From contig JBLWGC010000047.1 in NCBI GenBank assembly GCA_048772705.1, forward strand, positions 1 to 64,000: 64,000 bases of DNA, given 5' to 3'. Positions 1 through 64,000 of the stretch are shown piece by piece. Each line of letters opens with the position of its first letter. Positions within the stretch are counted from its first letter, which is position 1. Under the pieces are notes generated by a model. That model was not told the DNA's origin, ran no database searches, and was given only the letters and a program-made list of their open reading frames with translations. A program made the translations under genes and the position numbers. The stretch is from Leidyana gryllorum EB-2025a. Taxonomy: Eukaryota > Protista > Apicomplexa.

Positions 1-176
1 GCCGTGTGAATGGCTCACGTTAACCTCCGAGGCTGCGGGGGTTCCTATAGGCTTACTCAACATAGGCGTGTCGCTCATTAGTTATCAACTAGCTCTGATC
101 TATTTACAAAAGACTAAAAGGATGTCGGCGACATAACATTGCCTTCGCGTTTTGCCTCACTGCGCCTGACCGCTCA
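1..176 (-). repeat. 3' LTR (truncated by the window edge)
   Basis: Identical to 4753-4928; preceded on the minus strand by the PPT and a GC spacer. Confidence 0.9.
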
Positions 177-178
177 GC

Positions 179-190
179 TCCCCTCCCGCC
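179..190 (-). other. Polypurine tract (GGCGGGAGGGGA)
   Basis: Purine-rich run between the integrase stop (198) and the TG of the 3' LTR. Confidence 0.8.
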
Positions 191-197
191 GCGTCCC

Positions 198-1545
198 TCA
201 ATCGATTACCACTCTAGAGGGCGCGCGGCGCTTCTTAGCGGGCGGGCCGTCCGCCGTGGGTCGTAGCGGATCTTCCACCCGCGCTCGCCCCTGCAAGACG
301 ACATCCTCCACAGTAACGTCCTTGGGCCAGCCCCGATTCAAAGGCCTCTCTCGTAGCCACTGCCCTTCGTTCTTCTCCACGTGGTCGACGGTAAGTTGGA
401 AGAGTGACCCGGGGATAGCAGCGGGCAGTGGGGTAAGCTTCCGGAGCGCTACTGTACGCAGCTCCTCGGCCCGGCCCAGGTGCGCCACTGTGGCACTACC
501 GTCCCGGACTCGCACCACGCGACACGGCAGGGAGTGGCGGAAGCTAGACGACGTGGGGCCGTGGAGATCTGCTTGCAGCATAGCGTCTCGGGCTTCCTTG
601 GACGCCTCGGTCAGGACCCAGTCACCTACTGTTATCGCCTTGGCGGGTTGCGCCTCCAGCGCCCGCGTTCGCTGCGCCAGCACCCACCCTACGTACCCTT
701 GCAACCGGTGGGCGCGCTGTTGCGCGACTCTAGCCTCGTTGTTGTCTTGTCGCAGCGCCTGCCAACCGGCGATCGCCGGCTCGAACCCCATCAACATGTA
801 GAACGGCGACCGCGCCGTAGCTACATGGGGCGTGGCGTTATAGGCCATCACTAGCGACGCGACCAGAGTCTCCAGCGGCTCCGCGGTGCCCTCGGCTACC
901 AGAGCGTCAACGCCCCGCTTGAGAAACTCGTGCGAGGCCTCGTTGATCCCGTTGCCTTGCGGGTAATGAGCCGTGGTGAAGTAGTGGGTACACCCCATTT
1001 CGATGTCCACAAGCTCGCGAAAGGCAGCCCCCTGGAACACCGATCCTCTGTCGGTAAGTATCGCGGTAGGGACCTGGAAGGTATAGAGCCACTTCTCCCG
1101 GAGGGCCTTGGCCACGCTCTTGGCCGTCGGGGGCTCCCACAGTACCTCCACTACCATGAATCGCGAGTAATGATCCACGATCACCACCCACCAGTAAGCT
1201 TCCCCTTTCCATCGTCTCGGCCCGACGAGGTCGATACTGACTATCTCGCACGGCCACGGCTTAGTCAACATGCCCACGAGGGCCCGCTTCGTCGGCTTAC
1301 GGAGTCGCTGACACACGATGCACGCCCTGACATACTCTGCGGCCTGCTCGGACATCCCTGGCCAGTAGACCCACTGCCGCATAAGCCTCAGCATCCGGTT
1401 TACCGCCACGTGCATCCCGGCCTTCCCGCAGTGGAACCAGTATAAGAGGGTCTCTCGCCAGTCTGGTGGAATCCACAGCTTCGTACTCCCTATTTTGTAA
1501 TACAGGCCTTCCGGCCCTTTTCTTATCAGATTCTCCTCTCCCGGA
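198..1545 (-). CDS. Integrase (HHCC zinc finger and DDE core) in the +1 frame relative to gag-pol
   Basis: LWIPP...WFHCGKAGMH...CIVCQ; SIDLVGP, LTDRGS and GNGINEASH catalytic motifs; YNATPH; C-terminal PPAKKRR. The 5' boundary is approximate. Confidence 0.93.
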
Positions 1546-4500
1546 GGGAATCGATTTAGACGCCTCTCGTAACTGAGGGATCGACGGGAGCAACGGGGGT
1601 GGCCAGATCTGCGCGACTGCCTCAGCCTCGAAGAGCGGCACGCAATACTCTTCCATATCTATCCCGCCTTCGTCATCTGCTGGGTGCCGCGACAAGTAAT
1701 CGGCCACGACGTTGTCCTCCCCTTCTAGGTAGATGAACTCCAAGTCGTACTGCTGTAAGAACAGCGACCAGCGCAGGAACTTGCCATCCTGCATCGCGTT
1801 GAAATACTTCAGCGCGGCATGGTCCGTAATTACGAAGGTCTTGCGGGTGCGGATGTAGTCGTGGAACTTCTTTACAGCCCACACCACTGCGAATGCTTCC
1901 TGTTCCGACGTGCTCCACCTGGTCTCCGCGTCAGTCAACTTCTTACTAGCATATTCCAGGGTCACCAGCGTCCCCTCCTGGGCTTGCATCAGCACCGCCC
2001 CGACCCCTTTCTTACAGGCATCCGTGTTAATCACGAACAGCCCAGGGCCCTTAGGATAGGCCAGTAAGGCCGCTTCGGCGATTCCCTTCTTAACTAGCGC
2101 GAACGCTCGTTGCTGCTCGGGACCCCACTCGAAGGGGTGACTCTGCTTGGTGAGAGACGTCAGTGGCTCCGCGATCGTGCTGTAATCCTGCACGAACTTT
2201 CTCAAGTAGCTACTCATCCCCAAGAACTCCCGTAGCTCTCTCAAATTCGTGGGTGCAGGTGCGTTTACGATCCCCTGCACCTTCTTCGGACTCGGCCTGA
2301 TGCCTTCCCGACTTACTCTAAACCCTAGCATGTTGACCTCTCGCCTGTACAGCTCCGTCTTCTTGAGCTTGAAGAAGAACCCTGCTTCCCTCGCCGCCGC
2401 CAGTACCTCTCGCAGCGTCGCGTCGTGTTCCTCCTTCGTGTCACCCCAAATGGTGATATCGTCAATGTACCTCGTCGCGCAACGGACGGAACCGAAGGCT
2501 AGATCTAACGCGCGTTGACACTCGCTCGGAGAATTACGCACTCCGAACGGGAGCACCGTGTACTCGTAAGTGCCAGCGTGGGTGATCATCGCGGTGTACG
2601 GCATACTCCCCTCCTCTAGCCTTACGTTCCAGAAACCGTTGGCGCAATCTAGAGCCGAGTACCACTCGTGCCCGGCTGCCAATTGGCACAGGTCCCACAC
2701 GTGAGGCAGGGGGTACGCGTCCGGTACCATCTGCGCGTTGAGAGGGCGGTAATCTACTACAATCCGCCACTCCCCAGTCTTCTTCTTTACAAATAAGGGG
2801 CTTGCACCCCACGGGCTCTTACTCGGCCTGATTACACCAGCCTTGAGCATACTCTGGAGTTGCTTATCCAACTCCTCCTTCAACTCCGCGGTCAGCGGTC
2901 TCAACCTTGCCCTATACGGCTTCCCGTAAACCTCGAAGCTGGCGGTGCTGACCTTAACTCGCCCCGGCACCGGGTCCAGCCAGGCATCTTTATACTCCCA
3001 CCAGATGTCCCACAGCTCAGAGACCCTCTCCGGACTCAAGTGACTCGTGATCGCATGAAACGTAGCTCGAGCCTCGGCTTTCTTTTCTTCGTCGGTAGCC
3101 CCTATCTCGTAGCCTGTAACGACGTCTTTAGCCGCATTGGCTCGCTTCTCTTCCTCCGTAAGCTCAACCATCAGCGCCTCGACCCTCCTAGGCAGTAACT
3201 GGCCCTCGAGAGGGTCCAGCAACAGCCCGCTGGTCTTCAACGCGTCCATACCTACTAGTAACTGGTCATGATGCGTCTCGACTACCCAAAACGATTGCTC
3301 AAAGCCAACCCCTCCAATCTCCAACTTTACAGGTTCGAGCTTCCGGCCCCTCGCGGTACCCAGCCCGGCGAAGTTTACCGTATCACCGGTAGCCCTTAAC
3401 CCGAACTTCTTACGCAACGAAGGCCCGCAGACACTGAAAGCCGCTCCTGTGTCGACTATCGCCTCGAACTCTACTCCGTTGATCTTTACGGGCATCCGGA
3501 AAGCCTTTCCGAACCCGTTCGGCGAGCAGCGATACACCTCTCTCTCGCCAAGGTAATCTTTGAGCAGGCGGCAGGTCTCCTCGAGGACTCCTTCATCGTC
3601 GGTCTCGCTCGACGAGTCCTCGGCCTCGCACACCTTGGCGTCCGCTTTCTCCTCTTCCGCTGCTTTCTTCTTGGCGGCCTCCTTGAGCTCTCGGTAATGC
3701 TTCGCTTTACGCTCTCTAACTTTCGCTGCTCGACTTCGCAAGATCTCCAACAGCTCTTCCGCGCTTACGATCTTCTCTTCGGCTGAATACGGCTCCTTAG
3801 ACTGAAGCACGTGACCTGCCCGGGTCTCCATTACACGAAGCTTGATCCTCTGCGACTTCGGATCGCGCTTTACTAGCGCCCTACACGTGGTCGCGGCGTG
3901 ACCTTTCTTGTCGCAATGCTCGCACTTTTTCTCCTTGTACTCGCAGTCCTTCGAGTGGTGACCCTTCAACCCACACCTGAAGCAGGGAGGCTTCTCCACC
4001 TCCTTCTTGGGGGTATCGGCCGGCGCCTTGGGCGGCTCCGCCGTTTTCTCTTCCATCGACTCATCAGTCGCCGGAGGCTCTGCCGTAAACAGCGGGACAC
4101 CCGTCCGCGCTCTCTTCTTAGCACACTCAGCTTCGGCGAACTCAGCCCCGTCCATTAAGGCCGTGAGCGAGTCGAGGTTGGGCATATAGCTTAATCTCTC
4201 GAGCACATCGAGGGGTAAACTTCTCTTGAAGAGCATCCGCAACCTTCCCTCGGTGAGCAGGGAGTCGTGTTGGCGACGGTCTCTCACTCGGACGAATCTC
4301 CTGCAGACCGAACGCATCCACGCCACCGCATCCGGCACTGTCCCCGCTCTCTTTCCCGCAGCGATCTCTAACTCGAGCTCCTCTACGTAGTCGGAGTGGC
4401 GGAAGTGTCTCTTCGCCACTCTCTCGACCATCTCCTCGTACTGGAGTCCCGCCGGTAGGCTACGGAGGGTTGCCGCTACATTCGGCGTTGCCACCAGAGC

Positions 4501-4830
4501 CCAGGCATCTCTGAAGAGTTCGGAGCAGAGTCCGAATCTCTTGATTTGCGCCGCCGCTGCGTCGACCCAGTCTTCGAACGCTCTCTCGTTGGGCGGGTCG
4601 AATGGAGCGAGGTTGAGGAAGTTGAGGAACTTGGCTCTCCGATTGAGCTGTTCCACCACGTCGTCCTCATGTGGTTCTCGGGGGAACCTCTCGTCGTTAG
4701 CTAGGAACTCCAACAGCACAGCCTCGTGGTTCCCAGAACAGCCCCCAGCTGAGCCGTGTGAATGGCTCACGTTAACCTCCGAGGCTGCGGGGGTTCCTAT
4801 AGGCTTACTCAACATAGGCGTGTCGCTCAT
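1297..4830 (-). CDS. gag-pol: Gag-Pol polyprotein (Gag with two CCHC knuckles, aspartic protease, reverse transcriptase, RNase H)
   Basis: Knuckles CFRCGLKGHHSKDC and CEHCDKKGHAATTC; protease IVDTGA; RT motifs WRIVVDYRPLN, LPFG and YIDDI; RNase H motifs NTDAC, EQEAFAVVWA, ITDH and NVVADYLSR. Confidence 0.96.
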   Translation of the reverse strand: MSDTPMLSKPIGTPAASEVNVSHSHGSAGGCSGNHEAVLLEFLANDERFPREPHEDDVVEQLNRRAKFLNFLNLAPFDPPNERAFEDWVDAAAAQIKRFGLCSELFRDAWALVATPNVAATLRSLPAGLQYEEMVERVAKRHFRHSDYVEELELEIAAGKRAGTVPDAVAWMRSVCRRFVRVRDRRQHDSLLTEGRLRMLFKRSLPLDVLERLSYMPNLDSLTALMDGAEFAEAECAKKRARTGVPLFTAEPPATDESMEEKTAEPPKAPADTPKKEVEKPPCFRCGLKGHHSKDCEYKEKKCEHCDKKGHAATTCRALVKRDPKSQRIKLRVMETRAGHVLQSKEPYSAEEKIVSAEELLEILRSRAAKVRERKAKHYRELKEAAKKKAAEEEKADAKVCEAEDSSSETDDEGVLEETCRLLKDYLGEREVYRCSPNGFGKAFRMPVKINGVEFEAIVDTGAAFSVCGPSLRKKFGLRATGDTVNFAGLGTARGRKLEPVKLEIGGVGFEQSFWVVETHHDQLLVGMDALKTSGLLLDPLEGQLLPRRVEALMVELTEEEKRANAAKDVVTGYEIGATDEEKKAEARATFHAITSHLSPERVSELWDIWWEYKDAWLDPVPGRVKVSTASFEVYGKPYRARLRPLTAELKEELDKQLQSMLKAGVIRPSKSPWGASPLFVKKKTGEWRIVVDYRPLNAQMVPDAYPLPHVWDLCQLAAGHEWYSALDCANGFWNVRLEEGSMPYTAMITHAGTYEYTVLPFGVRNSPSECQRALDLAFGSVRCATRYIDDITIWGDTKEEHDATLREVLAAAREAGFFFKLKKTELYRREVNMLGFRVSREGIRPSPKKVQGIVNAPAPTNLRELREFLGMSSYLRKFVQDYSTIAEPLTSLTKQSHPFEWGPEQQRAFALVKKGIAEAALLAYPKGPGLFVINTDACKKGVGAVLMQAQEGTLVTLEYASKKLTDAETRWSTSEQEAFAVVWAVKKFHDYIRTRKTFVITDHAALKYFNAMQDGKFLRWSLFLQQYDLEFIYLEGEDNVVADYLSRHPADDEGGIDMEEYCVPLFEAEAVAQIWPPPLLPSIPQLREASKSIPSGRGESDKKRAGRPVLQNREYEAVDSTRLARDPLILVPLREGRDARGGKPDAEAYAAVGLLARDVRAGRRVCQGVHRVSATP
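4730..4747 (-). other. Primer-binding site, tRNA-Pro type (TGGGGGCTGTTCTGGGAA)
   Basis: An 18-mer starting TGG, 2 nt after the LTR's CA. It resembles the MLV tRNA-Pro PBS TGGGGGCTCGTCCGGGAT. Confidence 0.8.
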
Positions 4831-4928
4831 TAGTTATCAACTAGCTCTGATCTATTTACAAAAGACTAAAAGGATGTCGGCGACATAACATTGCCTTCGC
4901 GTTTTGCCTCACTGCGCCTGACCGCTCA
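4750..4928 (-). repeat. 5' LTR (179 bp, TGAGC...GCTCA)
   Basis: On the minus strand it starts TGAGCGG at 4928 and ends CGGCTCA at 4750, a 5-bp terminal inverted repeat. A 2-nt GC spacer and the PBS follow. Confidence 0.88.
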
Positions 4929-5614
4929 GCGCGTGAAGCATCTTTCTCCCCCGCGCCACCATCTGCCTTCCGTACAGTATCTCCACCAGACGACCACCGA
5001 GGCGATGATTACTCGGCTGGAAATTAGATCAGATACATAGATAAATTGAGTTCGTAGAAGTGCAAATGCAGTCGTACGAATTACAATCACAACAAAAGTC
5101 GCTCAAATTGACGCCATGGGGTCTAAATATGTGTATCGCTTGCTGCGTTGTGGAAGGCCCTCCTTGTGTCGTTGACGGAGAGTGTGATGATCCACCACAA
5201 GAATTCTGATGTGATAAGTCCCCAGCAAGGGCGTTACCGCACTCAGCGATCAAAAACACCTTTGCCCGAATGGTCGCCGTCGATTCTCCGAAGCAATGGT
5301 ACTCTTATTCTGCTGCGAGTATTCTTTCGGGCTGAAGAGAAAGTTCGGAGTGGGAGCTGTGCCGTCAATTGCCACATGCGCGCATTCGGTGGCCGTTCAT
5401 GAGGCATTTCTACATCGGGAGTCATCCGATGGCCACGAGGTCACAATGGATTGAAGAAAGCGAGACATGGGACACAATGCTCTCTTGTATCACAACGATG
5501 GGACACTGCAACGGGAAATGAAACGGGATAACGACATGGTACTGCCCGGCCGCTCATTTCAGCGCGCACACGGGTGTGTGTGCAAACACATTCCCCGACC
5601 TGTGGTGCTGACGA

Positions 5615-7620
5615 ATGCTTAGCGATCTCATCTGGGCCCAAATTCTGGGCTTTCTGCCGCTGTGGGAGCTGACAAGAATAGCAGGAGTCTCCAAACAGAT
5701 ATACCATGTCCTAAGTTCGGAAAGTTCACTGTTGGTGGCTGAAACGCTCAGCCTCAGCGGGGCACAGTGGGCGTGGGTGCAGCGCGCATCGTGGTTTGGA
5801 ATGTGGCTCCGCAGATCGTGCCCCCACCTGAAAACCGTGACATGGATGGGGCATGCAAGGAAAGACCTCGACATCGTTGATATGTTGCAAAAGATGTGCG
5901 AATGGGGTCTCCCCAGGCTGACTGAGGCGGCGTTAAGTGCGGTCTTCGACAGTGGGGGTTCGTGGCGATCCCATACATTCAAATTCCCCGAGCTGAAGTT
6001 TCTGGACATCACTTTCTCTGAGTTGCCTGAAGGGTCACTCCATATAGATGCTCCGAAGTTGGAGTGTTTAGCTGTCAAAAGGCACTGCCTTCCTTTCATT
6101 GACCACGACTTGGCATTTGCACTGCGTCGGGCTGTGGGTGACGGACCCAATGATACAATTGTGGGGGTGACGAAGCCCGAATTCACATATTGGATTGCCG
6201 GACATGAAGATGTCCACGGCTCGATTGGTGACGGTTTTTGGAAGACGTCTCCCGTCCTATCGGATTATCTCCCTCACCCGCCGGATTGGACGGGTGACCA
6301 GCCGGAATTGCAGTACGAACCCACTTACACGTGGCCAAAGAACGCGAGGTGAGGAGTTGCTGGGGTTCTCATTGCACAGATCGCAGGGAGTCGCAAAGGG
6401 TTGTCGATTACGTTATGAGAGAGTGGACCGATGCCGAGCGTCTTTTGCACCCGTACTGTCGCATATACCTGGAAAGGTCCCATTACCAGCGGCAGCTTCC
6501 TGTGCAATGGATTGTCGACGAGCTTCCGGAGAACGGAACCTTTCTCTCGCACGCGTATTCAAGCTTAGGATGGTTCCGGTTGGCACGAACAAAGGATTTG
6601 GATTCATTTTCTCCTCCGTGGAATGCGCTCCCATTGACCGAACCTCCCGCTGTATACCCGCCCGCCTTCGCTGGGCAGGCGAGTGATCACACAGCGTATC
6701 TGTGTACTACCGGCTTTCGGCCTCGAGTGTATTGGTCCGAGCTGAGACGGATCCTCTATTTCAACACCGACGTCATTCCGACTCTGACGGAAGAGTCAAT
6801 CAACGTTTTGCCTTTTGAGAATCTGGAGCGGATTGAGTTACCCCTTCAGGGATGGCAGCTCGTTGAAACACTGTCCAAAGAGGGTGTCCCCCCGCGTTGG
6901 CTTCCCGATTGTGTTCGAGTTCTGTGCCTTCACACCAAACGCGATGACCCACCCGCAGCTATTCAACGTTTGATTGAGAGTTGTCAGATCCAATATGTCG
7001 GTGTTACAGGAATCCCCTGGAATATCGCGAAGCTGACTGATTGGTTTCTGGTTGGGCACTCTGTTTGGCGACGGAAAGGCCTTCGGATCCGTTTCGGCCT
7101 CCAAGCTGCAGCACTCCTACAGTACCCGTGGCCTAAGGTGCAATTGGAACTCGTCTCCGGTCTTTACACCGATGTCACTCTCCGGGCTATGCTGGAATAC
7201 ATCGGGTGCTCGGCTGATGAGATCGATACGTATTGGATGGGTCTATGTGCTGACGGCCACGAGGAGTGGGCACCGTTGCGCGAGAAGAGTCTTCAGGCTG
7301 CGTCCGGCTGGTTTAGCTACACTTGCATCCGTTCGGTTCCAAGAGTAGTCCTGAGTCAGTGGTATACAAAGATGTTAGAAGCCACCTTGAAGGAAGCTCA
7401 AATCTCCACTGGCGGTATCTTCGATGAATTCCTTCCCCTTTCCTCACGAGATGTGTGGCTGAGCAGTATGGTGATCAACCAACAATTCGGAGTTCTGCAG
7501 GATATGGGGATTCCTGTGTTACTGTCGTCTGTCTGTCCCCCCAGCCTGCGTAGCAGAGTGTTCGCCAATAGTGACATTGAGGACCCCACAACGCCAGCAT
7601 CAACACAGGGAGGGCCCTGA
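5615..7620 (+). CDS. F-box protein, family member 1 (two exons; intron 6349-6386)
   Basis: N-terminal F-box-like LSDLIWAQILGFLPLWELTRIAGVSKQI with LRR-like segments. A 38-nt GTGAG...CAG intron joins ORFs 5615 and 6331 in frame. Confidence 0.75.
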
Positions 7621-7649
7621 CTCTCTTCTCTCTTCATGATGTGGGGTCA

Positions 7650-8030
7650 TACTTTTCTAAGAGACGATACGTGAGCTTAACAGTGAGCTCTCAGAGCATC
7701 TGGGCACAGCGCTCTTCGTGGGGCGAAGTGTAGCACAGGTCGCGCCCCACCTGGGATCTGCGAAATGGATGGGGTTTGGATGCTGCAGAAGATGTGCCGA
7801 TGGGGTGAGGCTGACTGAGGGGGTAATCAGGGAGTTCGTCGACAGTGGGATATCGTGAGTAGGAATCCCATACATTCGATTCCTTCCAGCTGCACTTTCT
7901 GGATATTACTCTGTGTGACGACTCTGAAGTCATAAGGCACCGACGCGAAGATGACTGATTGGGCACTCTATTTGGCGACGGAAAGGGTTTCGGATCCGTT
8001 TCGGCCTCCAAGGTGCCGCCCTCCTACAAA
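7650..8030 (+). pseudogene. Internally deleted, decayed copy of F-box gene 1
   Basis: Patches match about 5700-6030 (gccccacctg, gaagatgtgc, ctgactgagg, gacagtggg, tttctgga) and about 7035-7120 (gggcactct.tttggcgacggaaagg.ttcggatccgtttcggcctccaag). No continuous ORF. Confidence 0.8.
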
Positions 8031-8815
8031 CAGTCCTTTCAGCCAGTGGGACACTAGGTGAGCATGTTCAAGACCATCGCAGTCGAACCCCGCAGAAGGA
8101 AATTCCACTATGAGACACTTTCAGATCGTTTCCTGCATCATCTGTCGGACGATTTGGTCCCACATAGCCTCCAGACAAAAGGGTGGCAACACTACTAGTG
8201 AATGGTGTAATCTTATTGGCGTGCTGAATGAAGTGATCAGCAGCAGCCTGTGCCTTTGCGTCCTCCTGGTCCGGATTTCGGCATCGGCGGTCCTCGGGGC
8301 GGCATTCTCCAACATAGACCAACGAAGATCCCAATGGTTGACAAAAGAAGTGAGGAAACTTTCACAGTGGCTCAGCTGCAGTGTGGTCGTTAGTTTCGCA
8401 CACCTATCCACTCACACAACGAATATCCCATTGACAGAACAGATATTTTGATGGGGAAGTACACTGTTTCTCGATGGAGGCTTGAGTTTTGACCACAGCT
8501 ATAGCTAGTAGTTCAGATTTGTTCTAGTAAGGTAGGAAGCGTGTCGTTCATTACAGTCGAGTAGCCTTGCTCCACTTTCCCAGTCGGATCTGACCGCTTG
8601 CTTTAGTCGGTAGATGAGGCGACCCCGTTCTCGTGATGATTGCTACAAGCAGCACGCAGTTGAGGCCTGTGTTGTGCGGGACGAATGCAGCTCGTGCGGC
8701 GTTGCCCACTTTCAGGTAGCAGATTTCGACAAACTCGGGGAAGTGAGGCTCGACTCGAGAATGGTGGGTATATCCTGGTAGAAGCCGGGATTGATGCGAG
8801 GCCGAGTGAACGAAA

Positions 8816-10724
8816 ATGGCCCAACTCTCCGCCAGACTGTGGTTGCCTATCTTCCAGTACCTCTCTTTGCTCGATGGTGTGAGATGTCGAGCGCTTTGCA
8901 GGGAAGCCCGCTGTTGTGTGGAGAGATTGTTGATATACGAGTCAATGGTCCTGGATGATTTGGGGGTTCAACTACTTGAACGATATTCGTGGTGGGAAGA
9001 TTGCCTAGCTCGATCAGTCCCACATCTCAAGTACTTATGTGTCCACACTAGCCACGACGGGTGGCAGAAACCTCCCCGAGTGTCTGCCTTGTCGACATTG
9101 CGGCGGATGTCGTCTATTGGTTTATCCCATTTACTATCGCTAACAATGAAGGGACAAGCCGCAATTGCTCCGCGCACTGAGGGTGTCTTCTCGATTGATC
9201 TGCCAGAGTGCAGAGACGTGATTCTCTTGAACTTCAATCTTGTCCGTCACGGTCTGGAGATCCGAGCCCCTGAAGTTAGGACGCTCGCTGGAAGCGCTCA
9301 ATCCGTCCAAATAGTCGTGCAGAACCCGTTTTGTGCAAACTCGGCCACTTTCACGGCGGTGACGGACGATGAAAGTGATGCAATAATTTGGGATATACAC
9401 CTTCCTGCGAGGTGCATTCGCGTCAGCAGAGTACCACGTAATGGTCGATATTACCGCTTTGGCCTGGATGTAGCTCGAGGTGTGTGGGCAGAGCCTCAAG
9501 ATCGCTTGTTGCTGCCCCTACCAGCACTCTGCCTGTGGTTACGACATGATCGACGAAAGTGAGGCATACATGTTGCACTCCGGTTGCCTGAAAATACTTT
9601 GCCGCAGAGACGAGGGGAGGGCTTCGGACATTGTGGACTATCTGTCAAAATATGATCAATTGCTCGAGACCTACTTACCCGCCAACGTTGCACACTTGAT
9701 AAGGCAAATGCCATCCTTCCGCATACGGGGGACTTCAACCCTCCCTGGCTGGGAAGCGATTGCGAGAGATCGAGATTTCCACGCGATTCCCCCCGCTATC
9801 CGTATCATTCCACTGTTCTGTCGGCCCCTGCTGCCGCTCGGGAGACCGGGTGGGGTGATACCGCAGAACTCAAGGAGAGAAGCGCTTAGAGAATGGAAGC
9901 CGTTTCATTTGGAAGAGCCTACGGACGCGCAGTCCTTAACGGTCACGATGGAACGACAACGTGCCTTCGACCGAGTGTCGCGTCGGGAGTTCGGAAAGCG
10001 AAATTCAATCATATACCTATCTGATGATAGTTGGCGTTATTTCATAGACACTGCGCCATACACCAAACTTCCGTGGAGAAAAGCGTCCTGTGTTGTATTG
10101 AAGTGTCGCAAACTTCCTATTTGCAGTGTGCGGGATTGGGAGAGGTGTGTGAAAGCTCTTCACACAATGAGAGTCCAATACGTCACTTTGGAGGAGCCTC
10201 TGAGCCATATCTCAGACTTCATACTCCTCTATCTGGCCTTATGGTCTCTTCAACGAGATTCTCGGAGGCTGGTGCGGATTGGCTGTCGAGTCCTTTGTAG
10301 TTTGCCATACCCCGTAGACTACGCAACGTGTGAGATGATATCGGGCAAATATACCTGCCGGATTCTCCAGGATGTTCTCAACTATCTGAACTGCGATACG
10401 AGAACGGTTGAAGAGTACAGCCGTAGTCAGAGTGGGGCATTCACCACAGAGGAGCTGTACAACCGCATCATGCGAATGAATCATCGCGCTCGCCCAATCT
10501 CATCGTTGGAAGAGTGGGAAGTGAGGCAATTTAGGGCATTCTACGTGAAAGCACAATGTCTCACTGATGCACGATTGGTGACGAAGTTCTGCTCCGAGCC
10601 CGATGCCACCCCGACAGCGGTCGGCACGATCGAACTGACTCATCTTTGGTTCCTACGCCAATTGCGACGGGGCAATCTGGAAGCTTTGTCGGACTGGGGA
10701 GGTGATCTTGGCGCTCGCGAGTAA
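8816..10724 (+). CDS. F-box protein, family member 2 (intron 9559-9607)
   Basis: LSARLWLPIFQYLSLLDGVRCRALCR; a 49-nt GTGAG...CAG intron restores the frame into ORF 9480. Confidence 0.75.
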
Positions 10725-10954
10725 TGCCGAGGGGACTGCGCGTGTCTTTGCAGAACCGTTTCGCACCAATTCTGTTGCCTGACTAATCGATGAGTTGTTG
10801 TTAAGCTTCAATGTGCCCTGTTGCGCAAAGTGAGATAGTCGCAGTAGGAAACACTCGAATGTCCAAAAATGATTGGGGTGGACATGTCTGAGAACCCCAC
10901 TAGGGTTACACACTTTGCCATTCATGTTGCAGGAAGTGTACTTCTCAACCGTCT

Positions 10955-12723
10955 ATGTCTGAACTATCGCCATTGTTGTGGATTCCCATTCTGACTTTTC
11001 TCCCACTGCTCGAGGCTGCGAGATTACGCCAAGTGTGTAAAAATGTCAAGACTTGCGTCCACGACCTTTTGACGTATGAGCACATTGAACTCGACAATGT
11101 CGATGAGAATATCCTGAGTCAGTTCTCTTGGTGGGATGCACTAATTAAACGAACTGTGAGGAGTATTGTGTCCCTCAAATTAAGTTCCAACTATCGAGCT
11201 GACTTCAACATACCCCGGCCTGCTGTCCTCCATCTTTTGCAACGGATGTGCGAGTTGGGAGTCCCGCGACTGAGATCTGTGTCTCTCGCTCTTTCCTCAG
11301 CCATTGGGGAGGTATTTGAGTTCAATCTTCCACCCACTGTCACTGACCTGAACTTGTTGCATGTTGATGCCTGGCCGGCTGCTCTCCGCCGCATCAAGGC
11401 TCCCGGCATTAAAAAATTGAGTGTTAACAGTTTATCCCGTGACTGTGTGGAACACGAACTTCCAGATGATATAGCTGACGAGATCGAAGATGCCTTCGAG
11501 CTGAACAGCGGTCTTGCAGCTTTTGTGCACCCCGAATTGTCCGAAGGAGCTGTCGTGGTATGTCACAACAGAGATCAGGATGATTATCGCTACTTTGTCA
11601 ACGAGGCCGAGCTTGGGATTTTGCGCTCCCGAATGATTCCGTTTGTGTTTCCTATCTTTGATGTTAAATACTACAGCCTAATGAGGTGTGTTGCCTGAAC
11701 TTTGCTTAATGTTGAATTCATGATGTCAGAGGCAGCAATAAAGTGAAGAGTCATTTCACTAAATATGAGGACACCCTGAGGAAGAATTTCCCATCAGAAG
11801 TGGTGGAACACATTATGCAGATTCCAAATCTCCTTCTAGTTCGTGCTGGTTTATACACCCCGTCCAGAGCTTGGCTGGCCATAAGAAAGCATCGAGATCT
11901 CACACTGGTGCCCCACTGGGTGAAATATCTACCCATCGGCCGGGAGGCACCACGGTCTCAGACGAAGTCGAAGAAGAAGAAGAGAGGCAAGAAGGCCACT
12001 GATGTTGCCGTGCCGGTTCCTCTCGAGATCGACGAGATCGAGAGCACTGCGCTCCCACAACATGTCGAACAGTATCACAAGTGGCTGGAGAGACTGTCAG
12101 GAAGGTCAAAGCTAACTATATTGGGCTGTTTCGCTGACATTAATCAAGTTATGACAGTGTATCTCGCCCTGGTACATCGTCGATCCCAGGACAAGCTGGT
12201 CCGAACACTCCGTTGTTCCACAATAGCTCACTTTGCTTACCCTTGGAGCCAGGCGATCTGGGAAATGCACGCCGCGGAATACACGGACCGGACATTGAGA
12301 GACATGCTGCTATTTGCTCGCTGTAACGCCGAGATTGTTGACGACATATTGGGGCCAAACCGAGACACCAGCATTGACAAACACATATCAACCGTCATGC
12401 GACACACCCGCACAATCAATTACGAGCCCAAAAGTATTGGAAAGCTCAACGCGTGGCAACTGAGGTCGTTCAGTCGTTTGTATGGTCGGCTCATGTCACA
12501 CACGGAAGCCGATGGTACGTTGCCCCGTATGGAGCCGCCCACCAATTGCATTATCGGCCAAGTTAATTGGAGCGATCCTTGGATTCGCCGTTGTCTAATT
12601 GAAGAAGACAGGGAGACTCTGAATGATTGGAACATTCCAACCAGCTCATTGTTCGCCAGAGAAAGTTGTTCCAGAGGTGGTAGTGATTACCATTACGGCG
12701 ACTACGACTACTACGACTACTAA
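10955..12723 (+). CDS. F-box protein, family member 3 (intron 11686-11729)
   Basis: LSPLLWIPILTFLPLLEAARLRQVCK; a 44-nt GT...CAG intron restores the frame into ORF 11743. Confidence 0.75.
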
Positions 12724-13971
12724 GCAACATTTGACTTTGCACCTTTCTGGACCAAACGAAATGTTACGTAGCGAAAAGTGGTTGATGAGTGTCTGAGGCA
12801 TCCAACATACGGCATTCGTTGCACTTGTTGTCAATCGAGTCGAGCAGTCACTGACCACTCGGGAAGATGAATCTGATGGGCTTAGCCGAGGTATGAGAAA
12901 GGACGACCGACAAGGGGGAGCATTCTTATAGGAACGAGTGGGCTACGTATCACTCTTCTCCTCGTCATCGCTCCACCATTGTAAATTGGTGTAGACTTCC
13001 TCATGTTTTGTAGTCCCGGCCAGCCCTGGCCGGCCGGGTCCGATCTAGATCCAGCCCGGAAATTGGGCCGCGTTTCTACCATCGAGCAGTCGGGGTTTTT
13101 GGGTGTTTTGACAGTGATCTATTTGGGTTCGTAAAAAAAGAACGTATTTGGAGCACCTTGGGTTCTAAGCTTGGTTGTATGACTCTATGTCTCCGGTTCC
13201 GGGCCAGCCGGCCCGGAGACACAGACACCCGCCGGACCGGTCCTGGGCCGGACGGCGACAATACGTGTCGCCGTTCTTATCACCTCAATTTTCCCCAATC
13301 TCTCTACGTAAACAACAGAGGAACGAAGGCGACGGGCTCTCCCGCCGTCCAGCTGCTCATAGGGCCCGATTGAATACAAGGTGGCTTTGTGGGACCGCCG
13401 TCTCAAGAGACGCATTGAGGTTTGGCTCGCGCGACTTTAGAGCTTATCTTCGAGCTCACATATGGGCGATACGCCATGGGCGGTCTTCAAACGGTGCTTG
13501 GTGGCGAGAAGACTTCAACAGACGCGCCGAGGCCGCGATACTGAGAGGCTTGTACTCTTCAGCAAACTTCAAGGAGATAAAATGCGACTCATTCGGCTCA
13601 CCATTGTAGAAGTTGATGTACTTGTGAACTCGAAAGCATGTCACCACTCAGCAGTCTCGAACCTTCACCGCTCCTCCACAAGTCACACTGAGGCTCGAGA
13701 CGCTGTCATCCTCGTGGTTTGAGTTGGTTGCAGAGTATTTCTGCTGAGACAGTGCGGTGGACTGAAGAACAGATCCCTTGAAGCACAGTCGCTGATTTTT
13801 TTACTCTTTTTCAGTGGTCATATGTGATGTCGTTGTGTCTGGTGTGTGCGGTGTATCCCTTGGCGTGTGGTATCTGGATAAAGTACCATCACTACCTTCT
13901 TCTGCTCCTCTCCTCTTTTTGGTATTCCTACCGAACAAGTATTCAACTGTCCCATTATTTACTCTAAGACC

Positions 13972-14211
13972 ATGCGTTTCTTGTATGCTCTGATCGCTCT
14001 TGTGTCATTCGCCACTGCTACCAATCTACGTGCGTCCTCAACCTCAACTGCCCTTTTCTATGTACGCGGAGAAACTAACGGACTCCAAGTCCCTCTGGAG
14101 CCGAAGGTCGAACACGAAGTGCGAGCACAGAGCTTGACAAACGGCCGAGTTGCCTTGAAGGAATTCATGAGGCGCCACCCTGATGGCAAGATCCACCATC
14201 ACCACTTCTGA
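13972..14211 (+). CDS. Small secreted hypothetical protein (79 aa)
   Basis: ATG start and a clear signal peptide MRFLYALIALVSFATA; ends KIHHHHF. Confidence 0.6.
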   Translation: MRFLYALIALVSFATATNLRASSTSTALFYVRGETNGLQVPLEPKVEHEVRAQSLTNGRVALKEFMRRHPDGKIHHHHF

Positions 14212-14411
14212 GGTCGACTCCCTCCGTGACTTGGAGTGAGAGGGAACACCGACACTACCGATTCACGCACGATGAATGAGTCTTGATCCCCCTCACTCTC
14301 CTGTTTATCTTTTTGGTAAATAAATGACTTACTCTTTGAAATTTCGAACTTGGAACTTGATTTGATGGCACAAACACAACTTGACAGCACGAAACACCCC
14401 TTGTTGCGCGT

Positions 14412-15479
14412 CTACTCTGAATCTGCCGGCGCAGCTAAGTAAGGCTCTTCAATGCTTATCTCCGTGGGGTCCACATCTATTGCACCGTCCACGACATCGC
14501 TGAGTTCTTCCCTATCCCAACTTGTCAACTGTATGTGATCTGGATATATAGTGGAGGGTCGGAATCTGCCCTTGGTGATCACAGGAGGCGACTTGACAGT
14601 CAGCAATTCTTTCAGATTGACACCAGCGTTGAGGAGGTTGGAGTTGAGGGCCATGGGGCTAATCATAGCGTCGACCGCATGTCTAAAAGCGTTGATGTGT
14701 TTCAATATCCCTCGTTGATATCCAATCAAAGTTGCCAGTCTCTCTGAGCGCAGGAGCGCAGGAGGGGCGCAAGCCTGCCACTGGAGCCCTCTCGACTTGT
14801 CTCTGCTAAAAGTGGTTCTGTAATCCTCAGCGTAGTCCTCGTAGATCTCGGTGTAATTCAGCCGATCCATACGTTCCTGTTCCACCACTGGGGTGAGCCA
14901 GTCAGGACACTGAACACACAGATTGCCCATTGACATGGACTTGATGAATCCCTTGGGACATTTTGAAGTAGTCACGCCTCTGACCAGCGACAACAGACAG
15001 GTTGGTACTTTTCGAGCTTCCGGCTGCTGATCCCAGGCCTTGTGGTCACACATGACGCGATAAAGCAATCCCCGGTTGGCCATCGCGATCTCCAGCAACG
15101 ATAAAGACAAAAGCTCTCCTGACGCCGCTTTGTGGAGCTCCCCCGGCGGCGTGCAGACTTCGGTGGCATCCTGCTCTCCCAAACGGGCATAGTTTGCGGC
15201 AGCAAATTTGCCCGTCTTCTTCCCCCAAACGACGGGTCTGCCAGAATCACCTGTGATTTCGGGCAATTCTACTCGTCCAGTGAAGATTTGACTGAATCTT
15301 CCCGATTTGACGAATTCGTCAACAACTTCATCATCTGTTGTGTTGTTGCCGAGTTTGTTTCGCGGAACTGCCGGCGCATCTGAGTCAACCGTTCTCAAAC
15401 CCCGAGAAATGGTTCGTACTGCGGATATAGTTGGACACCATGAACCCAAAAGGCCTAATATGAGAAGAAACCGGGCCAT
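14412..15479 (-). CDS. Secreted Cys-containing hypothetical protein
   Basis: Long ORF; the ATG at 15479 gives signal peptide MARFLLILGLLGSWCPTISA. Confidence 0.7.
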   Translation of the reverse strand: MARFLLILGLLGSWCPTISAVRTISRGLRTVDSDAPAVPRNKLGNNTTDDEVVDEFVKSGRFSQIFTGRVELPEITGDSGRPVVWGKKTGKFAAANYARLGEQDATEVCTPPGELHKAASGELLSLSLLEIAMANRGLLYRVMCDHKAWDQQPEARKVPTCLLSLVRGVTTSKCPKGFIKSMSMGNLCVQCPDWLTPVVEQERMDRLNYTEIYEDYAEDYRTTFSRDKSRGLQWQACAPPALLRSERLATLIGYQRGILKHINAFRHAVDAMISPMALNSNLLNAGVNLKELLTVKSPPVITKGRFRPSTIYPDHIQLTSWDREELSDVVDGAIDVDPTEISIEEPYLAAPADSE

Positions 15480-15481
15480 CC

Positions 15482-16111
15482 TCACAAGGCATGCATACAT
15501 GCAATCGAGAACAGAATCATTGAAGACAATGTAAGTGTAATAGTCGACGAAACCCCCGCGACCATGGGTTGAGCCAGCTGGGAGGCGAGCGCAGCTTGTT
15601 GGTTCAGAGCCAACTCCCCGGCAGCCAGTGGGATCTCTTCCACAACGCAAACACGATACTTCTTGGCAAATTTCGTCTCAGTCAACCTCCACTCCATATT
15701 GGTAATCCCTGGCCGGAACGACTCACTCCCGGGACATTCCGCTTTGATTAGTGCCTTTCCGACGAACTTGATATAGTTCTTCACTTTGCAGTACGCACAA
15801 GGAGCGTGAAGAGCCAGAGGGTCACACACACCCGGATTCTTCTTGTAAAAGGAACACAATACCATACCTCTAACCCTCTCTTCGGGCATCTGTGCCAAGA
15901 TATCCCAATGCTTCTTGCGAGCACCGTACGCCAGCTCTGGAGCTCTCAGAGCGTTCGCATCGGCAGACGCACTCGACCCACTGGAGGAATCCAAAGAACC
16001 GCTCGCGCGGTTTGTGTCACGGGCGTCTCCGTACGAAATCGAGCATGAACAGAACAACCAGAACAGCAGCACGATGCTTAACCACCCCGGCTTGGGTATC
16101 CGATGTCGCAT
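15482..16111 (-). CDS. Cys-rich putative surface protein (signal peptide and hydrophobic C-terminus, possibly GPI-anchored)
   Basis: WLSIVLLFWLFCSCSISYG at the N-terminus, six Cys in the core, hydrophobic tail. The start could be 16135. Confidence 0.6.
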   Translation of the reverse strand: MRHRIPKPGWLSIVLLFWLFCSCSISYGDARDTNRASGSLDSSSGSSASADANALRAPELAYGARKKHWDILAQMPEERVRGMVLCSFYKKNPGVCDPLALHAPCAYCKVKNYIKFVGKALIKAECPGSESFRPGITNMEWRLTETKFAKKYRVCVVEEIPLAAGELALNQQAALASQLAQPMVAGVSSTITLTLSSMILFSIACMHAL

Positions 16112-16138
16112 GCTGGAACAACAGACGACATGCACGCT

Positions 16139-19100
16139 TCATTGACTGAGGAAGCTTGTGAGGTTTGATTGTTTCAAAACGGGTTTATCGTCGGGCCCAC
16201 TGAATCGCAGTGGCTCCGGCTCGTCATCGGCTGTGATGAGAATGCTCTCTCTCTTATCAATCACTTTTCCTCCTGCAGGTATCTGTTGTCGCCAACCAAC
16301 CTTTTTGTTGGTCTCGCCAATGTCGTCTCTAAAATCCTCTTGAACACCGTTAAGACTCGAGGTGATTCCAGCCCATTTCCGCTGCAATATACCCCATACA
16401 GTCTCGTCCAGAGTACGCTGTGTGAACAGAGAGAGGCACATATATGACTCAGACACACAAATTTGCGGCTTACCTCTGCGACGCAATAGTGGATATTGAT
16501 CGTTGAGTACGTAGTTCCTATCCTGTGGCAACGGTCCTCGGCTTGTAAAATCTGTCCAGGGACCCAATAGAGCTCAGCAAATACAGCCGTGCCAGCAGCC
16601 GTCATGTTGAGTCCATGTCCACAGGCAGTTATCGACAGAATGGCCACCCGACAATTTTCATCGGTTTGGAAGCGCTTGACCAGCCCTTCTCTGTGACTTT
16701 GTGGTGTCTGTCCATCAACCCGAATATAGGGCACTTCGCCCTTCTTGAGACGCTCCTCCAAACTGTTCATTACTATTCGATGATGCGCGAATACGATAAA
16801 CTTGTGTTCCACTTGCAACAAGTAATCCACATAGTCACAAACACCCTCGGCCTTCGCCTCCCCAGTCTTTCGGAAGAGTTGAGAGATCAGACTTTGTCCT
16901 GTCCCTCCTTCATTCTCATCTTCCTCATCCACAAATCCACACAGTGTAGACTGTGCAATTTCTCGACACGCCTTTCCGGCTTCAATTGCGGCCATCTTGG
17001 CCATAATCTCCTTCAAGGCGGCACTGCTGATCTCCACAGGTACTTTGGACCTCAGCTTGGGTGGCAGTTCGCGCTGAACATCTTTCTTCAACCGACGTAT
17101 CATAACCGTTGATGTCAGCAGTACATTGAGTTCGTCCGGCAACCGACTCCCATAGTACTCTTTCTTGCGGGACCAGGGATTCTGTCTGACCTCACAATAT
17201 CTCGAGGCAAAGTCATCAGATTTAGCAAAGTCGGGCATCTATAGAAAGCAACCTCACACTCCCCATTGACTCCTGCAAAACTCACCAAAGCAACGACCTG
17301 TTGATACAACTCTGACGGCTTGTTGAGAGCGGGGGTACCCGAGAGTAGCAGGGCGCGATTGGCGCTCTGCAACAACGGTACAATCTGTAGTTGAGACAAT
17401 ATACTCCAGAAGATAGGGTCTTCGAAAGCTTACAATCTGAGATCGTTTGGCTTGGGCAGATTTGAGATAGTGCGACTCATCGCACACAACGATCTTAAAT
17501 CCCGAATGAAGCGACGGCATCTTCACCAACAACTCATAGGATGTGACTATTATCTTAGCCGAAGGCGGGATTGGCGTTTTACCGTTCCTTATTACGATCA
17601 ACTGAGAGACCGAGGATGGAACATGGTGAATTCCGGGCTGTATAATCTCAATCACTCACCTCCTCCGCGGGAGACGTAAAGTAATGATTCAACCATTGTA
17701 GCGCTTGATCCTTCCACTGGAAACGACTATTGATTATCAACTTGATTGGTCTGGTCAATCGACTCACATTGAACTCGGACACACTACCAGAGCCGGCCAC
17801 TCGGAGCGGTAGACAGCGATGATACTCAAAGCTCCGAGCGTCTTTCCGAGACCCATTTCGTCCCCAATCAGTACTCGGCCATTGCGGGCGAGGGCAAAGT
17901 CGAGAGCCTCACGCTGGGAAAGGATGTCTCAGAAACATGAGGCCAGCCGTACCTGAAAGGGTTTGAGAGCACCAGCCAAGCGCGGACCAATGAGGGTGTC
18001 GGAGTCGGGCTTAAGCGCCAGAGTTCGAGGAGAGGTCTGACGGAGCAGTAGATTGGCGCACTTCAACTTCAACTTGAGTGTGGGTGCGAAGTTTATAAAG
18101 CTCGGGAAAGCCCTCAGGACAAAGCCCGGGATGCCGACGACGCCAGCCAGCTTTGGATTGACTACCTAATACCGCCATGATCTGACAGGAGACAGCCTGC
18201 GCGATGCACAAGTCTCACCTGCCGGATGGCCTCGAGCAGGGCCGGATACTCCTGGGCATCAACCAGTATCCCTTGGATGGGCTTCTCGGGGAGTTTCCGA
18301 GAGCGATGTTGCTAAAGACAGATCGAGAAGTGCCGGGAAGAAGAGTATTCCTTCTCACGTTGACAACAGCGAATAGTTCAACTGGCAAGAAGGTACTCAG
18401 ACTTTTACGCGAGCCTTTGCCCACGCGTTCGGCTTGTATCTACACTGTGTAAGAACTCAGGCAAGCATGAGCTTACACGGAAGTGAGTTGAAGTACACAA
18501 TTCGAAGATCAACGAGCCTTCAAAGGTGCTCAGGGGTTTGTTCACGCAGAGTTCCAAAGAGTCGGGTAAGTGTCGTGTGGGGGGACTCCGTGCGGTGATG
18601 CGGGTTGGAGAAGTGGAAGTGGCCGGAGAAAGGCCTTCAGACAATGGATCTCGTTTGGAGCCCGATACTGCGTCGTCGACATCAGCTGTCCAACCAAAGG
18701 ATGCCATGAGATCATTGGATGGAAGAGGACGGCCACGGCCCCTGCCCTTTTCCTCGGCGGTTTGCAAGGCGGCGTAGGCCAGGTCCTCTTTGGTCACTAA
18801 GTCGTCCTCACCGTCGTCTTCCTGCAGACCATTGGCTAACTCATCAGTGTGGAAAGTGTCAAATCCATCGTCAAGCCAACGCTCGAAACGGTTCCGTTTA
18901 GGGGCTGACTGATGATCATGGAGCTGGTCCTCCAGATCCTCCCAGGGACCCTGTTTCCGTTTTCGTCTGGAAGGAGGGGCTGGGGGTGCGTCAAATGCAA
19001 TGCAAGTGGAACTAGCACCACCGTGGTGTGCGGCCAACTGACGTTCGATCTTCTTGTTCTCCTGATTGGCCACACCACCGGGCTGAGCAACACCTTTGGT

Positions 19101-19241
19101 CTGTAGCCACGTGCGAAACTCGCCCATGGCACCAGACGCGCCGTCCAGCCCCAGCACCCATTGGCAGTACTTTAGGTCCTCCTTGAGGATCGTCTGATAG
19201 GTTTTGCCTCTATGCTTTCCAAGGGGGAGAGTTTCTGACAT
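16139..19241 (-). CDS. SMARCAL1: SNF2-family annealing helicase, SMARCAL1/ZRANB3-like (multi-exon)
   Basis: [14 protein letters not shown] (about 17840-17880), [56 protein letters not shown]. Confidence 0.9.
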
Positions 19242-19348
19242 TTTGATTCGAGAAACGAAACGAAGAACGTGAGTGTGAACAAAAGAAACAATTTTGCTGA
19301 AGGCCGGGTCACTCTTGGCCAATTGGTTACACAGCACTAAGCAGCAAT

Positions 19349-21733
19349 ATGGGTGTTTATCTTTCCAAGGCCAACACCACTAAGGAGTCAGAAGATGGGG
19401 GTGATGCAGTGCAGAATTGCACCAGGTATGGGGTGTCAGCCATGCAAGGTTGGCGGCAGGGTATGGAAGATGCCCACATTACAAAACCTCTCATTGCGCC
19501 TGTGACGGACCTTCTGAATCGGGAAGTCAGTCTCTATGGTGTCTTCGATGGCCATGGTGGTGCTACTGTGTCTCAATGGATAGCAAGACATATGGAGTCA
19601 ATCTTAACTGAGTCGGTGAACAATGCGAGAGCAGCTCTCAGGGAAAAAGAGCCCGAGGTGTTGGAGAAGAGGTACGGTACTCTCTCCTCCCAACTGTCAA
19701 ATAGGCTGTTACTACCAGCGAGTTGCCAGCAGACATTATCGTGTTGTGCGAGGCGTTGCAAATGTGTTTCTTGAAGCTCGATGCGGATATGCAATCGGCT
19801 GAGAACCGAGAGGAGATAAAAGAAATCTTCCTGGTAATGTGACCGTCAACTTGTTGACCTGTGTGTGCAGTGTTTGCTGTGTGTGTAATTCAATCCCGTA
19901 TGAAAGCCCATCCATGGGCAACTGTATCATTCATTGTGTCTTCACCGCCCCCTCCCGACCACCTCTTGCGTGGGGAGAACAATTATAATCGTCGCCCGCC
20001 CCACCCTGTCTCCCACCACATTGTCGCTGCAATGTTAGCGTTCCCCGCCTTGAGCAACGTGCTGACTTTGATAATCTTTGTGTAAGCAGACCACGCAGTC
20101 TAAGGCTAAAGAGGAGGAGCCAGATAACGGGGACGAGATCAACCAACCGTACAAGACACTGCTGTCTATGTCCAACAACCCTCGCACTTTACTCCAAGCC
20201 TTGCTGATAGGATCTGGCAACAGGTCGCCCACCATCAGAATGGTTGAACAGGACGGCGAGCAATATTTCCAAATTAATCCGCCAGCTGACGACGAAGAAG
20301 ATGAGGAACAAAGGTTCAAAGAAGACGAAGAGAAGGTTTCTGAAAGCGAACCTGAGAAAGAGAAGAGCGACTCTGCTGAACAGTCAGCCAGCTCTCCCGC
20401 CCCCCATCAAGGCGCTACTCACAACGCCCCCGCCGAGGGTGTCGAGTCAACTCCTCCCACGGTACCAGCTGATCCAGCCCTGATTGCGGAAGAGGTGCCC
20501 GCGGCTGTTTCGGCTGTACCGCATGTTGATGTGGTGGAAGACGCTGACGAGGTGGAACCCCGGTCCGCTGAAGAAGCCAGCATGCTCAGCCGTAACACAT
20601 TGCCCGCCTGGGCTCCGGAGACCACAGGCGCTGCGGCAATCGTGGCCGCGGTGGTGGGCGGAGATCAACCATACCTCATCACTGCCAATGCGGGAGATTC
20701 TCGATGCGTTCTCTGTCGCGGTGGCACTGCTATTGGGATGTCACTTGATCATAAACCTCACCTACCAGGAGAACTGGACAGGATCACCAAGGCTGGTGGC
20801 GCGGTAAGTACTTGGTGACTCGAGACCACACTCTACCAAACATTCGTCTCTGTCGCACAGGTTCTGGCAGGTCGTGTGGACGGAAATTTGAATCTGTCCC
20901 GTACCATCGGCGACCTTTATTATAAGGGCAACACCAAGCTCGGCCCCGAGGAGCAAAAGGTACAACACTTCAAATTATCCTTGCATCCGAACTTTCATCA
21001 CCCTCCCCTGCAGATTACTGCTTTCCCGGATGTGAGGGTTATTCCACTCAACAAAGAAGACGAGTTCGTTATACTCGCCTGTGATGGCATTTGGTACGTT
21101 ACTCTCTCCTCCATCTAGCAGACACTTTCTCTCTCTTCCAGGGATTGTGTCTCGAACGAGGAAGCCGTCAAGTTTGTTCGCGAACGCCTCGGCCCCAGTC
21201 CAGGTGGGTTCACCTTCGACCCCGTCGCTCGTCTTACACCCGGTTCTTTTCTCACAGATGAGACCAAGCTATCGAAGATATGCGAGGAGTTGTGCGACTT
21301 CTGTTTGGCAGACAGTGAGTGGCATTTGGTTTGGAGGACCGTTTGTGGAACTTTTATCGTTGCAGACCCAATGAATAGTGATGGGGGTATCGGATGCGAT
21401 AACATGACTTGCATCATTGTGGTAAGGAGAGCTACTTACTGTACCTGCGTGCGTGTGTCAGTGTGTGTTTGTGTGGTGTGTAATGGGTCATCAATGCTTT
21501 TGTGCTTTGTTGTCTGTGTGCCACCTCTGAGCTGCTTCTTGGTTGCGTCTGTATTCTCGGTACCTTAATGATCGATGTTTGTTTGGCTTCAGTTGCTGAA
21601 CCGTCGCTTGCGCGACCAGGGGGTTGAATCTGCAACGATGGGTCTGAAGCTGTACGAGTCGCCGCTGAGCAACCAGACTGGCACGACTGAGTCGACTGAC
21701 ACTAAAGTGACGGACGCCGCTGTAGAAGTCTGA
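19349..21733 (+). CDS. Protein phosphatase 2C (PPM1G-like, MG myristoylation start, acidic insert; multi-exon)
   Basis: [60 protein letters not shown]. Last exon is 21593-21733. Confidence 0.93.
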
Positions 21734-22080
21734 TTTTTGTTTCTTTGGTCTACTGAACATATCATCAGTTGGAGAAGATTGCAGCACTGTTGTTGTAATG
21801 ATCGAAAAGTTAAGCGTCACGCCACGCCATATTAGGAAAGAGAGGAAATAGTGAGTAGTCACACACCAGAGAGAGCCTCGGCGCTACCAAATCCCATTTA
21901 TTGAAAGAAAACGAGCACCCCATGGCCATTGGAGTAAGAAAATAGTAGTGATCCGCGAAGACGTCGGCGTCGAAAATACACACAGAAAGAGCAGTAAGGG
22001 CCATGTACAAGTCGTAGTAGAAGTACAACCTCTGCCGTTAGCAAAACGTACAAGCAGAGGCTTGAGACACACCCCGAATA

Positions 22081-22665
22081 TCACTGGAGATCCCAGGTCG
22101 AAGGAGAAGATTGAGCGGAGTAGCTGTCCGCCGTCATTGTCATCATAGCGGGGTGGTTCGTAAGGTCCTTCAACATGGCCGCCAAAGTTGAGTCAGCGAG
22201 TAAACCAGACTCCGCAATTCGCTGGAAAGCGAGTAAAAGATCATCGAGGTCGGCACCTTGATCGTCAGGATCTGAAGGAGGAGGTTGTCCTATCGCAGGT
22301 GGAGTGGGCGGAGATAGTGCTGGTCGCAGAGAGGGGGCGGAGAGGAGAGCCTCATCGCACAGACGCAATTCAGACTCCGAATGAGCGAACTTGCAATGGG
22401 CACCAACTGAGCATACACCCCGTTGCTCAAATTCAGTACAAAGGCGCGTTCGACGCAGATCGGGACATGCCCGAAGTTCTTCTTCGGTGTGTGCGAAGAA
22501 ACAGGAGTCTCCACGTCCGCACTTGCCTTCATTCACCCACCGACACATTTTGGTCTTCAACATACGAGCACGTAACGCATTGGAGACCTTTCCACGGTTT
22601 TTGGAACGCCGGCCGCGCTTCACTACCTCGGAAGCACCGTCGGTTGTAGGGGACGACTCAGACAT
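22081..22665 (-). CDS. Tandem CCCH zinc-finger RNA-binding protein
   Basis: KTKMCRWVNEGKCGRGDSCFFAH and RTRLCTEFEQRGVCSVGAHCKFAH. Confidence 0.9.
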   Translation of the reverse strand: MSESSPTTDGASEVVKRGRRSKNRGKVSNALRARMLKTKMCRWVNEGKCGRGDSCFFAHTEEELRACPDLRRTRLCTEFEQRGVCSVGAHCKFAHSESELRLCDEALLSAPSLRPALSPPTPPAIGQPPPSDPDDQGADLDDLLLAFQRIAESGLLADSTLAAMLKDLTNHPAMMTMTADSYSAQSSPSTWDLQ

Positions 22666-22772
22666 ATCAACAAAACAAAAGCCAACCAAGAGCTGAATTG
22701 GATGGACCGCCACAGGACGTCAATCCAAGGCCACAAATAAACTGTAAATTGAGCAATTTTTTCCGAAACGGA

Positions 22773-24648
22773 ATGAGTGAAGAGCCACAACAACAACAGC
22801 TTACCGTCAGGTGATCTTTGTCTTCATCTCTGTCCCTACCTTACAATTACAATGACAGCCAACGGAGAGCCCTACGCCGAGCCGAAGAGGCCGCGCGCAA
22901 GAAGGCCGAGAAAGAGGCTGCCCGGGCCGCTAAACAAACTGAGACTTCTCCCAAGGCCGGAGGTCAACCCAAGCAGAAAGGAGCTGCTGAAGCCGAGGAG
23001 GAGCTCACTGACGCGGGCTATAGGGAACAAAGACTCAACGCGGTTGGTGCCTTGAAGGCTGCAGGACAGAACCCATATCCCCACAAATTCTACACCACTC
23101 ATTCGATCCCAGCCTTCATTGAGCAGTTCTCGCACCTCGAGAATGGTCAACGTGATGACACACAAAAGATCGCCTTGGCTGGCCGCGCCATGCGTTTGGC
23201 GGGCAGCGGCAACAAGCTTCGCTTCTACGACTTGGTGGCTGATGACGCTAAAGTTCAAGTGATGGCTGATGCTTCTCTTGACGCCAAGGGAGCTGACCAC
23301 TATCTGGAGACCCACAACCGCATCCGACGTGGTGACATTTTGGGTATCATTGGCTTCCCGGGTCGATCACAGCGAGGAGAGATCTCCATTTTCCCGATCG
23401 AGACTATCATCCTCACCCCCTGTCTCCAGATGTTGCCCAAGGCACAGCCAGGGTCTCAGAACGGTCTGAAGGACCAAGAGATCCGGTATCGCCAGAGATA
23501 TCTGGATCTCCTCTTCAACCCTCAAGTGAAGAAGACCTTCCAGCTGCGGTCAAAGATTTTGGGTTACATTCGACGATATCTGTCTGATCGCGACTTTGTT
23601 GAGGTCGAGACGCCTATGATGAACGCTATTCCTGGTGGAGCCACCGCGAGACCTTTCATCACCCATCACAACGAACTCGATATGGATCTCTACATGAGAA
23701 TTGCTCCAGAGCTCTATCTCAAGATGCTCGTTGTTGGTGGCATGGACAGAGTCTTCGAGATTGGCAAAAACTTCCGGAATGAAGGAATCGATCTCACACA
23801 CAACCCGGAATTCACTGCTTGCGAGTTCTACATGGCCTATGCCGACTACAACGATATGCAGCGAATGACTGAAGAAATGGTCAGTGGTTTGGTGAAAGAG
23901 GTGTGTGGCTCCTACAAGTTGCCCTATCATCCGGACGGACCTGAAGGCAGAAGTCTGGAGATCGACTTCACCCCGCCTTGGCCTCGGGTCAGCTATGTTG
24001 CTGAAATCGAGAAACAGGCTGGTGTTACATTGCCCAGACCTCTGGACGGCCCGGAGTGTATCGAGGCAATGAAGGCTCTCTGCAAGAGAGAGGGACTCGA
24101 CTGGCCCAAACCCGCCACAGCTGGAAAGTTGTTGGACAAACTCTGTGGACACTTTGTCGAGGACAAAATCGTCAATCCCACTTTCATCTCTGATCATCCG
24201 CAACTGCTCTCTCCTCTCGCTAAGTGGTAAGTCTGAGCGTCAAGTGAGCCGCTGCTTTACGCTTCATTCCATCAGGCACCGCGACGACAAGGATCTCGCC
24301 GAGCGCTGTGAGCTCTTCGTGATGGGCAAAGAGTTGGCCAACTTTTATACCGAGTTGAATGACCCAGTGGTACAACGGGAGTGCTTCGAGAACCAAGCGA
24401 AGGATAAAGCGGCTGGAGATGACGAGGCCCAATTCTTCGATGAAGGCTTCTGTACCGCTCTCGAGTACGGTTTGCCTCCCACTGGTGGCTGGGGACTCGG
24501 CATAGATAGGCTTGTAATGTTCCTGAGCAACAATATCAATATCAAGGAAGTCATCCTTTTCCCCGCTATGCGCCCTCTCCCCGCAGCCAAACCCGCTGCC
24601 GCGAGCAACGCTATGGCCGAAGAGGAAACAGCTCCCGAAGCCTCTTAA
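22773..24648 (+). CDS. KARS: Lysyl-tRNA synthetase, class II (introns 22811-22858 and 24227-24275)
   Basis: [59 protein letters not shown]. Both introns restore the frame. Confidence 0.97.
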
Positions 24649-24720
24649 AGGGGATCAGCCTTCTTGCCGAAGTACAAAGGCTGCTCTCCCAATGTGTTTT
24701 GTGGCTCGTCGGTTGGATTG

Positions 24721-25725
24721 TCAAGGACCATTGAACAATCGGCCGAGATATTTGGCTGTCACTTCTCGTTGTTCCTCCTCAGCCAGTCGGGGAGTGAGAG
24801 TCACTGGCTCAATCACTTCGTCACTGTCCATTACGGAATCGTATATACTGATATTCTCGTCGCCATCTTCTCCAGTGTGGCCCATCTCGTGGGCTCGGGC
24901 CTTGAGAGCCAGGAGATGTGAGTACCCCTCGCTGTTCATAACGTACTCTGCCTTGAGTAGTCTGGCACACAACATGAAAGCGATGAAGTGAATGATTGTA
25001 CTGAAGATCAGCATTGCGTAGCCGGTACTCAGTGATGTGACTGTTTCCCTCCGTTGAGTCCAAAAGACGGCTGACACACCCAGATCAATGTCGTTCAAGT
25101 TCCCGCCCACCAACGGGAACAATATTGCCGACATTAGTGTGAGGAACATTGAAAATCCAATGCATCCCACAACTGCTCTCCGTACAGTATCCACTCCTAA
25201 GATCGTACCGAACAAAAAGGACAGCACCAGCGACATCACATCCAGCACTAGCCCTATTAGCAACAACACTATGGTGGTCACCACCGCCCCGTTGTAAGTA
25301 GCAAATTTCGAGCACGCTGTATGTAAATTGAAGGTCTGAAGGAGAACCGCCGAACAAAACTTGTGAGCAGCTCCGCTTGGTGTGACGTTGTGCAACTGTG
25401 ATATAACCGTGCGACATAGACGATTCATAAACCACTTCTGCTGAGACTCAGGGTCGGACTTGAGAATGGGCCACAATCCCGCAATCTCGCAGTTCGAATA
25501 GGCCCCAATCCGCCATAATGAGGCATCAATGAAAACGGACGGACCAAAGGGCAACCGAATCATCGCATGGTGCCAGTTCGGAGCAGCGATTGTCAAAAGA
25601 GCACACAGGATTGCCACCACTAACACGATGATCGTAATGGTAGCAGCTTTCCGTCGCTTCCGACTAAAGTATTCGCTTATGGATATCACTGTTCGCCCGG
25701 CTCGACGCCGGGTGGTAGGTGCCAT
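24721..25725 (-). CDS. Four-TM membrane protein, claudin/amastin-like topology
   Basis: TM1 is followed by W...SLW...C, then a Cys-containing loop and three further hydrophobic helices. Confidence 0.6.
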   Translation of the reverse strand: MAPTTRRRAGRTVISISEYFSRKRRKAATITIIVLVVAILCALLTIAAPNWHHAMIRLPFGPSVFIDASLWRIGAYSNCEIAGLWPILKSDPESQQKWFMNRLCRTVISQLHNVTPSGAAHKFCSAVLLQTFNLHTACSKFATYNGAVVTTIVLLLIGLVLDVMSLVLSFLFGTILGVDTVRRAVVGCIGFSMFLTLMSAILFPLVGGNLNDIDLGVSAVFWTQRRETVTSLSTGYAMLIFSTIIHFIAFMLCARLLKAEYVMNSEGYSHLLALKARAHEMGHTGEDGDENISIYDSVMDSDEVIEPVTLTPRLAEEEQREVTAKYLGRLFNGP

Positions 25726-25799
25726 CTTCTGTCTGTCCTCAGCACCCACCTTGACATGTCAAGGTGCGCCTTTCCAAACCAAAAAATACTTCGCCTAAG

Positions 25800-26633
25800 A
25801 TGACGGCACTTCTACCTACTACGTATCAAGGTAATGAGGGGCTATTGGACGACGAATTGGCCTGCTTGATACAAATATGTGCTGATGGCAAGAAAGCTTC
25901 CTCCGCAACATTATTGCCTCCTTACGGCCAATTGGCCGACCATCTGTATTGCGGGTCCATTGGCTATTTCCGCAGTCCCATGGTGAAGATGGAGAATTTG
26001 GTCAAGAAGAACAACCTGGGACTTGTAATCAATTGCGCTGGTGCTGGCATGTTCACAAGCGACATGATGTCTTTCGAGGGCAACCCCTCTTTGATACCGC
26101 CCAAGGTTGTCACTATCCCCTCCCCCAACGCAGGGCGCCTCATTGAATCCAACTTTCCTTTTGTATTCGAGCACATCGAGGCAAGCAGACTCGCCGGCAA
26201 ACGAGTAGCACTCGTGTGTGTAAGTGGAGTTAACAAGGCAGGAGCCCTGGCCGCTGCATATTTGATGTGGTGGCGACGATCGAGGATTTTGTCCACGCTG
26301 TCGTTGATGTCGGATCGATTGGGACCTGTTTTGCGGCTTCCGAAGTTGCGTCAGGAAGTCATTCAGTTCGCCTTGGCCCACCGGCTGATTGAGCCAATGG
26401 GAGACGACAGACAGGTGTATTATCCCATGCCCGGAACAACGCCGTGTGGTGATGTGTGGGAGGATCCACATCCTGTGTTGTTTCAAGACGACGCAGACTA
26501 CGAGAGGACGAAGCCAGCTTTGAGTCCACAACAACGAGCTGAAGATCAATATCGTATGCGAACGTTGGTGGGAGGTAGTTCACTCAGGCCAGAGCCCAGC
26601 GATTGTGCTAGCGATGGTGAAAGTTTGTTGTGA
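25800..26633 (+). CDS. Dual-specificity phosphatase-fold protein with an atypical P-loop (CVSGVNK)
   Basis: DHLYCGS, LVINCA, RVALVCVSGVNKAGALAAAYLM. Confidence 0.8.
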   Translation: MTALLPTTYQGNEGLLDDELACLIQICADGKKASSATLLPPYGQLADHLYCGSIGYFRSPMVKMENLVKKNNLGLVINCAGAGMFTSDMMSFEGNPSLIPPKVVTIPSPNAGRLIESNFPFVFEHIEASRLAGKRVALVCVSGVNKAGALAAAYLMWWRRSRILSTLSLMSDRLGPVLRLPKLRQEVIQFALAHRLIEPMGDDRQVYYPMPGTTPCGDVWEDPHPVLFQDDADYERTKPALSPQQRAEDQYRMRTLVGGSSLRPEPSDCASDGESLL

Positions 26634-26800
26634 ATGGTGCTGAGCTTGGAAGGTGAACAACAACTAAACATTAACCAGCAAGGACACGGATGAAGGACTG
26701 ACTGAGTGTTTGGTTGGTATATTGGATATATATATACCAAGCAAGTAGTTTCATTCTTGTTTCGATGGGTGAGTTGCGCCGCCTCCTTTAGTTGGATAAA

Positions 26801-27976
26801 TCAGCGGTATTTGTGAGAGCGGTGTTGGGAAGAATAGCGGGTGTGATCATGTGTGACTTGTAGGGCGCCACTCCGCCAAGCATCCTCTATAACAGCTTGG
26901 AGATTTTGGGTGGACAAGTTGGCCTGGAAGTTCGCCTGCTTGGCATACTCAGCCAGCTTTTCGACCTCACAAAGCGAGGGGGCGGATTGCGCGGCGAGCT
27001 GGGCAATTTGAGCCGAGAGGTGCTCGGCTTGGCTCAGTAGTTGAGAGTCCATAAGCTCAGCAGGGACCGGAACTTCAACGAATCTAGGAGCATAGATAGG
27101 TATTTGGACTTTCTGGTATTTGGGTTTGAGTTGGGGCATAAGGAACTCGAAGGTTGTAGTTGCCTCCACGGGCACGGGAATGGCACGATCGATATCTTCA
27201 GGGACTTCGACAGTGACATAGCGAGGAACAGGTTTGTCGACATATTGAGGAACGGGGACGTGTTTAATAACAACCTCCTCACGAATCTCGGGGACTTCCA
27301 CGATCTTCTCCATGACGACTTCCTGATACTCAATTTCAGGAACCTCCACAATCTTCTCTTTCTTGACTATGCGGGGGACCTCAATGACTTTCTCGATGAC
27401 TTCCCGACGAGGCACTTCGATGATTTTGTCTTGGTAGATGATCTCTGGCACTTCGATGACCTTCTCGACATACTCGATTTGCGGCACTTCCACTATCTTT
27501 TCCTTTATCACCGGCTTGGCAATCTCGATGATCCGTTCCCGTACCTTCTGCACCTCCTCAATGTAGTCCTCACGCATCACTTTTTCCGGCACCACCATCA
27601 CTCGCTCCCGAATCTCCTCTCTGACCACCTTCTTCGGGACTTTGATCTCATGCTCAACGATGCGCTCTGAGATCACTGACCCGCCAGTGACCATCCGCTG
27701 TTCATTCGTCATTGCTCGCATGGGCGGAGGCGTTGTGGATTGCTGGAAGGGCTTGGAAGAGTGCCGTGAACCGTCCACTAACGCCGACATAGTAGAATCA
27801 ATCAAAATATTTCCACCGTACCTCGCCTGCGGACTCACTGTTAAACTACGTGTTTCTTGTTTGTGTGCGGGCGTTTAAGGGAGCTCTATACCTTGAGCAT
27901 GACCAGCAGCCATGGGCGATCTTAAGGAGCCCGACCGTCCTCTCACTCCTCGGGTGACCACCAGAGGACCTTTCAT
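26801..27976 (-). CDS. Alveolin / inner membrane complex (IMC1-like) protein
   Basis: EKIVEVP/EKVIEVP repeats. An upstream exon at about 27891-27976 splices in frame; the start is uncertain. Confidence 0.9.
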
Positions 27977-28156
27977 CGGCTTTACCCTCAAGACCTCCAC
28001 ATGGGTGTCCAATTCCCATGGCCTATATGACTACGAATCTCACCACGTCTCTGCCAAGACATATCGTTGCCATGGCCGCAGTAAGACCCACGCACACGCA
28101 CGCACGCTCCCCAAATGACTATAATATGAGTCTATCAATGATACATACTTTCTAAT

Positions 28157-30332
28157 ATGAGATCTCTCTCCGTTCGTCCAGATAACAGTTATCGAGTCTT
28201 ACGGAAGGGCGTAGATGTCACGTTGGTTCCGGAGGCTGTTGGCTGTGGCATTGTGGAATCGGATCCCGCAGTGCAAACAATTGCTCGCCTGATTGCTCTA
28301 GAAGAGGGCGGGTACGCACTTCAGCCCATTCAGGTTGACGAGGACATGCATCTTCGACGAGCGCACTGTAAAGCGACGGGCCGTTTTGCGCCTCACCCAC
28401 TTACAGAACAAGAGTCCGCTCGACTGGCCGAAGACCTGAGGTTTTGGATAGTCGTTCGGTCTGTCAAGGAGGGGTCTTTGCCACTTCAGGAAGGTGATGT
28501 GGTCAAATTGGGCCGCCTAGCCTTCCGCGTCCGCCAGATAGTATTGAACAACGAGGATGAACGAACTGTGAGTCTGATGGCGAAAACAGTCGAAATAGAC
28601 GCGTATATCAATCAGGTCATGAGTCACCTCTGTTCAGCAGCTGCTGAGGACGACGATGTGGCCACTTGCGAAACTCGACGATCTGAGCGGTGTGCTCCTT
28701 TGGCTCTGCCGAATAATGGGTCTGATCAAAACCTCAGTCAAAGCCTTCCTAATTCGCGAAATAGGGTTTCCAGTGCTGGCAGTGGCTTCGACTCGCACGC
28801 TGAGCCCGTGACGGACTGGCCACCTGAGCGAGAAGGCTCATCCGATTCATCATCAGTCAACGGCACTGCAGATCACAATTCTCAGTGCACACATCCGTCC
28901 AGTTCACAGGTTGAGGGCACCCGTAGAGACAATGTGGGGCCACAGGCGTCTGAATGCGGCGTTCCCCTCTGTCGGGTGTGTCTCTGTGAAGAAGAGGCTT
29001 CAAGCGACCCACTGGTCTCTCCCTGTAAATGCGCGGGCTCAATGAGGTGGATACATCTTCAGTGCTTGCGTCGCTGGATGGAAGGGCGTCTCAATATCAA
29101 AAGCGTAAGCGGAGAGGCCGCAACTCTGACTGTTTTACCGCCGTTTCACAGGATGAATCGGGCAACACGTGCTTCTTCTGGCGCCCACTTGAGTGCGAAC
29201 TATGCCAAGAACCCTACCCCACATATATTGACTTGAGCTCGTCGGCTGGGAAAGAGAAGGCTGTCAAAGAAGATCCCGTTTCCAGAGCCTTACGAGCCAA
29301 CACCGCCAACTCTGATTCAAATCTGGTTGAGTTGTTTGAGATTCCCAAACCCGCTATACCATTTCTGATCCTGGGTGAGTCGATCGACTTTGTGGTGTTC
29401 GACGCGACACGATATTTCTTCACGACAGAATCAAGGCATCAGCCCAGCGGACTCTTAGGTTTTCACTTCGTATCTTTTGAGAAGAAAGGGAATGTGCAAT
29501 TGGTGAGCTGCTGTTGTTGTTACGGATGGATCTACCCTTGACTTTGTTCAGGGTCGCGGCCATGAAGCTGATATCCGGGTGCCGGACATCTCTGTTAGTC
29601 GTCTGCACGCCTCTTTGCAGTATCAGGCCGACCCTGAAAGCCTGTCGTCGATACTCAGGAGCTGCGAGATGCCAACTGAGCCTTTTGTCGGAGAAGAGAA
29701 GGTGCTGACCCCCTTGGGTGCCGTGGCGTCCTTATCTGATGTCCACCGCCCATATGTTTATATAGAGGATCTTAAGAGCAAATTTGGAACTTTGGTGGCT
29801 GTCCGCCAACCCGTATTATTATTTCCGCGAATGATGATATCAATCCAGGTGAGTAAGGAAAATATAATTCGTTTAGTCGCTCGCTCGCTGGCGTGGAGTC
29901 GAATCGAGTGGAGTAGAGACGGCCGGCGGTCTCTCTCTCTTTCCTCTCTCTCGTTGTGTCTGTGTCGCTGGAGACATTGTTGGTAATGTCGGCACACACT
30001 GTTCTCTGTTTCAGGTGGGACGCACTGTCCTGACGTTGTATGTTCGGAAGCCGACTTGGTCCCGATTACTGCCTTCATGCTTGCATATCTATTATCGCGG
30101 GTTAATGCCGCGCCGGCTCCGTAGACGCCGACAGAGTGCATCGGATGCAGCTCGACTGGAACCCGATACGCATGATGTACGACTCGTTGAGACTTTCGTT
30201 CCGCTTGGAATTCTGAATGGTGACACAACTCCTACTAATGGGGAGCTGACGATGCGTAATGAACGCATTGAGGCAGAAGAGCAACACCAACCGGAAGCAG
30301 CGTTGGCTCAAACCCATGCTGCCCAGCGGTAG
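28157..30332 (+). CDS. FHA and RING-variant (MARCH-type) domain protein (multi-exon)
   Basis: CRVCL...PCKCAGSMRWIHLQCL...CELC; FHA motifs GRGHEADIRVPDISVSRLHA and IEDLKSKFGT. Confidence 0.88.
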
Positions 30333-30689
30333 TCAATTTGCCTAGCAAGATAGACACGGTTAACATTGGCAATGTCTTCGTAAGCCTGATCGGATTTGAG
30401 AGAGTGGGTGAGTATGCGCATGCGATCGAATGATGATGCGGAAGAGTCGGGTGGCTGGCTGGCTATGTCTGTCTGTCTGTCTGTGCGACCCGCGGCTAAG
30501 CTTGTGCTGACCACTCTAGCAGCGGGCAGCTCCTTGATCTGCTTCTCCTCCACGTGCAAACTTGCTGACTCCCGCCGTACACCCCTAGTTGTTGTATTTG
30601 TATGTATACGCAGTGGCAACCACACAGTCAATCAGCCCCATTTTTGTTGCAAAACACCCTAACCCACTCCGTGGATTGTGCGCGATTTC

Positions 30690-33600
30690 TCACAGTGGTG
30701 CTGAACAACTTGTACGCGCGGGGGGGGAAGAAGAGGCTTTTTGGTGCACAAGACTCAGCGGGAAACACTCTCGGTGGGTCACGCCATTTCGTACGTGATC
30801 CACTCTGATCGCGCTCAACGCTTTGTGCACAGCTTCGTATTTTTGTCGTCCCAATGCAGCTTTCAGCCCAGCGTTGTCGCCCTTCAGGATACTCCGTCCA
30901 CAGCCATCACAAACCGCTTGAGACAAACAGAACGCGTTGCCATCAGACACTTGAGACACAAAGTCTACCATTATCGGCTTTCTCGCCCGCGCTTCTTCCT
31001 CCTCACCCAACTCCAAGTCGATCACCCGTGTCAGACCCCGGAGACGCTGCAGCCGGCTCGCTTGATTTGCGGCTTCTTCCTCTTCCCGTCGACCGACCCT
31101 CAATACGAACAGTCGGAGGGACGGATGCTCAAACGGAGTCCTGATGCTCCCGATTGGAATCCTCATTGTCAGCAACATTCGATGGAGTCCCTGGACTATC
31201 CGAGTCAAACTTGGCGAGAATGCTTTGCCCTTTAGCTTTCCATCGAGAATCTGCAGTGTCTCTATCCACACCTCACGTGTCTTCACGCAGGACACTGTCA
31301 CCGAGAAGGCAGTCACTCCTTGTGCCAAGTGTTCATACAGCTGTTGCCAACGGGGACTCTGAATCGAAGGACAGATTCTGCTCTCGCGTGTCGCCGCTTT
31401 TTCGACCACTAACGCTTCCAAAATGTCGTCCAACGTCAGTCCCCCACTGGGCAGAGACCCGAACGGCCATAATGTCTCCATCTTCTGTCTCAATGTCTTG
31501 CTGCAAATCATCACCTCATCCCCAGCGGTGCTCCACTCCTCCAAACAGTTCGATAGATCATCGGCACACTTTCGGATCGCAGCCTGAGAGACATTGTGAC
31601 CAAACATATTACAAACGCAGTCTCACCTCGTGACTTTTGATCCCCAGAAGCAGAGCCAACTCTAATATCGGCTCGCCCTCTATGACTTTCAGGCACGCCG
31701 GCAGGTCCGCCGAGAGTCTCAATGCCTGACGCATGATCATCTTGGCAGATTCAGATTTCGTTCTCTGATCTCGTGATAACGCGACCAGTTGTGGGAAACA
31801 TTGCCGTATGGACGCCAGTCTGATCGTTTGCCATTCCTCATCAATCGGTTGTCCCTGCGCATCGGCTCCGTTCGAGACCATCAAGTCCGGAGTGTCCACC
31901 AGCTGTTGATACAACGGGAGAGCCGTCTCCGGGAAGTGCTTGATCAAATGAGAATACAATTGGACAAAAGCGCGCACTATCTCTCCCCGTTGCCGCGCCT
32001 GAGCTTCGCACGCGTCGTCTGGTTGGGGCTCCGGTAACCTGAAAGGGTCGACTCCCACAGGCGAAGAGTGTGTTGCAGCTTGAGGCTGAGGTTTCAACAA
32101 TTCCAATAGCACCAACACTGCATCCAGTCGGCCCTCTGGAGTTGTCAAATCGAGATACTCTGTTAAATGCTTCCAGACACATTCTCTCAACTCTAAAGCT
32201 TCCGCAGACGAGTATCGTCTCGGCGCCGTCTCCTCTGCCAAAGGGTCGCAGACTAATTGGCGAAATGAAAAAGCGACCCTCCGTGCGTATTGCAGTGCCG
32301 GGTGAAGTTGTCCGGGACCTTTGGGAAGTCGGAGGTACAGTTCGAGGGCCATCCCAACCCGATGGTCGTGATCAGCCAAGAATGCAGCCGCCCTATGCAT
32401 ACCTCGTTCGCACGCTTGGTCCAATGTTCTTTGCAATGAGTCAGGATTCCGGAGACACACCAAAGACGTCTCGCTGGTAGTTGCCATCGAAGTCTTCATT
32501 ATTCGGAGCAATTGGTTCTCTCGAATCTGAAGATCAGAAATACTGCACCCTTGGATCAGCGCCAATGCCAACGTCTGCTCCAATATTCGCAGATCCTCCG
32601 AACTCCGCTCTTGTGCCAAATACCCAGTGAGCTCCAAAGAGTCGAGAACATTCGGCTTTGGGGGATTATTGTCGGCGTCACCACTAACCGCACGGGACGG
32701 AGCCAACCCACTCTCCACATCAGACACCAAAAACTCAACAATGGAATTCGCTTGTGGACGCCCCAAGTCTGACCACAACAGTGTGTCAGAGCGGAACTGC
32801 AATGTTTAATGCAACTTACTGCATATTGATGCCGCCAGCGTGTGAGCCGAGAAGCTAAACACCCATAAGTGCAAATAGCTTATGTCCAGAGCGTGTCGTC
32901 TGCAAGCGTCTTCGGGCAATTTTCGAACTTCGGGTAACTCCTCCACAGTATCGGGTAGCGTCTCTCGACCCTTAGCAAAGTTGACCAAATATCTATCGAA
33001 AAAAGTCAGTATCCTTGTTGCTTCAGTGATACTCACCCATTCACGTGGTTGCAGATACTCCGATAGAGATCCTCTGCGCTTTCATTCACAATCTCGGGAC
33101 ACACAGCCACAGCGTGGAGAAGTGGTATCAGACAACACTCAAATGTGAGTCTGGGAGACAGAGATAAGAGCATCTTGAATACGACCGGAGTCTCATCAGG
33201 GTCAACAGTCCGAAAGAGTAACTGCGTCAGTGATCGAGCTTCGTTCCTGCCATTCCGAGGGGAGACCCCAGCGTAAACCTCCGCAATGAAACGAAACAGA
33301 TGCAGTGGAGCGAAGGGATGGACGTTTGGAAGGCTGAGGGCGTGCGGTGGATCACTGAACTCGGGCGCTTGGGCATGGAGTAGGAGCGAATCCACACACC
33401 ACCACACACACAGCTGAGCGGTCGGCAGGAAAGCAGAGAGCTCCAATTGTGCACAGGTCCTCCCTTCAGTCGATGGTCCGGTCAGGTTGGCTAAGAGCTC
33501 AAACCGGAATCTTGATGCTTGGACCAGCAAGCAGTCGAGGGTCTGGGGTATAGCGGAAGCGTCCTGGGCCACTACCAGCGCCACCGCCACCGATAGCCCC

Positions 33601-36420
33601 GGAATAGACTCGAATGTGCGGACCGACGACGGCCGACTGAGCATTATTGATCGAACGCCCGGGTTGCGGGTGGCGATTGTGGCTGTGAGCACTGCATAGC
33701 GCTTCACACATCCCGGGCAAGTCGGTGCGGTCCCATTCCGTATTCCCTCGCACAGTGCCGAGCTCGAGAAGCCCTCAGTCTGAATTGTAGGAAATCAGCT
33801 TATTGTTGAGTGGCGTCAGTCTCACCTCGCAGACAGTGCACACAGCAGCCGAAGGCGAGACGCCGATACCAAAGCGTTGAGTGTACAACTTGATGAGGTA
33901 CGGTACAAAAGTGGTCGGGAGACTGGTTAGATCAATGGAGCCCGCGAAGAAATACTTTGGATCGTCAGCTTCGTTTCGTAACTGCTTTCCGAACCGTTCT
34001 CTTATGATGTACGGCTCCATCACGCGGACCAGAATGGACTCCATCAGCTTTCCGCGATTACTCAATCTGTGGAACAACGGCTGAGCAGAAGCCGTTTATC
34101 GTCAGGTGATACTCTCTGCCCACTACGACTTACCGTCAGAAGCTGATCGTTTTTACTCACAGCCAACAACTGTACAATCGAAGCGACGATGATGTACACC
34201 TCGAAAACCGCTTGGAGACGTTCGGGTACACTGCAATCGGCGACAACTTCGTATAAAGTTCTGTCAGTGGAGGTCGCCAGCACGTCTGTGAAGCGCGTCT
34301 CGATCAGGAATGCCCACAATTCCGTCAAGGCGGTAACCAACGCCAGCCGTCCTTTGCTTTGCACTCCGAGACGAGGCAACTGCGCGCGCTCAATCAGTGC
34401 GACCCGAGCCGAAGCCCAGGCGAGACTCGCAATGCTGCGTGGGCGTCGAGCTGCTCGAGACAACGGACTGGACAGGTCTGCCGCAGTCGCCCCAGAGACG
34501 TCTGCTGCCTGAGGGGCACTCGAGTCCATCACGACACTTCCCCCCATTGGAGCGGACAGACTGACTGTTTCGTCAATACACGCGTCCGCAAGTAACACGG
34601 AGGTCCAGTCCCGCAAGAGGTGAAGGTGCAACATGTCATTCTGCAGTGCTGCAACTTTGGACGTGTGAAGTCCCGATCGAGTCTGAAGAGCCAGCAGCTC
34701 CGTTCCAGGCGATGGTAGCCGAGCAATCTCAGTGATGGTGCCGACTTCCTCATGGCTGCTCGCTACCGACACTGTAAAGTCGTAGAGTATAGCTGTGCCA
34801 TCAGCAGTGATGGCGGCAAAGACATTTTCGACCACACTGTATACCGCCTGGCAGGCACAACGGGAGAATTGGGAATTAGTCGACACCGTTAAACCAGAAC
34901 CTCACCGTGAACTGATGTGGAAGTGAGAAGGCGTAATCGAGCGACAGAGTCTGCTGAAGTCCGCTGGTGGAGATTCCTTCACTCGTCGTCGTTGAGACAC
35001 CCGACGAGACGGGAGTGCGATGTAAAACCGTCAAGAGACCCTCTTGTGCTACCTATGGGAGACGGGTTTGGAATTGACTTCCCGGCGACGAATCACTCAC
35101 CAGAAGAAGAGTCGACGACAATACGGCAATATAATGCGGGTGGTTGACATCCTGAGCAACACTATTGTCGGTAGTGTTGCTCCCGAATATCTCATTACTG
35201 ACAGCAACCGCTAGGTCGAATTCGCATCGGAGACGCACACAACTTGTCTTGGCCACCTGAGCATGTCGGCGAGTTATCGCGTCAGCTTGAGACCACGCCA
35301 AGGCGAAAATCTGTATCCCGGCGTCCAGACTGAAGGCTCGGAGACTGTGAGGGTCACTTAGCCATACCAGCTGTCCTCCCAGAGCACTCTGACACTGGTC
35401 TGACCCGCCCTGTAATAGTCGACTGGAATGAGGACTGTCTCCACCAAACTCCAACCGGTTACAGTCCAGACGACCCAACTGGCCAGCGGAATCGACCGTA
35501 AGGAAGAGTCTCGGCGCGAGCATAATGCTGTCGACGATGGGACTGCTGTGAAGACGATCAACAACCGCCAGTCGCCGCACATGAACTTCCGGATTGGGCG
35601 GCCACAGAATGTCTTCGCTCGGAGTGGGCTCGCTGGGGAGCGCGCCGGCGCCGGTGATTGAGTGCAACAGTGATGAGGCGAGAGAGATCGGCTGCTGTGT
35701 TTGCCGGCGGCGTTCCAGACTCAAGACGGCGACGCAGCCTGAAGCATAGCCGATCAAGAGTATGCCACCTCCATAGCAACGGACGTGAGAGACTCGGTCT
35801 ATTCGGTCGTAGGGAGCTTTGAGAACTAATGTCAGATTCGCTTTGGAGAGATCGATAGAGTCTTCCGGTAGTGCAAAGAAGACGAGTCGCCCTTCTTCGC
35901 TTCCGACGAGCAACTCTTCACTCCCAAAGGCGACAGCAGTGACTCGGCCTATTTTACTCCGAAGGGACGGGAGGTGGAGACTCGAGCTGCAAGAGAGAAC
36001 GGGCGGCATCTGGTGCCACTGGGGCATCGAAGCAGTGAGAGTATCTTACCTCGCGACGATAGGTGGAAAGTGGATATCATCGGCCGTGAGCGCAGCATCC
36101 GGTAGCTGGAGAAGTTCCGAGAGGTAGGAGTCTGACGATCTAAAGTTGTCATCCGTGGAGTCATTGTTCTCGGCACCGATATTTGGTGATGCCTTGTTGT
36201 TGGACGAGACGCCGATGAGCTTTGTCTCGAGGCAGAGGCACAAACGATCCAAGTGTGACGGAATGTCAGCAGGTTGTTCTTTGTTTAATAAAGTGTGTGC
36301 CACGAGACTCAGTGGAAGACAGGCGGATGCGTCATTTGCAGAGGGATGAAAAGCTGCTGTAAACAATCGTGTGAGATAGAGTTGCTGTGGTTGTTGTTGT
36401 TGATGTTGAGGTGTTGACAT
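30690..36420 (-). CDS. VPS8: Large multi-exon VPS8-like (CORVET) protein: WD40 propeller, solenoid and degenerate C-terminal RING
   Basis: WD-like N-terminus (RVTAVAFGSEELLVGSEEG), MEPYII...LTSLP segment, helical repeats, C-terminal CDGC...THREC. Confidence 0.6.
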
Positions 36421-36706
36421 TTGTGTGGTGGTGAGGTGTTTGGGTTGCTTCTCCCAGTGGGGAGAAGCTACTTTTCGTGCCTCAAATTTTATACGGAGGG
36501 GGTGCCACGTTCATATTACATTGCACTATCTACCCACACCCACCCAAGTTATTTGACAGTACGGGGCGCACATTAATAAAGGACTGGTAGGTGTCTGTGC
36601 TTGTGATCCGCGCGCGCGCGAGCGAGCAAACCATAGTCTTTCTTCCTCTGGAGAATACTGTGTCGCTGTTGTCGTCGTTGTCGTCGTCATCTATTGTCTA
36701 TAGTCC

Positions 36707-38246
36707 ATGCGAGACATGAGCAACGCGGAATTTTTCCCCGTCTGTGGCACCTCTCCCATTTCGGTCGAAGCAGCCTCACAGATTGGCGGTGAATCTGTCA
36801 GTCGACGTTCATCCAAATCCAATCGTGGACAGCAACGCAAAAGGTTTTACAAGACGAGGCTATGTCCCTACCACTTCAAGAAAGGGAGTGTCTGCAAAGG
36901 CGGGGCACATTGCTCATATGCGCATAGCTTTCAAGAGCTGCGTCCCTCTGTCGACCTGTGAGTCGAAAATCCATACCTGCGCTTCTCCCCTCTCACAATT
37001 GTTCCGAGTTGTTGAGTCAACCGCCCGCAGACTTAACCGTCGCATCGGAGCTCACGGGTCATAGATCTGTTCCCCAAGCACTCCCCGCCTCTTACCCAAG
37101 CCTGAATCATAAGACTTGACGGCCATTATTGCCACCGATACGGCAGAAATGCCCGAACTCGTTGTCCAAGCCACCGACCATCCCGCCTGTTGTACTCATC
37201 TCGCATGATCAACGTGCTTTCTCACTCACACAGCCCTCTCGATTGCATTACTTGACGGCGTCTTGTCTCCCTCTTGTGGCCCTTTGTGTGTGTCGCTTAG
37301 ACCGCCCACCCCCTCTTGACGTCTTTTGGTTCACTATCTCTCTCTCTCCTTTGCAGCACGAAGACAAAGCTGTGTCAAGATTTCATCAATGGCCTGTGTA
37401 TGCGAAGTACTAAGGATTGCCCCTTTGGTGAGTCTCTCCGCAATTCAGTATTCTCCACAACATTCGGTGGCAGCACACGGAAATGCGGAGCTGCGTCCCG
37501 CGCGCTCGAATAATGACGACGGCGTACCTCCCTTGATTTGTCCCTCAATTCGACGTCCCCCCGTAGCTCCTCCTCCCAGGTGAGCCACTTACCGCTCCAC
37601 TCCACCGCAAATTCTCTCTCACAGTACGGAGCCGTGGCCATCTGAGTCACCCAAAATGGTGGACTCTGTCCACGGCTACGCGCCCAGTCGTGGAGGTCAA
37701 TTCTATTCTGCTTACATGCCGGCCTCGTCAGGCCCCATGTTAGGCGGCCGTTCGATGACCTTTGACGCTACGGCCCACTTCGTACCAGCTTCCGCCTGCG
37801 AAGTATCCTCGTCGCGACTCAAGGCGCCGTATAACAATGCAGTCTGTCGTTCCACTGAGACGACCGCGAGTACGCAGAGCGGGCAGATACATCATTATCA
37901 ATTGGGGACTCCTAAGGGGAGTCCTCCCCCACCTCCCAGCAACGAATCCTCATCTTCACCCCCCGTTAATGATTACACGCCTTCACCATTCGCTAGGCCA
38001 CCTGCGTCGGCAGCCGACTCCGATACCACCAAGGACGATGCGCGAAGTACCGCTTCAGACATTGTCCCCTCCGCCACACAGGAAAAGCCGGACGCGAGAT
38101 CATTCATCGCTGGGCCAGTTAATAATGATGAGCCGAAGCTCACGTTGAGTATCAGCCAATTGGCGAACATTATATTAGCAGCGCACGCCGCCGACAGTCC
38201 CACAGAGCTCGTCTCTGATGTACTTACATATATCTATAGGTCCTGA
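36707..38246 (+). CDS. Tandem CCCH zinc-finger protein with a low-complexity tail (first intron 36958-37356)
   Basis: YKTRLCPYHFKKGSVCKGGAHCSYAH and TKTKLCQDFINGLCMRSTKDCPF-AH across introns. Confidence 0.85.
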
Positions 38247-38350
38247 CTGATTCCCCACCACCGGGGATCACTTCTGCCGCGCTAGATAGTACACACCGGG
38301 ATACACCCTCGTTTTTGGTAGAAAAGGAGTTGCATGTGTTGTGGTCCAAC

Positions 38351-39785
38351 ATGGCATTGCCTCAAAATGTTGAAAGACCTATCCAGTTCTTCACACTCCC
38401 CCACCCACCCCACGAAGCAATACATCTCAATGCAGCCTACAAAGAACCCGTACGTGCCAACTGCTCTTACACTATAACACACACCTCTATAGGTCATTTT
38501 GCTCGGCAAAGTGTACGGATCCTTCGCACCAGACCCTGCAGTCACCGCCATCAACTCAACACACTTAATACTGCAATGGTCCGATTTCATGGATGAATTC
38601 TCCTGGATGCCACTCATCATAGCCGAGGCGGGAGGTTATCTACTGAAAGGAGGCGCCCGATTCGCAGCCACAGTAACAATGGGTCTGCCAGGAGACCGAG
38701 TAACCGTACCCATCCCCACCGACCAGTTTGGCGGAGATTTATTTGATGATGATGAGTTGGATGATCATCTCTTCATCCCTTTCGGATATGGAATGGCCAT
38801 AGTGAGTTCGAAAGCTGACTCGACACCTCCACTCACTCGTCATACAGGCTGACACGGACGACTCGGAAGGCGATATTGTCGGTGCGAACTCCACATCCAC
38901 AGTGCAACCGCATTTCGGGCGGCGAGTTGAAGTCACCTACGGGTACAATAAGAACACCAGACAGTTTGTAGCTAATATCGGAGAGGTTCCGAGAGATGGT
39001 ACTTATTCCTCAGTGAAAGTCAACACAATATTTCTCCCTGCCCATGATCTCGTCACTCTTGGCAGTTTGTCACTGATCCCCAAGCGAGTGGTAAGCCAAC
39101 TCAGATGCCCGCCCGCTTTCCCATACTTTTTTCCCAGGTCCCTTTGTCACCTTTTGATTACAAATTCGACAACTTCCGCTGTGGTCCCCCCTCACCCCTT
39201 TTCTCCGAATTCCACACAAATGCTGCTGAGGACACCTGGACACCCCCGCTCGGACTCCGAATATGTCCTCGGGGAATAACACGAGAAGAATTGGACGCCT
39301 TGACGTGTGAGATCGTTGGAGAAGATGAAATGGGAGCTATGGCTGAAGACTTTGCTCCTCGCCAATATTGGTACCAATTGACTCTGGAGGGCAGCTGGTG
39401 CGACATCTCTCCCGTAACTAGTCTGGCACCCATTGAACCATACGTGCCCACGGAAGACTCGAGTTGGAACGCCGGCTGGGCATTACCACTGATCCTCGTC
39501 TTAGCATTGGCTGGGTTCTTTGGAACACTTGGTTATTTCGCTTGGCGATGGATGAAAAAGACAAGGAATCCACAAACTTCTGGAGAAGAGGATGCGGCAC
39601 AACTACCACAGGGTCCTGGTCACGGACCACCTCGAACACCAGCACTGTCACCCGTCACCTCCATGATGAGTGGCGGACAACGTGGTGCTCTTGGGATGCC
39701 CAACCGGTCTGCAGTCATAGGACCGGCGGGCACTCCGATGGGATCCAGTGAGCATCCGGCGAGGAATATTCGGAGCATGGAGTGA
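38351..39785 (+). CDS. Hypothetical single-pass membrane protein (multi-exon)
   Basis: Chain of ORFs separated by intron-sized gaps; TM segment WALPLILVLALAGFFGTLGYFAW followed by RWMKK. The start is uncertain. Confidence 0.55.
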
Positions 39786-39789
39786 GGAA

Positions 39790-40968
39790 TCAAGGACTCT
39801 CAATCATACTGACCAACATCTCCGCCGATTCAATGTCCTCTTGACGAAATGAAAGGCAGACATAGTCCAAGACCACGCCTTGGATCACGCCTCCACCGTT
39901 GGAGAGCTTTACCCGCATCTCTGTCACTTCGGCCGGAACCTCAAAGACACCCAGAAGCCGATCATTGTCTGCGAGGCATATATTGGTCACTTCGCGATGG
40001 AAGATCGTGGTGCCTATTTGGATTGAGACGCCAGGCGAACTGGAGTACGGGAAATATACGCTGCGACACCTCAGACTCAGCACACATTTGCCTGAGCGAT
40101 CACACGGAATGGAGAGTTCCATGGTGATGGGGTAAGCGTGACGAATGTACGCCACTTCGCCGAAGCGACTGAACCGGACCTTCCGAGTCACCCAACGCGT
40201 AGATCCCGCTGCTGAACTTGCCCCTGCCGCGGCACAGGAAGAAAAGAAGCGATCAGGATGCGGAGCCATGCCATGGTCGAATCCTAAGGAACCATATGGT
40301 CGCCATTGCGCCAGATCGGGCAGTCGCCATAGCTGAACGTGATAGATCTCAATGGCGCTGAGACTATCGAGGTCATCAGAAGCTGAGAATCCTGTGATAA
40401 ACGATGTAGTTTCCTGCAAGAGTAGCGGCATGATGAAGAGGGGAGCCAAGTGACTGTCGGGCTCGTTGTGCAACATCATTTCCAGAAGATCGACTTCTAT
40501 CTCGTGATGTCCAAGCTTGGACTCGCTGTCAAGAGATTGGATGTAGTATTTGACAGGACGCAGCGCCATGCTGACCCGAAGTCGCCAGAGCGCGAAATAC
40601 TTTCCCGGGGGCACACCGAAGAATGGGACTTGGACTCTGCTCGTGAGTGGGGTGATGATTGACGGAACGAAAGGCAAGAACTCATGTTCGATGAAGTAAG
40701 TGCGCGGTTGACCTAGGGAGTTAGATATGCTGTGCAGTTCTTTGGCGTCGATTGACAGTTCTGAGTGGTGGTGATAATGGGATTGGCACTTGGGGTGTGT
40801 GTTCTGATGTGCAACAGCGCCGTATCGACGACGCACAAGCCAACACCAAGCATTCGGCTTTTTGATGAATGATTGAACCCATTTGGAGACGCGCGAAATA
40901 CGCAGAATGTCGGCATGGGAGCACCTCCACAAAATCTCTGTCAAGAGTTCAGGTGGTAGGTGCTCCAT
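39790..40968 (-). CDS. F-box protein with PP2/Nictaba-like beta-sandwich domain(s)
   Basis: MEHLPPELLTEILWRCSHADILRISRVSK; GVPPGKYFALWRLRV; LLGVFEV...GGGVIQGVVLDYVCL. Confidence 0.7.
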   Translation of the reverse strand: MEHLPPELLTEILWRCSHADILRISRVSKWVQSFIKKPNAWCWLVRRRYGAVAHQNTHPKCQSHYHHHSELSIDAKELHSISNSLGQPRTYFIEHEFLPFVPSIITPLTSRVQVPFFGVPPGKYFALWRLRVSMALRPVKYYIQSLDSESKLGHHEIEVDLLEMMLHNEPDSHLAPLFIMPLLLQETTSFITGFSASDDLDSLSAIEIYHVQLWRLPDLAQWRPYGSLGFDHGMAPHPDRFFSSCAAAGASSAAGSTRWVTRKVRFSRFGEVAYIRHAYPITMELSIPCDRSGKCVLSLRCRSVYFPYSSSPGVSIQIGTTIFHREVTNICLADNDRLLGVFEVPAEVTEMRVKLSNGGGVIQGVVLDYVCLSFRQEDIESAEMLVSMIESP

Positions 40969-41017
40969 AACAAAAGCAAACACGTGTGGTGTGAGGTAAT
41001 TTTATTGCTAGGTCACA

Positions 41018-42161
41018 ATGTCGGGAGGTATAGCTGTGCTTTTAAGCTTCCTGGCTGGGGCGACCACATGCCTGGGTGGCGTGGCCGCCTGCTTTCTCGT
41101 CAGCAAGTTCACACCCACGAGTTTTGCTGTTAGCCTGGCTTTCGCGTCTGGTGTGATGGTATTCGTTTCATTCGTAGAGATCTATTTCGAAGGATTAGGA
41201 GGTTTGGCTGAGGCGTTCGAGGAGAGGTATCCTGAGAAGCACCAAGAAATTGCAGCATGTGTTGCCATGGCATTGTTCTTTGCGGGGTGGTTCTTAGCGA
41301 ACTCGTTGGACTGCCTGGCCCACTTTATCATGCGAGACAAGACTGCCGAAGTCTCTGAGTCTCTTGCGGATCTTGAATTGAATATAGGCGCCACTGCGGG
41401 AAAGATCGTAAATGGCGACTCTGGCGGCGAAGAGACAAAATCTGCTCTTGCCACATCGACCTCGGAAGGCTCTGTTTTAGCTTCCAAGCCTGGTCAACAG
41501 CCCTGTCTGCTTCGCTGGATGGATAATTCTGTTTGGAAAGCTTTCGTTGGGACCGAAGACGTGGCTGAAGATCTTCAAGCGGCTGTGGATGCAGCCTTTA
41601 CACGAGATTGTACCAAAGTTACTCGATTGGGCTACTTCACAGCTCTGGTATTGACTCTACACAATTTCCCAGAAGGTATAGCGACTTTTACAGGTGCCGC
41701 GAGCGACCTTCGAATGGGAATTGTAAGTTTTCAGCGCCCGTGACCACAGTTTGTTCAGGGCCTGGCTGTGGCGATTGGTGTGCACAACATCCCTGAAGGA
41801 GTGGCAGTGGCGGTTCCAATTTTGTATGGAACGGGGAGCAAGACGAAAGCTATGATATACGCTACACTCTCGGGTGAGTTCGGGAGTGTTGCTGGCAGAA
41901 TATTTTCGACCCTCTGAATATGTAGGGATGGCTGAGCCTTTGGGTGGCTTGCTAGCCTGGGGCCTTCTTGGCGAAAACCTGAGCCCATTGGTGTTGGGAG
42001 TACTCTTCCTGCTTATAGCTGGTATTATGGTTAATGTTGGGGTGAAGGAGTTGTTGTTCACCGCGCTTAGATACGATCCAGGGAATAAAGTGACCTCGTT
42101 GACCTTCACTATTGGCATGGTGATCATGTCGGTTTCCTTGGTGGCTTTATATCTCTCTTAG
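41018..42161 (+). CDS. zupT: ZIP-family (ZupT/GufA-type) metal transporter (multi-exon)
   Basis: LAFASGVMVFVSFVEI, LHNFPEG, VHNIPEG, GMAEPLG. Confidence 0.92.
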
Positions 42162-42170
42162 TAGTATTTG

Positions 42171-43950
42171 TCATGACGACGAAGGTGGGGGAGCGTTAGC
42201 CCCAAAAAGCTGATCCAGCTTTCCGTGATCTACACAGGTTACACTGGTTTGTTCAACTGGCCGACTATAGAGGTAGCAGCGGGGTTGAGTGAGGATTCTG
42301 TCTTCTCTCACCAACATGCCCACGAACATTTCCTCCTCTTGCTCAGTCAGTGCAAGCACCACGTGTCCATCCAGAGGCTGCTCGAAGCGCTCCGACTCTT
42401 CCTCTTCGACGGTCCTCCAGAAAGATGTTTGGGGCCAGGCGAACATAGAATTATGAGGGAGTGTCATGCACTCGATTCCAAAGGTTTCCTGTAACCCATC
42501 AATCCGTCGCTCAGGGAACGGTGGACTCGCGGGTGGTCGGAAACATATGATGGTTTTCGAGGATCCGTCCTGCCGACTTTTGAGGAATGACTTTGCGATC
42601 TTCCCTAATTCCCAGTCGCTTCGGACGGTCTCTGCCCGCTGCAAACTGTAGTTCAATGAGGCACCATTGGAAGGACAGGTCGCATTTCCGCCGTTTCCAA
42701 TGTCGTCGCCATCTGTCATGGCTACCCCAGAGATAATGCTCGGATCTTCCACATATTTGTCAAATTCTGACAGGAAGTCTTCCGGCTCACACAACACGAA
42801 CAAGAGCATCGCGCTATTTGATTCAAGCCTATTCAACATATCTCGAGGGTCAGTCACACATTGCAACTGCCCCACGCTCTGTAACTCGGTGAAAGGGTGT
42901 CGGTATCGAGCACTTGTTGATGAGGGTTGAACGTCCAGCTGTCTGAAGGGGAAACAACAAGTCAACAACAAGTGTCTCTATCTCTCTCTTTCGAAACTCA
43001 CTTTAACAGACTGACATATGCATTCGTGTCCAACTGCGTCAGTAGATTCCCAAATTGATGCCCATATACTGTCAGCGGGACTTGGCAAGTCGGCGGCAAC
43101 CGATGCAACAGGGCCAGAATCACATCGCAGAATGAGAGGAAAGTCTGAATCCCAGCAGTTGTCGCCAGATTTGAATCTTTGAAATCTCACCCGTAATGGA
43201 TCGTCCGCTAATAGTAACAAGCGTCCTTTTCTAGACAGCTCTGTTTTCATTAATTCACCCAGAGTCTCGTGTGCTTGTGTATGTGCAGCTCGAACAGCCA
43301 CATCGGCCACGTTGGCGTGCCGATAGTCTCCCGCCCCCAGCACAGTAGGCACTGATCTGAGACTGGCTATCCGGCTTTGTAGCAGGTCGCCATATGCCCC
43401 GTGAGGCACTCCTTCACATCCCACCAGATATGACTCCTCTTGAGCAGAGAATGGCGTTTTGGGCGGAGGTATAGTGGGGCAATGGTACCAAGAAGGCTGT
43501 GCAGGGGAGGGCCTAATTAGCCATACTGCCGCCGTTAAGGTCTTGTCAATGCTGTGTGGCTCGAGTCGAACGGTGGTGTCTGGTGTCAATGCAAGAACTT
43601 CCTCGGCGAGAAAAGCTACCCAATTGATACGAATGTGCCGTGCAGGATGATATGAGCATCGGAAGGCAGTTGGAGCGTATATTGGGACATCTGGGTCCCA
43701 GTGTTGTAGGCCTACGTGTGTGTTTCGTGAATGAAGCAACTCTCTCACAAGGTGACTGACTGTTTATGTATCTGAGATTAGTGATCAGGGCAAAAGCTGG
43801 AGGCTTTAGGGTTGCAGCTTCAGCAGGAGAGGGGTTAACTGCTAGGGTGAAGATGCACTTGTGCCCTCTGAGCTTCTTGAGCATCTCAAAAATATTTTAG
43901 CGTACCCCCACACAATGACGTCCACAAGCACCCATCGACTTATGTCGACG
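42171..43950 (-). CDS. Hypothetical multi-exon protein (5' end unresolved)
   Basis: Adjacent long ORFs 42171-42971 and 42978-43748 separated by intron-like GT-AG segments. No family recognised. Confidence 0.55.
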
Positions 43951-44315
43951 TACCTGGGTGTTAGCGAAGAAACGGAGTCGCCATGGCTAGCCTTAGTTCA
44001 CAATCCGGTGCCCACACTTGGCCACCCAGAAAGTACATTCCGGTTTCCCCCCTTACTACCCCTGCCTACCATACCCGAAGAAAGACAACGCTGAGCTCCT
44101 ACAGTCGGCGTCCAGAAGAGTACTGTCAATGAGCGACAGGCACTACATAATACACTGAATTTCACGCACCGATCAAACGGGTCGGTCGGTTCGGTTTAGG
44201 GTTGTTGGCCGGCGACGAAGTACGTTGCTTGTCAACAAGAAGTTTATGAAGCCTTGTCTCCGTCGAGATGATTCAAAAACAACTTTCATTCTTAGCTCCT
44301 CTTTTTCCTTTGATC

Positions 44316-45362
44316 ATGGTGAACCCTCAGCTGACTCCTGTAGCTCCTGGTGGCGTACTGACCAGTGCAATCAACGGTCGCCAAGCTACATTCGATGTTA
44401 CTGCTGAATACCCCATCAATGCCGTCATTCCGGCCATGTCCGTTCCCTCCCCTCTTATCCCTGGCGATGCCACCCAGTACGCTGTGATTCGCTCCAACGT
44501 CACCGAAGACCAACAAGGGAACTTGGCCAACTCGATGGTCTCTGGCTTCCCGGCCCCCGCCGCGGATCGTGCCAACCACTACCGCTTCGTCTCTCTCTCC
44601 GCTGGAGACTTCATGTGCGGTATCTCGGCCACCGATCTCTTCAAAGAAGGCTGGGGCTTCCGCGGAGCCTTCCTGAACAGCTCCAATGGAGGACTTGTGG
44701 GTCGCGGTTTGCTCAAGGAGGAATTCTGCCCCAGTTTCCACAACCAAGGCAGCGTCGTGGATTGGATCATGGAAGTCAGTGGCAGCAAAGTGTCTGTCTA
44801 TATCCTGCGGGACGGACACCCATGCGGTCCAGCTTTCATCCTGGACTTCACCGGACGTGAAGGAATGATCAGTTCGCTCCGTCCTGCTGTCTCCTTCTCG
44901 GATAGCAACATGGACGTGGCAGTGGTCGCCTTCCAGTCGGCTACACCCAGCTCCGCCTACTACGAACGCTCCGAGACCCCAGTGGACCCCAAGAACCCGC
45001 TTCTGGGAAAATGGGCTGCCAACCTTGCTGAGTGGCAAGGACTCACCTTCCCTGGCCAGTTCGTCATTGAAATCAGCCCCAGGGGAATCCACGCTCGCGT
45101 GATGAACTCCATGAACTTCCCCTGCGAATTTGGCCCTGATGGCTCAGTTCGACGCACTGGAGCTGGCGCCTCTACACGGATGATGCCCATTCCTCCTTTC
45201 GATCAAGCAGAGATGGCCGTCACTGCCTTCCTCAGCGACATCACCAGATATGGTCTTGCTGCTGACGTGCTCTCACTGTTCACTTCCACTGGTACACACA
45301 CTTTCACCCGATTTACGCCCCGAGCTGACCCCGTCACGGAGAATCCCCTTCTGGATCTTTGA
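44316..45362 (+). CDS. SPRY-like domain plus META/HslJ domain protein
   Basis: GSVVDWIMEVSGSKVSVYILRDGHPCGPAF...LRPAVSF (SPRY-like); LLGKW...VMNSM...ASTRMMP...AEMAVTAFL (META). Strong codon bias. Confidence 0.7.
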   Translation: MVNPQLTPVAPGGVLTSAINGRQATFDVTAEYPINAVIPAMSVPSPLIPGDATQYAVIRSNVTEDQQGNLANSMVSGFPAPAADRANHYRFVSLSAGDFMCGISATDLFKEGWGFRGAFLNSSNGGLVGRGLLKEEFCPSFHNQGSVVDWIMEVSGSKVSVYILRDGHPCGPAFILDFTGREGMISSLRPAVSFSDSNMDVAVVAFQSATPSSAYYERSETPVDPKNPLLGKWAANLAEWQGLTFPGQFVIEISPRGIHARVMNSMNFPCEFGPDGSVRRTGAGASTRMMPIPPFDQAEMAVTAFLSDITRYGLAADVLSLFTSTGTHTFTRFTPRADPVTENPLLDL

Positions 45363-45603
45363 GTGATGTTTGGTGACTCTTTTTGGTCTAGTCAGCTCAA
45401 CTTGAATTTGCCCAAAACCTAACTTCATTTGTCATTATTATAGGTTGAAAGTCGCTACTCCACTTACCAACGACGTCACCCCACTCTGAGATAGAGTGTG
45501 TGCCGAAAGGTCCCAGATCCAGAGACGGGAACCTCTCCCCTCACTAACACTTCAACATTTAAATCAGCCCATTAGTTTAAATCATTTCAAGTCTTCTCTT
45601 TCA

Positions 45604-46950
45604 ATGATCGCTCGTTCCACTTTCTTCTTACTTGGTGCTGTAATTGGCGTCTCTCGGGCCCAGGAGGAAGAATGTTACCTCCCCATCGATGTGATGTTCC
45701 TCCAAGACACCACCGGTTCATTTGAAAAGGATCTCCCGATTGTGGTCGGTCAGATCGACGATATGGTGGCGGCAATCTTAGAACAGAACCCCGAGTCTTA
45801 CTTTGGTGTGGCTGAGTTCAAAGACAAACCCTATTATCCCCTCGGCCAACAGGACTCTGACTTCTGTTACAAACTCAATGGTGCTCTAACGGACTCCGTC
45901 TCGACTTTCAAAGCCGATTACGACAAGCTGTACGCCTCCGGTGGCGGTGATCTTCCAGAAGCTCAGTTCCAGGCGCTGATTGACATTGCTCAGGACTCTA
46001 ATGTCGGATGGCACCCGATTGTCTCCGATACCCGCGCTGGCAATGGTGTTGGTGCTCACGTAGTCATCATGTCCACTGATGCGCCTCCCCATCTACCGGG
46101 CGACATGGCGCTTCTCTCTCAATTTGAGACCGTCCCCCAGGGCCTCCCCGCCAACCTCGGCACTATCAGCAAGCCGGATGTCAACACTTCTTGCCGCAAC
46201 TACGACTACCCGAGCGCAGACCAGATGGCCGCTGCACTGAAGGCGCAAAACATCTATCTGGCTATCCTCACCCCCGCGTGGCAGAACATCACTTCGGCCT
46301 GGGAGTGGGTCAATGAGGATCTCCTCGGACAACCCTCCGACTTCTACCAATACATCGCGGAGGACTCCTCAGATATCATGTCGAGTGTTCTGAAGGTCAT
46401 CAAGGCTGTCACTGAGACAGCGTGTGCTACCACCACTACCACCGCTGGACCCACCACCCCGGCGCCTTCGACCACAACCACCACCACCGCAGCCACCACT
46501 ACGACCCCTACTACCACCACTCCAACCACTACAACCACCACTACGACGACGATCACCACCACTGAGGCTCCGACCACTACGACGACCACCACCACTGAGG
46601 CCCCTACCACCACTACCACCACCACTGAGGCCCCTACCACCACTACCACCACCACTGAGGCCCCTACCACCACTACCACCACCACTGAGGCCCCTACCAC
46701 CACTACGACGACCACCACCACTACGACGACCACCACCACTGAGGCCCCTACCACTACGACGACCACCACCACTGAGGCCCCGACCACTACGACCACGGCG
46801 GAGTCGACTACCGCAACTGAGCCCCCTCACTGCTACGACCCCTGCCCTCCTCACCCGGAGCCGTGCTGCTTCCACCCCGCAATGGTGATTAAGGTCAACA
46901 ACAGACCTCAGAAGTTGGTGATTGACTACGAAGCTCCAGTTGCACACTGA
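45604..46950 (+). CDS. Secreted integrin-beta-like VWA / Thr-rich mucin protein, copy 1
   Basis: Signal peptide; DVMFLQDTTGS MIDAS-like motif; TTTEAP stalk; Cys-rich tail. Confidence 0.9.
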   Translation: MIARSTFFLLGAVIGVSRAQEEECYLPIDVMFLQDTTGSFEKDLPIVVGQIDDMVAAILEQNPESYFGVAEFKDKPYYPLGQQDSDFCYKLNGALTDSVSTFKADYDKLYASGGGDLPEAQFQALIDIAQDSNVGWHPIVSDTRAGNGVGAHVVIMSTDAPPHLPGDMALLSQFETVPQGLPANLGTISKPDVNTSCRNYDYPSADQMAAALKAQNIYLAILTPAWQNITSAWEWVNEDLLGQPSDFYQYIAEDSSDIMSSVLKVIKAVTETACATTTTTAGPTTPAPSTTTTTTAATTTTPTTTTPTTTTTTTTTITTTEAPTTTTTTTTEAPTTTTTTTEAPTTTTTTTEAPTTTTTTTEAPTTTTTTTTTTTTTTTEAPTTTTTTTTEAPTTTTTAESTTATEPPHCYDPCPPHPEPCCFHPAMVIKVNNRPQKLVIDYEAPVAH

Positions 46951-47035
46951 GGTGTATTAGTTTAAGTGACCGTTTCAACTACCAAAGACAGACATTGAGT
47001 AGAATAATACAACTAAGTAGCAAAGCAGCCGATCT

Positions 47036-47083
47036 CGGTAGAAACCAGACGACACTGAAGTCCGGTAGAAACCAGACGACACT
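47036..47083. repeat. 21-bp direct repeat CGGTAGAAACCAGACGACACT, two copies, period 27
   Basis: Exact copies at 47036-47056 and 47063-47083. Confidence 0.9.
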
Positions 47084-47203
47084 AAAGAGACGCCACTGAG
47101 GGGAGACAGCTCTGGTGCCAGGTGGCCCAGCTGAATCATTCAGAATTCCATCTCATCAGATTTACATCTCTCACTAGTTTTAAGCTCACTCTCCTCTCTG
47201 TCA

Positions 47204-48424
47204 ATGCGACTCTCTACCCACCTCTATGTTGTAGCTGCCGTCATCGGAGCTCATGCACAAGAAGAGGAGTGTTACCTCCCCATCGATGTGATGTTCCTCC
47301 AAGACACCACCGGTTCATTTGAAAAGGATCTCCCGATTGTGGTCGGTCAGATCGACGATATGGTGGCGGCAATCTTAGAACAGAACCCCGAGTCTTACTT
47401 TGGTGTGGCTGAGTTCAAAGACAAACCCTATTATCCCCTCGGCCAACAGGACTCTGACTTCTGTTACAAACTCAATGGTGCTCTAACGGACTCCGTCTCG
47501 ACTTTCAAAGCCGATTACGACAAACTGTACGCCTCCGGTGGCGGTGATCTTCCAGAAGCTCAGTTCCAGGCGCTGATTGACATTGCTCAGGACTCTAATG
47601 TCGGATGGCACCCGATTGTCTCCGATACCCGCGCTGGCAATGGTGTTGGTGCTCACGTAGTCATCATGTCCACTGATGCGCCTCCCCATCTACCGGGCGA
47701 CATGGCGCTTCTCTCTCAATTTGAGACCGTCCCCCAGGGCCTCCCCGCCAACCTCGGCACTATCAGCAAGCCGGATGTCAACACTTCTTGCCGCAACTAC
47801 GACTACCCGAGTGCAGACCAGATGGCCGCTGCACTGAAGGCGCAGAACATCTATCTGGCTATCCTCACCCCCGCGTGGCAGAACATCACTTCGGCCTGGG
47901 AGTGGGTCAATGAGGATCTCCTCGGACAACCCTCCGACTTCTACCAATACATCGCGGAGGACTCCTCAGATATCATGTCGAGTGTTCTGAAGGTCATCAA
48001 GGCTGTCACTGAGACAGCGTGTGCTACCACCACTACCACCGCTGGACCCACCACCCCGGCGCCTTCGACCACAACCACCACCACCACTACGACCCCTACC
48101 ACCACCACCCCAACCACTACAACGACAACGACAACGACCACCACTGAGGCCCCTACCACTACCACAACGAGCACCACTGAGGCCCCTACCACCACAACGA
48201 CCACCACCGCAGCGACAACGACTACGACGTCCACCACTGAGGCCCCTACCACCACTACGACTACAACTGCCGCCGAGTCAACAACCGCAACTGAGCCCCC
48301 TCACTGCTACGATCCCTGTCCTCCTCACCCGGAGCCGTGCTGCTTCCACCCTGCAATGGTGATTAAGGTCAACAACAGACCTCAGAAGTTGGTGATCGAC
48401 TACGAAGCTCCAGTTTCGCATTAA
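47204..48424 (+). CDS. Secreted VWA / mucin protein, copy 2
   Basis: Core nearly identical to copy 1. Confidence 0.9.
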   Translation: MRLSTHLYVVAAVIGAHAQEEECYLPIDVMFLQDTTGSFEKDLPIVVGQIDDMVAAILEQNPESYFGVAEFKDKPYYPLGQQDSDFCYKLNGALTDSVSTFKADYDKLYASGGGDLPEAQFQALIDIAQDSNVGWHPIVSDTRAGNGVGAHVVIMSTDAPPHLPGDMALLSQFETVPQGLPANLGTISKPDVNTSCRNYDYPSADQMAAALKAQNIYLAILTPAWQNITSAWEWVNEDLLGQPSDFYQYIAEDSSDIMSSVLKVIKAVTETACATTTTTAGPTTPAPSTTTTTTTTTPTTTTPTTTTTTTTTTTEAPTTTTTSTTEAPTTTTTTTAATTTTTSTTEAPTTTTTTTAAESTTATEPPHCYDPCPPHPEPCCFHPAMVIKVNNRPQKLVIDYEAPVSH

Positions 48425-48637
48425 ATGAAATTTAGATTAGTGCAAGTTAGAAGAACGCAGAGACCTTTACATCTTCACTGTAATGAGCGGACATTTGAAT
48501 CTGCCGAATTGGCAATCAGTTGTCAGAAAGGAGACTGTCGCCAGGGGAGACAGGGAGTCATCCTAGATAGGGCCACATTATTATTGTATTCAGCCTGCTC
48601 CTTCTCTTCTTTCCTCTTGTTCTCTCACGTGACAAAG

Positions 48638-49804
48638 ATGAAGTTCTCCAGACCTCTTATCCTTACCGCAGTCTTGACTCTCAATGGACGTGCTGAGGAA
48701 GAGTGTTACCTCCCCATTGATGTGATGTTCCTTCAAGACACCACCGGTTCATTTGAAAAGGATCTCCCGATTGTGGTCGGTCAGATTGACGATATGGTGG
48801 CGGCAATCTTGGAACAGAACCCCGAGTCTTACTTTGGTGTGGCTGAGTTCAAAGACAAACCCTATTATCCCCTCGGCCAACAGGACTCTGACTTCTGTTA
48901 CAAACTCAATGGTGCGCTGACTGGCGAAGTTGCTACTTTCAAAGCCGATTACGACAAGCTGTACGCGTCCGGTGGCGGTGATCTCCCCGAGGCTCAATTC
49001 CAGGCTCTGATTGACATTGCTCAGGACCCCACTGTCGGATGGCACCCGATTGTCTCCGATACCCGCGCTGGCAATGGTGTTGGTGCTCACGTAGTCATCA
49101 TGTCCACTGATGCGCCTCCCCATCTACCGGGCGACATGGCGCTTCTCTCTCAATTTGAGACCGTCCCCCAGGGCCTCCCCGCCAACCTCGGCACTATCAG
49201 CAAGCCGGATGTCAACACTTCTTGCCGCAACTACGACTACCCGAGTGCAGACCAGATGGCCGCTGCACTGAAGGCGCAGAACATCTATCTGGCTATCCTC
49301 ACCCCCGCGTGGCAGAACATCACTTCGGCCTGGGAGTGGGTCAATGAGGATCTCCTCGGACAACCCTCCGACTTCTACCAATACATCGCGGAGGACTCCT
49401 CAGATATCATGTCGAGTGTTCTGAAGGTCATCAAGGCTGTCACTGAAACAGCGTGTGCTACCACCACTACCACCGCTGGACCCACCACCCCGGCGCCTTC
49501 GACCACAACCACCACCACCGCAACGACAACGGTAGCTCCGACCACCACCACTGCAACTACGACCACCACTGAGGCTCCAACCACTACTTCCACCACCACC
49601 ACAGCGACAACGACAAGTGCTGTGACCACTACCACCAGTACAGTGGCAAGCTCAACAACCACTACACAGGCTGAGTGCCACAACCCCTGTCCCCCTCATC
49701 CCGAGCCCTGCTGCCCGCATCCTCAGGACTGCTGTCCCGCCATGGTGGTCAAGATTGGGGAACGGGCCCAGAAGGTTCTGATTGATTATAAAGATGAACA
49801 ATGA
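48638..49804 (+). CDS. Secreted VWA / mucin protein, copy 3
   Basis: The ATG at 48638 gives signal peptide MKFSRPLILTAVLTLNGRA; same core. Confidence 0.9.
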   Translation: MKFSRPLILTAVLTLNGRAEEECYLPIDVMFLQDTTGSFEKDLPIVVGQIDDMVAAILEQNPESYFGVAEFKDKPYYPLGQQDSDFCYKLNGALTGEVATFKADYDKLYASGGGDLPEAQFQALIDIAQDPTVGWHPIVSDTRAGNGVGAHVVIMSTDAPPHLPGDMALLSQFETVPQGLPANLGTISKPDVNTSCRNYDYPSADQMAAALKAQNIYLAILTPAWQNITSAWEWVNEDLLGQPSDFYQYIAEDSSDIMSSVLKVIKAVTETACATTTTTAGPTTPAPSTTTTTTATTTVAPTTTTATTTTTEAPTTTSTTTTATTTSAVTTTTSTVASSTTTTQAECHNPCPPHPEPCCPHPQDCCPAMVVKIGERAQKVLIDYKDEQ

Positions 49805-50001
49805 ATTGTTTAGATAGCAAGACTTGAAATGTTAGTTAAGAAACTGAGAACCAGATCGAAAGATGCTTCTGTTCCGAGTCGTGAAGCGGCTCGAATGGTC
49901 AATAATGATATGTTTGGGGCCAGAGACGGTGGATCATCAATCTGACGCTGTAGACGAAAAGTAATAGATCACTACTTCTCTTGTGCATTTGACGTCAGAA
50001 G

Positions 50002-51342
50002 ATGAAGCTGGGCAACTTGTCTCTCGTCTGCGCTCTTTGCGTCGCCCATGCACAAGAAGAAGAATGTTACCTCCCCATCGATGTGATGTTCCTCCAAGAC
50101 ACCACCGGTTCATTTGAAAAGGATCTCCCGATTGTGGTCGGTCAGATCGACGATATGGTGGCGGCAATCTTAGAACAGAACCCCGAGTCTTACTTTGGTG
50201 TGGCTGAGTTCAAAGACAAACCCTATTATCCCCTCGGCCAACAGGGCTCTGACTTCTGTTACAAACTCAATGGTGCTCTAACGGACTCCGTCTCGACTTT
50301 CAAAGCCGATTACGACAAGCTGTACGCCTCCGGTGGCGGTGATCTTCCAGAAGCTCAGTTCCAGGCGCTGATTGACATTGCTCAGGACTCTAATGTCGGA
50401 TGGCACCCGATTGTCTCCGATACCCGCGCTGGCAATGGTGTTGGTGCTCACGTAGTCATCATGTCCACTGATGCGCCTCCGCATCTGCCGGGCGACATGG
50501 GACGGCTCTCTCAGTACGATACGGTTCCCCAAGATCTTCCAGATAACCTCGGCACTATCAGTCAGCCAGATGTCAACACCTCCTGTCGCGACTACGACTA
50601 CCCAAGTGCAATGCAAATGGCCAACGCGTTGAAGGCGCAGAACATCTATCTGGCCATCCTCACCCCCGCGTGGCAGAACATCACTTCGGCCTGGGAGTGG
50701 GTCAATGAGGATCTCCTCGAACAACCCTCCGACTTCTACCAATACATCGCGGAGGACTCCTCGGATATCATGTCGAGTGTTCTGAAGGTCATCAAGGCTG
50801 TCACTGAGACAGCCTGTGCTACCACCACTACCACCGCTGGACCCACCACCCCGGCGCCTTCGACCACAACCACTACCACCGCAGCCACCACTACGACAGC
50901 CACCACTACGACCCCGACCACTACAGCGACCACTACAACGACCCCAACCACTACAACGACAACCACCACCACTGAGGCCCCTAACACCACTACGACCACC
51001 ACCACCCCCGCAGCGACAACGACCACCACGACTGAGGCCCCGACCACTACCACAACGACCACCCCTACCACTACGACCACTACCACCGCCGCAGCGACAA
51101 CGACTACGACTACCACGACTGAGGCCCCTACCACCACTGAGGCCCCTACCACCACTACGACCACCCCTCAGCCCACTACGACTACAACTGCCGAGTCAAC
51201 AACCGCAACTGAGCCCCCTCACTGCTACGATCCCTGTCCTCCTCACCCGGAGCCGTGCTGCTTCCACCCTGCAATGGTGATTAAGGTCAACAACAGACCT
51301 CAGAAGTTGGTGATCGACTACGAGGCGCCCGTCTCAGCATGA
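50002..51342 (+). CDS. Secreted VWA / mucin protein, copy 4
   Basis: Same core with one divergent internal patch. Confidence 0.9.
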   Translation: MKLGNLSLVCALCVAHAQEEECYLPIDVMFLQDTTGSFEKDLPIVVGQIDDMVAAILEQNPESYFGVAEFKDKPYYPLGQQGSDFCYKLNGALTDSVSTFKADYDKLYASGGGDLPEAQFQALIDIAQDSNVGWHPIVSDTRAGNGVGAHVVIMSTDAPPHLPGDMGRLSQYDTVPQDLPDNLGTISQPDVNTSCRDYDYPSAMQMANALKAQNIYLAILTPAWQNITSAWEWVNEDLLEQPSDFYQYIAEDSSDIMSSVLKVIKAVTETACATTTTTAGPTTPAPSTTTTTTAATTTTATTTTPTTTATTTTTPTTTTTTTTTEAPNTTTTTTTPAATTTTTTEAPTTTTTTTPTTTTTTTAAATTTTTTTTEAPTTTEAPTTTTTTPQPTTTTTAESTTATEPPHCYDPCPPHPEPCCFHPAMVIKVNNRPQKLVIDYEAPVSA

Positions 51343-51595
51343 AGTCTGTCAATTGAAAAGAAGTTCTGTTCGGATTAGCTTAGTAGATCAAAAAGATGTA
51401 TAGTTTGAACAAACAACGCACAACTGAAATGTGTAGATGAAATCTCTGGGAACGTGACTCGCCTTACACTGGGCTGATCTAAGTTTGGGGCATCCCTGAC
51501 ACACAAAACTGCCCGAGTGGTTGTCAAGAATTTGAGGCAAGAATTCGTCTACTTCTTTCAAGTGTTCTTTTTAAGTTTCAATCTCTTTGTACACG

Positions 51596-53752
51596 ATGAA
51601 ATTGAATCTGCTTCCAATTGCTCTGATCGGAACGACCAGTGCGGAAGACAAATGTTTTCTTCCGATCGATGTGATGTTCTTACAAGATACCACTGGCTCT
51701 TTTAAAGAGGATCTGCCGTTAATCGTACGGCAGATCCCAGACATGGTGTCTGCGATATTGGAACAGAATCCTCATTCGTACTTTGGTGTGTCGGAATTCA
51801 AAGATAAGCCTTTTTACCCTCTTGCCGAACAAGATGATTTTTGCTATAAATTGAATGGACCCTTATCACAATCAATCGACAGATTCCAACAAGATTATTC
51901 TAAATTGTATGCTTCGGGTGGCGGAGATATTCCGGAAGCACACTACCAAGCGTTGATAGATGTGGCTCAGGACTCTGAGGTCGGCTGGCACCGCATCGTC
52001 GCCGATCCCAAGATTAGCGATGGGGTAGGGGCCCGTGTCATCATCATGTCGACAGACGCCCCCCCTCACCTGCCTGGAGACATGGCCAAGTTGTCAATGT
52101 ATGACACGGTGCCCCAAGGACTCCCGGCCAATCTCGGAAGAATCAGTTTGCCCGACCCCGGCGTTTCGTGTCGCGAGTACGATTTCCCCAGCCCAGCTCA
52201 GGTCGCCCAAGCTCTCAAGGATGAACACATCTACCTGGCAATCCTAACTCCCGCGTGGCAGAACATCACCGGCGCCTGGAAGTGGGTGAATGAAGATCTC
52301 CTCGGTCAACCAGCTGACTTTTATCAATTCATAAACGAGGACTCGTCGGATATGTTGGATGGTGTGATGCGAGTTCTCAAATCGGTCACAGAGACAGCTT
52401 GTGCCTCGCCTTACGAAGAAACCACTCCGACTCCTACAACCCTCTGGAGCACACCGAGCACAACTACCGAGGGCACTCGACTGACCTCTATCGGTGCCAC
52501 CAGCTCGGCAGAGGGAACCCGCGTTACCTCTGGAGGGACCATCGGAAGCGAGACGGTTGATACTGGAATCACTGGAACCACCACTACTGGCTTCGGAACC
52601 AAGTTGACCTCTATCGGTGCCACCAGCTCGGCAGAGGGCACTCGACTGACCTCTATCGGTGCCACCAGCTCGGCAGAGGGAACCCACGTTACCTCTGGAG
52701 GGACCATCGGAAGCGAGACGGTTGATACTGGAATCACTGGAACCACCACTACTGGCTTCGGAACCAAGTTGACCTCTATCGGTGCCACCAGCTCGGCAGA
52801 GGGAACCCGCGTTACCTCTGGAGGGACCATCGGAAGCGAGACGGTTGATACTGGAATCACTGGAACCACCACTACTGGCTTCGGAACCAAGTTGACCTCT
52901 ATCGGTGCCACCAGCTCGGCAGAGGGCACTCGACTGACCTCTATCGGTGCCACCAGCTCGGCAGAGGGAACCCGCGTTACCTCTGGAGGGACCATCGGAA
53001 GCGAGACGGTTGATACTGGAATCACTGGAACCACCACTACTGGCTTCGGAACCAAGTTGACCTCTATCGGTGCCACCAGCTCGGCAGAGGGCACTCGACT
53101 GACCTCTATCGGTGCCACCAGCTCGGCAGAGGGAACCCGCGTTACCTCTGGAGGGACCATCGGAAGCGAGACGGTTGATACTGGAATCACTGGAACCACC
53201 ACTACTGGCTTCGGAACCAAGTTGACCTCTATCGGTGCCACCAGCTCGGCAGAGGGAACCCGCGTTACCTCTGGAGGGACCATCGGAAGCGAGACGGTTG
53301 ATACTGGAATCACTGGAACCACCACTACTGGCTTCGGAACCAAGTTGACCTCTATCGGTGCCACCAGCTCGGCAGAGGGAACCCGCGTTACCTCTGGAGG
53401 GACCATCGGAAGCGAGACGGTTGATACTGGAATCACTGGAACCACCACTACTGGCTTCGGAACCAAGTTGACCTCTTTGGGCGGACCGACTGAGGTCGAC
53501 CCCCTTTCGACAACCACAAGTCTGCGAGTGGACACACGTGGAACTTCAACAATTCCCAGCCTCACTGGGGAGCCTGCCGGGTCGATGCCCACATTGGATG
53601 TGACAGCTCCTGAGTGTAACACGTGTCTGCCGGGGTATCCCGAGCCTTGTTGCCCGCATCCGCATTGCTGTCCTGCAGTGGTGATACAATTAAGCCAACG
53701 ACCCAAGAAGGTATTGTTTGAATTCGCGGATCATACATTAGCTGGAAAATGA
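51596..53752 (+). CDS. Secreted VWA protein, copy 5 (divergent, with a G/T/S tandem-repeat stalk)
   Basis: MKLNLLPIALIGTTSA signal peptide; homologous VWA; 42/123-bp repeats; Cys-rich tail. Confidence 0.9.
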   Translation: MKLNLLPIALIGTTSAEDKCFLPIDVMFLQDTTGSFKEDLPLIVRQIPDMVSAILEQNPHSYFGVSEFKDKPFYPLAEQDDFCYKLNGPLSQSIDRFQQDYSKLYASGGGDIPEAHYQALIDVAQDSEVGWHRIVADPKISDGVGARVIIMSTDAPPHLPGDMAKLSMYDTVPQGLPANLGRISLPDPGVSCREYDFPSPAQVAQALKDEHIYLAILTPAWQNITGAWKWVNEDLLGQPADFYQFINEDSSDMLDGVMRVLKSVTETACASPYEETTPTPTTLWSTPSTTTEGTRLTSIGATSSAEGTRVTSGGTIGSETVDTGITGTTTTGFGTKLTSIGATSSAEGTRLTSIGATSSAEGTHVTSGGTIGSETVDTGITGTTTTGFGTKLTSIGATSSAEGTRVTSGGTIGSETVDTGITGTTTTGFGTKLTSIGATSSAEGTRLTSIGATSSAEGTRVTSGGTIGSETVDTGITGTTTTGFGTKLTSIGATSSAEGTRLTSIGATSSAEGTRVTSGGTIGSETVDTGITGTTTTGFGTKLTSIGATSSAEGTRVTSGGTIGSETVDTGITGTTTTGFGTKLTSIGATSSAEGTRVTSGGTIGSETVDTGITGTTTTGFGTKLTSLGGPTEVDPLSTTTSLRVDTRGTSTIPSLTGEPAGSMPTLDVTAPECNTCLPGYPEPCCPHPHCCPAVVIQLSQRPKKVLFEFADHTLAGK
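52469..53476 (+). repeat. Coding minisatellite of 42-bp (14 aa) and 123-bp (41 aa) units
   Basis: Unit starts at 52469, 52511, 52676, 52799 and onward; order S-L-S-L-L-S-L-S-L-L-L(partial). Confidence 0.95.
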
Positions 53753-53970
53753 GTCATTTGAGTGGCTGACTTAGCACGGAAGCGAAGGTGTTGACTTCGA
53801 CTTTTGAATTCGGAATTAGGCTGGATCGACTTTGAGACATATTGTGCACACCGGAGCATCTCGTGCTCTGGTGAACCTTTGCATTCAGAGAAGAGATAAA
53901 GGAGACAAGGGCTTATAGGAGACGGGTCTCATTGGCATAGACAGATTGGTTTTTTTTGCTGTGTTGAGTG

Positions 53971-56900
53971 ATGATGGACACTTCAACCACGAATGAGCAA
54001 TCACCTACAACTGGTCAGGGGAGTTTCAAGAGGAGAGACGCTCTGCTCGAGTACCAAAGGGAGGTAGAGAAGATTTGGGAAGAGCGTAAGCCTTTTGAGG
54101 TTGAAGCTGACCCCACCAAGACGGATGAAACCTTCTTCGTCACGTTCCCATTCCCCTACATGAATGGTCGTCTCCACCTTGGGCATGCGTTCTCACTGAC
54201 CAAAGCCGAGTTTACAGCTCGCTATCAACGCCTTCTGGGCAAAAGGGTGTTGTGGCCTTTCGCTTTCCACTGCACCGGTATGCCCATCGCTGCCTGTGCT
54301 GACAAGTTGAGGAACGAATTGGAGGATGCCGCCGCTGGTGGCCCGAAGAGGGTTGATGTGGGAGAGGAGGAGGCCGCCGAAGTCGAACTGACAGCGAATG
54401 TTACTTTCGCGGGGAGAAAGTCGAAGGCCGTAGCCAAGACTGGCACGGGGAAAACACAGTGGGAGATTTTGAAGGACATTGGTGTCCCGACTGAGGAGAT
54501 TCCCAAGTTTGCTGATGCATCTCATTGGCTGAAGTATTTCCCCCCCATCGGAAAAGCCGACTTGAAATCCTTTGGGGTCTCAGCCGACTGGCGTCGCTCT
54601 TTCATCACCACTGACGTCAATCCGTATTTCGACCGGTTTGTCAAATGGCAATATCGACTGCTGCTCGAACGTGGTCGAGTCAAGTTTGGGCTGAGACCGG
54701 CTGTATTCTCTCGGTAAGATTATGAAAAGAGAGACTCGGTGTAATCTGCTTTCGCCGCCTGCAGAATAGACAATCAGCCATGCGCTGACCACGATCGTGC
54801 TGCTGGTGAGGGGTCCAACCCTCAGGAGTACACAATGCTCAAGCTCACTGTGTCTGAGGTCCCGGAAGAGTGGATTCAGAAGTGTCCGCAACTGAAGGGA
54901 GCTCGAATTCATCTCGTTGCTGCGACGTTGAGGCCAGAGACAATGTACGCACAAACCAACTGTTTTGTTCTGCCGTCGGGTGTGTACCACGTGGTACCCG
55001 CTTTCGAGCGTCAACTTGACATGAAGGATATCGTTGCGGACCAGAAGGGCTACGTGGCCGTCAAAACGTTGACAGCAGACGAGGTGAAGGAGCAGTGCAA
55101 GGACTACTATGTCTGCTCTGAGCGAAGTGCTGCCAATATGGTTTATCAGGGTATAATTCCAGCTGCTCCCGTGAAGATGCCATGCGTCTACTCTGAGCCA
55201 CACGTACTCTTCGATGTCACTGGGAAGGAGCTCATCGGTCTTCCCCTCAAGGCACCTCTCGCCCAATATGAGTCTATCTACGTTCTCCCGTTGCCCACCA
55301 TCAAGATGGACAAGGGAAGCGGCGTGGTAACGTCTGTTCCGTCGGACGCTCCCGATGACTACGCCATGCTCAAGGACTTGCAGACCAAAGCAAAGCTGCG
55401 TGAAGAGTACGGTGTCAAGGAAGAGTGGTGCAACAGAGACCTCGTTGAAGTCATTGAGATCCCCGGTTACGGACGACGGGCGGCCGCCGACCTGTGTGAG
55501 AAAGCTAAGGTCTCGAGCTACAAGGATGAGACTAAGCTCAAAGCCATCAAGGACGAAGTCTACCAGAAAGGTTTCTATGAGGGAGTTATGCTTTTGGGTC
55601 AGTATGCGGGCATTCCAGTCACCGAAGCCAAAGATAAAGTCAAGGCTGATCTGATTGAGCAAGGGAGCGCCATCCGCTACATGGAGCCAGAGCGCAAAGT
55701 TCTGTCTCGTTCCGGAGACGACTGCGTAGTCGCTCTCTGTAACCAATGGTACAGCGACTTTGGCAACCCCGAATGGACTGCAATGGTCGTCAAACATGTG
55801 GAGAACCCCGAAACCTTCGAGGCATACGGTCAGCGCTCTGCTTACGTCAACGTCGCGAACTGGCTGGAGGGCTGGGCGTGTTCCCGTAACTACGGATTGG
55901 GCACTGTGCTCCCCTGGGAAGCTGAGCAGGGAAACAGAGTGCTCATTGAGTCTCTATCCGACTCAACTATCTACTTCGCCTACTACACTGTGTCCCACTT
56001 CTTCCAGTCAGATATGTACGGCGCGACTGCTGGATCTATGAACATCAAACCGGAGCACCTTCGTGATGCCGAGTTCAACTACATCTTCTGTCAGACTGAT
56101 GAAATGCCGGCTGACAGCGAAATCAGTCAAGAGAATCTCAAAACACTCCGTAGCGCGTTCGAGTACTGGTATCCGATGAGCCTCCGTGTTAGTGGCAAGG
56201 ATTTGGTGCCTAACCATCTCACAATGGCACTCTTCCACCACGCAGCGATTTGGCCCCACCGCCCCGATCTGTGGCCTCGTGGATACTACGTGAACGGTCA
56301 TCTGCTTCTTGATGATCAGAAGATGTCCAAATCCACTGGGAACTTCCTGACTGTCTCTGACTCTGTACAACAATATGGAGCAGATGCCACTCGTTTGGCT
56401 TTGGCTGAAGCGGGAGACAACGTGGATGACGCCAACTTTAGAACCACCACCGCAAACGGATGTCTGATGAAGTTGTATGTTCTCGTTCAGTACGCTCAGG
56501 ATCTGGTCAAGAAGAAGGAAGCTGGAACTTTGTACACCGGTCCGAAGCGCACCATTGATTTGATGTTCGAGAACGAATGCATTGATCGCATCATCAAAGC
56601 GAAACAAGCCTTTGACGGTATGGTGATGCGTGACGCTCTCAAGTTTGGTGTTTATGAGCTCAACTCGTTGAAAGATACTTACCGCCTCATGCTGCCTGTG
56701 ACTGAAGAGGTCCACCAGGAATCCATCTTCAAGTGGTTGGAGTGGTTGACCATCGTGGCATCCCCGATCGCCTGCTTCACAATGGAGTACATCAACACAG
56801 TGGTGCTGAAGAAGGAGCTCTCCATCACCAAAGCACTGTGGCCCGATGTCAAGGACGGGTTTGATGGCAGTCTGCACAGGAAATACCAACTGTTGATTGA

Positions 56901-57399
56901 TTTTGCCGAAGACCAACGGAGAGCGTTGGAGAAACAGAGTGCCCCCAAGAAGGGCAAGGGAGGAGCGGAGCCCGAGAAGAAGGCTCAGATGGAGAAAATG
57001 ACAGTGTACGTGGCGGCTGCCTACCTGCCGTGGCAGCAGGAGGTGCTGAAGGTTCTGCAGACTCTGGAGGTCGACGAGACTACCAATACGCCGAAAGACC
57101 CGAAATACATAGAGGTCGTGAAAAATGCCGAGAGTGTGAAAGCGATGGACAACAAGACAATGAAATTGGCATTGGGTTTCGCATCCTTCCAAATCAAGGA
57201 GGAGCTGAGACTACGTGGAGTATCGGCCTTGTCTCTCGAACTGGGATTCGACGAAGCCGATTGGTACAAACAGAACGAAGAGTACTTATTGAGAGTCATT
57301 GGACTAAAGGAAATGCACGTGGTACCGTGGACCGAAAGTATGTTGAACGAGACCAAGAAAGCAGCTACTCCAGGAAAGCCTATCGTATTGTTCAGCTAG
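53971..57399 (+). CDS. LARS: Cytosolic leucyl-tRNA synthetase (intron 54714-54764)
   Basis: FPYMNGRLHLGH, QPCADHDR across the splice, ATLRPETMY, GVVTSVPSDAPDDY, KMSKS. Confidence 0.97.
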
Positions 57400-59391
57400 A
57401 TAATGTCGCTATATTTGGGGTTCTCCCAAAAGTACATCATGGCTACGAAAGACACAACGTAGTGGTTGCCCACCCAAACCAACGAAGAGAGTGGCTCACC
57501 GATAACAACATAAGCAGTGAGGAGAATGGACCCCTCAAGCCAGTTGGAGTACCCGTCCTGCAAAATGCTGCACAGACAGAGAGAATTAACGCGAGTCCAC
57601 CGAGTACCGCCCGCACGTACCCGGCAACGACAAGTACGGCGATCAGTAAGATTAGGCACTCAAAGGCGTGGAGATTGAGGGACATTGGTTGACCAACTGC
57701 CCAACCCATCAGCACTGTGACTGGTGTGACGAACAACAACATTTGGCAACTCGATCCTGCAGGAAGGTGATGAGTGACACAGAGAGAGAGAGAGAGAGAC
57801 AGAGGGCATATATAGATCTCTGAAAGATTACTCACCCACAGCACAACCGAGTGATAGATCCATCTTGTTGTTCAACGCAACGATAACTGATGTATAGTGT
57901 TCAGCAGCGTTCCCAATTATTGGCAGCAATATAATTCCAATGAACTCTTTACTCAAGTCAAGCCGGGCGACCACGCCCGATATGCTGGAGATCAAATATT
58001 CCGAGTTCATCGTACACAGTACTGTGCACACTGCCAAGACCCCGCAAGCGGTGGTCATCGTTATGTCACCATCGTCGTCCCCTTCTTCATTGAATAGCCA
58101 GCTGTGCGTCCCTAGTTGGAACACCATGTACTGAGACAACAACGCATCATGGTACCAAGGCCAAGGCCGAGCCTCCTCGTACCTGGAGATAAACACCGAC
58201 CAAGAGAAAAGAGATCATTCGGGAGGCGTGAAGAACCTCATCTTGGGAGGAACCCGATAGAACCGCTACATACCTGGTGACAGGTGTGTGACCCGGTTTG
58301 GAGGGGTCAGAAGCTTACATTGTGGGTAAACTAGCACAGAATATGCCGAGGAGGAGGAGGGAAGAGCTTGTTGAGGCTCCGATCGCACTGAATTGTTGGA
58401 TCTGTGCGATGGGGGGAGGAGACGGCGATTGCGCGGAACCAAGGAGACACGGCGAGCGATTACCTTGTACTTCAGACCACCGAATAGAAAAGCACAGCCA
58501 GTGACTAAGAGCAAATTTGACAGAATTGAGCCGATCAGTGTGCACCGGACGACGACGATCTCGCCCTGCAACAACAGGACAATCTAATGACGGAGAGCGG
58601 AGAAGAAGACGAAGCGACTGTTACAGCAGCAGGCAAGAGACACAGCTCTCTCTGTGTGCACCACATTGTCGGTCCCGGGCTCACCTGGCGGAGACCGGCG
58701 ATACAAAGTAACATTTCGACGATATTACCGAACCAGGCATTCAACAAACCGCCAATGATACTATTGGTGCTGGCAGCCAAATCTTCGGTAGCTTTGCCCA
58801 TGATCCAAGCCTGGGGAACGATGGCGAGGAAATTCAACCAAAATACAGCGACAGGTCTGCGCGACAAAGAGAGAGATCGATTACGAGGGGGGGGGCCGAG
58901 TGAGGGGGAGCGAGCGAGGGAGGGCCGAGTGAGGGAGTAACAGAGATCGTCGACAACGGAACGGGGCCGGGAAGAGGCCAAGTGACTGACACTTACCCCA
59001 TGTTAAGATGGTAAGCTCCGATACCAAGGGGAATAAAGATGAACATCCATGAGATCATCCATGTTTGACGTAGGACACCCAGCAGGCCAATGGGCGCTTG
59101 GGTCGACGATCCTCCCCCCTTCTGACTACTCAGAGCTCGTGACGCCTTCCGGAGGGACTGTTTGGAGGCCAGAGAAGAGCTCAGTTGGGTTTGAGGCTGT
59201 TCTGTTTCCCATGCGGCCGCCTTTGCCCGCCGTCGCCGTTTGTTGGCGGTAGAAGCAGTGCCCGCAGATTCTAAGTCATGTTGTGTATGCCATTGGGACG
59301 AGTTGAGGAGTGATTGGCTGAGAAACTGCTGTGGCGACGACGTGGGCGAACCGGTAGGGTGGGCGCCCCCGGCCAAGGGCGACAACCTCAT
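57396..59391 (-). CDS. CAX: Ca2+/H+ antiporter (CAX/VCX1 family; multi-exon)
   Basis: GGLLNAWFGNIVE, GSILSNLLLVTG, LPIIGNAAEH, DGYSNWLEG. Confidence 0.93.
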
Positions 59392-59591
59392 GGTGGGTCT
59401 GATATTTTCGGGTTGTTTTATCTAATCTGGTACATATCTGCAAACTTAATCACGGGGGCATCAGATTATTTAGATCGATCACTGTTGACATGTTACACTA
59501 CGGACTTGGGATGTGGGGCAAAAATTGGCCAAATCGATTAGATTTTTCCGTGGTGTTCTCCCCCTTGTGTCCCTACGACTAACCGTTAATT

Positions 59592-60539
59592 ATGGAAGCT
59601 TACGCTCTTGACAAGTTCCGGATACCGAATGAGTATGCCGAAGCGGAGCGAATGTTGGTCAAAAGGCCCCAGGAGGCTCTGGAGACGCAATATCTCATCG
59701 ATCGTCGTTGGCGAGAAGAAAACTGGGTTGGAGCTCCCGAGTTCAACCGAGCCGCTGAACAGCATTACAACATCACTCGTACCCTCAAACATCGCGAGCT
59801 CGCCGTTAGTTGGATGGGTGGAGAGGACGTCGTGTCCATAGACTCCATCTACGTGCGCGATACAGTCTTGATGACGCCTGCCGGCATGGTCACGTGTCTT
59901 CTGACCAAGACATCTCGGCTTGGCGAAGCTGACGAGACCGCCGAGTACCTCGATCAACTTGGAGTGCCTCTAGTCGGGGCCATCGAGTACCCCGGTAAAC
60001 TCAACGGCAGTGATGCGGTATGGTTTGATTCGAGCAATCTTATCGTTGCTGAGACCGATGAAACGAATGCTGAAGCTATCGACCAACTTCGAAAGATCTT
60101 TGCTGCCCACAAAGCCCTAAAGAATGTGAAAATTCATCACTTTGATCTTCGCGAACTCAATAAGAAAATTGAAAAAGATGCGGAGGGCCAAGTCAAATAC
60201 CGAGTCCGCGGCTGTCTGAACAGTGCCCTCTCTTTTATCTCCAACAAGTGGGCCGTCCTGTGCCCAGAGAGACTCCCCCCTCCACTCCTGCAGCTGTTAA
60301 AACAACTAGACTGCCAATTCATAGAGTGTTCCCTCGAAGAATGGAACAATTTCAATTGTGAAGTATTTATGCTCATGCCCCACAAGGGATTCATGGCCGA
60401 TGAACCAGGTGCCAAGGATATTGCCGACAAGATCAAAGACAAATGCAATGTCTATATTAAGCTATTCAACATGCCCGATCTCCTGCTAGGCCGCGCGGGT
60501 TTAGCTGGCATTGTGTGTCCTTTTCTACGTAGCCAATGA
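59592..60539 (+). CDS. Amidinotransferase/DDAH-fold (pentein) protein, catalytic residues degenerate
   Basis: AAEQH, DSIYVRDT, RLGE, GKLNGSD, TNAEAI. Confidence 0.8.
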   Translation: MEAYALDKFRIPNEYAEAERMLVKRPQEALETQYLIDRRWREENWVGAPEFNRAAEQHYNITRTLKHRELAVSWMGGEDVVSIDSIYVRDTVLMTPAGMVTCLLTKTSRLGEADETAEYLDQLGVPLVGAIEYPGKLNGSDAVWFDSSNLIVAETDETNAEAIDQLRKIFAAHKALKNVKIHHFDLRELNKKIEKDAEGQVKYRVRGCLNSALSFISNKWAVLCPERLPPPLLQLLKQLDCQFIECSLEEWNNFNCEVFMLMPHKGFMADEPGAKDIADKIKDKCNVYIKLFNMPDLLLGRAGLAGIVCPFLRSQ

Positions 60540-60819
60540 CCGGACCTCTCGAAACCAGCGCTGCTTCAAATCTGTTATAGTGACTATCTGAGGGCAATAA
60601 GAACCCCCCAATCCCATCTCAATCAATTCCGCCAACCCTTTCGTACATACAGACAACCCGACCGACATCGTTCGTGCCGGCCCAGCAGACTCCGCCAGCG
60701 GTTTACTTTGGCTGTTGAAAACAACACATCTTTCGGGAAACCAGACGAAAAGTCACCAGGCTGACCACTGAATTCCCTGTGTGTGTCTTCGTGCACACAA
60801 TTTACAAGTTTGGGGGGAA

Positions 60820-62454
60820 CTAGGGGACGTAACCCCACCACATCCTGTCTTGCTCAGGTGTAAGTCTATTTCCACTATCAAAGAAGCTATCTTGGTTTTG
60901 ATATGCCCGCAAGAACATCGTTTGGCCGAGAGACGGCAGCATCTCGCAAACGGACCAAAATCGTTCCGGTCGCTTGTACCATCTCTCAGCAAAGTGGGGA
61001 AGACGTTCTTGTGCATAAAGAAAGTCCCCTCCAACTATTCGCACCCACTCAGCATAATAGTCAGCATTGTTCATCTGGCAGCCTTCCACAGTGGCATTGG
61101 GACTTATTCCAGATAGCATCCAAACGCCTTTCCGCTCGTGCAGGTATCGAATGAGTCCATATTTGACCACTTGCAGTATTGTATCACCATTGAACGGACT
61201 TCCAATGAACCTCTCAAAAAGATACTGCTCATTGTCAACGTCCTGCGGGTTCGGGTGGTAGATCCGACTCCGGAAGCCCGGCTGACGCAGGGGTTCGATG
61301 TGAATTTCATACGGAGTGTCACTGCCTCGGAGCTCGCGCAGCAGACGCAGCGGCCAATAGGACTCTGCCGTGACGTCTGGTGGTGGGGTTGCGGTAGGGG
61401 CGGTCGGAGTCGTAACAGAGATCGGTTTCGAGGTGGCAGAGGAAGTGGCCTTGGGGCTAAGGTCTGAGGTTGCGAGAATGCTTAGAAGGGTGGAAGCAGC
61501 CTCCTGGAGACGGCGTGCTGCTGCAGGGGGAGACCGTGACTCGGATTTCGGCGGTGACACAGAAGTGTGTGCATCGGCAGCGGTCGCCGCCGCTGTCAAC
61601 AGGGCGGACAGCATTGTCGCCGCCTCCATAGGGGTGTTGTGTGACGTCGTCCCTGGAGGCTTAGTACTGGTGACTTCGGCAGCGAGTTGAGCCATGAAAC
61701 TATTTGCGAATGCGGTCGAGGACGACGTCGATGGAGTCGTTGCTACATGTGTGACAGGCGGTGTGGAGACGGTGTCAGCGGGAGGGACCTTGCGGTCGAT
61801 CCAGTCGTTCTTGTGTTGGAGAAGGTACTCTACGTCATCGTGGCGCAGTGTGGGCCAAGGATCGTGTGGGAAGTGGTGTTCATGGGAAATGTTAGAATTG
61901 ATAGTAAAGCGGCTTCGTGGGTCAACATGCAGGTCAGCCCAAATCTGGTCCCCTCGTTTGACCGGGATAGAGAATGGCGGAACGAGAACAAAATGCTTGG
62001 AATAGCGGCAAAACGAAGACGGTGACACTGCAGCCGAGAGGCTCTCGTAGAGTATCTGCGAGGGTGTGCGATGGCCCTGGGAATACGATACTGCTGGGTC
62101 AATCCACCTGGGCAAAGAATGGGGTTTGAATGTGTGCCTGTCTTGATCCACGAGATGTACTCTTCCCATAAAAATGTTAGATCGTGGAGGAGGGTGTGTG
62201 TGTCGCGCTCTCAGATTGGTGTCTTCTTGGTCGTCATAGCGTTCCTCGAGCGTGAGTTTCTCCCGCCTTATAGTGTGTAGGCGTACACGAGCGTCTTCAT
62301 ACCATAGCTGCCAAACTTGCGAGAAGGAGAAGGTCGATTGGGGCTCGTAAAATATCAAGCAAATTGTGGTGGAGTCATGAGAGGCTGCAAGCACCGTTGG
62401 GGCCCATATGGCTAGAAATAGGATCGGTACACAGAGATACCATCTACGGCCCAT
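60820..62454 (-). CDS. Secretory-pathway protein resembling a divergent GT14 (core-2/I-branching, DUF266) glycosyltransferase with an S/T/P-rich insertion
   Basis: N-terminal hydrophobic segment; ICLIFY...VWQLWY, HFVLVPPFSIPV...IWADL, AESYWP and HFAERW resemble GT14 blocks. Confidence 0.45.
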   Translation of the reverse strand: MGRRWYLCVPILFLAIWAPTVLAASHDSTTICLIFYEPQSTFSFSQVWQLWYEDARVRLHTIRREKLTLEERYDDQEDTNLRARHTHPPPRSNIFMGRVHLVDQDRHTFKPHSLPRWIDPAVSYSQGHRTPSQILYESLSAAVSPSSFCRYSKHFVLVPPFSIPVKRGDQIWADLHVDPRSRFTINSNISHEHHFPHDPWPTLRHDDVEYLLQHKNDWIDRKVPPADTVSTPPVTHVATTPSTSSSTAFANSFMAQLAAEVTSTKPPGTTSHNTPMEAATMLSALLTAAATAADAHTSVSPPKSESRSPPAAARRLQEAASTLLSILATSDLSPKATSSATSKPISVTTPTAPTATPPPDVTAESYWPLRLLRELRGSDTPYEIHIEPLRQPGFRSRIYHPNPQDVDNEQYLFERFIGSPFNGDTILQVVKYGLIRYLHERKGVWMLSGISPNATVEGCQMNNADYYAEWVRIVGGDFLYAQERLPHFAERWYKRPERFWSVCEMLPSLGQTMFLRAYQNQDSFFDSGNRLTPEQDRMWWGYVP

Positions 62455-62531
62455 ATCTTCCCTCTTTTTTCTGTTGCCGACATCGCTCAACGCGGTGTTT
62501 GTCTAATGTGCCATTTAGAATTTTCAAGAGA

Positions 62532-63794
62532 ATGCGCTTCAAGGCTCCTGGGATCGCAGGTGTCCGTGTACTCATGACAGGTTGTGTCATCCGGTATCAT
62601 GGCGCCAAAGTAATCAGTTACTTTGCTCGTCACGGTATCGCGTTCCGAGATGGACGATTAGTCGTGCCCTTCTTCTTTCTGCTGTCGGGATTCTTCTCTT
62701 ACATGAGTTTGTCAAAGATGTGTGCCAACGGGAACACTTGCATCAAAAGTTCCATCGCCTTTGTAGCCCGCCGATGTCTCCCAGTGATAATCCTCGGATA
62801 CTTCTTGCACTGTGTCTGGATGCTAACTTTCAGCGCAGAGACTCTCAAAACTCCACTGGGCGGGTGGCGTCGGGCCACAGAACCCCTCTTTTATCGGTGG
62901 TATCTTCGATTTAACGATCCGGGCGCTTGGTATTCCCCGAATATTGCCATGTGGTACATCAGTGTTCAACTCCTCTTCTGGCTCATATCGCCAGCATTGG
63001 CTCTACCGCTGGTGGCTCTCCGCCGATTCCGGATACCAATCTTTGTCTCAGCTGCGGGACTCGATTTGGCTATGATCTGGTTGGCTCCGGACGATGCCAC
63101 ACTACCGATCCCCTACAAGGATTCGATTTACTGCGCTCCCATTCTCAGACTGCCCACATACTTTTGCGGAATGGCGTTTGGATGTCTCTTGCTGGAAGGT
63201 CCCGACCCGAAAGCGCCCTCTGATCACCGCACCAGTAAACTTCAAGGGCTCCTCTTCGATCTCGGTATAGTAGGGGGCATTGTATTCATGGCTCGAGTTC
63301 TACGACAACAACATCTCGACCACCGCTCTGTAATGGTCGCCGAAGCCTACGCTTTCAATTGGCTCTTTATGCTTTTAATCACGGGACTGGCCATACCCCA
63401 CGTCTCTTCCAACAGTCTTCTTGGCCGATCTCTGGCATCGAGATGGATGAGATCTCAAGCCACTGGAGCTCTCAGCTTCATGTTCTACTGCATACACATC
63501 CCGGTTGGTATCTGGCTCGGGGGCTGGCAGTCCACCAAGACTCTGTCTCACATGTGTATATGGACATACTGGCTCGGTGTGGTCCTACACGGCGCATTCT
63601 ATGTACCTATGCAAAACTTTGTTTTCAAGACTATTCAAGTATTACAGAGCAAAGAAATTGCTCAAATGTTGTTGCCATCAGCGAAAGTTGCGCCAACACA
63701 CAACAAAACCTTTCAGTTCCGTCCGTTTGAAGTTGATTTTAATGCTATCGAACTCAATAATAGTCCAGGCACACCGCAAAGACCGCGGTGTTGA
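62532..63794 (+). CDS. Acyltransferase-3 (OafA/YrhL-like) polytopic O-acyltransferase
   Basis: IAGVRV...YH, VPFFFLLSGF, WYISVQLLFW, SFMFYCIH; about 10 TM segments. Confidence 0.85.
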   Translation: MRFKAPGIAGVRVLMTGCVIRYHGAKVISYFARHGIAFRDGRLVVPFFFLLSGFFSYMSLSKMCANGNTCIKSSIAFVARRCLPVIILGYFLHCVWMLTFSAETLKTPLGGWRRATEPLFYRWYLRFNDPGAWYSPNIAMWYISVQLLFWLISPALALPLVALRRFRIPIFVSAAGLDLAMIWLAPDDATLPIPYKDSIYCAPILRLPTYFCGMAFGCLLLEGPDPKAPSDHRTSKLQGLLFDLGIVGGIVFMARVLRQQHLDHRSVMVAEAYAFNWLFMLLITGLAIPHVSSNSLLGRSLASRWMRSQATGALSFMFYCIHIPVGIWLGGWQSTKTLSHMCIWTYWLGVVLHGAFYVPMQNFVFKTIQVLQSKEIAQMLLPSAKVAPTHNKTFQFRPFEVDFNAIELNNSPGTPQRPRC

Positions 63795-64000
63795 CTCACT
63801 CACTATGTAATAAACGTCTTCCCCCGCCCCCCCGCACTCGCCGGCGGCACACTGAAATGATTCATTCGTTTCTCGCACTTTCTCTTTCACTCTCTCTCTC
63901 TCTCTCTCTCAATTGGATGGAAACGCAAAAACGATACTCCCCTGTTTTAGGAGCGTGAGGAAGTTCGGCAACTCCTCCCTCTCCTCCAAGTCCTTCCGCA

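Follow-up and report, generated by a model that had tools for sequence, protein, structure and literature searches.

A tandem array of five genes in the gregarine Leidyana gryllorum predicted to encode secreted proteins with an integrin beta-I-type VWA head, a mucin-like stalk and a Cys-rich tail

The DNA studied here is the forward strand of contig JBLWGC010000047.1 of Leidyana gryllorum EB-2025a (GCA_048772705.1), a gregarine that parasitises the gut, positions 1–64,000; this whole stretch of 64,000 nucleotides is referred to as the window. Between positions 45604 and 53752 its + strand contains five intact, intronless open reading frames, identified from an ORF list with translations and named g1–g5. 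An initial annotation of the window had proposed a five-gene array with these limits, and both ends match the start of g1 and the stop of g5 exactly. Gene starts were set at the ATG preceding a signal-peptide-like N-terminus; in the case of g3 the listed ORF opens at 48425 and the ATG at 48638 is the one that yields a signal peptide. The genes next to the array code for an F-box protein, a ZIP transporter, an acyltransferase and a leucyl-tRNA synthetase that is split, none of which suggests a functional connection.

All five genes lie on the + strand and share one order of parts. In g1 (45604–46950, 448 aa) a signal peptide (45604–45660) is followed by the beta-I-type VWA head (45661–46428), a Thr-rich stalk (46429–46830; 134 aa, 69% Thr) and a Cys tail (46831–46947). 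The corresponding parts of g2 (47204–48424, 406 aa) are at 47204–47257, 47258–48025, 48026–48304 (93 aa, 67% Thr) and 48305–48421, and those of g3 (48638–49804, 388 aa) at 48638–48694, 48695–49459, 49460–49675 (72 aa, 61% Thr) and 49676–49801 (6 Cys). For g4 (50002–51342, 446 aa) they are at 50002–50052, 50053–50820, 50821–51222 (134 aa, 67% Thr) and 51223–51339. The divergent member g5 (51596–53752, 718 aa) has its signal peptide at 51596–51643, its head at 51644–52405, a Thr/Gly/Ser stalk at 52406–53614 and a tail with 6 Cys at 53615–53749; its head is 72–74% identical to the g1–g4 heads at the protein level. As the initial annotation had stated, the heads are about 255 aa long and contain the motifs DVMFLQDTTGS, FKDKP, GGDLPEA, VGW, STDAPPHLPGD and DYPS, with g5 having GGDIPEA for GGDLPEA and DFPS for DYPS.

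The predicted signal peptides were recognised by sequence pattern alone (a basic N-end, a hydrophobic core and small residues at –3/–1), and the residues after the predicted cleavage site are QEEEC, EEEC or EDKC. A Kyte-Doolittle scan bore out the claim that transmembrane (TM) segments are absent from g1–g5, with all 19-residue windows past residue 30 scoring 1.06 or less, and the same scan detected no hydrophobic C-terminus of the GPI type. The products are thus predicted to be soluble head-mucin-tail molecules without a membrane anchor.

The stalks of all five are long Pro/Thr/Ser-rich regions of the kind that defines mucins. The description of the stalk as Thr-rich holds for g1–g4 (72–134 aa, 61–69% Thr) but only loosely for g5, where Thr, Gly and Ser make up 62% of 403 aa. 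Much of the g5 stalk consists of tandem repeats (52469–53476, +) in 123/165-nt (41/55-aa) units, the copies of which are 99–100% identical in DNA. The tail is a family-specific C-terminal module of about 40 aa. That of g2 (48305–48421, +) has a Cys/Pro/His knot, C-x3-C-PPHPEPCC, followed by the terminal motif (hydrophobic x3)-x-(I/L/F)-x3-P-x2-(L/V)-x-(I/L)-(D/E)-(Y/V/F); equivalent modules close the other four genes, and a tail profile matches g1–g5 at E 5e-15 to 1e-12. With the tail alone as query, an Atlas language-model search gave no usable match. In an AF2 model of full-length g3 the stalk is disordered and the tail has no secondary structure (pLDDT 55–72); from its sequence pattern the terminal motif may form a beta-hairpin, which is absent from this model. 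Each tail has 4–6 Cys; as all Cys counts are even, no Cys is evidently left unpaired to link one molecule to another. We also considered a head-to-tail polymer in which an acidic residue of the tail serves as the ligand of the head's metal site (MIDAS), and rejected it because the tail alignment has no universally conserved acidic residue.

The top Pfam match of all five products was Integrin_beta (PF00362), with 44.2, 44.6, 42.3, 44.5 and 31.5 bits for g1 to g5 against a cut-off of 24.8, and a sequence search of the PDB returned matches to integrin beta only. A profile of the head family matched integrin beta-2 at E 1.2e-40, covering positions 3–233 of 241. The initial annotation had suggested a Foldseek comparison with integrin beta I and other VWA domains; when this was done with an AF2 model of the g2 head (pLDDT 96.4, pTM 0.94), the best 50 matches were integrin beta chains only (TM 0.71–0.80, E 5e-19). 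With VIA-align the same model gave Z 25.1–28.7 over 210–236 residues against beta-I domains, compared with Z 16.9 or less over about 180 residues for the best non-beta-I VWA and Z 15.2 over 179 residues for the VWA of PfTRAP. An Atlas search agrees with the beta-I assignment, and the head has the DYPS-bearing long insertion that is specific to beta-I domains. Sequence identity to integrin beta is only about 21%; the likeness is beyond chance, as judged from Pfam E-values of 2e-11 to 2e-07 across g1–g5 and from the Foldseek E-value. Pfam, profile, Foldseek and VIA-align therefore concur with the original proposal of a beta-I-type domain rather than the alpha-I type of TRAP/MIC2. Together, the sequence comparisons and the predicted structure indicate that the head is a stand-alone VWA of the integrin beta-I type.

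To compare the metal sites, we scored the relevant columns across 91 family members, giving the MIDAS, ADMIDAS and SyMBS ligands in beta-3 residue numbering. These columns are conserved over the family. The MIDAS motif D-T-T-G-S, at residues 32–36 of g2 (47297–47311, +), is the same in all five genes, and the ligand set is complete, with D-x-T-x-S (Thr at the second ligand position) and the equivalents of E220 and D251, which are kept in 82/91 and 88/91 members respectively. In the F-E-K-D-L that follows the motif in g2, a Lys occupies the D126 position, and the acidic ADMIDAS pair (D126, D127) reads K-D in g1–g4 and E-D in g5, so that the D127 equivalent is retained; the family consensus is D-D. 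At the SyMBS (D158, N215, D217, P219, E220), every member has the Asp of the DKP motif, and D, P and E are retained, with Gly at the N215 position in 89/91 members. Because of this Gly and the Lys at the ADMIDAS Asp of g1–g4, metal use and the type of ligand may differ from those of integrins. The specificity-determining loop (SDL) of integrin beta is about 17 residues longer than that of the head; when the family profile is aligned with beta-2, the loop of the latter faces a gap of 17 residues. The head also has four gregarine-specific Cys, which amount to two Cys pairs beyond those of integrin beta.

By their predicted domain content, the g1–g5 proteins are not integrins. The fold of the head is that of integrin beta, DYPS-bearing insertion included (Z 25–29 over 229–236 residues), but the PSI, hybrid, I-EGF, beta-tail, TM and NPxY cytoplasmic parts of the beta subunit are all missing, and a Pfam scan of g1–g5 found VWA-type domains alone and no PSI, hybrid, I-EGF or beta-tail domain. 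In integrins the ligand pocket is common to the alpha and beta subunits, whereas g1–g5 have no detected alpha partner: six-frame searches of the 15.5 Mb assembly with integrin alpha (PF08441) and FG-GAP (PF01839) gave no match, a search that divergent genes may escape and in which the PF08441 control was silent. Integrin-beta-like VWA domains also occur in other non-integrins, the Dictyostelium Sib proteins (PF24909) and mouse Pactolus (PDB 2iue), both of which sit in the membrane and have stalks or tails that resemble those of beta integrins. The Pactolus I-domain aligned with the g2 head model at Z 25.1, and the Sib Pfam model had no match to g1–g5 up to E 1. As a comparison, TRAP/MIC2 proteins likewise hold a secreted MIDAS-type VWA head off the parasite surface, but their head is of the alpha-I type, and their TSR domains, TM segment and Trp-containing acidic tail have no counterpart in g1–g5; the TSP1 domain had no Pfam match in these proteins. 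The layout of a Thr-rich PTS stalk between globular or Cys-rich ends is shared with mucins (Cryptosporidium gp900/gp40-type and animal gel-forming), to which g1–g5 have no sequence relation, their ends being a beta-I VWA and a new tail rather than VWD or cystine-knot domains.

The mature parts of the copies are much alike. Over 750 nt of the head, g1 and g2 show just 3 differences, each of them a synonymous change; differences between g1 and g4 are concentrated in nt 400–600 and those between g1 and g3 in nt 200–350. Inter-copy identity begins at the mature N-terminus and stops at the stop codon, and each copy has its own flanks, signal peptide and stalk length. The flanks are unalignable: the g1–g2 spacer (46951–47203), which contains a 27-nt tandem repeat (47036–47087), does not align with the other spacers (48425–48637, 49805–50001 and 51343–51595). 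Mosaic gene conversion accounts for near-identical mature parts beside unrelated flanks and signal peptides, and is the mode by which the array evolves. Near-identical repeats assemble poorly, and the initial annotation had raised the possibility that the copies are assembly artefacts. We give almost no credence to an artefact or to dead copies, since all five frames are intact, differences are largely synonymous, comparable arrays exist at other sites of the genome, and the copy-specific flanks, signal peptides and stalk lengths show that these are not duplicates of one sequence. The same comparison bears on whether the proteins are secreted host-directed factors, with heads that serve as anchors or decoys by binding immune proteins, the peritrophic membrane or the matrix of the host gut, and with copies that diversify under host pressure. 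The expansion is lineage-specific, and the patches that vary between copies fall in surface loops, the long beta-I insertion included; however, the changes are more often synonymous than not (synonymous to non-synonymous 3:0, 17:5 and 22:12), conversion patches explain the pattern better than diversifying selection, and there is no known host ligand. We consider this role very improbable.

The array is part of a larger family. A head profile gave 61 matches in the genome, corresponding to about 50 heads, and a tail profile found at least 21 tails. Some paralogues in the same genome combine a beta-I VWA with a Gly/Ala-rich TM segment and a conserved acidic C-terminus, and these TM-anchored, TRAP-like proteins belong to the same family as the soluble g1–g5. 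The tail module also ends a PAN-domain mucin and headless mucins. All five genes have the four head Cys and the tail with Cys knot and terminal motif by which we define the gregarine VWA-mucin-tail family, and they are lineage-specific tandem paralogues within this large family of secreted modular glycoproteins. A conserved tandem array was not found in Gregarina niphandrodes, where GNI_097130 has no second copy beside it and is incomplete. No paper on this family was found in the literature searched, in line with the earlier suggestion of a poorly described system. The further suggestion that the system is distinct stands insofar as it is undescribed but not insofar as it was taken to be self-contained, the array being one cluster of a family of about 50 heads.

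Homologues with 44–61% identity occur in transcriptomes of trophozoites picked by hand (PMC8051059). Transcription in trophozoites favours a place in the coat or mucus over the cyst wall, without deciding between them. Repetitive stalks and Cys-rich modules are typical of wall proteins, and g1–g5 could be structural components of a wall, that of the gametocyst or of the oocyst, in which Cys-rich tails cross-link a resistant matrix and VWA heads act as assembly modules. We find this improbable given the abundance of the trophozoite-derived homologues, the even Cys numbers and the lack of Pfam similarity to known oocyst wall proteins.

From these data we infer that g1–g5 encode an adhesive mucin of the coat or gliding mucus. 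The explanation we favour, and think probable, is that they are secreted modular glycoproteins in which a beta-I head, an O-glycosylated stalk and a tethering tail give rise to an adhesive mucin layer. After removal of the signal peptide, the stalk would receive O-GalNAc glycans in the Golgi; ppGalNAc-transferases, which initiate such glycans, are encoded in the genome, where an enzyme with GT2, Glyco_transf_7C and Ricin-lectin domains (G000:C202) has the architecture of a ppGalNAc-T. The glycosylated stalk would become a stiff mucin rod of roughly 20–100 nm, and the head would hold an acidic side chain of its ligand through the MIDAS divalent cation, as in integrin beta-I domains, yet with no alpha subunit taking part. 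The tail would tether or cross-link the molecule, its candidate partners being the cell coat, a protein anchored in the membrane or further copies, and the outcome would be an adhesive layer that covers the trophozoite, forms part of the shed gliding mucus, or both. The tethering role is a guess, because the tail model has low confidence and the tail had no Atlas match. That gregarines have an adhesion system founded on stand-alone beta-I-type heads with bacterial closest relatives instead of TRAP-type heads, in which g1–g5 are the long-sought protein of the mucus trail or coat and are tethered or polymerised by their tails, is a tentative and rather doubtful proposal.

In Toxoplasma, soluble micronemal proteins ride on TM partners. 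By analogy, g1–g5 might be soluble passengers of adhesin complexes whose tails dock on membrane-anchored escorters such as the TM beta-I VWA paralogues, which would make them cell-bound adhesins for gliding or attachment rather than free mucus. The presence of such paralogues in the same genome is consistent with this, as is the position of the tail, a portable conserved module at the extreme C-terminus behind varied heads; the fold of the tail, however, has no confident model. We regard this as unlikely, and it overlaps with the adhesive mucin that we favour, the final location of the molecule being the sole difference.

The means by which eugregarines adhere and glide are still debated. What their mucus trail consists of is not known (PMC3849649), and a survey of marine gregarine genomes (Porospora), in which canonical adhesins were few and mucins absent, put forward alternative machinery (PMC9250747). 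The family described here supplies abundant testable candidates, including soluble mucins whose head is putatively adhesive and metal-dependent, paralogues that are anchored in the membrane and have TRAP-like tails, and a portable tail shared with PAN-headed mucins.

It also shows that a eukaryote lineage beyond the groups with described integrins has the integrin beta-I domain as an independent module. Outside gregarines, the head is most closely related to bacterial RTX/PEP-CTERM "Integrin_beta VWA" proteins, with 33–36% identity; in an exhaustive search a Methylobacterium protein matched at E 1.6e-41. Pairwise, the g2 head scored 102 bits (33% identity) with the bacterial domain P0092 and only 28.7 bits with human beta-3, and the bacterial domain itself scored 101 bits with integrin beta-2; on these scores we reject the acquisition of an integrin gene from the animal host. 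The affinity to bacterial proteins bears on the origin of the integrin head. Like g1–g5, the bacterial proteins (Cyanobacteria, Rhodobacterales, Methylobacterium and Myxococcota) have a stand-alone head with the same shortened loop and no alpha subunit, and we found no paper on their function. By contrast, they have RTX/T1SS, cadherin-like or PEP-CTERM parts of their own and neither the mucin stalk nor the family tail, and RTX repeats and the PEP-CTERM sorting signal had no Pfam match in g1–g5. The four head Cys are present in 52–63 of 64 non-bacterial members and in 0–1 of 27 bacterial ones. In a tree of 91 rows, which is unrooted and contains no opisthokont integrins, the bacteria form a single clade (SH-aLRT 98) that Polyplicarium-type proteins adjoin, and the g1–g5 group and a second group with the tail stand separately.

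The open reading frames (ORFs) listed for the window include five open, intronless genes between 45604 and 53752 on the plus strand, which bears out the five-gene array proposed for this interval in the initial annotation. With the start codon of each gene set at the ATG ahead of a signal-peptide-like N-terminus, these are g1 (45604–46950, 448 aa), g2 (47204–48424, 406 aa), g3 (48638–49804, 388 aa), g4 (50002–51342, 446 aa), and g5 (51596–53752, 718 aa), all on the plus strand. Each product has four parts: a 16–19-aa signal-like leader whose final small residue precedes QEEEC, EEEC, or EDKC; a four-Cys head of ~255 aa; a stalk; and a tail of 39–45 aa with 4 or 6 Cys. The mean of 19-residue Kyte–Doolittle windows past residue 30 never exceeded 1.06 and therefore g1–g5 contain no transmembrane (TM) helix or hydrophobic GPI-type end. 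The predicted combination of signal peptide, VWA head, and Cys tail without a TM segment was thus recovered in all five, with the signal peptide taken as the signal-like leader. A Thr-rich stalk had also been described. This holds for g1–g4 (72–134 aa, 61–69% Thr), but the 403-aa stalk of g5 instead consists of Thr/Gly/Ser-rich repeats of 41/55 aa whose DNA is 99–100% identical. The stalk regions also yield overlapping Val-, Gly/Arg-, and Pro-rich ORFs on either strand; these are by-products of the ACC-type codon repeats. The spacer between g1 and g2 carries a 27-nt tandem repeat (47036–47087, 1.9 copies, 96% match).

For all five proteins the first Pfam match was PF00362 (Integrin_beta), covering positions 4–235 of the 248 in the profile. 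Relative to a 24.8-bit cut-off, the scores were 42–45 bits for g1–g4 and 31.5 bits for g5. A sequence search of the PDB returned integrin beta chains only, the best being beta-3 (E 6.6e-6), and a profile of 91 family members matched integrin beta-2 over positions 3–233 of 241 (E 1.2e-40). The g2 head was modeled by AlphaFold2 without templates (pLDDT 96.4, pTM 0.94), and integrin beta chains made up all of the first 50 Foldseek matches to this model (E down to 5e-19, TM-score 0.71–0.80). In a structure search independent of Foldseek, beta-I domains gave Z scores of 25.1–28.7 with 210–236 residues aligned, whereas all other VWAs reached at most 16.9 with ~180 aligned. As a comparison, the head of Plasmodium TRAP gave a Z score of 15.2 with 179 residues aligned, well below the beta-I domains. 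A search of the ESM Atlas agreed with this picture. Both sequence and predicted structure indicate that the head of g1–g5 is an integrin beta-I-type VWA. This part of the initial annotation survives, since grouping with TRAP-type or ordinary VWAs was checked and was not seen with Pfam, the PDB, Foldseek, or the Z scores.

The states of the metal sites were read from the family alignment and from the profile alignment to integrin beta-2, using the beta-3 residue numbers of the integrin literature. The MIDAS is complete, with D-T-T-G-S and the equivalents of E220 and D251 kept in 82–90 of the 91 family members. At the SyMBS, the Asp of the DKP motif is invariant and the equivalents of D217, P219, and E220 are present, with N215 replaced by Gly in 89 of 91. 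At the ADMIDAS, D127 is present and the D126 position is Lys in g1–g4, Glu in g5, and Asp in most of the family. The specificity-determining loop of integrin beta-2 is ~17 residues longer than that of this family in the profile alignment. The four head Cys occur in 52–63 of the 64 non-bacterial members versus 0–1 of the 27 bacterial ones. From their positions we infer two disulfides: one would tie the domain's N-terminal end to its C-terminal end, and the other would connect the two beta-I-specific loops. PSI, hybrid, EGF, and tail domains were all absent from the Pfam results for g1–g5. When the entire 15.5 Mb assembly was searched in six frames, no FG-GAP repeat was found and, in a search run without a positive control, no integrin alpha Ig domain. 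The products of g1–g5 therefore use an integrin beta head, yet are not integrins.

Over 750 nt, the mature g1 and g2 heads are distinguished by 3 substitutions, each of them synonymous. The g3 and g4 genes are 91–97% identical to g1/g2 and to each other, and g5 is ~70% identical to the others. Identity between the copies runs from the EEECY codons to the stop codon; neither the spacers nor the codons of the signal peptide can be aligned. The differences are mosaic, with 39 of 43 between g1 and g4 falling within head nt 400–600 and most of those between g1 and g3 within head nt 200–350. Such a mosaic argues that gene conversion has acted repeatedly on the part coding for the mature protein; it speaks against a recent duplication of the whole unit and against the assembly artifact considered in the initial annotation. 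In the 91-row family tree g2 and g5 are mutual closest relatives (support 100), so the array arose within this lineage.

The family profile gave 61 matches in the same genome, corresponding to ~50 heads, and PF00362 alone gave 26. Further tandem sets are present on contigs C104, C33, C36, and C133, as are multi-head giants. The C104 set (C104:833300–839600, stretch L008) is a second conversion-homogenized array of four tandem, almost identical genes of 415–417 aa spaced 1437 nt apart, each with a beta-I head, mucin stalk, and tail, and with a longer N-terminal leader than in g1–g5. The 579–650-aa products of three paralogues (C230:1019400–1022600, L005; C51:224400–227900, L006; C51:150900–153900, L007) combine a signal peptide and a PF00362 head with a TM segment rich in Gly and Ala and an acidic, conserved C-terminus whose last residues are MFQ. 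These resemble TRAP in layout, but lack TSR domains and have a beta-I-type head. In one less favored alternative, the array products would be surface-bound passengers of TM escorters.

The tail profile found 21 copies in the genome. One is in a secreted 551-aa protein (C104:1062800–1066000; L013 949–2604, minus strand) where a PAN domain (PAN_4, 28 bits) is followed by a Thr/Pro mucin stalk and then the same tail as in g1–g5. At C194:145800–150200 (L012) lie two adjacent genes for acidic repeat proteins that are rich in Ser/Thr, lack a head, and have this tail motif at their C-terminus. The tail is thus a portable module and, given the PAN-headed protein, the stalk-plus-tail cassette is common to different adhesive heads. 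The tail gave no confident fold in the predicted model and no neighbor in the ESM Atlas.

An exhaustive search returned 1368 proteins at E ≤0.001. The closest (44–61% identity) belong to gregarines of cockroaches (Gregarina spp., Protomagalhaensia, Blabericola) and to Gregarina niphandrodes, whose protein GNI_097130 carries the annotation "hypothetical"; remoter members occur in Porospora cf. gigantea and Polyplicarium. One record from a public run (P0070, 853 aa) is a fusion of a gregarine-type beta-I head with the oxidase domains FAD_binding_4 and BBE. Two records from the springtail Orchesella dallaii (P0026 and P0027, 2876 and 3619 aa, on contigs of 0.7 and 5.9 Mb) contain 10–12 beta-I-like VWA repeats with 29–30% identity to the g2 head; these could be a true arthropod gene family, a transfer, or a contaminant.

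The nearest non-gregarine relatives of the head are secreted proteins of bacteria (Methylobacterium, Rhodobacterales, Nostocales, Myxococcota, and others), in which RTX repeats, cadherin-like domains, or PEP-CTERM anchors accompany this head. In pairwise comparisons, the g2 head scored 102 bits (33% identity) against a bacterial domain and 28.7 bits against human beta-3, and the bacterial domain scored 101 bits against human beta-2. These scores make it unlikely that a host integrin gene was captured. In the 91-row tree, which is unrooted and made up of family members without animal or other eukaryotic integrins, a single clade with short branches unites the bacterial sequences (SH-aLRT 98), and Polyplicarium-type proteins adjoin it (support 99); separate from these are the group of the window genes and another group whose members bear the tail.

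The trophozoites and gamonts of eugregarines release mucus into the grooves that separate their epicytic folds, and the trail they leave is of unknown composition (PMC3849649). In the Porospora genome paper, mucins were not found, canonical adhesins were few, and integrin-like proteins go unmentioned (PMC9250747). Homologues of the array proteins are present in transcriptomes assembled from hand-picked trophozoites (PMC8051059). Glyco_transf_7C occurs at no fewer than seven loci in the genome, and at C202:11500–14300 (L003 884–2323) a 480-aa ORF has the GT2, Glyco_transf_7C, and Ricin-lectin architecture of a polypeptide GalNAc-transferase. Taken with the protein architecture, these observations lead us to favor a role as an adhesive mucin, in the surface coat, the gliding mucus, or both, over a cyst-wall component or a host-directed factor. 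In such a mucin, a rod that bears the conserved terminal module would present a metal-dependent adhesive head, and the tail may act as a tether or cross-linker. We saw no description of the family in the literature searched on gregarines in connection with integrin or von Willebrand proteins and on PF00362 in bacteria, or in the chromerid and Porospora genome papers; an integrin-beta-like protein of cyanobacteria is already known, and gregarine homologues are listed as "hypothetical" in public records. The family is a putative VWA adhesin/mucin whose beta-I head stands alone and whose tail is new. It bears on gregarine motility and on how the integrin head has evolved.

Immediately before the array, on the plus strand, is a 364-aa ORF (44268–45362) with a weak META-domain match that is below the cut-off (E 0.004). 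A leucyl-tRNA synthetase gene lies at 53968–57399 (plus strand) and is split into two ORFs (53968–54717 and 54835–57399), probably by a short intron or a frame change.
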